Part shown: in pieces, positions 1 through 64,000 of the stretch
Layout of the letters: each line of letters begins with the position of its first letter
Position numbering within the stretch: the first letter of the stretch is position 1
Source: Mobula hypostoma
Lineage: Eukaryota
Reading direction: 5' to 3'
Assembly: GCF_963921235.1 (NCBI RefSeq)
Contig: NC_086097.1
Span: 107,448,001 to 107,512,000, forward strand
DNA length: 64,000 nucleotides
Notes under the pieces: generated by a model
Database searches by the model: none
What the model saw: the letters and a program-made list of their open reading frames with translations, nothing else
Told to the model about the DNA's origin: nothing
Made by a program: the position numbers and the translations under genes

Positions 1-1170
1 GTGTCATGAAATTTGTTGTTTTTGTAGCAGCAGTACAATGCAATATGTACATAATAATAAACTGTGAATTACAGTAAATACATATATAATAAGTAGTTAA
101 GCAGTGTAACAGAGTAGTGAGGTAGTGTTCATGGGTTCAATGTCCATCAGATATCGTATGGCAGAGGGGAAGAAGCTTTTCCTGAATTGTTGAGTGTGTA
201 CCTTCGGGCTCCTGAAGCTCCTTCATGATGGCAGCAATGAGAAGAGGACATAGAACATAGAACATAGAATAGTACACACATTACAGGCCCTTCGGCCCAC
301 AATGTTGTGCTGACCCTCAAACCCTGCCTCCCAATAACCCCTCACCTTAAATTCCTCCATATACCTGTCTAGCAGTTTCTTAAACTTCACTAGTGTATCT
401 GCCTCCACCACTGACTCAGGCAGTGAATTCCACACACCAAACACTCGCTGAGTAAAAAACCTTCCTCTAATATCCCCCTTGAACTTCCCATCCCTTACCT
501 TACAGCCATGTCCTCTTGTATTGAGCAGTGGTGCTCTGGGGAAGAGGCGCTGGCTATCCACTCTATCTATTCCTCTTAATATCTTGTACACCTCTATCAT
601 GTCTCCTCTCATCCTCCATTTCTCCAAAGAGTAAAGCCCTAGCTCGCTTAATCTCTGATCATAATGCATACTCTCTGAACCAGGCAGCATCCTGGTAAAT
701 CTCCTCTGTACCCTTTCCAATGCTTCCACATCCTGCATATACTGAGGCAACCAGAACTGGACACAGTACTCCAAGTGTGGCCTAACCAGAATTTTATAGT
801 GCTGCATCATTACCTTGCAACTCTTAAACTCTATCCCTCGACTTATGAAAGCTAACACCCCATAAGCTTTCTTAACTACCCTATCTACCTGTGAGGTAAC
901 TTTCAGGGATCTGTGGACATGTACCCCGAGATCCCTCTGCTCCTCCACACTACCAAGTATCCTGCCACCAGTGAGATGCCTCATTGAAGAAGTCCTGGTT
1001 GCTATGGAGGCTAGTGGAGCTGACTGAGTTCACAACTTTCTGCCGCTTCTTTAGATCCTGTGCAGTAGCGCCCCTCCCATAGAAATGGGTGAAAATTTGT
1101 GAGTGTCTTTGGTGACACGTAAAATCTCCTCAAACTCCGAATGAAATATAGCCACTGTAGTGCCTTCTTT
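1..1170 (-). mobile_element. Degenerate Rex1/Babar-type LINE 3' fragment (1-248 and ~968-1170), split by a CR1 insertion
   Basis: Antisense similarity to the Rex1-like 3' region at 19835-20390; the sequence resumes after the CR1 copy. Confidence 0.6.
249..965 (-). mobile_element. 5'-truncated CR1 LINE (ORF2 C-terminus and 3' tail)
   Basis: ORF 223..984 has VRPHLEYCVQFW, LERVQRRFTRM, RGDMIEVYK, FFTQRV..WNSLP; (TTCTATG)n tail at 249-270. Confidence 0.92.
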
Positions 1171-1257
1171 CTGTTTGATAAGATTTTAAGTTTTACTGAT
1201 GCATAGAAAACTAAAGACAGGAACTGATTCCCTGATTCTTGTTCTCATATTCTTTAG

Positions 1258-1329
1258 CTAAACCAGTAGATTTGAGAAATGCCGGATCGATCAGTCTAAA
1301 ACGACATCCAAATCAGTATAGAAAAGCAG
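1258..1329 (+). CDS. Candidate 72-nt host coding exon (phase 1-1), xKPVDLRNAGSISLKRHPNQYRKA; gene unknown
   Basis: Pyrimidine tract + AG (ttctcatattctttag), donor CAG|gtgaat, length divisible by 3, open frame, non-repeat context. Confidence 0.3.
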
Positions 1330-1599
1330 GTGAATAAATAACAGAAAATAGTTCACCAGGAGCCTTGATGCAGTCCTATAGTCAGGATGAGGGAAGTTAT
1401 TTCTTCACTTATACATCATAAGCTTTCATTTATCTGCAACATTAACACTCACTGTAGATGCCTACTGACCTGCAGAGTAATTCCAACATACAGTATTGTG
1501 TTTTTTATTTCATTCCCATTGATATGCGGAGGAAACCTGCTGGAAAGGTATGGTTACCATTATATAAAACATACACTTCCAGCATTCATGGACTCACAA

Positions 1600-2290
1600 G
1601 GTTACACAGCACTGAGACAACCCAACTCATCCATACTAACCAAGATGCCTACGTAAGCAAATCTAATTTGCCTGTATTTAGCCCTTATGTTTCAACCTTT
1701 CCCCTCTATGTAAATGTTTTTTAAATGTTCTAGTTTCACTTGTCTCTACCACATTCCATATGCACACTTGCCCAAGGGTGACTTACAGGCTAGCAGAGGG
1801 AAGGAGCGCCTTACACCTCCTTTGGTAGAGACATATTGTTAGTCCTATTATTGCCAACCTCTTCTTATATCTCAAGACCTCCAGTTTAGGCAACACTCTT
1901 GTGAATCTTTACTTCAGACTCTCTGGCTTAATCACATACTTCTGATAGAGCCATGGACAATACAGAATGGATCCAAGCCTTTCAGCCCAACGAGCCATGC
2001 TGACCAGGGTGCCCACCCAGCTACTCCCAATTTCCTGTGTTCCGCTCTATCATCTCCCCTCCCCGTACTTGTCCAATTGCTTCATAAATGGCATTATTGT
2101 TCCTGCCTCAACCACTTCTCTTGCATCTTGTTGCATATACTCACCATACTCTACATGAAAAAGTTGCTCCTCAGGTCACTTTTAAATCTATCCCCTCTGA
2201 TCCTACACTTAACCCCTCCTAGATTTGGACTCCTCTACCCTGGAGTAAAGATTGTTACCATCCATCTTTTCGCTGCCTCTCTTAAGTTAA
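1600..2290 (-). mobile_element. Old CR1 3'-end relics
   Basis: Degenerate antisense CR1 3' motifs resembling 249-560. Confidence 0.45.
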
Positions 2291-2311
2291 ACATTTCTAT
2301 AATGTTCAAAG

Positions 2312-3131
2312 TGTGACGAAAAACCAAGTTATCAGAAGATTGATGCTGATGAGAGAGATAAGAGAGACAAAGAGAGAAGTGTTCAAAATGTTAATGAGGG
2401 AGAAGAGAGACTAACGAAAAGAGACACAGTTCCGAGTATTGACAGACCAGTTGCTTTGAACCTGAACTGTTTGAAGTTTGATGGACAGGTGATACCCCAG
2501 CAGGGGGATAAAAGGAATAGGTTCGCTAAGGCACGACAGACACCACGAGATCACGAGATAACGAGACCCTGAAAGTGCGGTGTGCCCCCACAAGTTGGTA
2601 GGAGTTCAGAGGTCTGGTCGCGGGACCGACCATAGACGCACAGGGTGAAAAGGTACGATCGGCGAGAACCTGGTGTGTGTGTCCGCCCTGGCCTGGGTGC
2701 CGGGTTCACCGCAGAAGAATGATCGTATCCGGAATGGAGGGGTCACAGTCGGTGATCTCCGAAGACCGAAAGCTAACTGCGGGGAACATCAAAGGTCTGT
2801 TTGAATCAGAATTTGCATATTCGCTCTCTCTCTTTCTCTCCAACGGCACAACAGCAATTACTGCGAACTGTACTCAGCTGAACTGAACTCTGCATCACTT
2901 GAGACTGATCATTTTACCCCTAGACTGCGATAGAGCTTGATTGATTCCTATTATCCTAGTTCTGTGTACATCTGTGTTTTATCATTGCTAACCTGTTGCA
3001 TTTATAGCCTTACGATTAGAGTACTGTGTTACTTATTTCTTTAATAAAACTTTCTTAGTTCCAGTAATCCAGACTCCAACTAAGTGGTCCATTTCTGCTG
3101 GTTTGGCAACCCAGTTACGGGGTACGTAACG
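2312..3131 (+). mobile_element. Solo LTR (~820 bp), probably Gypsy class
   Basis: Termini TGTGACG...CGTAACG (imperfect inverted ends), AATAAA near 3043, flanks aaag/taag, no coding potential. Confidence 0.65.
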
Positions 3132-3137
3132 TAAGTA

Positions 3138-3775
3138 ATACACACAAAATTCAGGAGGAACTCAGCAGGTCAGGTAGCATCTATAGAAAAGAGTAAACAA
3201 CTGACGTTTCAGACCACAATCTTTCTTCAGGATTGAGGTGATAAGTGAAGCCAAGTGTGTGGGAAAGGTCAAGGACTGGAGAAGAAGGAATCTGATGGGG
3301 AGGAGAGTGGGCCACAGGAGAAAGGAAAGGAGGAGGGGACTCAGGAGGAAGTAATAGGCAGGTGAGAAGAAGTAAAAGGTCAGTGTGGGCAATAGAGGAA
3401 GGTGAAATTTGTTCACTGGAAGGAGAAATCAATGTTTATGCCATTAGGTTGGAGGCTACCCAGATGGAACATAAGGTGTTGCTCCTCCACCCTGAGAGTG
3501 GCCTCGTCTTAGCACAAGAGGAGGCCATGGATCGACACATTGGAATGGGAATGGGAATTAAAATGTTTGGCCACTGTGTAGTCCCAATTATAGTAGATGG
3601 AGCGGAGGTGCTCGATGACAGGTCTCATCAACATAGAAGAGGCCGCATCGAGAGCACTGAACATAATAGAGGACCCCAGCAGATTCGCGGGTGAAGTGTT
3701 GCCTCAGCTGGAAGGACTGTTTGGGGCCATGAATGGAGGTGAGAGAGGAGGTGTAGGGCAGCTGTAGCACTTAGG
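3138..3775 (-). mobile_element. Penelope-like element 3' part: GIY-YIG endonuclease relic plus pseudo-LTR with hammerhead motif
   Basis: ORF 3588..3770 QHFTRESAGVLYYVQCSRCGLFYVDET resembles the PLE GIY-YIG; antisense CTGAAGA..GAAACGTC at ~3200-3232. Confidence 0.8.
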
Positions 3776-3964
3776 CCACAATAATGTTGCCAATAATTCT
3801 TCTACTTTCCGAGGAATGAAGATCTAGCATGGTCAACCTCTCCCTATAACCCAAACTCTTTAGTCTTGGCAACATCTTCCTGAATCTTTTCTGCACTCTT
3901 TCCATTTTACCAACATTATTCCTATACCAAGGTGACAAAACCTGTACTAAGCACTCCAGGTGGG

Positions 3965-4266
3965 GTGCGGTAGGTCATGGTAGCATAGAGGTTAGTTTGG
4001 GGTGTTCTGGAGTTCAGAGTCCAATTCCAGCACTGTTCTGTAAGGAGCTTGTATGTTCTCCCAATGGAATGCATGGGTTTTCCCTGAGAGCTCCAGTTTC
4101 CTTCCACAGTCCAAAGATGTGCTGGTTAGTGGGTTAATTGGTCACTGTAAATTGTCCTGTGATTAGGTTAGGGTTAACTGGGTTTATTGTGGACTGCTGG
4201 AGAGGCGTGGCTGGAAGGGCTGGAACAGCCTACTCCACAATGCATCACTAAATTAAAAAAATAAAA
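3965..4266 (+). mobile_element. tRNA-derived V-SINE-like element
   Basis: V-domain-like core gggttttccct..ctccagtttccttccacagtccaaaga..ggttaattggtcactgtaaattg; A-rich tail; sister copy at 27385-27670. Confidence 0.7.
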
Positions 4267-6359
4267 GCACGGCCTCACCCATGACCTCTACAGTACAACT
4301 GCAACATAATGTCCCAATTCCTGTACTCATTGACCTGACTGATTAAGGCCAGCATGCTAAATGCCTCTCTCCCTGTGATGCTACTTTCAATGCACTATGC
4401 ACATATTCCCTAACACCATCTGTTCAGTTACAGTTCCTAGTGCCTTATCACACATAGAATACATTGGGCCTTCGCTGCTTTGACTTTCCAAAATGCATTG
4501 CCTCACATGTATCTGTATTGAAATCTTATTTAACATTCCTCAGCCCACTTCCATTATTGATCAAGACTCTCATTTACTGTCAAAAACACCTGCTAAATGT
4601 GTGTCATCTGCAAATTTACTGATCAAGCCTTCTTCATCCATATCCAAATCATTTCTATAAGTAATGGATAATAATGGAAACAGATCCCTGTAGCACGCCA
4701 CTATTCACCGTCCTCCATTCAAGAATCAACCATCAACCACCAACACCTGCTTCCTACCTCCAAATCAATTTTGAATCCAGCTAACTTGCTTTCCCTGGAT
4801 TCTATGGGACCTAACCTTTCAGATTAGCCTGCCATGTGAGACATTGTTGAAGGCTTTTGTTAATGTGAAAATAGATAACATCCACCAACTTACCCTCGTC
4901 TACCTTTTTGGTTATTTCTTCTAAGAAAATCTCTAAAAGGTTCATCAAGAATGACTTACCACGCACAAAGTCATGCTGAGTTATTCTAATTAGACTCGGT
5001 CTATCTATATGCTGGTAGATTCCGTCCCTCAGAATTGCCACCAGTAAATTCCCTGTTACTAATGCCTGGCTGACCAATCTATAGTTTCTTGGCTTGTCCT
5101 AGATTAGAAAACATTAGTCACCTTTCAGTCTTTGGGAACTTCACCTGATGAAACAAATAACTCTGCAAGAGTATCTGCAATTTCCCCTCTAGCTTCCCAG
5201 TAAGTCCATGAATGCCCTCAGTCAGACCCTTGGGAATTTATCCACTTTAATGTGCTTTAAAGCTGCTAATAGCTTCTCCCTAGTAATATGAATGTCCTCC
5301 AAAACATTTTCACATATTTCCCTTATCTCTTGAGCAACCATGATTTTCTTCTCACTGAGGAGAAATGTTTATTAAAAATCCCACCCATTTCCTGGGATTT
5401 GAAACATAGACAGAGCTGCTGATATCTAGGGGATCTACTCTATCCCTAGCCGCCACATTATTCTTAATATAACCATAGAATCTCTTGGGATTTTCCTTAA
5501 CCTTACTTGTCAGTTCCATCTCATAACCTGTTTACCCTCTTAAGAGCATTCTTCATCTTTTAATAGTCATCAAAGGATTTACTCATCCCCAAACACATAA
5601 ACTTTCTTTTTCATTCTTGACCAGTGCTTCAATGTCTTTTGTCAGCAAGGGTTCTTCAAACTTAACAGGTTTACCCTTCACCCTTACAAGAACATGCTGT
5701 TCCTGGACACTTGCTATCACACTCTTAACGTCCTCCCACTTGCCTTTCTCTTCAAACTGGTTTACCCAATCAACTTCTGCTAGAACCTGACTAATTCTCC
5801 TATTGGCCCTACTCCAGTTTAGGAATCTAACCAGTCCTATCCTTTGCAATCACTATCTTCAAACTGATGGAATTATGTTCACCAGTGTCAAAGCGCTCCC
5901 TGACTGGTACTTCAGACACTTGCCTTGCATTGTTCCCTAAAAGAAGGTTGAGTGTTGAATCTTCCTGAGTAAGGGCCTCTATATATTGACTCAGGACCTT
6001 TGCTGGGCACATTTCATGGATACCCCTCTGTCCTGCCCCATAAAACTCTAGATGGCCCAGTAAGCATAAGGGAAATTAAAATCTTTTGCAAATATAACCC
6101 TGATATTCTTACAACTATGAGAAATGTCTTTATGAACCTGCTCCTCAATTTTTTGGTGATTATGGGGTGTTCATAAAACAGCTCTAGTAGAGTGCCCCTC
6201 CATTTCTTATCTCTAAGTTCTACCCATAGTGTTTCATTGGACAATCCTCCAAGAATGAAATCTCAATGTACAGCTATTATGTACTCCTATGTCAAAGAGT
6301 TAACACCTTTCTTTGCTTACCTGTACCTCTGTCATGAAAGTAGCATCTTTATCCTGGAA

Positions 6360-6563
6360 CACACATCAAAGTTGCTGGTGAACGCAGCAGGCCAGGCAGC
6401 ATCTATAGGAAGTCCTCTTCCTTCAGTTAGTCCTGACGAAGGGTCTCGGCCTGAAACGTCGACTGCGCCTCTTCCTATAGATGCTGCCTGGCCTGCTGCG
6501 TTCACCAGCAACTTTGATGTGTGTTGCTTGAATTTCCAGCATCTGCAGAATTTCTGTTGTTTG
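6360..6563 (+). mobile_element. Penelope-derived mini-element with inverted arms and a 14-bp TSD
   Basis: TSD tctttatcctggaa at 6346-6359 and 6564-6577; ~54-bp perfect inverted repeat (~6359-6412 vs ~6471-6524). Confidence 0.8.
6429..6464 (+). ncRNA. Minimal type-I hammerhead ribozyme motif (Penelope type)
   Basis: agtc-CTGACGA-agggtctcggcct-GAAA-cGTC-gact: conserved core, stem I agtc/gact, short stem II, minimal stem III; predicted cleavage after 6460. Confidence 0.7.
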
Positions 6564-7056
6564 TCTTTATCCTGGAATGTTGAGCTGTCAGTCCTGCCCT
6601 TAGCTCAGCCATGTAACACCCTAGTCCTGAGTCAATCCATGCTCTGAGTTTGTGTGTTCTACCTGTTAAGCCTTGAGCATTGACATAGCTGCAGTTTAAA
6701 TGAGTATTTCTATCCTGCCTTTACCGTGTCCCTGACTATGATGATTACTAATCTTGCTCTGGCTTGCTGTAGCATAGTGACTAGAACTACACAAAATATT
6801 CTGTGCAGGCTAATCAACTAACCAACTTTATCTTAGTAATCAGTAACAAGAGTGAAAAATATCAATTATAACTTATCACTTATGATAACAACCTGACAAA
6901 TGTTTCATAACTTCCATTCACAGTTACAACTATTTCAGCAAACACACAAACATATACACATGTATATGCACACATATAAATACACACATATGCACATATA
7001 AAATACACACATATGCACACAGATATACACACACATATGCATATACATACACATAT

Positions 7057-7599
7057 CTGTTCATCCATTGTCGACGTCGATGAAGACCTCAACACCATTA
7101 TGATGGTGTCAAGACTAGTGCGTGATTTGGATTTAAGTGAGGGAGAGTTGCACAGCGTCAGCCTCACTCTCTCTTCCCAATTCCCATCTGGATCCAGTGG
7201 CAAGACAGAGTCGAGACAGCTGGAGATGGGACTAGATGCAGTGGATGACCAGGACGTCTTCTGTGTCTTGTCCTGCTCCACGACGCTTGCAGAGACCGCC
7301 TTCTTGACCGTTGGACCTTCCACTGGTCTCGTCCACTCAATCCGCCGGAGTCTGTCTTCACATGCTGGGATAGACAACTCCATACCTCACTGAGGGTTTG
7401 AGACCCGTCGACTACCCTCACCTGGTTTAGCCGGCTTGTCGAAGCCGTTGCCCGGGGTGTAGCCGCTGTCGCATGCGAACAGCTACGGGGAGCCACAGGT
7501 GAGAGCTGAGTGCCATGTGGGGACCAAAGGTGGACTAACCGCCCTGAAAAGGACGCGACATGTTCCCCCACCAGAGGTGCTACCCCTCCCTGACACCCC
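7057..7599 (-). mobile_element. 543-bp non-coding retroelement (RTE 5'UTR-like) with TSD
   Basis: TSD atacatacacatat (7043-7056) / atacgtacacatat (7600-7613); degenerate relative at ~41815-42200. Confidence 0.7.
7417..7599 (-). ncRNA. HDV-like self-cleaving ribozyme candidate at the element 5' end
   Basis: Minus strand: P1 GGGGUGU/ACACCCC, P2 CUCACCUG/CAGGUGAG, P3 GGC/GCU with loop starting UCC, GG for P1.1, P4 CGGCUU-CGAC-AAGCCG, J4/2 GCUAA. Confidence 0.65.
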
Positions 7600-7734
7600 A
7601 TACGTACACATATACACCCATACACACAGATATACACATATATACACAGACACACACACACAAGCACACACACACATCCCAACATGTGCTCTTCTCAAAG
7701 AATCCACAAACAGCCAGCTTTTCAAGCACACTAT

Positions 7735-8890
7735 ACTTTATACTTTATTGTTGCCAAACAATTGGTACTAGAACGTACAATCATCACAGCGATATTTGAT
7801 TCTGCGCTTCACACTCCCTGGATTACAAATATTAAATATTATAAATATTAAAAATAGTTAAAATTAGTAAATATTAAAATAAATTATAAATCATAAATAG
7901 AAAATAGGAAAATGGGAAGTAAGGTAGTGCAAAAAAACCGAGAGGCAGGTCTGGATATTTGGAGGGTATGGCCCAGATCCGGGTCAGGATCTGTTCAGCA
8001 GTCTTATCACAGTTGGAAAGAAGTTGTTCCCAAATCTGGCCGTATGAGTCTTCAAGCTCCTGAACCTTCTCCCGGATGAAAGAGGGACGAAAAGTCTGTT
8101 GGCTGGGTGAGTCATGTCCTTGATTATCCGGGCAGCACTGCTCCGACAGCGTGCGGTGTAAAGTGAGTCCATGGACGGAAGATTGGTTTGTGTGATGTGC
8201 TGCGCCGTGTTCACCATCTTCTGCAGCTTCTTTCGCTCTTGGACAGGACAACTTCTATACCAGGTTGTGATGCACCCTAGAAGAATGCTTTCTACAGTGC
8301 ATCTATAAAAATTAGTGAGGGTTTTAGGGGACAGGCCAAATTTCTTTAGTTTTCTCAGGAAGTAAAGGCACTGGTGGGCTGCTTGGTTGGACCAAGTCAG
8401 GTCATTTGTGATATTGACCCCGAGGAACTTAAAGCTTTTGACCTGTTCCACTTGCGTACCACCGATGTAAATTGGGTTGTGCGGTCCGCTACTACTTCTG
8501 AAGTCAACAACCAATTCCTTTGTCTTGCTGATGTTGAGGGATAGGTTATTGTCTTCGCACCATGCCACCAGGTTCTTAATGTCCTCTCTGTACTCAAACT
8601 CATCATTACCCGAGATACGGCCTACAATTGTTGTGTCATCGGCAAACTTATATATTGAGTTTGATGGAAACTTGGCTACACAATCATGGGTGTACAGTGA
8701 GTACAGCAGGGGGCTGAGTACACAGCCTTGTGGGGCACTGGTGCTCAGAGTGATTGTAGAGGAGAGCTTGTCCCCTATTTTTACAGCCTGGGTCCTGTCT
8801 GTGAGGAAGTTGAATATCCAGCTGCAGATCTGAGTGCTAAGGCCCAGATTCCGGAGCTTAGGAATCAGTTTATTTGGAATGATGTTATTA
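7735..8890 (-). mobile_element. 5'-truncated Rex1/Babar LINE (RT and C-terminus)
   Basis: ORF 7984..8919: [54 protein letters not shown] and tandem tail. Confidence 0.92.
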
Positions 8891-9609
8891 AAGGCACTAG
8901 ACCTATCATATGGACACAATGCAATACAAATACCAATGTACTACCCTTCTTTGGCAGGACAAGATGGCCTACAAACATTGTTAACAGGAAAAAATAAATT
9001 AAGCATACCATATTATGCACAGGCTGAATAGCCTGGAGAAGAGAATATTGTCTAGAACTGGTGTGGGATGTGGATAGTTTGTGTGCTGTACTGATAATAT
9101 GCAGAGTTGCTCCAGAGTTTGTTGAAGACAATGGCTTTCTCAATTCTAATTCATAATACCTAGCTTAAATTCCATCACCCTCTCGTCCCAGAATCTGTTC
9201 CAGTTTACGAGATGCAGATGGCCCTTTCCATCCAATACCACAATCATTTCTTCAAATGAGAAACTTTGAAAATCCATTCAAAATAATAAAAATTTATTTT
9301 CAAACAAAATTGAAGGGAAATGAAATCAAATTACTTAAAATACAGAAAAAAGGCATTTAAATATTTTCAAATATTTTAATCAAAAGCTAAATATTCCCTG
9401 AAGCTGAACTCTCACCCTGAAAGTCATTCCCATGCAATGACATAAATAGAGTCTCTGACCCTTTGCTGAAAATCCAATCTGATATGGGTTCAGTGAGAAC
9501 CTATCCCACTACAGCTGATGGAAAGCTGCAGGAGGTTTATACTTCAGCACTGCATTGCTAGAGGAGGCTGTCAGCAAGTTGGAACTTCCTTGTGTGCACA
9601 TGTTTGCAT

Positions 9610-11121
9610 TATCATCATCATCAGGTGCCGTGCCCAGTTTGAGCTTTGACTGCCATGGCCCACACACTCCTGTTTCGAGTCAAGTGGATCAATTCATTGG
9701 TATTCATTTCCAGTTCTCTGGTTGCTGTCTCCATCATGATTTGTCTTTGTCTTCCTCTTGCTTTCTTCCCCTCAATCTTTCCCATAATTACCGTGCATTC
9801 TAACTCCTCTTTACTAAGCACATGTCCAATGAAGTTATGTTGCCTTTACATGATCTCATACATTATTTCTCTTTTTGTGTTTGCTCTGTTCATGACACCC
9901 TCATTAGATATTCATTTCGTCCATGATATTCTTTGCACCCTCCTCAAAAACTACATCTCTGCTGTTTCAATTCGTTTCCTCATGTTACTAGATATTGTCC
10001 AACATTCTGAGCCATATAACATAACTGGATAAACGTAACATTTCAGTACTCTGAGGCCGGTTGTCATGCCTAGTTTAGTATTGGTCAGTATACTCTTCAT
10101 TCTCGTAAAGGTGTCTTTTGCCATCCCTATTCTTCTTTTGATGTCTATGTTGCACCTGACATCTGATGTCACCCAGTAACAAAAGTTCTGTACTTGTTTT
10201 ATGTCTTCCCCTTTTATTCTCAGCCTGCAGATAGGATTCTCCTTCTTTTTGGATATCACCATATATTCTGTCTTTTTTGCAATTGACAGATAGACCCATT
10301 TTTGCACTTGTTTCAACAACTATATCAATTAAGTTTCGTAGTTCTTCCTCCATACTTGCAATTAACAGTGTCATCCGCATATCTCAAATTATTGATGTTT
10401 TCACTGCCAACTTTGATTCCTAAGATGTCTCTTATTTTTGTAATATTGTTTCACTGTACACATTAAATAAATCAGGGGAGAAAACACACCCTTGTCTAAT
10501 GCCTCTCTTGATTTACGTAAACGGACTCACTTTTCCATCTATTCTTACAGCAGCAGTTTGTTCCCAGTACAGATTTCTGATCAGGTGGAGGTCTTTTGAA
10601 TCTAGATCTAGAGTTTCCTGTAATATTTCAAATATCTTACTGTGCTTCACTTTATCAAATGCTTTTGTGTAGTTGATAAAACAAACAAACAAATCTTCTT
10701 GCACTTGAATAGCCCATTCTGATAGTATACTTAACATCAATACTGCATTTTTGTACCTTTATCTTTCACAAAACCACATTGTTCTTTACCTATTTCAGCT
10801 GGTATCTTACTTTTAGCTCTTGTCATCAAAATTCTTTGAAGTATCTTGATGATATGACTCATTAAACTTATGGTCCTATGTAATTCACATTCTATTGCTC
10901 CAGGTTTCTTAGGAAGAATGATAAATACTGATTTTTTCATCTCTTCCGGTATTATTCCAGTCTCATAAATGTCATTGATTAAATAAGTAAGCTTTTCATT
11001 TCCATAATCTTCAAGGGCGATAATTTGTTCTATTACTAATTCATCAGGACCTGCTGCCTTTCCTTTGTTCAACTTATTTATTGCATTACGAACTTCAGAT
11101 TTTAAAATACTTGGACCTTCA
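9610..11121 (-). mobile_element. 5'-truncated RTE (BovB-like) LINE
   Basis: GKAAGPD, YETGIIPEE, HRTISLMSH, YTKAFDKVKH, MLYGSECWT, GKIEGKKARGRQR; (TGA)n tail; TSD atgtttgcat at 9600-9609 and 11122-11131. Confidence 0.92.
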
Positions 11122-11539
11122 ATGTTTGCATAGGATCTCCAAACTTACTTTATTGTTAATGGAGGTAAATACCACCAGTTCAGTGCAGAACTAACAACTC
11201 TTTTGGAAGGAAGCCTTGGGCAATGTAATTAATGTTGGTAAACAGAAAACACTAGAGAAATTACCAGTACTGGAGGTTAATAAAATCCAATTGGAAATGC
11301 TTTGCAAGTGCTGGTTTCAGAAATTGAAGGTGAATTGTCGATGGTCTTCCAACTGTCCTGAAGTTCTGGAGAAGACCAATGGACTGAAAGGTAGCAAATG
11401 GAGTACTACTAAAAATGGAGGAAGTGACAAAAGAAGAGAACTATTAATCAGTTGGCCTGTTGTCAGTTGATGACAAAATGCTGGAAAACTATAGTTAAGC
11501 ACGCCATAAGAGCAAAACAACACTTAATATGATTGGGCA

Positions 11540-12100
11540 TCTCGAAGGATGTGTAGCTTCTGATCTGATCTTGTCAATATAGTGCTTGTATGGTTGTTTC
11601 CACTGTACTTGTATGTGATTGTGTGTGTTGGATAATGATGGCAGGGACTCAGTAAAAGTCAGGGATAGCTGGTTCAACTCTCCTTTGTTGGTACTGCTCA
11701 TAATTGGGCACCTGAATGATGTCAATCTATTTTCCAATTGCCAGCCTTAATTGATTACCATATGGGATCTTGCTGTATGAAGGTATGGACTACCTCATTT
11801 TCTGAGGGTTTATGAAAAAGACTGAACATGAGACAATCATCAGCAAACATCCACTCTTCGGAGCAGCTAAAGTTGATTAAGCCTAGGATATTGCCCAGAG
11901 GAACTCCTGTCTTGATGTTCTGAAATGCTGATGATTGACAATTAACAATCACAGCTTTCTTCCTTTGAACAATGTATCACTCCGGCCATTGGAGTATTTC
12001 CCCCATGTTGCCCTTGACTTTAGTTTTATTAGAGCTCTTTGAGAATGCACTCTATCAACTGCTGCCCTGATGGCTAGGTCAGTTTCTATTACTTCACCTC
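11540..12100 (-). mobile_element. Old CR1/L2-clade RT relic
   Basis: ORF 11755..11952 GVPLGNILGLINFSC..MFADDC (degenerate GVPQGS..FADD). Confidence 0.6.
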
Positions 12101-12104
12101 TGAA

Positions 12105-12222
12105 ATTATGATGATGAGGACACGCAGTCCCCTTTTATTGTCATTTAGTAACGCATGCATTAAGAAGTGATAAAAGAAATGATAAAAATATTTTTCCAGA
12201 ATGATATCATGAAAACACATGA
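12105..12222 (-). mobile_element. 3' fragment of the non-coding family at 29933 and 35033
   Basis: Shared gaggacacgcagtcc..ttttattgtcatttagtaa..catgcattaagaa. Confidence 0.75.
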
Positions 12223-12399
12223 CAATTCAGCTTTTTGAACCATATTTGGTCTAGTAATGAATTGAAGTTCAAAGGCAAGTGGTCCTGCTGAAACCCAAAT
12301 CTGGAGAGCAGGTCATTAGGACCACTGGCACTGCCAATAGCACCTTTCATTGCCTTGTTTTTCAGAACAGGACATATCTGAACAATTTTCCATATTATT

Positions 12400-13096
12400 G
12401 GGAAGGTGTCTGCATTACAGAGTCATGGCTGAAAGAAGATCACAGCTGGGAGCTAAACATCTAAAGGTGCACTTTGTATCGAAAAGACAAGCAAGTGTTC
12501 AGAGAGAGTGTGGTGGCTCTGATGGTAGAAAATTAAATCAAATACATAGCAAGAAACAACTTAGGATCAGAAGATAGAGAATCCTTGTGAGTAGAGTTTA
12601 GAAAATGCAGGGGTAAAAAGCCCATGAAGGGAGATATATGTTGGCTTCTGGATAGTAAACAGGTTGCGGGGGGGGGGTGCATACAAATTATAATAGAATA
12701 TAGAAAAAGCATGTAAGAAAGGCAATGTTACAGTAGTCATGGAGTACATCAATATGCAGATAGGGTGGGAGTATCGGGTTGGCATTGGAACCCAAGAGAA
12801 AGAATATATAGAATATATATAAGATGGCTTTTAGAGCAGATTGTGGCCCAGTAGGTAAAAGGCAATTCTGGATAGGTGTTGTGTAATGAACCAGATTTGA
12901 TTAGGGTGCTTAAGGAAAAGGAACCCTCAGGAGTCTGTGATCATAGGAGGCATGAGAGAGAGTTGGCCAAATTTAATTGGAAGAGACCTTAGCAGGGATG
13001 ACCTAGATTAGCAATGGCAGAAGTTTATGGAAGTGATTCGGAAGATGCAAAATCATTTCATCTCAAAGGAGGTGAATCATTCTAAAAGAAGAATGA
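12400..13096 (+). mobile_element. Decayed CR1 endonuclease region
   Basis: VCITESWLKEDHSWELNI, ESL*VEFRK, ILDRVLCNEPDLI-like remnants. Confidence 0.7.
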
Positions 13097-15275
13097 TTCT
13101 TCTGGTGCCTCTGGTAAAGAGTAAACCTGCAACCTCGAGGACAGTGAGGAAATGGTTGGAGGAGGCTTATGAGGCGCTCCAGGGTTGTTTTGAGGTGACA
13201 GACTGGCAGGCACTCTGTGAGCCACATGGAGAGGATATTGATGGGCTCACAGAATGCATCACTGGTTACATCAACTTCTGTGTGGACTGCAATGTTCCGA
13301 CAAGAACTGTCCTTTGTTATTCAAATAACAATCCATGGGTAACAAAGGACATTAAGGACATCCTGAACACTAAAAAGAGGGCATTTAGAGATGGAAATAG
13401 CGAGGAGCTGCTGGCAATACAGAGGGACCTGAAAGCCAGGATCAGGGAGGCTAAAGACAGGTATAGGAGGAAACTTGAGTGGAAACTCCAGCAGAACAAC
13501 ATGAGAGAGGTCTGGAGTGGGATGAGGACCATCACAGGGTTCCGGCAAACTAGCAACAGAGGAGCTGAATGCAGTGTGGACAGGGCCAACGAACTTAACC
13601 TGTTCTTTAACAGATTTGACATTGTGGCCCCTGCCCAGCCCCCACATGAGTCATCTGTTGTCGGCCCCCAACCAACTCATATTCCACTCTCTCCTCCTAC
13701 CCCTCCTCACAGTCCCCCAGCCTGCTGTCATGACTATACCCCTTCCCCACACGAAACCACCACGGTGGGCTTCACAGCTGAACAGGTGAGAAGACAGCTG
13801 AAACGCCTCAACCCAAGCAAGGCTGCAGGCCCGGATGGTGTCAGTACCAGGGTGCTCAAAGCCTGTGCCTCTCAGCTATGTGGAGTACTTCGCCATGTCT
13901 TCAATCTGAGCCTGAGTCTCCAGAGGGTTCCTGTGCTGTGGAAGACGTCCTGCCTCGTCCCTGTGCCGAAGACGCTGTGCCCCAGCGACCTCAATGACTA
14001 CAGACCGGTGGCATTGACCTCCCACATCATGAAGACCCTGGAGAGACTTGTTCTGGAGCTGCTCCAGTCTATGGTCAGGCCACACTTAGATCCCCTCCAG
14101 TTCGCCTACCAGCTCCGACTAGGAGTTGAGGATGCCATCGTCTACCTGCTGAACTGTGTCTACGCCCACCTGGACAAGCCAGCGAGCACTGTGAGGGTCA
14201 TAATTTTTGACTTCTCCAGTGCATTCAACACCACCCGCCCTGCTCTGCTGGGGGAGAAGCTGACAGCGATGCAGGTGGATGCTTTCCTGGTGTCATGGAT
14301 TCTTGATTACCTGACTGGCAGACCACAGTACAGGTGCTTGCAATACTGTGTGTCCGACAGAGTGATCAGCAGCACTGGGGCTCCACAGGGTACTGTCTTG
14401 TCTCCCTTTTCCTTCACCATTTACACCTCGGACTTCAACTACTGCACAGAGTCTTGTCATCTTCAGAAGTTTTCTGATGACTCTGCCATGGTTGGATGCA
14501 TCAGCAATGGAGATGAGATTGAGTACAGGGCTACGGTAGGAAACTTTGTCACATGGTGTGAGTAGAATTATCTGCAGCTTAATGTGAAAAAGACTAAGGA
14601 GCTGGTGGTGGACCTGAGGAGGGCTAAGGCACCGGTGACCCCTGTTTCCATCCAGGGGGGTCAGTGTGGACATGGTGGAGGATTACAGATACCTGGGGAT
14701 ACGAATTGACAACAAACTGGACTGGTCAAAGAACACTGAGGCTGTCTACAAGAAGGGTCAGAGCCGTCTCTATTTCCTGAGGAGACTGAGATCCTTTAAC
14801 ATCTGTCAGACGATGCCGAGGATGTTCTATGAGTCTGTGGTGGCCAGTGCGATAATGTTTGCTGTTGTGTGCTGGGGCAGCAGGCTGAGGGTAGCAGACA
14901 CCAACAGAATCAACAAATTCATTCGTAAGGCCAGTGATGTGGGGATGGAACTGGACTCTGTGACTGTGGTGTCTGAAAAGAGGATGCTGTCCAAGTTGTA
15001 TGCCATCTTGGACAATGTCTCCCATCCACTACATAATGGACTGGTTGGGCACAGGAGTATATTCAGTCAGAGACTCATTCCACCGAGATGCAATACTGAT
15101 CGTCATAGGAAGTCATTCCTGCCTGTGGCCATCAAACTTTACAACTCTTCCCTTGGAGGGTCAGACACCCTGAGCCAATAGGCTGGTCCTGGACTTATTA
15201 CTATTTAATTATTTATGGTGTAACTGTAACAAAAACCAATTTCCCTCGGGATCAATAAACTATGACTATGACTAT
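13097..15275 (+). mobile_element. 5'-truncated Rex1/Babar LINE; ORF broken by a stop and a frameshift
   Basis: ORFs 13027..14565 and 14666..15181: KAAGPDG, NDYRPVALTSHIMK, LDPLQFAY, FDFSSAFN, GAPQGTVLSP, KFSDDS; AATAAA and (CTATGA)n tail. Confidence 0.95.
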
Positions 15276-15299
15276 GAATGAGGTTGACGCATGACTAAC

Positions 15300-16210
15300 C
15301 ACATCAGTAAGTTCACTGTTAAACACAACAGAGTTGGCCTAATCAGTAACAATAATGAGTTGGGAGGAGGTGGAATGATTTGTGGAGTGGTGCGAACAAA
15401 CTTGAGTCTCAAAGCTCACTCACACACCAGGACTATGGATCAATATGGACTTCGTAAAGGTGCAGGCTGACTACTCCCTACTATACATAAATGGCTGCTC
15501 CGCAGAGTTAGGATCACCAAGTTTCTAAGAGTGCACATCATGGATGATCTCACCTAATCCCTTAACACCACTTTTTACGTCAAGAAAGCACAACAGCAGC
15601 TCCACTGTTGAAGTGAGCGAGGCTACGTGCCTCCATTATAGCCACATTCTACTGGAGTACCATCGAGAGTGTCCTATTCAGCTCTATCACTATCTGTTAA
15701 TGGCAATTGCAAAGCATCTGACCATAAGACTCTGCACTAGATTGTGAGGATGGCTGAGAGAATCAATGGGGTCTCTCTCCCTCCCATCCAGAACATATAC
15801 CAGGAGTGTTGCATTTGCAGAGCCCTCCGCATGGTCAAGGACCCCTCCCATCTGTTGCACAATCTCTTTGACCTCCTATTGTCAGGCAGAAAATACCACA
15901 GCTTAGGCTGGGTATCAGTTTCTTCCCCCAGGCTGTGAGACTTCTGAACACACTGCTACCACCTGAATTATTTATGACAGTGCCAGTAGCATTGCACTAT
16001 TGTATATTTAACTATATGTCATATATAAACTTTATGTCAAGTTGTACATCTACAGATTTTTAAATTATCTGTTAATATTATTGCGTTAATACTATTTAAT
16101 GTGCCGTATGTGATATATGTATTGTGATTTGCACTTTGGTCCCAGAGGAACATTGTTTTGTAAAGTGTCACATGACCCATTGAAAGACAATAAATTTAAA
16201 CTTGAACTTG
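15300..16210 (+). mobile_element. Older Rex1-type LINE 3' fragment
   Basis: RMAERING..RALRMVKDPSHLLHNLFDLLLSGRKY; tail gacaataaatttaaacttgaacttg. Confidence 0.7.
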
Positions 16211-16263
16211 GACTGTATGAGTTCCCTCTCACATCCCAAAGATGTGTGGAGTAGTGGGTTAAT

Positions 16264-17160
16264 TACTTACTTACTGCCTGTTACACTACTGGCATTTAGG
16301 GCCGCAATGAAGGTCCTCCATTCCTTCATCGTGTCAGTAGTTTCCACTTGGTTTTTACTGTCAGTCCTGCAAGTCTTGGGTGGATATTCAGGAACACCGT
16401 CACACTCAGATGTAGAAGGATTCTTCATTGCTGTTTCCATAACAATGTTGTTTTTACCAGTCAGAGTTGTTATCCCTGAGCTGAACCCTTGACCCTGTAG
16501 GACTGGTGGACCACTCTGGCCTCTACTTTTTGATCTGTTTGGCATGGGTGACCCAACCCTCACTATAGGAAGGATGTGGAAGCATTGGAAAGGGTACAGA
16601 GGAGATTTACCAGGATGCTGCCTGGTTTAGAAAGTATGCATTATGATCAGAGATTAAGGGAGCTAGGGCTTTACTCTTTGGAGAGAAGGAGGATGAGAGG
16701 AGACATGATAGAGGTGTACAAGATAATAAGAGGAATAGATAGAGTGGATAGCCAGTGCCCCTTCCCCAGGGCACTACTGCTCAATACAAGAGGACATGGC
16801 TTTAAGGTAAGGGGTGGGAAGTTCAAGGGGGATATTAGAGGAAGGTCTTTTACTCAGAGAATGGTTGGTGCGTGGAATGCACTGCCTGAGTCAGTGGTGG
16901 AGGCAGATACACTAGTGAAGTTTAAGAGACTACTAGACAGGTATATGGAGGGATCTAAGGTGTGGGCTTATATGGGAGGCAGGGTTTGAGGGTCGGCACA
17001 ACATTGTGGACCGAAGGGCCTGTACTGTGCTGTACTATTCTATGTTTCTATGTTCTATGTTCTATGTACCAAGAACCTTCACTCCAGCCATCATAGCTCT
17101 TTTGGATCACTGAGGCATACAAGCCTCCAAACCATGACCAGGTCATTGTCCTCTTGGAGG
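16264..17160 (-). mobile_element. Non-autonomous RTE derivative (5'UTR joined to the ORF 3' tip), split by CR1 and inserted in a V-SINE remnant
   Basis: 3' tip encodes WRTFIAALNASSVTGSK with a (TAAG)n tail; V-SINE pieces at ~16220-16263 and ~17160-17270. Confidence 0.55.
16563..17067 (+). mobile_element. 5'-truncated CR1, same subfamily as 249-965
   Basis: ORF 16576..16989 nearly identical to ORF 223..984; (TTCTATG)n tail. Confidence 0.92.
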
Positions 17161-17330
17161 GGTGGTTTAATTGGCTGCTATAAATTGCCCTTGGTGTGTA
17201 GGTAAGTGGTAGAATCTGGTAATGGGAAAGTGGGGAGAATAAAATGGGTTAGGGGAGGTTAATAATGGATGGTCAACATCTTATACTTCCTCTTTCTGTT
17301 CTAAATTTCTTTAAGTCTCTATGATTCTAT

Positions 17331-19400
17331 AAATCATAGGAATAAATCAAGGAAGGTAGTGCACCCGTGGCTGACAAGAGAAATTAGGGATAGTATCAAT
17401 TCCAAAGAAGAAGCATACAAATTAGCCAGAGAAAGTGGCTCACCTGAGGACTGGGAGAAATTCAGAGTTCAGCAGAGGAGGACAAAGGGCTTAATTAGGA
17501 AGGGGAAAAAAGATTATGAGAGAAAACTGGCAGGGAACATAAAAACTGACTGTAAAAGCTTTTATAGATATGTAAAAAGGAAAAGACTGGTAAAGACAAA
17601 TGTAGGTCCCCTACAGACAGAAACAGGTGAATTGATTATGGGGAGCAAGGACATGGCAGACCAATTGGATAATTACTTTGGTTCTGTCTTCACTAAGGAG
17701 GACATAAATAATCTTCCAGAAATAGTAGGGGACAGAGGGTCCAGTGAGATGGAGGAACTGAGCGAAATACATGTTAGTAGGGAAGTGGTGTTAGGTAAAT
17801 TGAAGGGATTGAAGGCAGATAAATCCCCAGGGCCAGATGGTCTGCATCCTAGAGTGCTTAAGGAAGTAGCCCAAGAAATAGTGGATGCATTAGTGATAAT
17901 TTTTCAAAACTCGTTAGATTCTGGACTAGTTCCTGAGGATTGGAGGGTGGCTAATGTAACCCCACTTTTTAAAAAAGGAGGGAGAGAGAAACCGGGGAAT
18001 TATAGACCGGTTAGCCTAACGTTGGTGGTGGGGAAACTGCTGGAGTCAGTTATCAAAGATGTGATAACAGCACATTTGGAAAGCGGTGAAATCATCGGAC
18101 AAAGTCAGCATGGATTTGTGAAAGGAAAATCATGTCTGACGAATCTCATAGAATTTTTTGAGGATGTAACTAGTGGAGTGGATAGGGGAGAACCAGTCGA
18201 TGTGGTATATTTGGATTTTCAAAAGGCTTTTGACAAGGTCCCACACAGGAGATTAGTGTGCAAACTTAAAGCACACGGTATTGGGGGTAAGGTATTGATG
18301 TGGATAGAGAATTGGTTAGCAGACAGGAAGCAAAGAGTGGGAATAAACGGGACCTTTTCAGAATGGCAGGCGGTGACTAGTGGGGTACCGCAAGGCTCAG
18401 TGCTGGGACCCCAGTTGTTTACAATATATATTAATGACTTGGATGAGGGAATTAAATGCAGCATCTCCAAGTTTGCGGATGACACGAAGCTGGGTGGCAG
18501 TGTTAGCTGTGAGGAGGATGCTAAGAGGATGCAGAGTGACTTGGGTAGGTTGGGTGAGTGGGCAAATTCATGGCAGATGCAATTTAATGTGCATAAATGT
18601 GAAGTTATCCACTTTGGTGGCAAAGATAGGAAAACAGATTATTATCTGAATGGTGGCCGATTAGGAAAAGGGGAGGTGCAACGAGACCTGGGTGTCATTA
18701 TACACCAGTCATTGAAAGTGGGCATGCAGGTACAGCAGGCGGTGAAAAAGGTGAATGGTATGCTGGCATTTATAGCGAGAGGATTCGAGTACAGGAGCAG
18801 GGAGGTACTACTGCAGTTGTACAAGGCCTTGGAGAGACCACACTTGGAGTATTGTGCGCAGTTTTGGTCCCCTAATCTGAGAAAAGACATCCTTGCCATA
18901 GAGGGAGTATAAAGAAGGTTCACCAGATTGATTCCTGGGATGGCAGGACTTTCATATGAAGAAAGATTGGATGAACTGGGCTTGTACTTGTTGGAATTTA
19001 GAAGATTGAGGGGGATCTGATTGAAACGTATAAAATCCTAAAGGGATTGGACAGGCTAGATGCAGGAAGATTGTTCCCGATGTTGGGGAAGTCCAGGACA
19101 AGGGGTCACAGTTTGAGGATAAAGGGGAAGCCTTTTAGGACCGAGATTAGGAAAAACTTCTTCACACAGAGAGTGGTGAATCTGTGGAATTCTCTGCCAC
19201 AGGAAACAGTTGAGGCCAGTTCATTGGCTATATTTAAGAGGGAGTTAGATATGGCCCTTGTGGCTACGGGGATCAGGGGGTATGGAGGGAAAGCTGGGGC
19301 GGGGTTCTGAGTTGGATGATCAGCCATGATCATAATAAATGGCGGTGCAGGCTCGAAGGGCCGAATGGCCTACTCCTGCACCTATTTTCTATGTTTCTAT
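17331..19400 (+). mobile_element. Young 5'-truncated CR1 LINE with a complete RT domain
   Basis: ORF 17359..18912: KSPGPDGLHP, NYRPVSLT, YLDFQKAFDKVPH, GVPQGSVLGP, KFADDTK; one stop and one frameshift near the 3' end. Confidence 0.96.
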
Positions 19401-19550
19401 ATCCAGAACTATAGGGCATTCACATCCATTTCGCAAGAGTACAAGAGCTGGAGCTAAGATGTGTCCACATTTTGAACATTAACTTAGGAGTACATTTGTC
19501 AGACTTATCCTCAGTGATGCTGAAACTGGGTTAGCCTTACAGGCATCATG

Positions 19551-19710
19551 GAGGAACCTCTATTTTTGGAGACACTGTTTGATTGTCTCTATGCCTTGGT
19601 ATGACAGTGTTAACATACTCAATTATTCGTAGAGGAACCTCTATTTTTGGAGACACTGTTTGATGGACTCTATGCGTTGGTATCACAGTGTTAACACATT
19701 CAATTATTCT
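19551..19710. repeat. 81-bp tandem duplication (2 copies)
   Basis: gaggaacctctatttttggagacactgtttgat... starts at 19551 and 19632. Confidence 0.9.
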
Positions 19711-19834
19711 CAAGCAGGCTCACTGGAGGGGTAAGTTTCTGCCCTTCCTAAAGGACCATTTTGTAATGGGATAACAATCCTTTACTATATCTTGATCTTC
19801 TGGCATTATTTCCATCCGTCATTCATAGTCCAAT

Positions 19835-20390
19835 TTTAAGAAAGCCAACATGTCTCGAAAACTTCCACAAATATACTGTGGAGAGCATTCTGTCTGGCTG
19901 CGTCACTGTCTGTTATAGGTTTGGGGGGCTACTGCACAGGATCAAAGTAAGTTGCAGAAACTTGTAAAACTAGTCAGCTCCATCAAGGGTACTATTCTCT
20001 GTAGTATCCAAGACAGCTTCAAGGAGCGGTATCTTAGGAAGGCGGCTTCCATCATTAAGGACCCCCCATCACTTGGACATGCCTTGTTCTCATTGTTACT
20101 GTCAGGAAGGAGGTACAGAACCTAAAGGCACACATTCAGTGATTCAGGAACAGCTCCTTCCCCTCTGCCATCCGATTCCTAAATGGACATTGAATCCATG
20201 AACACTACCTCACTATTTCTATTATTTCTGCTATTTTGCACTTCTTATTTTAACTTCACTGTTTAGTAGACATATTTGTAATTCAGTTCTTTTTTCTCTA
20301 TAGTTATTTATCATGTATTGCATTGTCCTGTTGCCGTAAAGTTACCAGATTTCACAACATATTCTGGCGATATTAAACCTGATTCTGATG
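19835..20390 (+). mobile_element. Rex1-type LINE 3' fragment
   Basis: TVESILSGCVTV, IIKDPHH..LFSLLLSGRRYR remnants; tail attaaacctgattctga. Confidence 0.75.
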
Positions 20391-21512
20391 TCTTTAAAGA
20401 GTCCTGTGCTAGATAAGCATCTCCAAGCTTCATGAGTTGTGTGCTGGCAGTGCTTAACGTTATACAAAAGGGCTGACATTACTTTAGAATTCTTAGTGTT
20501 AAAGGTGCACACAATCATCTGAAGTGCAATACTCTGCTCTTGCCACACTATGATGATATCACTGCCCCACCATATAATAATGCAAATCCTATAACTGCCA
20601 GCAGAACTAACTTACAACTTGCAAGGTAGATGCCGGACAGATCTCATACTGAAGTATTTTCTCAAAACTACAAAATAAATATAAATATACCAGATTTTCT
20701 ACTCAATTTGAAAGCTCTCATTTCTAATTAAATATAGCTACAATTATAATTACTAAAACAAATATTCTGGAAACCTTTTTGGAGCAACATCAAAAACAAA
20801 TAAATATTCTGTAAGGCTAAATGTGTGAGAGGTCTGTGTGAATGAGATAGTTCTTTATCCTCAGGCGTGTTAGTTCAGCATCAGCGAATCTCCCAACATG
20901 CAGCCAACTGAGTACTCTAGCAAATCTCATACACTGTGGATTGTTTATTACACCACGCTCCTACTATATTTCAACCTGCCTTCACCATGCCATCATGTAA
21001 CCTGTGTGACTTATATTAGTTTAACTCCTTCCAATTAGTGCTAATATTTCACACTAAATCAGCAAATTGTTTGGGGAGTCTGACCTTGCTGCAGCTGATG
21101 GCATTACAGAAATATCAGAGCTTCAGTCATGTGAAAGACTTAACACTCCCTTTTTAAGAGCAAAATAATTTCTTTTGTCAGTCTTTGTCCTTCAACTAGA
21201 AGAGAGGAATAATCTCAGAGTCTTTTACATCTTGTACTAGCCCGAGGCAATATATTTTACCCCACAAGAAGTAGAAGCCACTTTACCGTTTCATCTACCA
21301 AACTGCAACCTGGAGAAGTTTCTGGGATCATATATCATTCTCAGCTAAATTCTGAGTAAATTTACTGGCCAGACTTATTATTGTACAGCAACAGATAACT
21401 AATGAGTTTTGAGTTTTTTATATATATTCTTCAGACTTATTTTTTCCCTATTAATTCTAACAGTAGGAAATCCATACAGTGGCAAGTGTATGAGTGAAAA
21501 GCCACAATGTGT

Positions 21513-21935
21513 ACTCACTCAGTGGCCACTTTATTAGGTACACCTGTACACCTGATTTTAATGTGAATCATGTGGCAGCAACTCAATTCGTAAGAGCTTG
21601 CAGACATGGTCTAGAGAGTCAGATGTTGTTCAGACCAAATATCAGAATGGGGAAGAAATGTGATCAAAGTGACTCTGACTGTGGAATGACTTTTGGTGCC
21701 TGACAGGGTGGTTTGAGTATCTCAGAAACTGCTGATCTCCTGGGATTTTCACACACAACAGTCTCTAGAAGTCACAGGGAATGGTTCGAGAAACAAAAAT
21801 CATCCAGTGAGCAGCAGTTTCTGTGGGTGAAACAGCCTTGTTAATGCGACAGGTGTGAGGAGAATGGCCAGACTGGTTCAAGATGACAGGAAGGCAACAG
21901 TAAGTCAAATAACATGCATTACAACAGTGGTGCAC
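21513..21935 (+). mobile_element. Tc1/mariner 5' fragment (TIR and N-terminal HTH)
   Basis: TIR cactcagtggccactttattaggtacacc; MGKKCDQSDSDCGMTFGA*QGGLSISETADLLGFSHTTVSR. Confidence 0.8.
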
Positions 21936-22224
21936 AAGTACAGTTTCCAAGAAATGAAAATTCTGCATTGAAAGCTCATTCTGATGATGTCTCGTGCAAT
22001 ATACTCTGAAGAACCAGATGTTCTGAAAACATTGTAATGATGGACTGGAGGCTCCGAGAGTCCACTTACTTAGAAAGTAAATGAAAAGACTGGAAGTATT
22101 CTCCTGAAGTTATCCAAGCAAGTCTGAGGAAATAATATCTATATTTGTGGTCTTCTGCTGCTGTAGCCCATCTACTTCAAGGTCCAGTGTATTGTGCATA
22201 CCACGGTTGTAAAGTTTAGTTATT

Positions 22225-22395
22225 TTTTGTTCTGGTATCTCCTACCTTTCTTTCTGGTCCTGAAGAACGGTCTCGGCCAGAAACGTCAACTGTTTATTAA
22301 TTTTGATAGATGCTGCCTGACCTGCTGATTTCCTCTAGTGTTTTGTGTGCGTTGCTTTGGATTTCTAGCATCTGCAGAATTTCTCATGTTTATGA
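22225..22395 (+). mobile_element. Penelope pseudo-LTR fragment with hammerhead motif
   Basis: ggtcCTGAAGAacggtctcggccaGAAACGTCaact at ~22257-22291. Confidence 0.7.
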
Positions 22396-22803
22396 TGATC
22401 ATCTCATCTATCCTGTTAACCCCTTCAGAATCTTATGCAGTGCAGCAGATCAGCTTAATAATGGAGGGAAATGGTTGGTTTGGAGTCAATTTAGAGATTC
22501 AACACAGAAAAGAACCCAAGTGGCTTTCTGGGTAAATGTATAAAAATGATTAGATGCACTCAAAAGTTCCAATTTAAAATCATTTATAAACACAAATGTG
22601 CCTTATGTTGTTGAAAATAGGCTGGATTTTGGTCTAATTGTCAAATAAGCGGCACCAGCTCTTCATGACTTTCCCAAAGACTCTACACCAGATTTTTCAC
22701 TGAAATGTACTGTAGAATCAAAAAAAGGATCTTGGACTGTGTGAACAGAGTTAGCAAAGGATTACTTTCTTATCCTATCATTATCCTATCAAAAAGTTTA
22801 ACT

Positions 22804-22932
22804 CAAACAACAAGAATTCTGCAGATGCTGGAAATTCAAGCAACACACATCAAAGTTGCTGGTGAACGCAGCAGGCCAGGCAGCATCTCTAGGAAGAGGT
22901 ACAGTCGACGTTTCAGGCCGAGACCCTTCGTC
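22804..22932 (-). mobile_element. Penelope mini-element with hammerhead core
   Basis: Near-identical to 6433-6560; TSD agtttaact at 22795-22803 and 22933-22941. Confidence 0.8.
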
Positions 22933-23639
22933 AGTTTAACTGGAAGCTTTATATTAGAATATTGAGTTCAATTGTTAACAAGGTACAGAGAGCAAGAAAA
23001 AGTTTAGAAAAGTAGCAATAGAATAAAAGATAAAGTAAATTAGTATATTTTAAATGTCTAATGGTATTTAAAAGCTAACTGAGATTTCATATTTAATAAT
23101 TAGCGCCATGAGGATTGACTGCAATTAAAAACTTAGTACAAATTTACACTGGAAACAACCAGCTCAAAATTTACTGCCAAGTTATGTTCTGATTGCAGAG
23201 CAAACCAATGTAGCTGAATGGGGAAGTAAGCTCAGAGGAGAGGTTAGACAGGCTCTGTATTTTCATATCTAACTGCATGTGTTTTTTCTTTTCAAGTACA
23301 TATTGATTTTTCAGGGTGGGACATCACTGACAAGGCTCACATTTACAGGCAGTCACCACTTTATGAGGTACACCTGCTCTAATCAAATATCTAATCAAAG
23401 CCCAGCAACAAAAGGTAGTGACAAATGTGGTGTCATCTGTCAATCTGAATGAAATTTGATTCTGATCAGCAACTCTCATACTTCCATGTTCAATAATTTA
23501 AATGGTCAAAAGCTATTAGTTTAATTTCAACCTAAACAACCATAAATGTCGTATTAAAGAATGTTAACAACTCAACAATTGATCTCACCACTGAAGGGTT
23601 CTTTTCCTAGTGATTTACATGAACATGCAAATAATTTTC

Positions 23640-24283
23640 TCTATAGTAAGCCGACAGAAAACAGCATTATTGGGAGCAATACTGGAACTTTTGGAGCCTG
23701 TGATTTGCAGTTTGGAGATCATCTGGATATTTCAGCGCCCTGCAACCTCTGAGGGGATTCCAGCAGACAGAGGCTGCATGCAGGAACCTCATGGCAAGAA
23801 AGCTGCGAGCTTATGTTCGACTTCATTTCACTGATTAAAGCTTCCATTGTTCACTTATTCAAATGATGAAGGAAATTGAAATGCCAGCTGCCTTCCTTTT
23901 TATCGCTGGTGGATCGTGCTGCTATGGAGAGGAGATACTGCTTTTTTATCGCTGGTGAGATCGCACTGCTACGGAGAGGGAGAATGTTGCCCAGGCTTTC
24001 TGCATTTTGCATGTGGACTTGGACTGTGGACTTTTTTTTCAGTCTTATGGTCTTTCTGTATTGTGTTTTTCGCCCGATCTTTCTCTTTTTTTTGTGTGGC
24101 GGGGGAAGGGCAATTCGGGGGTCGATGTGCCTGTTCCATTTTTGTCTGTTTTTTGTGCAGGGAGGGGGGATTTAGGAGTTAATGATCATGCTGCCATTCT
24201 TTTCTTTCTTGGTTTCGTGGCTATCTGGAGAAGAAGAATTTCAGAGTTGTATACTTCAATAATAAATGAACCTTTGAATCTTT
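23640..24283 (+). mobile_element. Non-coding retroelement with a Rex1-like tail; sister copy ~43560-44087
   Basis: Shared T/G-rich body and ggctatctggagaaga..tttcagagttgtata..aataaat..acctttgaa end. Confidence 0.6.
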
Positions 24284-24285
24284 GC

Positions 24286-24595
24286 ACACACACAAAATGC
24301 TGGAAGAACTCAGCAGGTCAGGCAACATCTGTGGAAATGAATAAACAGTTGATGCTTTGGGCTGAGGCCCTTCTTCAGGTCTGAGAAGGAAGTGGGTAGA
24401 TGCCAGAATAAAAAGGTGGGGAGAGGGGAATGAGGCCAGCTGGAAGGTGATAGGTGAAGCCATGTAGGTGGGAAAGGTCAAGGGCTGGAGAAGAAGGAAT
24501 CTGATAGGTGAGGGGAGTGGACCATAGGAGAAAGGGAAGGAGGAGGGGACCCAGGCGAAAGTGATAGGTAGATGAGAAAGGGTGAAAAGTCAGAT
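24286..24595 (-). mobile_element. Penelope pseudo-LTR fragment
   Basis: Similar to 3138-3390; degenerate hammerhead at ~24346-24380. Confidence 0.75.
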
Positions 24596-26665
24596 CCACT
24601 TTATAACAATGAGCAACAGACCACAGTGAACCTGTTGCAATGAACAAGAATTTAAATGGCACAATTTTAGAAATTATACTCAACTATTTCTCAATAATAT
24701 AATCATTTCTAGCAAATCATTTTAGGCATATCCTTGATTTTTGAATTTCAGAATCTTTGTAGACTCTGCTTGCCACTCACTAAAGTTCATCTTCAGGAAC
24801 TGATGACAAAGCATCTTCTGGTTAATCCTAGAGAGAATGGCAGAACTGATGACTGACGAGATAAGAGTGTTCACAGTCATTACTTTCAAACTTGTCATTG
24901 TTACAAAATACATTCGCTACTCAGTTTATCTGATGCATTTTCCAGGCATTTTGAATAGCACCTTAAACATAATAGGAAATCCTGAGGCACTTCACAGAGC
25001 AGTGAATGGAAAATAAAACACTGGATCAAGAGGGGAGAGATTATAAGGGAAGAGCTAAAACTTGGCCAAGTGAGAGATTTGGAGCATTTCTTGAAGAAGT
25101 TAGAGAGATTTACAGAAATAAATCCAAAAATAAATATATATGTCAGGGCCCCAGCAGGGTGGTGAAGGTGCAAAGATATGGATGTGTATCTGGTTTGTTG
25201 TTTACATTTATTTCACACTCCTTACTATCTGATTGTGTGTAGTTTTTTATTGATTCTATCGTATGTCATTGTTCTACAGTGGATGCCTGCAAGACAAAGA
25301 GTCTCAGGGTTGTATATGGTGACATACAGTATATGAACCTTGATAATAAATTTATTTTGTACTTCGTACCTCAACCGTATTCAATCAAATCAAATCAAGT
25401 TTAATTATCATTCAACCGAACAAGAATACAGCCAAACGAGACAGCGTTCTTCTGGGGCCGAGGGGCAAAATATACACAGCACATGCAATACACCGAGAGA
25501 GAAAAAATACAGTCACCAAGAAGCACATGTTCTCCTGTTGACCATCAGTTCTATTGACTTGTAATGGAACCAAACATCAGGATGGATGTAAATTGGACAA
25601 CAAATTTAAAAGTACCAGTTTATCACAGATGACTAAACATTCATTTAACATTTCTATAGAAAAACTTGGAGCTTGTGGAATGTTTCAAAAATAGGAGCCT
25701 TGGATTTTGCTGACAGTGGTAAGCCATTATCTTTCCTACATCTTTACTTCCAGTCCTTACTGGGAAGGTTTTATACTGTATACCTTATACCAAGGTTTTT
25801 TACCTTGCATGACTTAATACCATCTCAGAGCAAACTTTTACCAGTGAAGTAGCTAAAAAATATTTGATAGCCATGTTAACCCTTCTTCTGACTTTGTCAG
25901 TCTTTGAAACTTCCAAAAAATTTGAATGTTTCTGACATAGGTGTATTCAATTGCATAAAGAGAATAAAAAACTAATACAAACATTAAAAAATTTACTAAG
26001 ATTTAAAAAAAACAATTAAGGGATCTATAATTTTATACAATTCATAACATTTAATTTGATTCATTTAAATAAAAAGAAATCCAAATGATCTCACACTTAT
26101 CTTATTCTCTAACAAATGAAAGGACTAGCTGTTCCTGCATCAGGTCTAAGCTACAGATAGTTCAGTGGACAGATTCCCTAGCATTAGCTGCAAGTTCATG
26201 CTTCATTGACAGTTTCTATGTTGTGTTGTGATGAAATTGCTAGCGAAGAGCAGCCTGCACGTTGAGAATTCTATGTGTGTGTGGGAATCCCAAACATTGT
26301 GAGATTTACTCAGTGGAATGATGGAACTCTCCTGCAAGACCCAGCCCAGTGACTGCTTAGATTCATCAGACAGTACTGCTATTTCCCTACTAAATAGGCA
26401 ATAAGATCTATCACAACAGATAAAATCTATTGAATACAAGACATCACCAAAATATGCTGCAATCACCTCAACTGGGAAAAAGTGTATTTCCTGTCATATT
26501 GAAATAAGGAATATTGAATTTCCAAAATCAATTGTAGTATTAAGTATTACATTAGTTCTCTAGACTAGATTTTCCTCCACATTCTCTCCAGAAATTGAAT
26601 GGGATGGGGCTTAGTAGAGGCACCTTCTCATTCCATTTCAGCCTGAACACCTTTCCTTTTTCAAT

Positions 26666-26820
26666 TCTTCATTCTGTCTGGGTTCTTCACTCACTACTGT
26701 AATGTCTTAATTTTGTCTGGGTTCTTCACTCACTACTGTAATATCTTCATTCTGTCTGGGTTCTTCATTGACTACTGTAATTCTTCATCTTGTCTGGGTT
26801 CTTCACTCACTACTGTAACT
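26666..26820. repeat. ~39-bp minisatellite, 4 copies
   Basis: tcttcattctgtctgggttcttcactcactactgtaa repeated. Confidence 0.9.
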
Positions 26821-27014
26821 TGTTCTCGTCTCCTTGCATCATCACTGGGACACTGTGACACTAAAAGATGGGTTGATCTATCAAGTTCAAGTTCATTTTT
26901 TGTCATTTAACCATACAGATGTATACCACCAAACAAAGCAATGTTCCTCCAGTCCAAAGTGCACAACATAGTACAGATAACTCACACACATAAAGTAATA
27001 TTACCACAAATAAT

Positions 27015-27332
27015 AGGAACCACCAGGTTCAAGACAATTACTGCCCCTCAACCATCGGGCTCTTGAACAAAAGAGTTCTATTGAGATGTTCTCACACCCA
27101 ATGACCTCACTTTAAGGACTCTTTATCTTGTTATTTCATGCTCTTGTTATTTATTGCTATTTATTTATATTTGCAGTTTGTTGTCTTCTGCACTCTGGTT
27201 GATCTTTCAATGATCCTGTTATAGTTACTATTGTATAGATTTGCTGAGTATGCCCACAGAAAAAAAGAACCTCAAGGTTGTATGTGGTGACATATATGTA
27301 CTCAGATAATAAAATTTACTTTGCACTTTGAA
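27015..27332 (+). mobile_element. Rex1-type 3' tail fragment; sister copy 33205-33531
   Basis: caaccatc.ggctcttgaa...gataataaaatttactttg shared between the copies. Confidence 0.7.
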
Positions 27333-27384
27333 GCCTGTGACGCAAATGCAGCATATTACTCATTCATTTATTTGTTAAACTGGG

Positions 27385-27670
27385 TACCATGATAGCGTAG
27401 CGGTTTGTGCAATGCTATTGCAGCTCGGGGTGTCGGAGTTCGTCATCTGTAGGGAGACTGTACATACTCCCCATGGAATTCATGGGTTTTCCCAGGGTGC
27501 TCCAGTTTCCTCCCACAATCCAAAGACAGACTGATAAGTAGGCAAATTGGTCATTGTAAGTTGTCTCATGATTAAGTTAGGGTTAATTTGGGGGTTACTG
27601 GGCAGTGCAGCTCAAAGAACCAGATGACCTATCCTGTGCTGTATCTCAATAAATAAGTAAAATAAATACA
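27385..27670 (+). mobile_element. V-SINE-like element
   Basis: Similar to 3965-4266; (TAAA)n tail. Confidence 0.7.
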
Positions 27671-28749
27671 TAATGAAAAGTAAGCAGTATAATGCCATTG
27701 GCTCTTCATTTGTGATGAGAGCTGGGAGGTGGCAGTGAGTTCAATAGTCTAATGAAGAAGCTGATTCCCATCCTTACAGTTCCTGTCTATAGTACTACCT
27801 GGCCTGCCTGGTGGTAGGGGTCAATATGACTGTTGGACAGATCAGACGGGTCATTGAAAATGCTAAGGGCCCTAGATGCACAGAGCTCCTGATAAATATC
27901 TCTGATGGATGATCCTGGTCACTTATGCTGCCTGAACTAGGGAATGACTTGGGAGAGGAGAATATGGCAGAATTCCAGATCTACTACTATGGAATGCCAA
28001 AGAGAAAAAAACACCACACCATTAAGTGCATGTTAGCTTGAAATGGTGTTACTGTTCTCATATCCGTGCGCACCATTCTGAACAAACCCTCAAACACATA
28101 AATTCTTATTCCAAAAATAAACTTTATTCACAAAAATGTATAACAAGAAATACAAAAAACAATGTAAACCCACATGATGAAATACAGTATAACATCAATG
28201 TTGAGTTTAATGATATTAAAAAGGCATGGGGTAAGATCCACATGCCACCAGTTTAAAAGAAGAGAAAGAAGACTGTTAACATGAGAATTACAACGCGTTA
28301 GCTGAGCAAGTGAAAAGGGAAAAGGAAAACTGTGACAAATTATGAATCAGTGTGACACATGCACTAAAAAGTCTTAAGAGTAGATTTGTGCATTAACTGA
28401 GTGAGGGAACAACAGAATAAGTGTAATCAGATTGAAATGCACTGTGTGACACTCAGGGACAAACTGAAGCAGTATAACATAGCAAGGACCTCAGAGAGGC
28501 GGTCCTGTCCCTGGTCCTCCTTATCTTGACACACTCCCTACATTGGTCAATAATCTGAAGCAGTGCCACCATGTGACCTCGGAGGCACTCCAGGATGGAC
28601 ATGATACAGACTCTACTAAACCCTTGAGTAGCTCAAGTGAAGGTGTTTGTCACAACTTGCCCCAGCAAGTGAAGCCACACAGATGGATTCTATGAAAGGA
28701 GGCAGATGCTTTCTTACCAGCCATTTGAACTGGGTAAAAATCGATAAAT

Positions 28750-29209
28750 GGTCCAAAAATCGAAAAATGGTCCATACCGTTCCGACTGAATGGAAGTGCA
28801 CTGAGAACGGTAAGTGTAAAGGAATTGGGTGCTTACTGTTCTGGCTAACAACAGATGGTTCAATCCGGGGTATATTACGATCGAGGAACGTGTTTGCAGA
28901 CTGGGTATTGAACTTTTTACTGTTGGACTTCGGCCACATTCCACCGTAATACAACACTTGGCGGCACGGGAGGTCGTTCCTGCCTGTGGCCATCGAACGT
29001 GCAGCTCCTCCCATGGAAGGTCAGACACCCTGAGCCAATAGACTGGTCCTGGACTTATTTTCCATCTGGCATAGTTTGCATTTTGGTGTTTGATTGTTGG
29101 GGTTTTTTGTATTGCTACATTTATGCTCTATTCTTGGTTGGTGCGGCTGTAACGAAACGAAATTTCTCTCAGGATTAATAAAGTATAACTATCTATCTAT
29201 CTATCTATC
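28750..29209 (+). mobile_element. Internally deleted Rex1 derivative (EN fragment fused to the 3' end)
   Basis: ORF 28829..29041 LTVLANNRWFNPGYITIEERVC..IELFTVGLRP joined to SDTLSQ*, matching 15100-15260; (TATC)n tail. Confidence 0.75.
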
Positions 29210-29440
29210 AAAGAGGTCTGGTGTTCTAAAAAACAAAATTCAGAGATGAAGGGTGAATTTTAAAGTACTGTATTAAGAACTTATACAGCCTTTCACCATA
29301 TGATGACATTCAGATTCGGGCTACTATGTTGTCTCCTTGGCAAATGAGACAGTTAATGTGAACAACAAATTTGGCTATGTGATAGCAGTCTTAACTCAAG
29401 AACATGGAGATCAACAGCATCCCATTGGCCACTACTCCGC

Positions 29441-30668
29441 TGTATTGGAGGGGTCGTGACTGTCTCGTGACAGCACTGCCCATTTACCTGGTCGAAAGAC
29501 GCACCACCTGCCAATCAAGGTTTGATCCCTCCTTGCCCATCAATGTACACCTAACCATTGGCCCTTTAATTAGCCTTGTACTTGACCTTGGGTAATTGGC
29601 CTTTGTAATCAGCTTGACCCTGCTGGCACCAAGAGCCATTGGCTTCCCTGTGAATCACCTGGGCTGGGCTCATCAGCCCTGCCGCACTATAAGGGAAGCC
29701 ACGTGTGCTTGACCCTCTCTCTTTTTTGCTACCTCCGAGGTACCACCCTGCCGTTGGTGAGTTGTGCATTGAATAGGGTTAGGGGTGTCGGTATCATCCC
29801 TAATATCTTAAGAGCCGTGCCCGCACAGAGTCAAGGGTGTTGGGTGTCGTAGTGACTTTTCCCTTGGTTGTGTGTGTGTGTGTACTTTGTCCCTTTACGA
29901 TTTTATTAATTGTCCGCGTGTGTTTTACTGCTGATTTAGATTTAGATTATGAAGACACGCAGTCCTCTTTTATTGTCATTTAGTAATGCATGCATTAAGA
30001 AATGATACAATATTTCCTCCGCTGTGATATCACAAAACACAGGACAGACCAAGACTGAAAAAACTAACAAAACCACATAATTATAACATATAGTTACGAC
30101 AGTGCAACAATACCATAACTTGATGAAGAACAGTCTATGGCACAGTAAAAGAGTTCAAAGTCTCTCAAATGTCCCACATCTCCCGCAAACGGGAGAGGAA
30201 AGAAAACTCTCCCAGCCATGCCTGACCACATTCTGATTCTGAGTCGTCCGAAAACTTCGAGCCTCCAATCAGCCCTCCGACACCGAGTACCAAGCGCCAT
30301 CTCTATCCGAACGATTTGACCTCAATCTCGGTCGCCAGCAGCAGGCAAAGTCAGGGATTTTGAGGCCTTCCCTCCGGAAGATTCCCGATTGCGCAGTAAC
30401 AGCAGCAGCGAACTGGCGTTTCAGAAGTTTCTCCAGATGTTCCTCTGTGCTTTCACGTCTGTCTCCATCAAATCAGAATTGTCCATGGCCCCTATTTAAC
30501 GGAAACAATATCATTTTCACCGGAGGGCTGGGCGCGCGTGTGTGTGTGTGTTGCTTCTGTTGCCATTTTCCCACGTTTGCCTTCTGTAAATAAAATTCTT
30601 TACTACCAAGACTGTGTCCAGAGTTCTCGCCTTTGAGACCTATCGAATCTGTTTCCTCACTGACAACA
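29441..30668 (+). mobile_element. Solo LTR with 5-bp TSD, containing a nested insertion
   Basis: TGT...ACA termini; TSD tccgc at 29436-29440 and 30669-30673; CCAAT boxes, TATAA ~29688, AATAAA ~30589. Confidence 0.85.
29933..30540 (-). mobile_element. Non-coding SINE-like retroelement (family of 35033-35684)
   Basis: Aligns by eye with 35033-35640; (ATCTAA)n-type tail. Confidence 0.8.
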
Positions 30669-31514
30669 TCCGCCAAATAGGATAATGTAGCCCAATAAGA
30701 TGGGGGTCTGTGTTTGTGAGCAGGGCAAGCAACAGTCTGGCAGTCATAGCTGTTTCTAGCATTGTGCTCAATCAGGTTTTGAACGTCTGATGTTCTTGCT
30801 CAGTACACCTTACTGGCAATGAATAGTGCCTATCAAATAACAGCTGCTCAGTGGTCCAAATGGTCACTATTCTTGAGTCACCTCACATCGTCCTCCAGCC
30901 ACTAGTCCAGTGAATCCAGTTACACTGTTTCTCTTGGACATGGAGGACTATGATTACCATAACTGTGCAAGAATTATATAATGCCATGAAGATGCAAACC
31001 ACCAGAAAGAGATGTCTCCAATCCACATCCAGCTCTGATTCTGTTCACTGATGACTCCTCAACAATTGTGGGGGGATGGAGTCAGAATGGCTAAATAGGC
31101 ATTGATTCTGAAACTGGAGTACTGGTATCAAGAAGTATTGCTCCTGGTACCTCTGCCCAACAGGCAGAGTTAAAAGCCCTGTAAGATGGCAGAAGGAAAC
31201 CCAGCTAACATTCATATGGATTCTCAATTTTGGCTTTGTTCATATCTTTGGAAACATATGGAGGCAAAAAAGATTTCTTAAGGCTGTGAGAACCTCAATC
31301 AAGAATGGCCAAACATTTGAAAACCATGGAAATGCAGCAAGAAGTAGCAAAAAAGGTGACACAGAAAGAAGCAAAGGAAGCTAAAGAAATGAAAGAATTA
31401 CAAGTACGAGGATAAAATGAAGTGAACCCTTCAGGCGAAGTTATGGAAACACATTTGAACTCTCTTTTACAGAAAAACATACAGGATAATTGAAAGATGA
31501 AAGCTCAATGCTCC

Positions 31515-33120
31515 AAGATTCAAGATTGTTTAATATCATTTCCATACACAAGTGCAAAGAAGAATGAAATAATTGTTACTCTGGATCCAATGCAGCACAA
31601 AAAAAATGCCAAAAATAAAGAACATAATAATAATGAAAATCACAATAAATATAAATACATAAGATAGATTATATACATAGATTGATTATATGTCCCTAAA
31701 GTGATGCTAGGTTCTACATAAGGCAATTGGCGAGAAGTAATAAAGTAGTGGTGGAGTTTGTGGGTGAAAGCCTCACTATTTGGGAAAAAACATCTGTTTT
31801 CTGAGTCTGGTAGTCTGGGTGTGGACGCTATGTAGCCTCGTTCCTGATGGGAGTGGGACAAACAGTCCATGAGAAAGGTGGGTAGGATTCTTCATGATGT
31901 TACTGGTTCTTTTCTGTATCTATGTCCTTGATGGTGGGTAGGCTGGTGCAGTAATGCATTGGGCAGTTCTGACTACATATTGTAGAGCCTTCCTGTCTGC
32001 CACAGTGCATTTTCTGTACCAAGCAGTAATGCAGCTTGTCAGGATGTTCTCTACTGTGTATCTGTAGAATGATGTGAGTGTGGATGTGCAAAGTCAGCCT
32101 CCTCAGAAAGTAAAGCTGTCTGTGAACTTTCTAGACTTTGTAGGATGTGTTCTGGGACCATGAGAGGTTGTGTGTGATGTGCACTCCCAGAAGTTTGAAA
32201 CTGCTGTACCGCTAATGTAACAGGGAGTGTGAGTGGTGCAAATTCTGGTCAATAACCATTTTCTTTGTCTTGTTGGCATTAAGGAACAGGGTTTTGCCTG
32301 GCACCTGGCCTCAAGCTCTTCCACCTCTTCTCTGTAGATGTCCCATTGTTATTGGTGATGAACCCCCTCGTCATTGACAATATGATTACTCAAGTGTTTA
32401 GCCATGCAGTCATAATAATACTTTATTGATCTGGAGTGGGAAATTCTTCATGTGTGAGAAGAGTGTACAGCAGTGGGCTCAGCACACATCCCTGGGGGGA
32501 GGGACACCCTTGATGAGGATGATGGGGAGGGAGGAGCATGTGTGCATTCTGACTATCAGAGGTCTGTTGGTTAGGAAGTCCATCGCACAGTTGCAGAGTA
32601 GTGTATTTAGACCCAGGAGTAGTAGTTTGTTCACTAAAGTCTGTGGGACAATAGAGTTGAATGCTGAACTGAAATCCAGAAGCAGCATTCTGACTTGGGT
32701 GTCCTTGTTTTCGAGATGTGTCAGGGACAGGTACAAGACAGATGCTAAGGATGATAGTGACTGATTTGAAGCATTTGGGGACAGTGGCCTGGGTGAGTGA
32801 AGTGTTGAGGATGTTCGTGAATATCTCAGTAGGCTGGTGTGCATACTCCCAGAATACTCAGCCTGTCGGCCTGTGATGTTGTCTGGCCAGACTTCCTTAC
32901 AGGGGTTGACTTTCTGCAGACAGGGCTGCTCACCTGGCCAACACTGTGTTGCATGCCTCGATGCGTGCATAAGAGTTGCTTACAGCATGACCATACACTT
33001 CCCTACACTGCCACTTCTTTGCTCATTCACCTGTCTAACTCCTTGTGCAGACTCCCTGCTTTCACAACACTACCTGCCCTTCACATCATCCAAACCTATC
33101 TGGACAAATGAATGGAATCA
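31515..33120 (-). mobile_element. Decayed Rex1/Babar LINE inserted in ERV-A pol
   Basis: ORF 32479..32970 THLENKDTQVRMLLLDFSSAFNSIVPQ..DFLTNRP. Confidence 0.85.
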
Positions 33121-33532
33121 CTGAATAATGACTGACTTAAGTTTCATGAAGAGGGCATACTATGGCCTATTGTCCTTCCCAAGGCATCAACGCTAAATTA
33201 AACCCATTTAAGGTGGTCATCAACCATCAGGCTCTTGAATAAAAGGGAATAATTACATTCGCTTGCCCCATCACTAAAATGTTCCTACAACCAATGATCT
33301 CACTTTAGGGACTCTTTCTCATTGCTTATCTCATGTTCTCAATGTTTATTACTATTTATTTATATTTGCATTTACACAGTTTGTTGCCTTCTGCACTCTG
33401 GCTGATCTTTCATTGATCCTGTTATAGTTACTATTCCATAGATTTGCTGAGTATGCCCGCAAGAAAATGAATCACAGGGTTGCATATGGTGACATGTGTG
33501 TACTTTGCTGATAAAATTTACTTTGAACTTTA

Positions 33533-33850
33533 ACAGGAGTACCCATGTCATCACCTGGAGCTATAGATCTCAGAGAGGCTGACTTACACTTACGACAGTC
33601 ATTTTAGTTTACTATTGTGTGAAACTAACACAAACTTTTCAGTCTGCTTCTCAGCAGGTTTCTGCTACTTGGAGTGATCCAGCAGCAGGAGGATACACCC
33701 TGATTCCTAGTGAGTAGGTCCTGATCGAGAAAGCACATAAGGAGCCATTGGCAGCTTGGTGGGAAGGACCAAGTGCTGTTGATTATTGATTCAGCAGTAA
33801 AGGATGAAGGCAAAAGTAAGTGAATACATGCTAGCCACTGCAAGGGAACT
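33533..33850 (+). pseudogene. pol: ERV-A integrase C-terminal relic
   Basis: TGVPMSSPGAIDLREADLHL..YYCVKLT..WWEGP.VLLIIDSAVKDEGKSK*IHASHCK (GPY/F module). Confidence 0.85.
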
Positions 33851-33945
33851 GACGAAGGCAACAAGCTACAGTGAGCAAAGCACCGATCAGTTGTGGAACG
33901 AAGTCGTGAAGTACTGGATTTATTGTTTATTCCAGTGTTGTTGTA

Positions 33946-36222
33946 CAGGTCCTATGAAAAGTATTCACCCAAAAGTTTTCATGTTTTATTGTTTTACAAC
34001 ATTGAATCAAAGTGGATTTAATTTGGCTTTTTTTTGACACTGATCAACAGGAAAAGACTCTTTCATGTCAAAGTGAAAACAGATCTCTACAAAGTGAGCT
34101 AAATTAATCACAAATCTAAAACATAAAATAATTGATTGTATAAGAATTCACCCCCTTCAGGTCAGTATTTAGTAGATGCACCTTTGGCAGCAAATACAGT
34201 CTAGAATCTGTGTGGATAAATCTCTGTCAGATTTGCACATCTGGACACTCAAATTTTTCCCCATTCTTCTTTGCAAAACTGCTCAAACTCTGTCAGATTG
34301 CATGGGGATCACGAGTGAACAGCCCTTTTCAAGTCCAGCCACAAATTCTCCATTGGATTGAGGCCTGGACTCTGTCTTGGCGACTCCGGGACATTAACAT
34401 TGTTGTTTTTAAGCCATTCCTGTGTAGTTTTGGCTTTATGCTTGGGGTCATTGTCTTGTTGTAAAACAAATCTTCTCCCAAGTAGCAGTTCATTTGCAGA
34501 CTGCATTGGGTTTTCCTCCAGGATTTCCCTGTATTTTGCTGCATTCATTTTACCCTCTACCTTGACAAGCTTTCCAGGGTCTGCTGCAGTGAAGCATCCC
34601 CACAGCATGATGCAGCCACCATCATGCTTCACAGTAGGGCTGGTGTGTTTTTGATGATGTGCGGTGTTTGGCTTACGCCAAACATAGTGTTTAGTCTGAT
34701 GCCAACAAGCTCAATTTTGGTTTCATCAGACCATAGAACCTTGTTCCATCTGACACCAGATTCTCCCACATGCCTTCTGGCAAACTCTGGCTGAGATTTC
34801 ATGTGTTTTTTTTTTCAACAGTGGCTTTCTCTTTGCCACTCTCCCATAAAGCTAGGACTGGTGAAGCACCTGGGCAACAGTAGTTACATGCTCATTCTCT
34901 CCCATCTCAGCCACTGAAGTTGTTAACGCCTCCAGAGTTGTCATAGGTCTTTTGGTGGCCTCCCTCACTTCTTGCACCATCACTCAGTTTTTGAGAACAG
35001 CCTGCTCTAGGTAGATTTAAAGCTGTGCCATATTAGATTAGATTAGATTATGAGGACACACAGTCCTCTTTTATTGTCATTTAGTAATACATGCATTAAG
35101 AAATGATACAATGTTTCTCCAGAATGATATCACAGAAACACAAGACAAACTGACTAAAAAACTGACAAAAACCACATAATTATAACATATACTTACAACA
35201 GTGCATAGCAATACCATAATTTGATAAAGAACAGACCATGGGCACGGTAAAAAGTCTCAAAGTCTCTCGAAAGTCCCATCATCTCATGCAGACGGTGAAC
35301 CTCCAGCTCTGCAAACTTGCCGATGCAGCATCCCGGAAGCTTCCGACCACAGTCCGACTCCGAGTCCATCCGAAAACCCCAAGCCTCCGTCCAGCTCTCC
35401 GACACCGAGCACTGAGCACCATCTCTGCCGAGCGCTTCAACCCTGGCCCAGGCAACAGGCAATAGACAAAGCCAAGGATTTGGGGACTTCCCCTCTGGAG
35501 ATTCTCCATTGCAGTAGCAGCAGCAGCGAAGCGGGCATTTCAGAAGTTTATCCAGGTGTTCCTCCGTGCTTCTCATGGCTGTCTCCATCAAATCAGGATT
35601 GTGCACGGCCCCTAGTTAACACATACAATATCATTTGGAATGGCCGCACAGGCTGCATCGCACCGCCATCTTCTCCTCCCTCCCTATTCTTTCCATTTCT
35701 TGATGATTGACTTAACTGTACAAGGGATATTCAGTGACTTGGAAATTTTCTTGTATCCATCTCCTGACATGTGCTTTTCAATAACATGTTCTCGGAGTTG
35801 CTTTGAGTGTTCTTTTTCCTTCACGGTGTAGTTTTTGCCAGGATACTGATGCATCAGCATTTGGACCTTCCAGATTCGGGTGTATTGTTGCTACAATCTA
35901 CTGAAACACCTTGACTGTGCGCAGGTGATCTCCATTTAACTAATTATGTGAGTTCTAAAACCAACTGGCTGCACCAGTGATGATTTGGTATGTCATATTA
36001 AAGGGGGAGTATTTGTGCAATCAATAATTTTCTGTTTTATATTTGTAATTAATTTGTATCACTTTGTAGAGATCTATTTTCACTTTGATATGAAAGTGTC
36101 CTTTTCTGCTGATCGGTGTCAAAAAAGCCAAATTTAATCCACTGTAATTCAATGTTGTAAAACAATAAAACACGAAGACTTCCAAGGTTGTGGGGTGGGC
36201 TAAATACTTTTTATAGGCACTG
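33946..36222 (-). mobile_element. Full-length decayed Tc1 transposon with long TIRs
   Basis: TA flanks; ~200-bp TIRs (33946-34160 / 36000-36222); ORF 34309..34632 KHDGGCIMLWGCF..QQDNDPKH..QSPGLNPMENLW. Confidence 0.93.
35033..35684 (-). mobile_element. Apparently full-length non-coding SINE-like retroelement inside Tc1
   Basis: 5' end GGAGAAGATGGCGG; 3' AATAAA, GAGGAC/GTCCTC hairpin and (TAATC)n tail; three copies in the window. Confidence 0.8.
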
Positions 36223-36224
36223 TA

Positions 36225-36707
36225 TTTCTACCGGCTTTAGAAAGAGTAGGCAATGACACTACTGGCGCCTTGCAGAAAGTGACAACAGAAATGGCTGCAA
36301 CGCATGAGATGGTACTTCAAAATCATATGGCATTAGATCTTCTCATAACAGTTAAGGGGGGAATGTGCAATAATAGGGAAGGAGGTTGTACTTACATACC
36401 TGTTGAGTGTGATGACATACAGTAACCGATATGGCTGATCATATTTGTAAAGAAGTAGCTAAGATACATCAATCTGATGGACGGGATTTTTTTTGACTGG
36501 ATTGAATGAAATCTAGGAAATTGCAGTTAATCAAAATTACAAGTTATAATATTTGCCCTGGTGTGCCTTATCATAATTTACATCTTAATTACTTGTATAA
36601 GGGCCATCATTAATAGAGCTGCTCAAACTCATGTGGGTGTATCGACTCAGTGTACATCTATTAATACTTATAAGCATGATCCATCTAAATATGACATAAT
36701 TGTATGA
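36225..36707 (+). pseudogene. env: ERV-A env transmembrane subunit relic
   Basis: ALERVGNDTTGALQKVTTEM..VLQNHMALDLLITVKGGMC..CTYIP (ISD and CX6CC-like); hydrophobic IIFALVCLIIIYILITCI. Confidence 0.88.
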
Positions 36708-36759
36708 ATACTCTTTGATGCTTTCATAATGCTGTTATTTTAAAATGTTTGCAGATCTG

Positions 36760-37147
36760 GCTGGTAAGGCAAGAAGACACAAATTCCCCTTATGTGTTTC
36801 AAAACTTTGTTTTTGAAGACAGAATTGAGGAAGTATTAAAATACTTACCTAGATATGCATGGGCCCCTCTCACTCTGCCTATTCAGTGGTACTGTTCACG
36901 ATCCAGCCCATCAGTGAGGCCCCAGGAAATTGCCCCGAGCCCTGACTGCTCTACTTTCATACCCACGCTACTGATATAAAATACTGTGGTAGGTGGACCA
37001 ATACATTGGCACAGGTTCAAACCAATGAACTAATCACCACTTGCCACCATTCTTCATGAGTCTCACGTGACTTTCACGTTCTCAAGGTCATATTCTCATG
37101 GTGATCAAGACATTTGACATGCACAAAGATGAATCCTTTACAATACA
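36760..37147 (-). mobile_element. Putative 3' LTR of ERV-B (distal end uncertain)
   Basis: Purine run aaggagcagga followed by TGT just after env; CCAAT/ATTGG boxes and a TATA-like tttatat. Confidence 0.4.
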
Positions 37148-37179
37148 TCCTGCTCCTTAAATGTTGCAAACCTGTTGCA

Positions 37180-38000
37180 TCTAGCCTGCAGGCTTTAATA
37201 CAACCCCCACAGATGCCCCACCATATTACAAGCAAATTGCAAAGCTACTAAGCATAAAAGAAAAATTGCTATAGTAATACACCAGTGCCTGCCAGCCTCT
37301 GAGCGCTCCAAAAGGTCACTAATTCCCTCCCGGTGTGACACAGGTGCCTCCTTTCTCTGCAAGCAAATAATCCAATGACATTGTATTCTGCAGGGTGACT
37401 GTTCTAGCAGCCACCACTTCTACCAACAGTCAAGTCAGTGCATCTAGTGCATTTGTCTGCTCTAGAGCTGAAGCTGTCTCATTGGCTAATGCCTCCATTA
37501 CAAATACCATTTTCCTGGACAGCCTAGACATTTCATAGGCAGGGAAAGCTATCATCCAATATATTTCTGCCTCCATGATAGCTCTTTGTTGGTGCCCTGT
37601 CCCATAAGCTGCCTGTTTGGTCAGATCATCGATATGATACATTTACAGCACAACATAACCTAGGTAGCCAAGGGTAAACCCAAGAGTCGCACACCAAGTA
37701 AGTGCTGTTCAAAATTGTTGCATTCGTCCCCCATTGGAATTCCGTGTATAGATTCTGCTCCCAGTCACCATCTCCCACCGGTTGATTGCATTTTTTAGCA
37801 TTGTACAGCCTGCACTAGCATTCCATACCTTTCCTTACTGGGTGGGGAATTACATTAATGGCAGGGACTGTCGGGTTGGACTGGTTGTAACTGGGGAAGC
37901 ACACCCCTTAAAGTATTGATTGTCTTTTGCTGTCCCATTAACAGAATTCTTAGGCAGAAAATAGATGCACAGACTATCAAAACATAACGATCACTTAAAG
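37180..38000 (-). pseudogene. env: ERV-B env relic
   Basis: HQQR|AIMEAEIYWMIAFPAY..EALANETASAL..RTVTLQNTMSLDYLLAEKGGTC (ISD ~37339-37393). Confidence 0.85.
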
Positions 38001-38049
38001 GTTGCAGGCAGTAATGATCAAATAGTTAATTCAGTCAGGGTTTTTCTCC

Positions 38050-41000
38050 CTACTGGTTTCTTGGTTTGGTGGTACCTTTGGCTTAACATGTGATACATGG
38101 ACTCAGGGTGGCTTCCCTTGGATTGGACCTAGAGAATGGGTTAGCAATACTTCAGATAGGCCTTTCCAACAGGGCTCAGCACAATTCTTTTGTCAGCCGG
38201 ATCTCACTAATACACACCAATACACCTGCTGTTGGCTGGTGGGTATGGCACGCTGCAGTCATCTTGATTCTCTTGCATTCAAACACCTGTGATTGGAATT
38301 TTCAAGAGTTGTTTAAGTGCTAAACAATACTGCAATATGCACTTTATCCAAAAAGTGAGAACAATTATCACTTGAGATCTTCTCTGGGATTCCAAATCTA
38401 GAAATAAATTGTCATAATAAAAGCCTAGGAACATTGATAGCATCACTTCTATGAGTTGGATAGGCTTCTAACCATTGAGAAAGCAAACATATATTAACAA
38501 TTGAATAGTTAAAACTTTTTGACAATTGAATTGAATTGACTTTATTACCTACATCCTTCATATGCATGAGAAGTAAAAATCTTTATGCTATGTCTTCGTC
38601 TAAGTGTGCAATGGGTAATTTATAGTAATTTATAATGAATATTATGTACAACAGGATAGTCAATATAACATAGAAATACAGTTACGTCAGCATGAGCTAA
38701 TCAGTCTGTTGGCCTGGTGGAAGAAGCTGTCCCGGAGCCTCTTGGTTCTGGCTTTTATGCTGCGGTTTCTCGGATGGTAGAAACTTGAACAGTTTGTGGT
38801 TGGGGTGACTCTGGTCCCCAATGATCCTTCAGGCCCTTTTTACATACCTGTCTTTAAAAATGTCCCTAGTAGTGTGAAGTTTACAACTACAGATGCACTG
38901 GGCTGTCCGCACCACTCTCTGCAGAGTCCTGCGATTAAGGGAGGTGCAGTTCCCATACCTGGCAGTGATGCAGCCAGTCAGGATGGTCTCAATTGTGCCC
39001 CTAAAGGAAGTTCTTAGGATCTGGAGCCCATACAGAACAACTTCAACTGTCTGAGGTGAAAGAGGCACTGTTATGCCTTTTCCACCACAGAGCTGGTGTG
39101 TACAAACCACGTGAGATTCTTGTTTATGCTGAGGAATTTAAAGCTGTTCACCCTCTCAACCCCACATCCATTGATGTCAATAGAGGCTAGACTGTCTTCA
39201 TTTCTCCTGTAGTCCACAACCAGCTCCTTTGTTTTTGTGACATTGAGGGAGAGGTTGTTTTTTTGACACCACTGTATCAGGATGGTGACTTCTTTTCTGT
39301 AGGCTGCCTCTTTATTACTTGAGATCAGGCCAATCAGTGTAGTGTTGTCACCAAATTTAATTAGCAGATTGGAGCTGTGGGTGGCAACACAGTCCTGGGT
39401 ATACAGAGAGTAAAGGAGGGGGCTGAGGGACACCTGTGTTGAGGATCAGACAGGCAGAGGTGAGGGAGCCCACTCTTACCATCTGCCAGTGATCTGACAG
39501 GTAGTCCAGGATTGGCTACACAAGGCAGCGTGAAAGCCGAGGTCTTTGAGCTTCTTTTCGAGCCTGGAAGGAACTATGGTGTTGAATGCTGGACTGTAGT
39601 CCAAGTACAGCATTCTCACATTGGCATCCTTCTTCTCCAGATTTGTAAGGATGTTGTATAGAGCAGTGGCTATTGCGTCATCTGTTGATCAGTTGTATCG
39701 GTAGGTGAATTGTAGGGGGTCCAGTGTGGGTGGTAGCAAGCTGCAGATGTAGTCCTTGACCAGCCTATCAAAGCATTTGCTTATTATTGAGGTGAGTGCG
39801 ACAGGATGCCAGTCATTCAGACATGTTACCTTGGTCTTTTTTTAGGTACAGGAACAACGTTGGATGCTTTGAAGCCGGAAGGCACGCTACACTGGGAGAG
39901 GGAGAGATTAAAAATGCCTGTAAACACATCCGCCAGTTGTGTCGCGCACATCCTGAGTACTCACCCTGGGACGCTGTCTGGTCCCGCAGCCTTGCAACTA
40001 TCCACTCGTTGGAAACACCTGCGTACTTCAGCCTCAGAGATGACCAGGCTGCAGGTTGCATTGGTAGCTCTCCTCAGGGGCTCAGTATTGGTGACATCGA
40101 ATCAAGCATAAAAAACTTAGCTCATCTAGGAGAGAGGCAGCGATATTGGAAACTCCACTGTGTTTCGCTTTGAAATCTATGATGATGTGCAAACGTTGCA
40201 ATCAGCTGCATTTGTTCGTGGAGAGTTGCGTGTGGATCTTGTCCCTGTATTGTTGTTTCGCTGCCTTAATAACTTTGCACAGATCGTAGCTATATTTCTT
40301 GAGTTCCTGCTGATTACCAGCAATGTAAGCTCTGTGTTGTGCGGTAAATGCTGCTCTCACGGAACTGTTGATCCAGGTTTTCTGGTTTGGATAGATCCTG
40401 ACCAATTTCTGGGGGACAACTTCCTCAATGAACTTCTGGATGAAACTCGTGACCCTATCCGTGAACTCGGAGACATCCTCATCATGGAAGGCATTCCAGT
40501 CGATGTCATCAAAGCAGTCCTGAAGCATGGAGACCGGTTATTTGGACTAACAGTGGACAGTTTTAACAATGGCCGCCTCTTGTTTCAGCTTCTGCCTGTA
40601 CTTGAGTAGCAGCAAGATGGAGGAGTGATCCAATGGGAGCAAAGGAGCGCTTTGTAAGCATTGTGGAAGGGAGAGTAGCAGTGGTCGAGTATGCTATCTC
40701 CACGTGTGCTCATCTGGATGTGTTGACAAAACTTTGGAGAGACTTTAGACAGTGATGCTCTATTAAAGTCACCGGTGACGATAAAGGTAGCCTTCAGAAT
40801 GCTGATGGTCTCGTACAGTTCCTTGAGAGCCTGGACAGTATCAGCCTACTGTGATAATAACAGTACAAATGGCCTCCAAGAGAAGGGTCCAGCAAGTGGC
40901 AGGTACTGGGGTGTTTTCCTGGGATGATGTCTCTGGCAGATCACACAGTTCACCACCACTTTCCCTGTTATAGCTGGGAATCTTGACTCATCCCACTCAT

Positions 41001-41170
41001 TTCTGATGATACCTCTCCTTGACATCTCGCACAGTGTGGTTTAGTCCAAAAGTCTTGTTCAGAGGTTTGACAGTTTGGGAAACATAGAAGCAAATCATCC
41101 ACATACTGAAGCAGCATAGAGGAGTTTTGTAAGATCTAATTGCACTCTTAAAGAGCTTGGCAGACATCAT
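38050..41170 (-). pseudogene. pol: ERV-B pol relics (RT core and integrase), split by Rex1
   Basis: LLQYVDDLLLC (YVDD 41094-41105); VVVNCVICQRHHP; SQWLEAYPT..RFGIPEKISSDN; WKG..VLLT..QGKPP*VHVSHVK. Confidence 0.85.
38525..40855 (-). mobile_element. Decayed Rex1/Babar LINE (EN remnant and RT)
   Basis: [53 protein letters not shown]; (TCAAT)n tail. Confidence 0.9.
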
Positions 41171-41346
41171 TTGTTTAATATTTAATGCTTAATGTTTAAT
41201 GTCATTTCCAATACATAAACGTAAAGGAGAACAAAATAATTGTTACTCCAGATCCGATGCAGCACAAAAGTAACACACTAAGATAAAAAAACACATTAAT
41301 AAAAAATAATAAATATAAATACATAAGAAAGCTTATATACAGCAGA

Positions 41347-41488
41347 CACACATCAAAGTTGCTGGTGAACGCAGCAGGCCAGGCAGCATCTCTAGGAAGA
41401 GGTACAGTTGACGATTCAGGCCGAGACCCTTTGCCAGGACTTTGATTTGTGTTGCTTGAATTTCCAGCATCTGCAGAATTCCTGTTGT
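41347..41488. mobile_element. Penelope mini-element with 14-bp TSD
   Basis: TSD ttatatacagcaga at 41333-41346 and 41489-41502; same family as 6360-6563. Confidence 0.8.
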
Positions 41489-41814
41489 TTATATACAGCA
41501 GATTCTGGTTAATTAGGGCACATTAGGACCAGTTTATTTTGACGCAATTTAGCAGCTGCCCAAATCAGCTAATGTTGTATGGAAATAGTTAAAAAGATAT
41601 TAAAAAAAGCTAAGAAAAATAGAGGTACTAGGCTATGGGTAAGCCTAGTAATTTCTAAGGTAGGGACAAGTTTGGCACAACTTTGTGGGCCAAAAGGCTT
41701 GTATTGTACTGTAGGTTTTCTATGTTTCTATGTATAAAAAAGACAAACTACCATTTAGCTGAGTAAGAAATTATGTATTTAGATAAAATACAGAACAAAT
41801 TGGAACACTACCAA

Positions 41815-42200
41815 TGGTGATTGTCCGTTGTATCCAACAATGGCAGGAAAACTGTACAGGAGAGGTTTTAAAGTGGAAAAATCATTACTCTGGGGCAGTT
41901 CCACTCTCTCAACCTTGAAACTCCAGGTCCATTGGGATGAGTAAACCTCACAAGTGGGGTCTTCCTTGGTCTCAGTGGATGGCCATGGCTTCTGTGTCTC
42001 GTCATGCCCTTCGTCTTGATAAAACATTGCTACTCATTCTGCCTGAGCTGACTTGCATGCTAGGACATGCATGTCCCTATCTCACCGGGATATGAGACTC
42101 ACTGGCTACCCTCACCTTGTTTAGCCTGCCTGTCAAAAAGGTGTACTGGTGTCTGCCTGCTGTCGTATGCAAACAGCTACAGGTGAGAGCTGAATATCTG
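41815..42200 (-). mobile_element. Degenerate relative of the 7057-7599 element
   Basis: Shared ctaccctcacct.gtttagcc..gctgtcg.atgc.aacagcta..caggtgagagctga. Confidence 0.65.
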
Positions 42201-42242
42201 ATAACATTCAAGATGTTTGTCAATACCTTCAAATTCTTTGTA

Positions 42243-42739
42243 CAGTCGGCCCTCCGTATCCGCGGGGGTTTGGTTCCGGGACCCCTCGCGGATACCAAAT
42301 TCCGTGGATGCTCAAGTCCCTTATATAAAATGGCGTAGTATTTGCATATAACCTACGTACATCCACCCGTATACTTTAAATCATCTCTAGGTTACTTATA
42401 ATACCTAATACAATGTAAATAGTTGTTATACTGTATTGTTTAGGGAATAATGATAAGAAAGAAAAGTCTGTACATGTTCAGTACAGACACAACTATCGTA
42501 GCTCTTCTGGGAACGTGCCGATTCTCCCGTGATCTTTAAGTTCTTGAGGCTGTAGCGCTTTACATAGCTAGCCAGCCATCCCTTAATAGCCTTAAACTCA
42601 TCCCTCTTGTTCACAACACAAGTAGCAAATGAACAATGCTCAAACGACGAGTGCTGGAGAGAGAACTGTTTTTTTTCATCCCGATCCACGATTGGTTGAA
42701 TTCGCGGATGTGGAACCCACAGATATGGAGGGTCGACTG
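42243..42739. mobile_element. MER2-like TcMar-Tigger element with a transposase remnant
   Basis: TA TSD; TIRs cagtcggccctccgtatc / gatatggagggtcgactg; minus-strand FKAIKGWLASYVKRYSLKNLKITGES (CENP-B-type HTH). Confidence 0.85.
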
Positions 42740-44089
42740 TAGTTCCTAACTGGTAGTTTCCTTTTCACACCCGGCCTTTCCAGCATTGCCAGGTCAGAAT
42801 GCTTGAAACAGCAGTGAGCAGAACTGTTTCGAATTGTCTTACTGCTTATTTCTCACCACCAGTGACAAAAATGACTGCTTTTTAACACACAAGTAACTGA
42901 CGTTATTTAAAAACAGTTCACCCTAAGCACAGTGCAGGGTCTGACAGCCACAAGTCTTGCGTGTGACTAATGCTAGTTAGAAAATGTTCAGTAATAGTCT
43001 CCTGCCCCAATTAAGTGGCATATTGTCCCAAATAATTTAAGGGAATCTCAGCTACTTTCTCAATTTATTTTTGCTCTTTAAGAGTTGTCCCAAATAAGTG
43101 ACTGCCCCAATTAACTGGTGGTCCAATCCACTGTATATACATTGATTGTTTGTCCACAAAGTGACGCTAGGCACAGGTATGTCTATACATAAGGTGACTG
43201 ACAGGAAATAATAAAGTGGTGGTTGAGGGGTGTAGAGGGGTGGGTTAGTGAGTGGAGGTGTTGATCAGCCTTACTGCTTCCGGAAATTAACTATTTCTGA
43301 GTGGTGGTCCGGGTGTGGATGCAACGTAGCTTCCTCCCTGATGGGGTGGGACAAACAGTCCATGAGTGAGCAGTGTGGGTGAGATCCTTCATAATGTTAC
43401 TAGCCCTTTCTGTATATCTGTCCTTGATGGCAGGGAGGCTGGTGCTGGTGATGCGCTGGGCAGTTTTGACTCCCTGCTGTAGAGCCTTCCTCTCCCCTGC
43501 AGTGCAGTCTCTGTATCATGCAGTGAAGCAGCATTTTGCCCCACATTGTTACCTCCTTTCACCCATAGAGTCTCTTTCAGATCCGAGAAGTTGAATGGGA
43601 AGTATGATTGTGGACTTTTTCAGACTTGTGATTTTTATATTCTGTGTTTTTTCTCGCCTGTTCCTTTTCTGTTTTGCTGTGCAAGGAGAGGATGCTTGGG
43701 GGTTGATGTTCTGTTAGTTTTTTGTGCAGGGGAGGTTTTTTTTGGGGGGGAGTCAATGTTCCTGTTCCATTTTGTGTGGGGGAAGAGGGGTTGATGAACG
43801 GATGCCGTTCTGTTTTTGTTGGGGGGTGGTGGGATTGATGTTTCTCTCTGAAACACTTTCATGTTTTTTCTTTGTTTCATGGCTATCTGGAGAAGAGAAC
43901 TTTCAGAGTTGTATATAGAAAGATAGAAAACCTACAGCACAATACAATGCTGTGTTGAGCATGTACTTACTTAGAAATTTCCTTGCGTTACCCATAGCCC
44001 TCTACTTTTCTAAGCTCCATGTACCTATCCAGGAGATATCGAAACATATACGGAAACATGCTTTGATAATAAATTAACCTTTGAACCAT

Positions 44090-44694
44090 TGAGCCTTTTT
44101 CAAATTGTGGAAAAGATGATTCCTGTATCAACCAGGAAATCTAATTGTTCATTTACAGTCAGGGGAATAACAGGTTCAGAAACCTTTAGAACAGGTAGAA
44201 CTGTAATTGTACAAGTTTTTTTTTCAGTAGAGCTTGTGAAAAGGTTATTTAAAGTACTGTGTAGTCTGAGGTGTTGGTGGCGGTGGAGGTGGAAACTGAC
44301 TTATCAAAGTTGCCTTGGTGCTCAGGGCATCTTCAAGCCCAATGGCCAGGGTGTCTGTTAGCAAAACACATCCCTCATGGACCCTTTAATCCCTAACATG
44401 TCCACCGCCCCATCTTCAGTTTGTTGATGTGAATCACGGAACTGTAAAATCCATACATTTATCATTATGTGTATCATTATCTAAATAGTGAACTATGGCG
44501 TTCAAATCAAAAATAACCAGTCATAAGTGGGTTCCATGAGCCAAGCAGACAATGCTAAAACTAGGTTTAGGGTGAGATTATAAACAGAATGATAAGCCAA
44601 AATGTGTTAGTTAGTTGAATATAAAACAGTACCACAAGTTAAAGCAACATTCGAACTTTTTTGGACAGCTGTCGCAAATTTTTCTAAACAATAT
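44090..44694 (-). pseudogene. gag-pro: ERV-B gag C-terminus and protease relic
   Basis: CFANRHPGHWA*RCP (degenerate CCHC), proline-rich tail, EPVIPLTVNEQLDFLVDTGIIFSTI (DTG 44121-44129). Confidence 0.8.
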
Positions 44695-45050
44695 TGTGAT
44701 ACTTTGGGAGGGGCGTGGTCGACAGCCCGCCCCTGCATTTCTAATAACTAGGACTGTTTATTGTTCTTGTGTTAAAATGCTTTTGTAGGATTATGGTGGG
44801 AAGTTCCAATTCATTTATTGTTACATTTTAACTTGGGTTATATAGTTATTCGTTTGTATATTTGTGGGTCACCCTGACTGTAACCGGGGTGTGTGATGGT
44901 CACCTCCCCCATCTGGAGAGACTGGTTGGGTTCACTCTCCGGGTCATGGTGCCCGTCTGTTCTGTGTTTATCACAATTAAAAAAAATCAAACGGTTGTTG
45001 AGTTCAGCGAGCTTCCTCGTCTGTTGTTATGAACCAAATGCTCGCCACAT

Positions 45051-45068
45051 TGGTGTCAGGAATGGAAT
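45051..45068 (+). promoter_or_regulatory. Primer-binding site, tRNA-Leu type
   Basis: TGGTGTCAGGAATGGAAT 1 nt after the LTR, versus the recalled tRNA-Leu complement TGGTGTCAGGAGTGGGAT. Confidence 0.8.
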
Positions 45069-47342
45069 GCGGGAGATTGAACAGCTACGACGTCGGACAG
45101 AGAGCCTTAAACCCGGGTAATAAGACGAGGGACCGAGCAGTATGTCTCCCCACACACCCACGGGCAGGGCTCAAGCAGACGAGATCCGGAGGGAGGACCT
45201 GGGAACCGAGCATTGTGCCTTCCCAGGGAGCCCCAATGGAGCGAGTGTACCCAGGCTCCCCAACCCGGGGGACAGAGCGGAACCTCACCTGGCGCATGGC
45301 ACAACGGGTGGAGCCCCACCGAGACAGCGGTGCACCGTGCCCCGGCACTGGAACGAGATGCCCTGTGGGCCCTCCTCGACCTAACGCCGGCGGAGCTGCG
45401 TGACTACGGGGCCCTCGTAGTGGTGTTGGAGCGGCGTTTCGAGCAGAGGCCGTTGGCGGAAGCAATGAGGGAAGAACTGTGGAGCAGACGGCGCCGTATG
45501 GGAGGAAGCCTGGGGGCACTAGCAGCTGATCTCCGCCACTGTGCTCGGCATGGCCACCCCGGCCCTAGTTCCCTCCCGCGGCCCAGGAAGAACTTTCCCT
45601 CCACGCCTTTGTAAAGGCGCTGACGCCAAAGCACCTTCGGCAGCATGTTCGCCTGACGTCGCCATCATCACTGGACGAGGCGGAGAGGGAGGGCAGAAGC
45701 AATTTTAGTCTCTCAAGGTGTTTCAGCGTCGCCCCCCACCAGCGAGCCCGGGCTTGTGTCACCGAGGCTGAGGAGGAAAGTGACGAGGAGGAGCCCGTGA
45801 GACAAGTCCGACTAGCGCCGCGGGCTATGAAATGATCTCTGCTACCGGTGCGGTGAGGTCGGTCATTTGGCCCGGGACGACCCCGCCCCGGCACCACGCC
45901 ACAGCTCAGAAGCAGCAGAACCCCTCCGGGCGGGCCGTTTGGGTGAAGAGCAAGGCTTACACGTTGATGCCTGCGTGCTGGAGGGCATCAGGTGCCGTAT
46001 GTTGGTGGACACGGGGTCAACCATCACTACCATCTGTCCCGGTGTCCTCCCCAGCACGGACCAGCCATCCCCGCCTCGGTGGACAACGGCAGCGGTCCGT
46101 GACTGTGCGGCGATGCGAGGGAAGAAGAGGTTGTGCATCGCAGTGGACACGAGGTGTGACTCGCCGACATCCGAGAGTCCTGAATCATCGGCCTGGACCT
46201 GCTGTCCCACTAGAGGCCCGTGTGGATGTGTCCGGGGCAACACTCTACCTCGGTGCTGAAACCGTGGCTCTCCGGCAGGGCAGCTCCGGGAAGCAGTCCC
46301 AGTGGGAGCAGTAACCACACCGGTTTCACAGCAGCCCGGGGCAGGGCAGCACACCCGGCAGCGGCCCAACGCAACACCGCTGAACCAGGAGCAAGTGACG
46401 GTGACGCCGGCGACCACCTCCCCACCACGGACCAGCAGTGCGCAGCGAACAGGTGAGCGATCCGATGTTGGCCCGGGTGAGGGAATGGCTGAGTGTGGGA
46501 CGACGGCCGGAGTGGGCATAGGTCTCTGCCCTGGACCCAGAGACCAAAGCCCTGTACTCGCAGTGGGGAACGCTGGAGGTCCCCGACGGATTGCTGTTCA
46601 GGTGGTGACAGTTGTCCGATGGTGACCGACATCTCCTGCAGCTGGTCTCCCAGGGGTTCTGCGTCATGGTGCTGCTGTCGGTGGACGGGCTGGTGGGGCC
46701 CGGCCATTTCGGGGTCACAAAGACGCTGGGGCAGGCTGCATGAACGCTTCTACTGGCCTGGGTACAGGCAGGACATGGAGCTGTTCGTGCGCTGCTGCGA
46801 CGCTTCCAGGTTCCAGAAGGGGCTGGGCCACCGGTCTAGGGTGCCAATGCAGCAGTTCATGGTGGGAGCTCCAGTATGGGTCTGCTGCCCCTCCCGGAAG
46901 AAGGGACTATCCCCCGGGCTTGGAAGCCACTGGAAGGGGCCGGGAGAGGAGCTCGACCGCATCTCCGATGTGGTATATCGGGTGCTGTTGCCTGAGCGGC
47001 AGAAGGCAGTCGTGCTGCACCGGGACCGACTGGTAGCGTGTCAGCCCTTGGCCACCACTAACCCGGCGAGGCTGAAGGAAGGAAGTGATACTGGGTGTCC
47101 TGCCTCTTGCCTCACACAAACAGGCGGCAGTGTCGACACCCACCGGAACTTTAGGACTTTGTTGTGGACTCTGGGGTTGCCTTTCTGGGGCAGTGTGATC
47201 CCTGGGGGGAGGGCATAGTCGACAGCCCGCCCCTGCATTTCTAGTGACCAGTACTGTTTATTGTTCTTGTGTACTTTCGCGGGATTAATGTGGGAAGTTC
47301 CGATTCATTTATTGTTACATTTTAGCAGTTGTCCCTTGTATA

Positions 47343-49693
47343 CAGGTTTCATAGAAACATAGAAACATAGAAAATAGGTGCAGGAGTAGGCCATTCGGCC
47401 CTTCGAGCCTGCACCGCCATTTATTATGATCATGGCTGATCATCCAACTCAGAACCCCGCCCCAGCCTTCCCTCCATACCCCCTGACCCCTTTAGCCACA
47501 AGGGCCATATCTAACTCCCTCTTAAACATAGCCAATGAACTGGCCTCAACAGTTTGCTGTGGCAGAGAATTCCACAGATTCACCACTCTCTGTGTGAAGA
47601 AGTTTTTCCTAATCTCGGTCCTAAAAGGCTTCCCCTCTATCCTCAAACTGTGGCCCCTCGTTCTGGACCTCCCCAACATCGGGAACAATCTTCCCGCATC
47701 TAGCCTGTCCAATCCCTTTAGGATCTTATACGTTTCAATCAGATCCCCCCTCAATCTTCTAAATTCCAATGAGTACAAGCCCAGTTCATCCAGTCTTTCT
47801 TCATATGAAAGACCTGCCATCCCAGGAATCAATCTGGTGAACCTTCTTTGTACTCCCTCTATGGCAAAGATGTCTTTCCTCAGATTAGGGGACCAAAACT
47901 GCACACAATACTCCAGGTGTGGTCTCACCAAGGCCTTGTACAACTGCAGTAGTACCTCCCTGCTCCTGTACTCGAATCCTCTCGCTATAAATGCCAGCAT
48001 ACCGTTCGCCTTTTTCATCGCCTGCTGTACCTGCATGCCCACTTTCAATGACTGGTGTATAATGACACCCAGGTCTCGTTGCACCTTCCCTTTTCCTAAT
48101 CGGCCACCATTCAGATAATAATCTGTTTTCCTATTTTTGCCACCAAAGTGGATAACTTCACATTTATCCACATTAAATTGCATCTGCCATGAGTTTGCCC
48201 ACTCACCCAACCTATCCAAGTCACCCTGCATCCTCGCCATCCGAAGGTAGAGCGTTCCTATGAAACGGTTCGTAAGCCGGAATGCCGTAAAGCGAAGAAG
48301 CAATTGCCATTTATTTATATGGGAAAATTTTGAGAGCGTTCGCAGACCCAAAAATAACCTACCAAATCATGCCAAATAACGCATAAAACCTAAAATAACA
48401 GTAACATATAGTAAAAGCAGGAATGGTATGATAAATACACAGCCTATATAAAGTAGAAATACTTTTCTACAATCATTGCTGCACTGTCCACCGTAGTGAA
48501 AATCTAACGCAAGCGCTCTCCAGTAACCTTTAAGCTATAAAGCTGCCAAATCATACCAAATAACACGTAAAAATACACAGCCGATATAAAGTAGAAATAA
48601 TATATGTACAGTGTAGTATCACTTACAGGAATCGGGAAGACAGCGCAGAGCACACTGATGATGGTGTGTTAGGCTGAGTTGTCGGAGGTTGGGGTGGCGC
48701 AGTGGTTCCCACCCTCCGGGCCACCGACCGATACTGATCTGCGAAGCATGCACAGGTACAGTGGTAGCCGGGAAGCATCCAGCACATTTTTAAGAAAAAA
48801 AATGAAACAAACATGCTAATTAATTAGATTGCATCGACTCTGATCTGGGCTGACAATTACGTGCAGGGCAGCACCTAATTAATTAGCATGTTTATTTTGG
48901 CTTTTTTCTTAAAGATGTGCTGTGTGTCTCCCGGCTACCACTGCATTTTCCACGAATCGGTATCTGTCCGTGGCCTGGGGGTTGGGGTGGTGGGACCCTG
49001 GGGTATCATCTCATCGTCAATCAGGGCAGGCAGCTCATCTTCTCCTATCTCTGCCTGCCTTGATATCGAAGGTCGAGGTTCATCGTCTGATGTGGAAGGC
49101 TTGAGAAACGACAGTACAGTATGCTTGACTGCTGAGCCTCACGCATTTTTCTATCATACAGTTCTTTGTAAGGTTTCAAACCATCTAAACGGACGTACCC
49201 TTGCAGAATTAAAGTCGTACTTTATCATTACTCATTCGGTTTCGATTGTTATCCTTTCCTCTTCCAATTGCATCAGCTCTTCATCCATCAGTTCTTGGTC
49301 ATGGGACGCCAAAACCTCTTCAACATCATCTTCGTCAGCTTCCACAAGCCAAACTCACTTTGTCCTTACTTCATTCACCACGATTGAAATGCTTAATTAT
49401 GTCTAGTTTTACGCTAAGTGTAACACCGTTATGAGCTCTTTTAGGCTTTTCTGATACCTTAGAACTCATCTTGCAAACGGCTGCTCATAGGCACGTGTTT
49501 AAGCAATGCCGGCGAGAATGCAGTTCTGAATCTGGGAGAGAGCTGCCTTTTATTGCACGCTGATTTTTTTTCCGTGCACTGCCTTTTTTCATAAGTGAAA
49601 ACACCTTCTGTTAGCGGAAACAGGGAACTAATGTCGGTCTTTCGTAACAGCGAGGTTTTGTAAAGCGAATGTTCGAAAAGCAGAGGACACCTG
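47343..49693 (-). mobile_element. Internally deleted Tigger-type DNA transposon inserted at a TA in the 3' LTR
   Basis: TA-caggt...acctg-TA; TLSVKLDIIKHFNRGE (Psq HTH) joined to VEADEDDVEEVLASHDQELMDEELMQLEEE; sister end at 63487-63885. Confidence 0.8.
47351..48233 (-). mobile_element. Young 5'-truncated CR1, same subfamily as 17331-19400, inserted in the Tigger TIR
   Basis: ORF 47449..48351 is open to the native stop and near-identical to 18530-19310. Confidence 0.95.
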
Positions 49694-49880
49694 TATTTGT
49701 GGGTCACCCTGACTGTAACCGGGGTGTGTGATGGTCACCTCCCCCGTCTGGAGATGCGAGGGGATGGGGGAGATAGGTGAACCCGGGTGGGTTCACTCTC
49801 CCAGTCACGGTGCCTGTCTGTTTGGTGTTCATTGCAATAAAATGGTTGTTGACTTCAACGAGCTTCCTCGTCTGTCATTC

Positions 49881-52800
49881 TTGCTCTCTCTCTCTCTCTC
49901 TGCTCCCTCTATCTCGCTGTATTTATCTACTCTGTCTGTCTCACTCTGTCTGGTCTCCTCTCTCTGTCTTGCTCTCCCCCCACCCTCCCTGTCTCCACCC
50001 CCCCCCCGCTATCTATCTAGCTCCTCTTCTCTCTCTATCACCCCATCTCTCTATCCCACTCATTCCTCTCTATACCCCCACTCCTCTCTCTATCGCCACC
50101 TCTGTCATGCATGCGCGAGCGCACACACACACACGCGCACACACACACACAGACACACATGCGTACATCCGTCTCTCGCGTGCCCCCATCTTACCCCTCC
50201 CCATCACACCCCACACTCTCCCTCTACCCCCACATGCTCCCCCTACCCCCCACAATCTCTCCCTATCTCCCCCTATAGCCCCCCACACCCCCCTCTAGCC
50301 CATCAACATTCCCTCTAGTCCCCCGCACACTCCCCCTATCTCTCCATCGCCCCGCTCTCTCCCCATCCCCCTGCACTCTCCCCATCTCCCCATCCCCCTG
50401 CACTCTCCCCATCTCCCCCATTCCCCTGCACTCTCCCCATCTCCCCCATTCCCCCCACACTCTCCCCATCTCCCCCATCCCCAGCTGACTCCCCATCCCC
50501 GTACTCTCCCCTATCTCCCCCAACCCCCCCGCACTCTCCCCCTATCTGCCCCATCCCCTGCACTATTCTCTATCTCCCCATCACCCTGCACTCTCTCCTA
50601 TCTCCCCATCCCCCCGCACTCTCCCCCATCTCCCGCGCACACTCCCCCTATCTCCCCCATCCCCCGCACCTACCCCCATCTCTCCCATCCCCCCGCACTT
50701 TCCCTTATCTCCCCCATCTCCCGCACACTCCCCCTATCACCCCCATCCCCCCGCACTATCCCCTATCTCCCCCATTCCCCCTCTTTCCCCATCTCCCCAT
50801 TCCCCCTCTTTCCCCATCTCCCCATTCCCCCGCACTCCACCTATCTTCCCCATCCCCCCGCACTCTCCCCTATCTCCCCCATCCCCACACTTTCCCCATC
50901 CTCCCGCACTCTCCCCATCTGCCCCATCCCCCTGCACTCTCCCCTATCTCCCCATCCCCCTGCACTCTCCCCTATCTCCTCATTCCCCCCGTTCTCTCCC
51001 CCTATCTCTCCCATCACCCCCACACTCTCCCTTATCTCCCCCATCACCCCGCACTCTCCCCTATCTCCCCCATTGCCCCGCACTCTCCCCTATCTCCCCC
51101 ATCGCCCCGCACTCTCCCCTATCTCCCCCATCGCCCCGCACTCTCCCCTATCTCCCTCATCCCCCTGCACTCTCCCCTATCTCCTCATTCCCCCGTTCTG
51201 TCCCCCCTATCTCTCCCATCCCCCGCACTCTCCACATCTCCCCATCCCCCCGCACTCTCCACTATCTCCCCCATCCCCTGCACTCTCCCCATATCCCCAT
51301 CCCCCGCATTCTCCCCAAATCCCCATCCCCCGCATTCTCCCCATATCCACATCCCCCGCATTCTCCCCATAACCCCATCCCCCGCACTCTCCCCGTCTCC
51401 CCATCCCCCCGCACTCCCCCGTCTCCCCCATCCCCCGCACTCCCCCGTCTCCCCCATCCCCCGCACTCCCCGTCTCCCCCATCCCCCCGCACTCACCATC
51501 TCCCCCATCCCCCGCACTCCCCCTGTCTCCCCATCCCCCGCACTCCCCCTGTCTCCCCATCCCCCGCACTCACCGTCTCCCCCATCCCCCGCACTCCCCA
51601 TCTCCCCCATCCCCCGCACTCCCCATCTCCCCCATCCCCCGCACTTTCCCTTATCTCCCCCATCTCCCGCACACTCCCCCTATCACCCCCATCCCCCCGC
51701 ACTATCCCCTATCTCCCCCATCCACCCTCTTTCCACATCTCCCCATTCCCCCTCTTTCCCCATTCCCCCGCACTCCACCTATCTTCCCCATCCCCCCGCA
51801 CTCTCCCCTATATCCCCATCCCCACACTTTCCCCATCCTCCCGCACTCTCCCCATCTGCCCCATCCCCCTGCACTCTCCCCTATCTCCCCATCCCCCTGC
51901 ACTCTCCCCTATCTCCTCATTCCCCCCGTTCTCTCCCCCTATCTCTCCCATCACCCCCACACTCTCCCTTATCTCCCCCACCCCCCCGCACTCTCCCCAT
52001 CTCCCCGCACTCTCTCCTATCTCCCCCATCGCCCCGCACTCTCCCCTATCTCCCCCATCGCCCCGCACTCTCCCCTATCTCCCTCATCCCCCTGCACTCT
52101 CCCCTATCTCCCCATCCCCACACTTTCCCCATCCTCCCGCACTCTCCCCATCTGCCCCATCCCCCTGCACTCTCCCCTATCTCCCCATCCCCCTGCACTC
52201 TCCCCTATCTCCTCATTCCCCCCGTTCTCTCCCCCTATCTCTCCCATCACCCCCACACTCTCCCTTATCTCCCCCACCCCCCCGCACTCTCCCCATCTCC
52301 CCGCACTCTCCCCTATCTCCCCCATCGCCCCGCACTCTCCCCTATCTCCCCCATCGCCCCGCACTCTCCCCTATCTCCCTCATCCCCCTGCACTCTCCCC
52401 TATCTCCTCATTCCCCCGTTCTGTCCCCCCTATCTCTCCCATCCCCCGCACTCTCCCCATCTCCCCATCCCCCCGCACTCTCCACTATCTCCCCCATCCC
52501 CTGCACTCTCCCCATATCCCCATCCCCCGCATTCTCCCCAAATCCCCATCCCCCGCATTCTCCCCAAATCCCCATCCCCCGCATTCTCCCCAAATCCCCA
52601 TCCCCCGCATTCTCCCCAAATCCCCATCCCCCGCATTCTCCCCATATCCACATCCCCCGCACTCTCCCCATCTCCCCCATCCCCCGCACTCCCCGTCTCC
52701 CCCATCCCCCGCACTCCCCGTCTCCCCCATCCCCCGCACTCCCCGTCTCCCCCATCCCCCGCACTCCCCGTCTCCCCCATCCCCCGCACTCCCCGTCTCC

Positions 52801-55800
52801 CCCATCCCCCGCACTCCCCCTGTCTCCCCCATCCCCCGCACTCTCCCCTATCTCCCCATCCCCCGCACTCTCCCCTATCTCCCCACCCCCCGAACTCTCC
52901 CCATCACCCCCATTCCCCGCACTCTCCCCTATCTCCCCCATCCTCACTGCACTCTCCCCATCCCCCTGCAGTCACCCCTATCTGCCCCATCTCCCCGCAC
53001 TCTCACTTATCTCCCCGAACCTCCCCGCACTCTCCCCCTATCTGCCCCATCCCCCCGCACTCTCCCCTTTCTCCCACATCCCCCCGCACTCTCCCCTTTC
53101 TCCCCATCCCCCCGCACACTCCCCTATCTCCCCCATCCCCCCATCTAGCCCCCCTGCACTCTCCCCTTATCTCCCCATCCCCTCCACACTCCCTTTTTAG
53201 CCCCCCTGCACTCTTCCCCATCCCCCGCACTCTCCCCTATCTCCCCCAACCCCCGCACTCTCCCCTATCTCCCCCATCCCCCGCACTATCCCCTATCTCT
53301 CCCATTCCCCGAACTCTCTCCCATATCTCCCCATCCCCCCTCTAGCCCCCGCACTCTCCCCCTATCTTCCCCATCCCCTGCACTCTCCCCATCTCCCCAT
53401 CACCCCACCTAGCCCCCCTGCACTCTCCCCTTATCTCCCCATCCCCTCCACACTCCCCTTTTAGCCCCCCTGCGCTCTTCCCCAGCCCCCCTGCGCTCTT
53501 CCCCATCCCCCGCACTCTCCCCTATCTCCCCCAACCCCCGCACTCTCTCCTATCTCCCCCATCCCCCGCACTATCCCCTATCTCTCCCATTCCCCGAACT
53601 CTCTCCCATATTTCCCCATCCCCCCTCTAGCCCCTGCACTCTCCCCCTATCTTCCCCATCCCCTGCACTCTCCCCATCTCCCCCATCACCCCATCTAGCC
53701 CCCCTGCACTCTCCCCTTATCTCCCCATCCCCTCCACACTCCCTTTTTAGCCCCCCTGCGCTCTTCCCCAGCCCCCCTGCGCTCTTCCCCATCCCACGCA
53801 CTCTCCCCTATCTCCCCCCATCCCACGCACTCTCCCCTATCTCCCCCCATCCCCCGCACTCTCCCCATCTCCCCATCCCCTGCACTCTCCCCATCTCCCC
53901 ATCCCCCGCACTCTCCCCTATCTCCCCCATCCTCCCGCACTCTCCCCTATCTCCCCATCCCCCGAACTCTCCCCATCTCCCCATCCTCCCCGCATTCTCC
54001 CCATCTCCCCATCCCCCCGCACTCTCCCCTATCTCCCCCATCCCCCTACTCTCTCCCATTTCTCCCCCATCCCCCCTCTAGCCCCCCGCACTCTCCCCTA
54101 TCTTCCCCATCCCCTGCACTCTCCCCTATCTTCCCCATCAGCCCATCTAGCCCCCCTGCACTCTCCCCTCCACACTCCCCATCCCCTCCACACTCCCCCT
54201 CTAGCCCCCCCTGCACTTTCCCCCAGCCCCCCCGCACTTTCCCCCAGCCCCCCCGCACTTTCCCCCAGCCCCCCCGCACTTTCCCCCAGCCCCCCCGCAC
54301 TTTCCCCCAGCCCCCCCGCACTGTCCCTCCAGCCCCCCCGCACTGTCCCTCCAGCCCCCCCGCACTGTCCCTCCAGCCCCCCCGCACTGTCCCTCCAGCC
54401 CCCCCGCACTGTCCCTCCAGCCCCCCCGCACTGTCCCTCCAGCCCCCCCGCACTGTCCCTCCAGCCCCCCCGCACTGTCCCTCCAGCCCCCCCCGCACTG
54501 TCCCTCCAGCCCCCCCCGCACTGTCCCTCCAGCCCCCCCCGCACTGTCCCTCCAGCCCCCCCCGCACTGTTCCAGCCCCCCCCGCACTATCCCTCCAGCC
54601 CCCCCGCACTATCCCTCCAGCCCCCCCGCACTATCCCTCCAGCCCCCCCCGCACTATCCCTCCAGCCCCCCCCGCACTATCCCTCCAGCCCCCCCCGCAC
54701 TATCCCTCCAGCCCCCCCCGCACTATCCCTCCAGCCCCCCCCGCACTATCCCTCCAGCCCCCCCCGCACTATCCCTCCAGCCCCCCCCGCACTGTCCCTC
54801 CAGCCCCCCCCGCACCGTCCCTCCAGCCCCCCCGCACCGTCCCCCCAGCCCCCCCCCGCACCGTCCCCCCAGCCCCCCCCGCACCGTCCCCCCAGCCCCC
54901 CCCGCACCGTCCCTCCAGCCCCCCCCGCACCGTCCCTCCAGCCCCCCCCGCACCGTCCCTCCAGCCCCCCCGCACCGTCCCTCCAGCCCCCCCGCACTCT
55001 TCCCTCCAGCCCCCCCGCACTCTTCCCTCCAGCCCCCCCGCACTCTTCCCTCCAGCCCCCCCGCACTCTTCCCCCAGCCCCCCGCACTCTCCCCCATCCC
55101 CCCGCATTCTCCCCTAGCTCCCCCATCCCCCCCCGCTCTCTCCCCTATCTCCTCATTCCCCCGTTCTCTCTCCCTATCTCTCCCATCCCCCGCACTCCCC
55201 TCATCTCCCCATCACCCTGCACTCTCCCGTATCTCCCCTATCCCCCGTACTCTCCCCTATCTCCCTCTCCCCCTCCGCACTCTCCCCATCCCCCGCACTC
55301 TCCCCATCCCCCGCACTCTCCCCATCCCCCGCACTCTCCCCATCCCCCGCACTCTCCCCATCCCCCGCACTCTCCCCATCCCCCGCACTCTCCCCATCCC
55401 CCGCACTCTCCCCATCCCCCGCACTCTCCCCATCCCCCGCACTCTCCCCATCCCCCGCACTCTCCCCATCCCCCGCACTCTCCCCATCACCCCGCACTCT
55501 CCCCATCTCCCCATCACCCCGCACTCTCCCCAACTCCCCATCACCCCGCACTCTCCCCTATCTCCCCATCCCCCGCACTCTCCCCTATCTCCCCCATCCC
55601 CCGCACTCTCCCCTATCTCCCCCATCCCCCTGCACTCTCCCCTATCTCCTCATTCCCCCGTTCTCTCCCCCTATCTCCCCATCTCCCCGCACTCTCCCCT
55701 ATCTCCCCCATCACACCGCACTCTCCCCTATCTCCCCATCCCCCTGTACTCTCCCCTATCTCCCCCATCCCCCGCACTCTCCCCTATCTCTCCCATCCCC

Positions 55801-58800
55801 CGCACTCTCCCCTATCTCCCCCATCCCCCTGCACTCTCCGCTATCTCCCCATCCCCCTGCACTCTCCCCACCCCCCCTCTCCCCTATCCTCCCCGCACTC
55901 TCCCCTATCTCCTCATTCCCCCGCACTCTCCCTTATCTCCCCCATCCCCCCACTCTCCCTATCTCCCTCATCCCCCCGCACACTCCCCATCTCCCCATCC
56001 CCAGCTGTCTCCCCATCCCCCGCACTCCCCCTATCTCCCCCATCGCCCGCACTCTCCCCATCACCCCCATTCCCCGCACTCTCCCCTATCTCCCCCATCC
56101 TCCCTGCACTCTCCCCATCCCCCTGCACTCTCCCCTATCTGCCCCATCCCCCCACACTCTCCCTTATCTCCCCCAACCCCCCCCCGCACTCTCCCCCTAA
56201 CTGCCCCATCCCCCCGCACTATCCCCCATCTCCCCATCCCCCCGCACTATCCCCCATCTCCCCATCCCCCCGCGCTCTCCCTGTCCCACCGCACACTCCC
56301 CCTATCTTCCCCATTCCCCGCACTCTCCCCTTTCTCATCCATCACCCCGCACTCTCTCCTATCTCCCCCATCTCCCCATCCCCTCGCACACTCCCCATCT
56401 CCTCAATCCCCCTGCACTCTCCCTATCTCCCCCATCCCCCCGCACTCTCCCCATCTCCCCGCACTCTCCCTTATCTCCTCCATTCCTCCGCACTCTCCCT
56501 TATCTCCTCCATCCCCCCGCACACTCCCCCATCTCCCCCATCCCCCCGCACACTCCCCCATCCCCCCAGACTGACCCCTATCTCCCCCATTCCCCGCACT
56601 CTCCCCATCACCCCCATTCCCCGCACTCTCCCCTATCTCCCCCATCCTCCCTGCACTCTCCCCTATCTGCCCCATCCCCCTACACTCTCCCTTATCTCCC
56701 CCAACCCCCCCCCGCACTCTCCCCCATCTCCCCCGCACACTCCCCTTATCTCCCCCATCCCCCGCGCTCTCCCCGTCCCCCCGCACACTCCCCCTATCTT
56801 CCCCATCCCCCGCACTCTCCCCTTTCTCATCCATCACCCCGCACTCTCCCCTTTCTCATCCATCACCCCGCACTCACTCCTATCTCCCCCATCCCCCCGC
56901 ACTCTCCCCCATCTCCCCATCCCCCTGCACACTCCCCATCTCCCCAATCCCCCCGCACTCTCCCTATCTCCCCAATCCCCCTGCACTCTCCCCATCCCCC
57001 CGCACTCTCCCCATCCCCCCGCACTCTCCCTTATCTCCTCCATCCCCCCGCACACTCCTCCATCTCCCCCATCCCCCCACACTGACCCCTATCTCCCCAT
57101 CCCCCGCACTCTCCCCATCACCCCCATTCCCCGCACTCTCCCCTATCTCCCCCATCCTCCCTGCACTCTCCCCTATCTGCCCCATCCCCGCCGCACTCTC
57201 CCCCATCTGCCCCATCCCCCCCGCACTCTCCCCCATCTCCCCCATCCCCCGCACTCTCCCTTATCTCCCCCATCACCCCGCACTCTCCCCTTTCTCATCC
57301 ATTACCCCGCACTCTCTTCTATCTCCCCCATCCCCCCGCACTCTCCCCATCCCCCCGCACTCTCCCTTATCTCCTCCATCCCCCTGCACACTCCCCCATC
57401 TCCCCCATCCCCCTGCACACTCCCCCATCTCCCCCATCCCCCCACACTGTCCCCTATCTCCCCCATCCCCCGCACTCTCCCCTATCTCCCGCACTCTCCC
57501 CCATCTCCCGCACTCTCCCCCATCTCCCGCACTCTCCCCCATCTCCCGCACTCTCCCTCATCTCCCGCACTCTCCCTCATCTCCCGCACTCTCCCTCATC
57601 TCCCGCACTCTCCCTCATCTCCCGCACTCTCCCTCATCTCCCGCACTCTCCCTCATCTCCCGCACTCTCCCCTATCTCCCCATCCCCCCGCACTCTCCCC
57701 TATCTCCCCCATCCCCCCGCACTCTCCCAGATCCCCCCACACTCTTACCTCTCTCCCCCATCTTCCTGCACTCTCCCCTCTCTCCCCGATCCCCCCGCAC
57801 TCTCCCTTATCTCCCCCATCCCCCCACACACTCCCCCTATCTCCCCCATCCCCCCACGCACTCGCCCTTATCTCCCCATCTCCTGCACTCTCCCCTATCT
57901 CCCCATCCCCCCGCACTCTCCCCCATCTCCCCCATCCCCCTCTCTCCCCTATCCTCCCCGCACTCTCCCCATCTGCCCATCCCCCAGCACTCTACCCTAT
58001 CTCCCTATCCTCCCCGCACTCTCCCCATCTGCCCATCCCCCAGCACTCTACCCTATCTCCCCATCCCCCTGTAGTATCCCCTATCTCTCCCATTCCCCGA
58101 ACTCTCTCCCATATCTCCCCCATCCCCCCTCTAGCCCCCGCACTCTCTCCCTATCTTCCCCGTCCCCTGCACTCTCCCTTATGTCCCCCATCACCCCTTC
58201 TAGCCCCCCTGCACTCTCCCCTATCTCCCCAGCCCCCCCCGCACTCTCCCCCCAGCCCCCCCCGCACTGTCCCCCCAGCCCCCCCGTCCCCCCAGCCCCC
58301 CCGCACTGTCCCCCCAGCCGCTCCACACTCTCCCCCAGCAACCCCGGACTCTCCCCCTAGCCCCCGGCACACTCTCTTTCTACCCCTCTCTACCTTCTCT
58401 GTCTTTCTGTCTACTCTATCTCCCCTCTCTCTTCCCTCTGTGTGTGTCTCTGTGTCTCTCTGTCTCACTTTCACTCTCTCTACTCTCTCTCTCTGTATCT
58501 CTCTAGCTCCTTCCTCTGTCTCTCTCTCCCGCACTCTCCCCCTATCTCCCCCATCCTCTCTGCACTCTCCCCTATCTCCCCCATCCTCTCTGCACTCTCC
58601 CCATCTCCCCATCCCCCCGCACTCTCCCCATCTCCCCATCCCCCCGCACTCTCCCCATCTCCCTGCACTCTCCCTTATCTCCCCCATCCCCCCTCTCTCT
58701 CCTATCTTCCCCGCACTCTCCCCTTTCTCCCCCACCCCCCCGCACTCTCCCCATCTCCCTGCACTCTCCCTTATCTCCCCCATCCCCCCTCTCTCTCCTA

Positions 58801-61800
58801 TCCTCCCCGCACTCTCCCCTTTCTCCCCCATCCCCCCGCACTATCCCCTATCTCTCCCATTGCCCGAACTCTCTCCCATATCTCCCCCATCCCCCTCTAG
58901 CCCCCGCACTCTCCCCCTATCTTCCCCATCCCCTGCACTCTCCCCATCTCCCCCATCACCCCATCTAGCCCTCCTGCACTCTCCCCTTATCTCCCCATCC
59001 CCTCCACACTCCCCTTTTAGCCCCCCTGCGCTCTTCCCCAGCCCCCTGCACTCTTCCCCATCCCCTGCACTCTCCCCTATTCCCCCCATCCCCTGCACTC
59101 TCCCCTATTCCCCCCATCCCCCGCACTCTCCCCATCTCCCCCAACCCCCGCACTCTCCCCTATCTCCCCCACCCCCCCGCACTATCCCCTATCTCTCCCA
59201 TTCCCCGAACTCTCTCCCATATCTCCCCCACCCCCCCGCGCTCTCCCCCACCCCCCCGCACTCTTTCCCACCCCCCGCACTATCCCCATCTCCCCATCCC
59301 CCATCCCCCACACTCTCTCCTATCTCCACCATCCCCCTGCACTCTCCCCCATCCCCCGCACTCTCCCCTTTCTCATCCATCACCCCGCACTCTCCCTATC
59401 TCCCCCATTCCCCTGCACTCTCCCCTATCTCCCCATACCCCGCACTCTCCCCTATCTCCCCCATCCCCCTGCACTCTCCCAGATCCCCCCGCACTCTCCC
59501 CTCTCTCCCCCATCTCCCTGCACTCTCCCCCATCCCCCCGGACTCTCCCTTATCTCCCCCATCCCCCCACACACTCCCCCTATATCCCCCATCCCCCCGC
59601 ACTCTCCCCTATCTCCCGCACTCTCCCCTATCTCCCGCACTCTCCCCTATCTCCCGCACTCTCCCCTATCTCCCGCACTCTCCCCTATCTCCCGCACTCT
59701 CCCCATCTCCCGCACTCTCCCCATCTCCCGCACTCTCCCCATCTCCCGCACTCTCCCCCATCTCCCCCATCCCCCCGCACTCTCCCCTATCTCCCCCATC
59801 CCCCCGCACTCTCCCCTATCTCCCCCATCCCCCCGCACTCTCCCAGATCCCCCCCGCACTCTCCCATCTCTCCCCCATCTTCCTGCACTCTCCCCTCTCG
59901 CCCCCATCCCCCCGCACTCTCCCTTATCTCCCCTATCCCCCCGCACTCTCCCCCTATCTCCCCCATCCCCCCACACACTCTCCCTTATCTCCCCATCTCC
60001 TGCACTATCCCCTATCTGCCGCACTCTCCCCCTATCTCCCCATCCCCCCGCACTCTCCCCTATCTCCCCCATCCCCCCGCACTCTCCCCTATCTCCCCCA
60101 TCCCCCCGCACTCACCCCTATCTCCCCCATCCCCCCGCACTCACCCCTATCTCCCCCCGCACTCACCCCTATCTCCCCCATCCCCCCGCACTCTCCCCTA
60201 TCTCCCCCATCCCCCGCACTCTCCCTTATCTCCCCCATCCTCCCGCACTCTCCCCATCCCCCCACACTCTCCCCCATCTCCCCCATCCCCCTCTCTCCCC
60301 TATCCTCCCCGCACTCTCCCCATCTGCCCATCCCCCAGCACTCTACCCTATCTCCCCCATCCCCCTGTAGTATCCCCTATCTCTCCCATTCCCCGAACTC
60401 TCTCCCATATCTCCCCCATCCCCCCTCTAGCCCCCGCACTCTCCCCCTATCTTCCCCGTCCCCTGCACTCTCCCCCTATCTCCCCAGCCCCCCCGCACTG
60501 TCCCCTCAGCCGCCCCACACTCTCCCCCAGCAACCCCGGACTCTCCCCCTAGCCCCCCGCACACTCTCTCTCTACCCCTCTCTACCTTCTCTGTCTTTCT
60601 GTCTACTCTATCTCCCCTCTCTCTTCCCTCTGTGTGTGTCTCTGTGTCTCTCTGTCTCACTTTCACTCTCTCTACTCTCTCTCTGTATCTCTCTATCTCC
60701 TTCCTCTGTCTCTCTCTCCCGCACTCTCCCCATCTCCCCCATCCTCTCTGCATTCTCCCCTATCTCCCCCATCCTCTCTGCACTCTCCCCATCTCCCCAT
60801 CCCCCCGCTCTCTTCCCATCTCCCCATCCCCCTGCACTCTCCCTTATCTCCCCATCCCCCTGCACTCTCCCCATCCCCCCATCTCACCCATCCCCCCTGC
60901 ACTCTCCCCAACTCCCCCATCCCCCTGCACTCTCAGCATCTCCCCCATCTCCCGCACTCTCCCCATCTCCCACATCCCACCCGCACTCTCCCCCTATCTC
61001 CCCCATCCCTCACTCTCTCCCCATCCCCCCGCACTCTCCCCTATCTCATCCATCCCCCCACACTATCCGCCTATCTCCCCCATCCCCCCGCTCTCTCCCC
61101 ATCCCCCTGCACTCTCCCTTATCTCCCCATCCCCCTGCACTCTCCCCATCCCCCCTATCTCACCCATCCCCCCTGCACTCTCCCCAACTCCCCCATCCCC
61201 CTGCACTCTCAGCATCTCCCCAACCCCCGCACTCTCCCCTATCTCGCCCATCCTCCCCGCACTCTCCCCTATCTCGCCCATCCTCCCCGCACTCTCCCCT
61301 ATCTCCCCCATCCCCCCGCACTCTCCCCTATCTCCCCCATCAGCCCATCTAGCCCCCCGCACTCTCCCCCTATCTCCCCATCCCCTCCACACTCCCCCTC
61401 TAGCCCTTCTGCACTTCCCCCAGCCCCCCCGCAGTGTCCCTCCAGCCCCCCCACACTCTCCCCCAGCCCCACGCACTCTCCCCCTAGCCCCCCAGCACTC
61501 TCTCTCTCTACCCCCTCTACCTTCTCTGTCTCTCTGTCTACTCTATCTCCTCTCTCTCTATCTTCCCTCTAGCCCCCACTCTCCCTCCACCCCCTACTCT
61601 CCCTCTACCCCCACATGCTACCACTACCCCCCACAATCTCTCCCTATCTTCCCCTCTAGCCCCCCGCACACTCCCCCTATTTCACCCATCCCCCCGCAAA
61701 CTCTCCCCTATCTCACCCATCCCCCCTGCACTCTCCCCAACTCCCCCATCCCCCTGCACTCTCAGCATCTCCCACATCCCACCCGCACTCTCCCCCTATC

Positions 61801-62418
61801 TCCCCCATCCCTCAATCTCTCCCCATCCCCCGCACTCTCCCCTATCTCATCCACCCCCCCACACTATCCGCCTATCTCCCCCATCCTCCCCGCACTCTCC
61901 TCTATCTTCCCCATCCCCTGCACTCTCCCCTATCTTCCCCATCAGCCCATCTAGCCCCCCTGCACTCTCCCCCATTTCCCCATCCCCTCCACACTCCCCC
62001 TCTAGCTCCCCTGCACTTCCCCCAGCCCCCCGCACTCTTCCCCCAGCCCCCCGCACTCTTCCCCCAGCCCCCCGCACTCTTCCCCCAGCCCCTCCACACT
62101 CTCCCCCTAGCCCCCCAGCACTCTCTCTCTCTACCCCTCTCTACCTTCTCTGTCTCTCTGTCTACTCTATCTCCTCTCTCTCTATCTCCCCTCTACCCCC
62201 CCACTCTCCCTCTGCCCCCCACTCTCCCTCTACCCCCACACGCTACCCCTAACCCCCACAATCTCTCCCTATCTCCCCCTATAGCTCCCCGCACCCCCTC
62301 TAGCCCCTCAACGTTCCCTCTCTAGTCCCCCACACACTCCCCCTATCTCCCCATCCCCCTGATCTCTCCCCCATCCCCTGCACTCTCCCCTATCTCACCC
62401 ATCCCCCCTGCACTCTCC
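49881..62418. repeat. ~12.5-kb C-rich complex satellite, monomer ~ctctcccctatctcccccatccccccgca, with homogeneous sub-arrays
   Basis: Directly visible; sub-arrays (cccccccgcactgtccctccag)n ~54310-55050, 18-mer ~55280-55490, 19-mer ~57490-57665. Confidence 0.97.
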
Positions 62419-63353
62419 TTGGATTAGTAAGTATGCAGATGATACTAAGATAAGTGGCCTTGTGGATAATGAAGTAGGTTTTCAAACCTTGCAGAGAGAT
62501 TTAGGCCGGTTAGAAGAGTGGGCTGAAAGATGGCAGATGGAGTTTAATGCTGATAAATGTGAGGTGCTACATTTTGGTAGGACTAATCAAAATAGGACAT
62601 ACATGGTAAATGTAGGGCATTGAAGAATGCTGTAGAACATTGGGATCTAGGAATAATGGTGCATAGTTCCCTGAAGGTGGAATCTCATGTGGATAGGGTG
62701 GTGAAGAAAGCTTTGGTATGGTGGCCTTTATAAATCAGAGCATTGAGTATAGGAGTTGGGATGTAATGTTGAAATTGTATAAGGCATTGGTGAGGCCAAA
62801 TTTGGAGTATTGTGTACAGTGCTGGTCACCGAATTATAGGAAAGATGTTAATAAAATTGAGAGAGTACAGAGGAGGTTTGCCAAAATGTTGCCTGGGTTT
62901 CATCTCCTAAGTTACAGAGAAAGGTTGAACAAGTTAGGTCTTTATTCTTTGGAGCGTAGAAGGTTGAGAGGGGTCTTGATAGAGGTGTTTAAAATTATGA
63001 GGGGGAATGATAAGGAGACATGGATAGGCTTTTTCCATTGAGAGAGGGGGAGATTCAAAGAAGAGGACATGAGTTGAGAGTTAAAGGGCAAAAGTTTAGG
63101 GGTAACATGAAGGGGAACTTCTTTACTCAGAGAGTGGTGGCTGTGTGGAATGAGCTTCCAGCAGAAGTGGTTGAGGCAGGTTCGATGTTGTCATTTAAAG
63201 TTAAATTGGATAGATATATGGACAGGAAGGGAATGGAAGGTTATGGACTGAGTGCAGGCCGGTGGGACTAGGTGAAAGTTGGAGTTTGACATGGACTAGA
63301 AGGGCCAAGATGGCCTGTTTCCGTGTTGTAATTGTTATATGGTTATATGGTTA
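62419..63353 (+). mobile_element. 5'-truncated CR1 LINE
   Basis: ISKYADDTK, LYKALVRPNLEYCVQ, FFTQRVVAVWNELP; (GGTTATAT)n tail. Confidence 0.92.
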
Positions 63354-63480
63354 AATGGGTCTTCCAAATGGACAATGACAATAAACGCAAGCATACCTCT
63401 AAAGTTGTGGCAAAATTTTTTAAGGACAACAAAGTCAAGATATTGGAGTGGCCATCACAAAGCCCTGACCTCAATCTCTT
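63354..63480 (+). mobile_element. Tc1 transposase fragment
   Basis: [40 protein letters not shown]. Confidence 0.85.
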
Positions 63481-63486
63481 GTCCTG

Positions 63487-63885
63487 TATTTCCCCCGCTA
63501 AGGTAGAGCATTTCCATGAAACCTTTTGTGCTGAAATGGCGTAAAGCAAAGGAGCAATTACCATTAATTTATATGGGAAAAATTTTTGAGCATTCCCAGA
63601 CCCAAAAAATGACCTACCAAATCATAGCAAATAACACATAAAACCTAAAATAACTCTCACATATAATAAAAGCATTAATGATACGATAATTACACAGCCT
63701 ATATAAAGTAGAAATAATGTATGTACAGTGTAGTCGGGAAGATTAAGCCAAAACCAATTTATGAAAAAAAATAGGCACATACGCACATGCGCATGTCACA
63801 TATGCGAATGTCACGCATGCGCACACAGATGCCCGTGCAAAGCTTCATGCCCATGGTAGTCTTTTTTGGGGTAAACACAAAGAGT
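63487..63885. mobile_element. Tigger-type end, family of 48234-48620
   Basis: aaggtagagc..atgaaac..atttatatgggaaaa..cagacccaaaaa..acctaccaaatcat shared. Confidence 0.75.
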
Positions 63886-63889
63886 CCAG

Positions 63890-63987
63890 TCAACACACAC
63901 AAAAATTGCTGGTGACCGCAGCAGGCCAGGCAGCATCTATAGGAAGAGGCACAGTCGACGTTTCGGGCCGGGACCCTTCGTCAGGAT
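63890..63987 (-). mobile_element. Penelope mini-element with intact hammerhead core
   Basis: Minus strand cCTGACGAagggtcccggcccGAAACGTCgactg. Confidence 0.8.
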
Positions 63988-64000
63988 TTGTCTGCTACTT

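Follow-up and report, generated by a model that had tools for sequence, protein, structure and literature searches.

Introduction

Bipartite, non-autonomous derivatives of RTE retrotransposons are an established class of mobile element, with MAR4_MD, RTESINE2, and WALLSI3 described from marsupials and RTE-N2_Lch from the coelacanth; the relevant sections of that account suggest that such elements keep the LINE 5′ end perhaps owing to a ribozyme, and leave open why few LINE clades produce bipartite derivatives (Kojima, 2018, PMC5786205). RTEs and some non-autonomous elements leave co-transcripts via HDV-like ribozymes (Weinberg, 2019, PMC6765202), and a base-paired J1/2 speeds such ribozymes, as in drz-Agam-2-1 (Webb, 2016, PMC4908430). 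Internally deleted non-LTR elements that have likewise kept a 5′ HDV-like ribozyme include the R2 SIDEs and the trypanosome NARTc/SIDER elements, which belong to other clades and for which the corresponding passages of PMC5786205 mention no L3 hairpin.

The window, that is, the entire 64,000-nt stretch of DNA analyzed, carries on its minus strand a copy of family A (Table 1), which is about 561 nt long and present in thousands of copies. Like the four elements above, which measure ~550 nt, the family consists of an RTE 5′ UTR and a short 3′ end, with no ORF and no tRNA head (Kojima, 2018). It has a bipartite origin, a sharp 5′ boundary, target-site duplications (TSDs), and a conserved, partly covarying fold. 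We consider it highly probable that the window feature is a short, non-coding, two-ended RTE copy, the first ~190 bases of whose family are predicted to form an HDV-type ribozyme with a hairpin in L3, cutting before the family's first G. Elements of this class and ribozymes of this class are already known; the insert in L3 and a helix joining the 5′ UTR to the 3′ end would be new.

Relative to the bipartite elements in Repbase, family A is a separate, younger derivative whose parent resides in this genome, a comparison that did not extend to whether their 5′ ends carry the hairpin. Positions 346–548 of MAR4_MD, as given in the supplement of Kojima (2018), have visible homology to the 3′-terminal third of family A. 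Also named in that supplement are the turtle elements RTE-11_PSi, RTE-2_CPB, and RTE-1_PSi, which, unlike family A, are autonomous RTEs, and for which the passages drawn on describe no ribozyme structure; in the sequences given there, RTE-11_PSi 370–519 differs from family A nt ~359–507 at 11 of 150 positions (by eye), and the family A tail resembles RTE-1_PSi 3726–3767. Among described ribozymes, the HDV-like ones at RTE 5′ ends, such as drz-Agam-2-1, are similar in their order of elements (P1-J1/2-P2-P3-L3-P1.1-P4-J4/2), in their cut at P1 nt 1, in their place at the element 5′ end, and in a long base-paired J1/2 with short linkers (Webb, 2016; Weinberg, 2019). The family A ribozyme differs in an L3 of 27–29 nt with a hairpin instead of 7–8 nt, in a J4/2 of 7 nt or else a bulged P2 top, and in a G1 that pairs with C in most lineages.

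Table 1. Features of the family A copy and its flanks, in window coordinates
Feature	Position	Strand	Remarks
Family A copy	7057..7599	minus	~561-nt bipartite non-autonomous RTE family; clipped at 5′ end
Upstream TSD copy (probable)	7600..7613	minus	ambiguous; microsatellite flank
Downstream TSD copy (probable)	7043..7056	minus	13/14 identical to 7613–7600
RTE 5′ UTR-derived part	7101..7599	minus	window copy 89.6–90.7% identical to three partner copies
Remaining 3′ part	7057..7100	minus	contains 7098–7088, arm from RTE 3′ end
Structured J1/2 domain (P1.2-like)	7508..7598	minus	two-sided changes in inner helices
J1/2 base helix	7598–7589 with 7517–7508	minus	includes heptamer previously read as P1
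P2 5′ strand	7496..7503	minus	CUCACCUG; two-sided change in L310 and L286
P2 3′ strand	7417..7424	minus	CAGGUGAG; partner of 7503–7496
P3 5′ strand (U)GGC	7492..7495	minus	AGC/GCU in L286
L3 core UCCCCGUA	7484..7491	minus	UCCUCGU in family D, as in canonical relatives L297 and L285
P1.1 (predicted)	CC of L3 core with GG 7453–7452	minus	
Extra hairpin, 3′ end of L3	7465..7483	minus	5-bp stem, 7–9 nt loop
P3 3′ strand	7461..7463	minus	GCU in window copy, GCC in family
P1 3′ strand ACACCCC	7454..7460	minus	family partner is first 7 nt, absent from window copy
P4 hairpin, 6 bp	7432..7447	minus	two-sided changes in 4/6 pairs
J4/2 GCUAAAC	7425..7431	minus	predicted catalytic C at 7430
11-bp hairpin over deletion joint	7088..7113	minus	arms 7113–7103 (RTE 5′ UTR) and 7098–7088 (RTE 3′ end)

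Origin from a resident RTE

By its alignments, family A is a bipartite RTE derivative in which about 518 nt at the 5′ end (about 93% identical) and about 45 nt at the 3′ end come from one RTE of this genome. Ten of the 11 partner loci match the family from near nt 1 (in one case nt 70) to nt 493–521 at 87–94% identity, the 5′ match running for ~500 nt in nine of the 11, 453 nt in one, and 80 nt in one; eight of the 11 match again 3–4 kb farther on, to family nt 518–566, at 79–89% over 42–49 nt. The partner has APE and RT domains (PF03372 and PF00078) in its endonuclease/reverse-transcriptase frame. All 11 loci are broken, with longest frames of 159–434 aa, and the protein relatives, which have a single ORF of about 1,060 aa, come from shark, turtles, ray, frog, and invertebrates, with matches of 83% to a shark and 81% to a softshell turtle. 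The RTE clade name is based on the domains, the protein relatives, and UTR identity to RTE-11_PSi, and not on a tree. The partner was located by a third search pattern, built on a peptide motif, and a search with a joined-motif pattern returned one match. Two other RTE groups were rejected as partners, the DUF6451-type RTEs (28 loci) and a second group (19 loci), neither of which has DNA similarity to family A.

A SINE-like family mobilized by RTE had been proposed for this locus in the initial annotation; the family does appear to be non-coding and RTE-mobilized, but it is not independent, being instead an internal-deletion derivative of a specific RTE of this genome. A pol III SINE with a tRNA, 5S, or 7SL head was likewise rejected: a tRNA search and box patterns found neither a tRNA nor pol III A/B boxes in family A, there is no small-RNA head, and the head is the RTE 5′ UTR. 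The initial annotation had also called the element promoter-less; it has none of these pol III features, but an internal pol II promoter may be present. A long open frame on the minus strand was taken as a chance occurrence rather than a gene, as it has no Pfam match and has its ATG in the window copy only.

The stretch of family A nt ~359–507 (window ~7114–7254) shares ~93% identity with the turtle RTE-11_PSi, and the decayed partner retains 76–83% protein identity to shark and turtle records. These identities, at the DNA and protein levels, suggest horizontal transfer.

A first look at the 3.48-Gb genome gave 4,255 candidate copies of family A, and the element is also present in sequencing runs of at least eight organisms; the two family A contigs in run X19 are so small a share as to be no evidence of habitat.

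The 5′ end and the target site

Starts were counted with an exact 21-nt pattern that begins at the second GGGG, has 1,515 matches in the genome, and leaves out copies with a C 13 bases upstream; the leader was scored by hand in the first 100 of the listed matches, all on one contig (C1), with at most one substitution allowed. The full 9-nt leader GGGGT(G/A)TAT was found in 74 of these 100 copies, a leader short of one base in six, of two bases in six, and a shorter one in 11, and only three started near a site of the 7599 type (at most 2 nt of leader). Contigs of public runs exit the element at this first G into unrelated flanks (132 in run X1, 10 in X17, and 123 in X5). The element had been annotated as starting exactly at 7599, with the suggestion that full-length copies be checked for a start at the GGGGTGT there; instead, copies routinely extend upstream, the family begins 9 nt earlier at another GGGGUGU, and the window copy belongs to a clipped minority.

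The window copy lacks the first 5–9 nt of family A, carries a 9-nt internal deletion, and diverges by 4.6% from the family consensus. The 14-nt duplication that flanks it does stop at 7600, but since the flank is a TG/TA microsatellite, the exact junction is not fixable. The final 4–5 nt of the duplication are microhomologous to the end of the missing leader, which fits an insertion joined by microhomology; alternatively, GGGTGTAT at 7619–7612 could be a displaced leader. The copy lost its true P1 strand on insertion, and is probably either dead or able to cut only in a rearranged fold.

Of 52 family A copies checked, 36 have both the full leader and the tail, and 30 of these 36 are bounded by an exact TSD of 7–13 nt, flush with the first G in 16 and one base off in six; seven of the TSDs are 7-mers, so that some are possibly chance matches. 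Extra bases at the 5′ joint are mostly T (17/35), and position −1 of full-leader copies is T in 46 and G in 10 of 74, without an excess of G. In R2, a 5′-joint pattern of this kind goes with run-off from an uncapped RNA end, and the extra T without extra G fits such run-off in family A as well. An unlikely alternative is that the sharp 5′ end marks the start site of an internal pol II promoter, with the fold either left over in a catalytically silent form or serving to bind the RTE protein; promoter and ribozyme do coincide in the first 77 nt of L1Tc, as parts of PMC3383444 describe, but a cap-type extra G at −1 is missing here. The TSDs begin with A in 21 of 30 cases, next to tails of (CAA)n/(CCAA)n, and these A-starting TSDs fit the finding of Nishiyama and Ohshima (2018, PMC6007223) that tail and first TSD base are linked. 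Family A copies diverge from the consensus by a median of 3.6% (24 copies); all core pairs and the catalytic C are intact in nine of 28 sampled copies, and the C itself in 25 of 28.

P1 and the ribozyme fold

The motifs named in the initial annotation all lie where it placed them on the minus strand, namely GGGGUGU (7599–7593), GGC-UCC (7494–7489), and GCUAA (7431–7427), together with ACACCCC, the CUCACCUG/CAGGUGAG pair, the GG, P4, and the extra hairpin (Table 1). The heptamer assigned to P1 is another matter. Family A opens with two GGGGUGU heptamers, 9 nt apart, the second of which, at 7599–7593, forms the base of the ~90-nt J1/2 hairpin in every family consensus. P1 formed from the first heptamer is 7–12 kcal/mol better than from the second in all six of the six family consensuses, and families A (with its parent, P), B, D, E, and F of this genome all start at the first. 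Two RTEs from metagenomes carry changes in this helix: in L282, P1 reads GUGGUGU/ACACCAC, paired at 7/7 positions with one pair changed on both sides, and the second heptamer pairs at 3/7; in L310 it reads AGGGUGU/ACACCCU, and the second heptamer could still pair at 6/7. Given the energies, the shared start, and the changes in L282 and L310, the 7599–7593 heptamer is not the family P1 and belongs to the J1/2 base helix, and the compensatory changes in the two metagenome RTEs argue that the P1 5′ strand is the first heptamer. It is true that the second heptamer is complementary to ACACCCC, that the ribozyme descriptor matches from 7599, and that the window copy begins there. However, with so few copies starting at this site and the heptamer engaged in J1/2, poorer as P1, and largely unpaired in L282, the original assignment of both P1 and the element start to 7599 is scarcely credible.

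P1 is not perfect in every copy. A position 6 A·C mismatch occurs in ~13 of 100 family A copies, yet their ends are precise, and the mismatch is tied to a second marker (8/10 vs. 6/36, p = 0.0004), pointing to a source lineage. Among R2 ribozymes, about a quarter have mismatches at the top of P1, and P1 mismatches can reduce activity, as sections of Eickbush (2013, PMC3774820) report.

The arrangement of motifs in HDV order, as first proposed, goes beyond chance: a long-L3 descriptor matched none of 20,000 dinucleotide shuffles when held to nt 1, nor any of 1,500 when free to start anywhere, a generous control that excludes compositional chance only, as the descriptor was written from the window sequence itself. 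Folded alone, 7599–7410 reaches −82.3 kcal/mol (z −1.9). The nested double pseudoknot of P1, P2, P3, P1.1, and P4 is formable in order in all seven lineages, and across five family consensuses P1, P2, P3, and P1.1 together are invariant at 39 of 41 positions, whereas in J1/2 the figure is 50 of 96. Across 22 real copies, pairing holds in 89.9% of cells, and both sides have changed in 21 of the 63 pairs, compared with 13.2 ± 2.2 in 500 shuffles, a control that ignores the relatedness of the copies. These two-sided changes fall mainly in J1/2, where the two inner helices show them in 5/9 and 5/6 pairs, and in P4. Covariation is found in J1/2 and P4; P1, P2, P3, and P1.1 are paired but nearly invariant, without covariation among copies within this genome.

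Covariation of P1, P2, and P3 comes from three metagenome contigs, among them L286, which lacks the P1 5′ strand. In L310, P2 has changed on both sides and P4 has been rebuilt; L286 keeps the core, but its P2 and P3 pairs differ and its L3 is a plain 7 nt; P1.1 shows no two-sided change in any lineage examined. J4/2 is GC(U/C)AAAC in all lineages. The metagenome set comprises 80 RTE loci, many without 5′ ends, and a complete ribozyme of the family A type is present in two of them (L282 and L310); run over the 80, model R1 found the hairpin form in two (both used in training), a hairpin-less core in one, and a weak canonical match in one. An exact pattern scan of metagenomes gave no matches, and viral contigs no relative. 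Rfam reported nothing on the window at gathering score, only microsatellite miRNA noise with E up to 10; it was equally blank on the canonical relatives L297 and L285, and its silence on the window therefore says little.

These data return us to the possibility of a pol II start. Nested energy minimization favors an extended P2, in which UGGC pairs with GCUA of J4/2 and the catalytic C is buried, and a lineage with a mismatched P1 was amplified with precise ends; both observations could be expected of a silent fold. Against this, in L282 and L310 it is exactly the first 7 nt whose changes are matched in the P1 3′ strand, and the catalytic C is constant in every lineage whereas the neighboring base varies between U and C. 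The proposal of a non-coding, RTE-mobilized element that has an HDV-like fold at its head, with an atypical hairpin in L3, holds up.

If the ribozyme reading is correct, pol II would transcribe a source copy either by read-through out of host DNA or starting at a promoter in the UTR. The first 6–7 nt would pair with ACACCCC as P1, and the long J1/2 helix would bring P1 and P2 together, aiding cleavage via linkers of 2–3 nt and 4 nt, as measured for drz-Agam-2-1 (PMC4908430). The C of GCUAA would then cleave the RNA before G1, 9 nt upstream of the start of the window copy, and the endonuclease/reverse transcriptase of the parent RTE, acting in trans, would bind the shared 3′ end; target-primed reverse transcription would then copy the RNA until it ran off at the cut end.

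The hairpin in L3

Canonical HDV-like ribozymes have an L3 of 7–8 nt. In all seven lineages considered here L3 measures 27–29 nt, the usual core being followed by a hairpin of 5 bp. The hairpin is kept in families A (with P), B, D, E, and F and in L282 and L310, and is absent from the related RTE L286, which, like L297 and L285, has a short L3. Its stem is near-invariant, so that the support consists of a change in loop length (7 or 9 nt) and one-sided changes. L297 and L285 have a canonical L3, UCCUCGU/C, with a similar J4/2, and the L3 of family D opens with the same UCCUCGU; from these sequences and the short L3 of L286, the hairpin can be placed as an insertion into an L3 that is ordinary apart from this addition at its 3′ end. 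Such an L3 makes the element a variant working like an HDV-like ribozyme rather than a canonical member. On the sequences compared, the hairpin is a property of the parent clade, inherited by family A from the parent RTE, and it is likely a peripheral insert that is tolerated because the 3′ end of L3, where it sits, is extruded; selection would keep it in that clade. Family C (L084–L103) had been considered as a further bearer of the hairpin and was dropped, its helices mapping differently.

The insertion point can be drawn otherwise. The GCU that opens the "hairpin" could be the 3′ strand of P3, leaving a normal L3 of 8 nt and placing the insert between P3 and P1: GGC can pair with that GCU, and the hairpin-less L286 has AGCU there as its P3 3′ strand, which makes the insertion point ambiguous. 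The GCC just before the P1 3′ strand, however, does not vary in any of the seven lineages and is fully complementary in each, and all of them retain the 5-bp stem, which this placement would require to open; we regard the placement as very improbable.

A full-text literature search, which did not cover Ruminski (2011), Webb (2009), or Webb and Luptak (2011), found no description of an HDV-like ribozyme with an L3 hairpin, and the sections of PMC4870747 and PMC7245038 drawn on describe neither such a ribozyme nor a 5′–3′ helix. If the L3 insert holds, its novelty would lie in its site, since the HDV active site is formed by this loop. Nature supplies counterparts that have the hairpin (family A) or lack it (L286 and L297), so that its role can be tested directly, and motif searches built on a short L3 would have undercounted the ribozymes of vertebrate genomes by thousands of copies.

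A possible long-range helix across the deletion joint

An 11-bp hairpin spans the deletion joint of family A, with the joint inside its 4-nt loop; in the parent its arms are 3.5–3.8 kb apart. In full-length RTEs, the corresponding arms stand at fixed anchors 3.3–3.8 kb apart and are complementary despite changed sequence. Anchored arms pair at 10–11 of 11 positions in three partner loci (a fourth, L168, has an inserted base), at 11/12 in L283, at 8 and then 2 in L289, and at 10/10 in L282; by eye, L286 pairs 4 plus 8 with a loop. In the supplementary sequences of Kojima (2018), again by eye, RTE-1_PSi and RTE-3_AMi each pair at 9/9, and MAR4_MD has the same hairpin at its own joint. Among random 10-mers from the same locus, 5 of 5,691, 2 of 4,420, and 172 of 7,606 pair as well as the observed arms, and in cross-pairing one of three 5′ arms does better with the 3′ arm of another lineage (9 vs. 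8). Only the anchored comparison is informative, an unanchored search for a 5′–3′ helix being mostly not above shuffles. The 5′ anchor pattern chose wrong sites in L282 and L162, and most of the 80 metagenome loci are without one anchor, so that the helix was scored in the rest only.

As a lead, we infer from these sequences that a long-range helix may join the ends of the RTE RNA and favor a skip by the reverse transcriptase; the deletion likely arose where the 5′ UTR pairs with the 3′ end in the full-length RNA. Our full-text literature search found no description of a 5′–3′ helix of this kind. A conserved helix with the joint in its loop would offer a testable answer to the question, left open in the pertinent part of Kojima (2018, PMC5786205), of why few LINE clades, RTE above all, go bipartite. 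More tentatively, and at somewhat less than even probability, a whole RTE branch, probably reaching turtles and marsupials, may carry an active HDV-type ribozyme with an L3 hairpin that short-L3 descriptors and Rfam have missed, its RNAs being looped by a 9–12-bp helix between 5′ UTR and 3′ end, with skipping across that helix yielding two-ended copies repeatedly.

Related families and other features of the window

The joint has also received additional sequence. In L208:1505–2205 and L214:1505–2208 (element orientation; G000:C1 near 18.34 and 24.89 Mb), a tRNA-SINE-like insert of ~130 nt sits exactly at the joint. This three-part subfamily accounts for two of 30 sampled copies, with the RTE tail following the insert and TSDs around the whole.

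Family B, an older sister family, is represented in the window by a 5′-truncated, non-coding copy (41814–42193, minus strand), and starts as a family at the same leader. A 26-mer from it has 715 genome matches with up to one mismatch; a parent of family B was not found. In family D (L179–L193), both 5′ heptamers share a C at position 7, as if the leader had been regenerated from, or had evolved together with, the second repeat. Family E (L231–L260) gave 1,754 first-look candidates; in many copies the sequence beyond about nt 380 is another 3′ part, and by sequence these copies appear to be a chimeric subfamily headed by the same ribozyme.

Family C, present in the window at 16270–16558 and 17081–17133 (minus strand), has 6,002 first-look candidates of ~430 nt with an RTE-type tail. 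In this family and in the RTE at L147, the first 5′ bases pair downstream, and a P2-like helix differs between the two yet stays paired; these 5′ ends are possibly HDV-like with a very large P4. A more distant RTE of the group (5′ ends of L137, L141, L149, and L154) has a ~90-nt head with the same CUAAAC motif and a possible 5–6-bp pseudoknot; for this L137 group (family G) no convincing mapping was obtained.

Elsewhere in the window, decayed reverse-transcriptase fragments of other LINEs lie at 9660–11102 (minus strand) and 17698–18870 (plus strand), and positions 50190–62300 are occupied by a 12-kb C-rich minisatellite with extreme GC skew.
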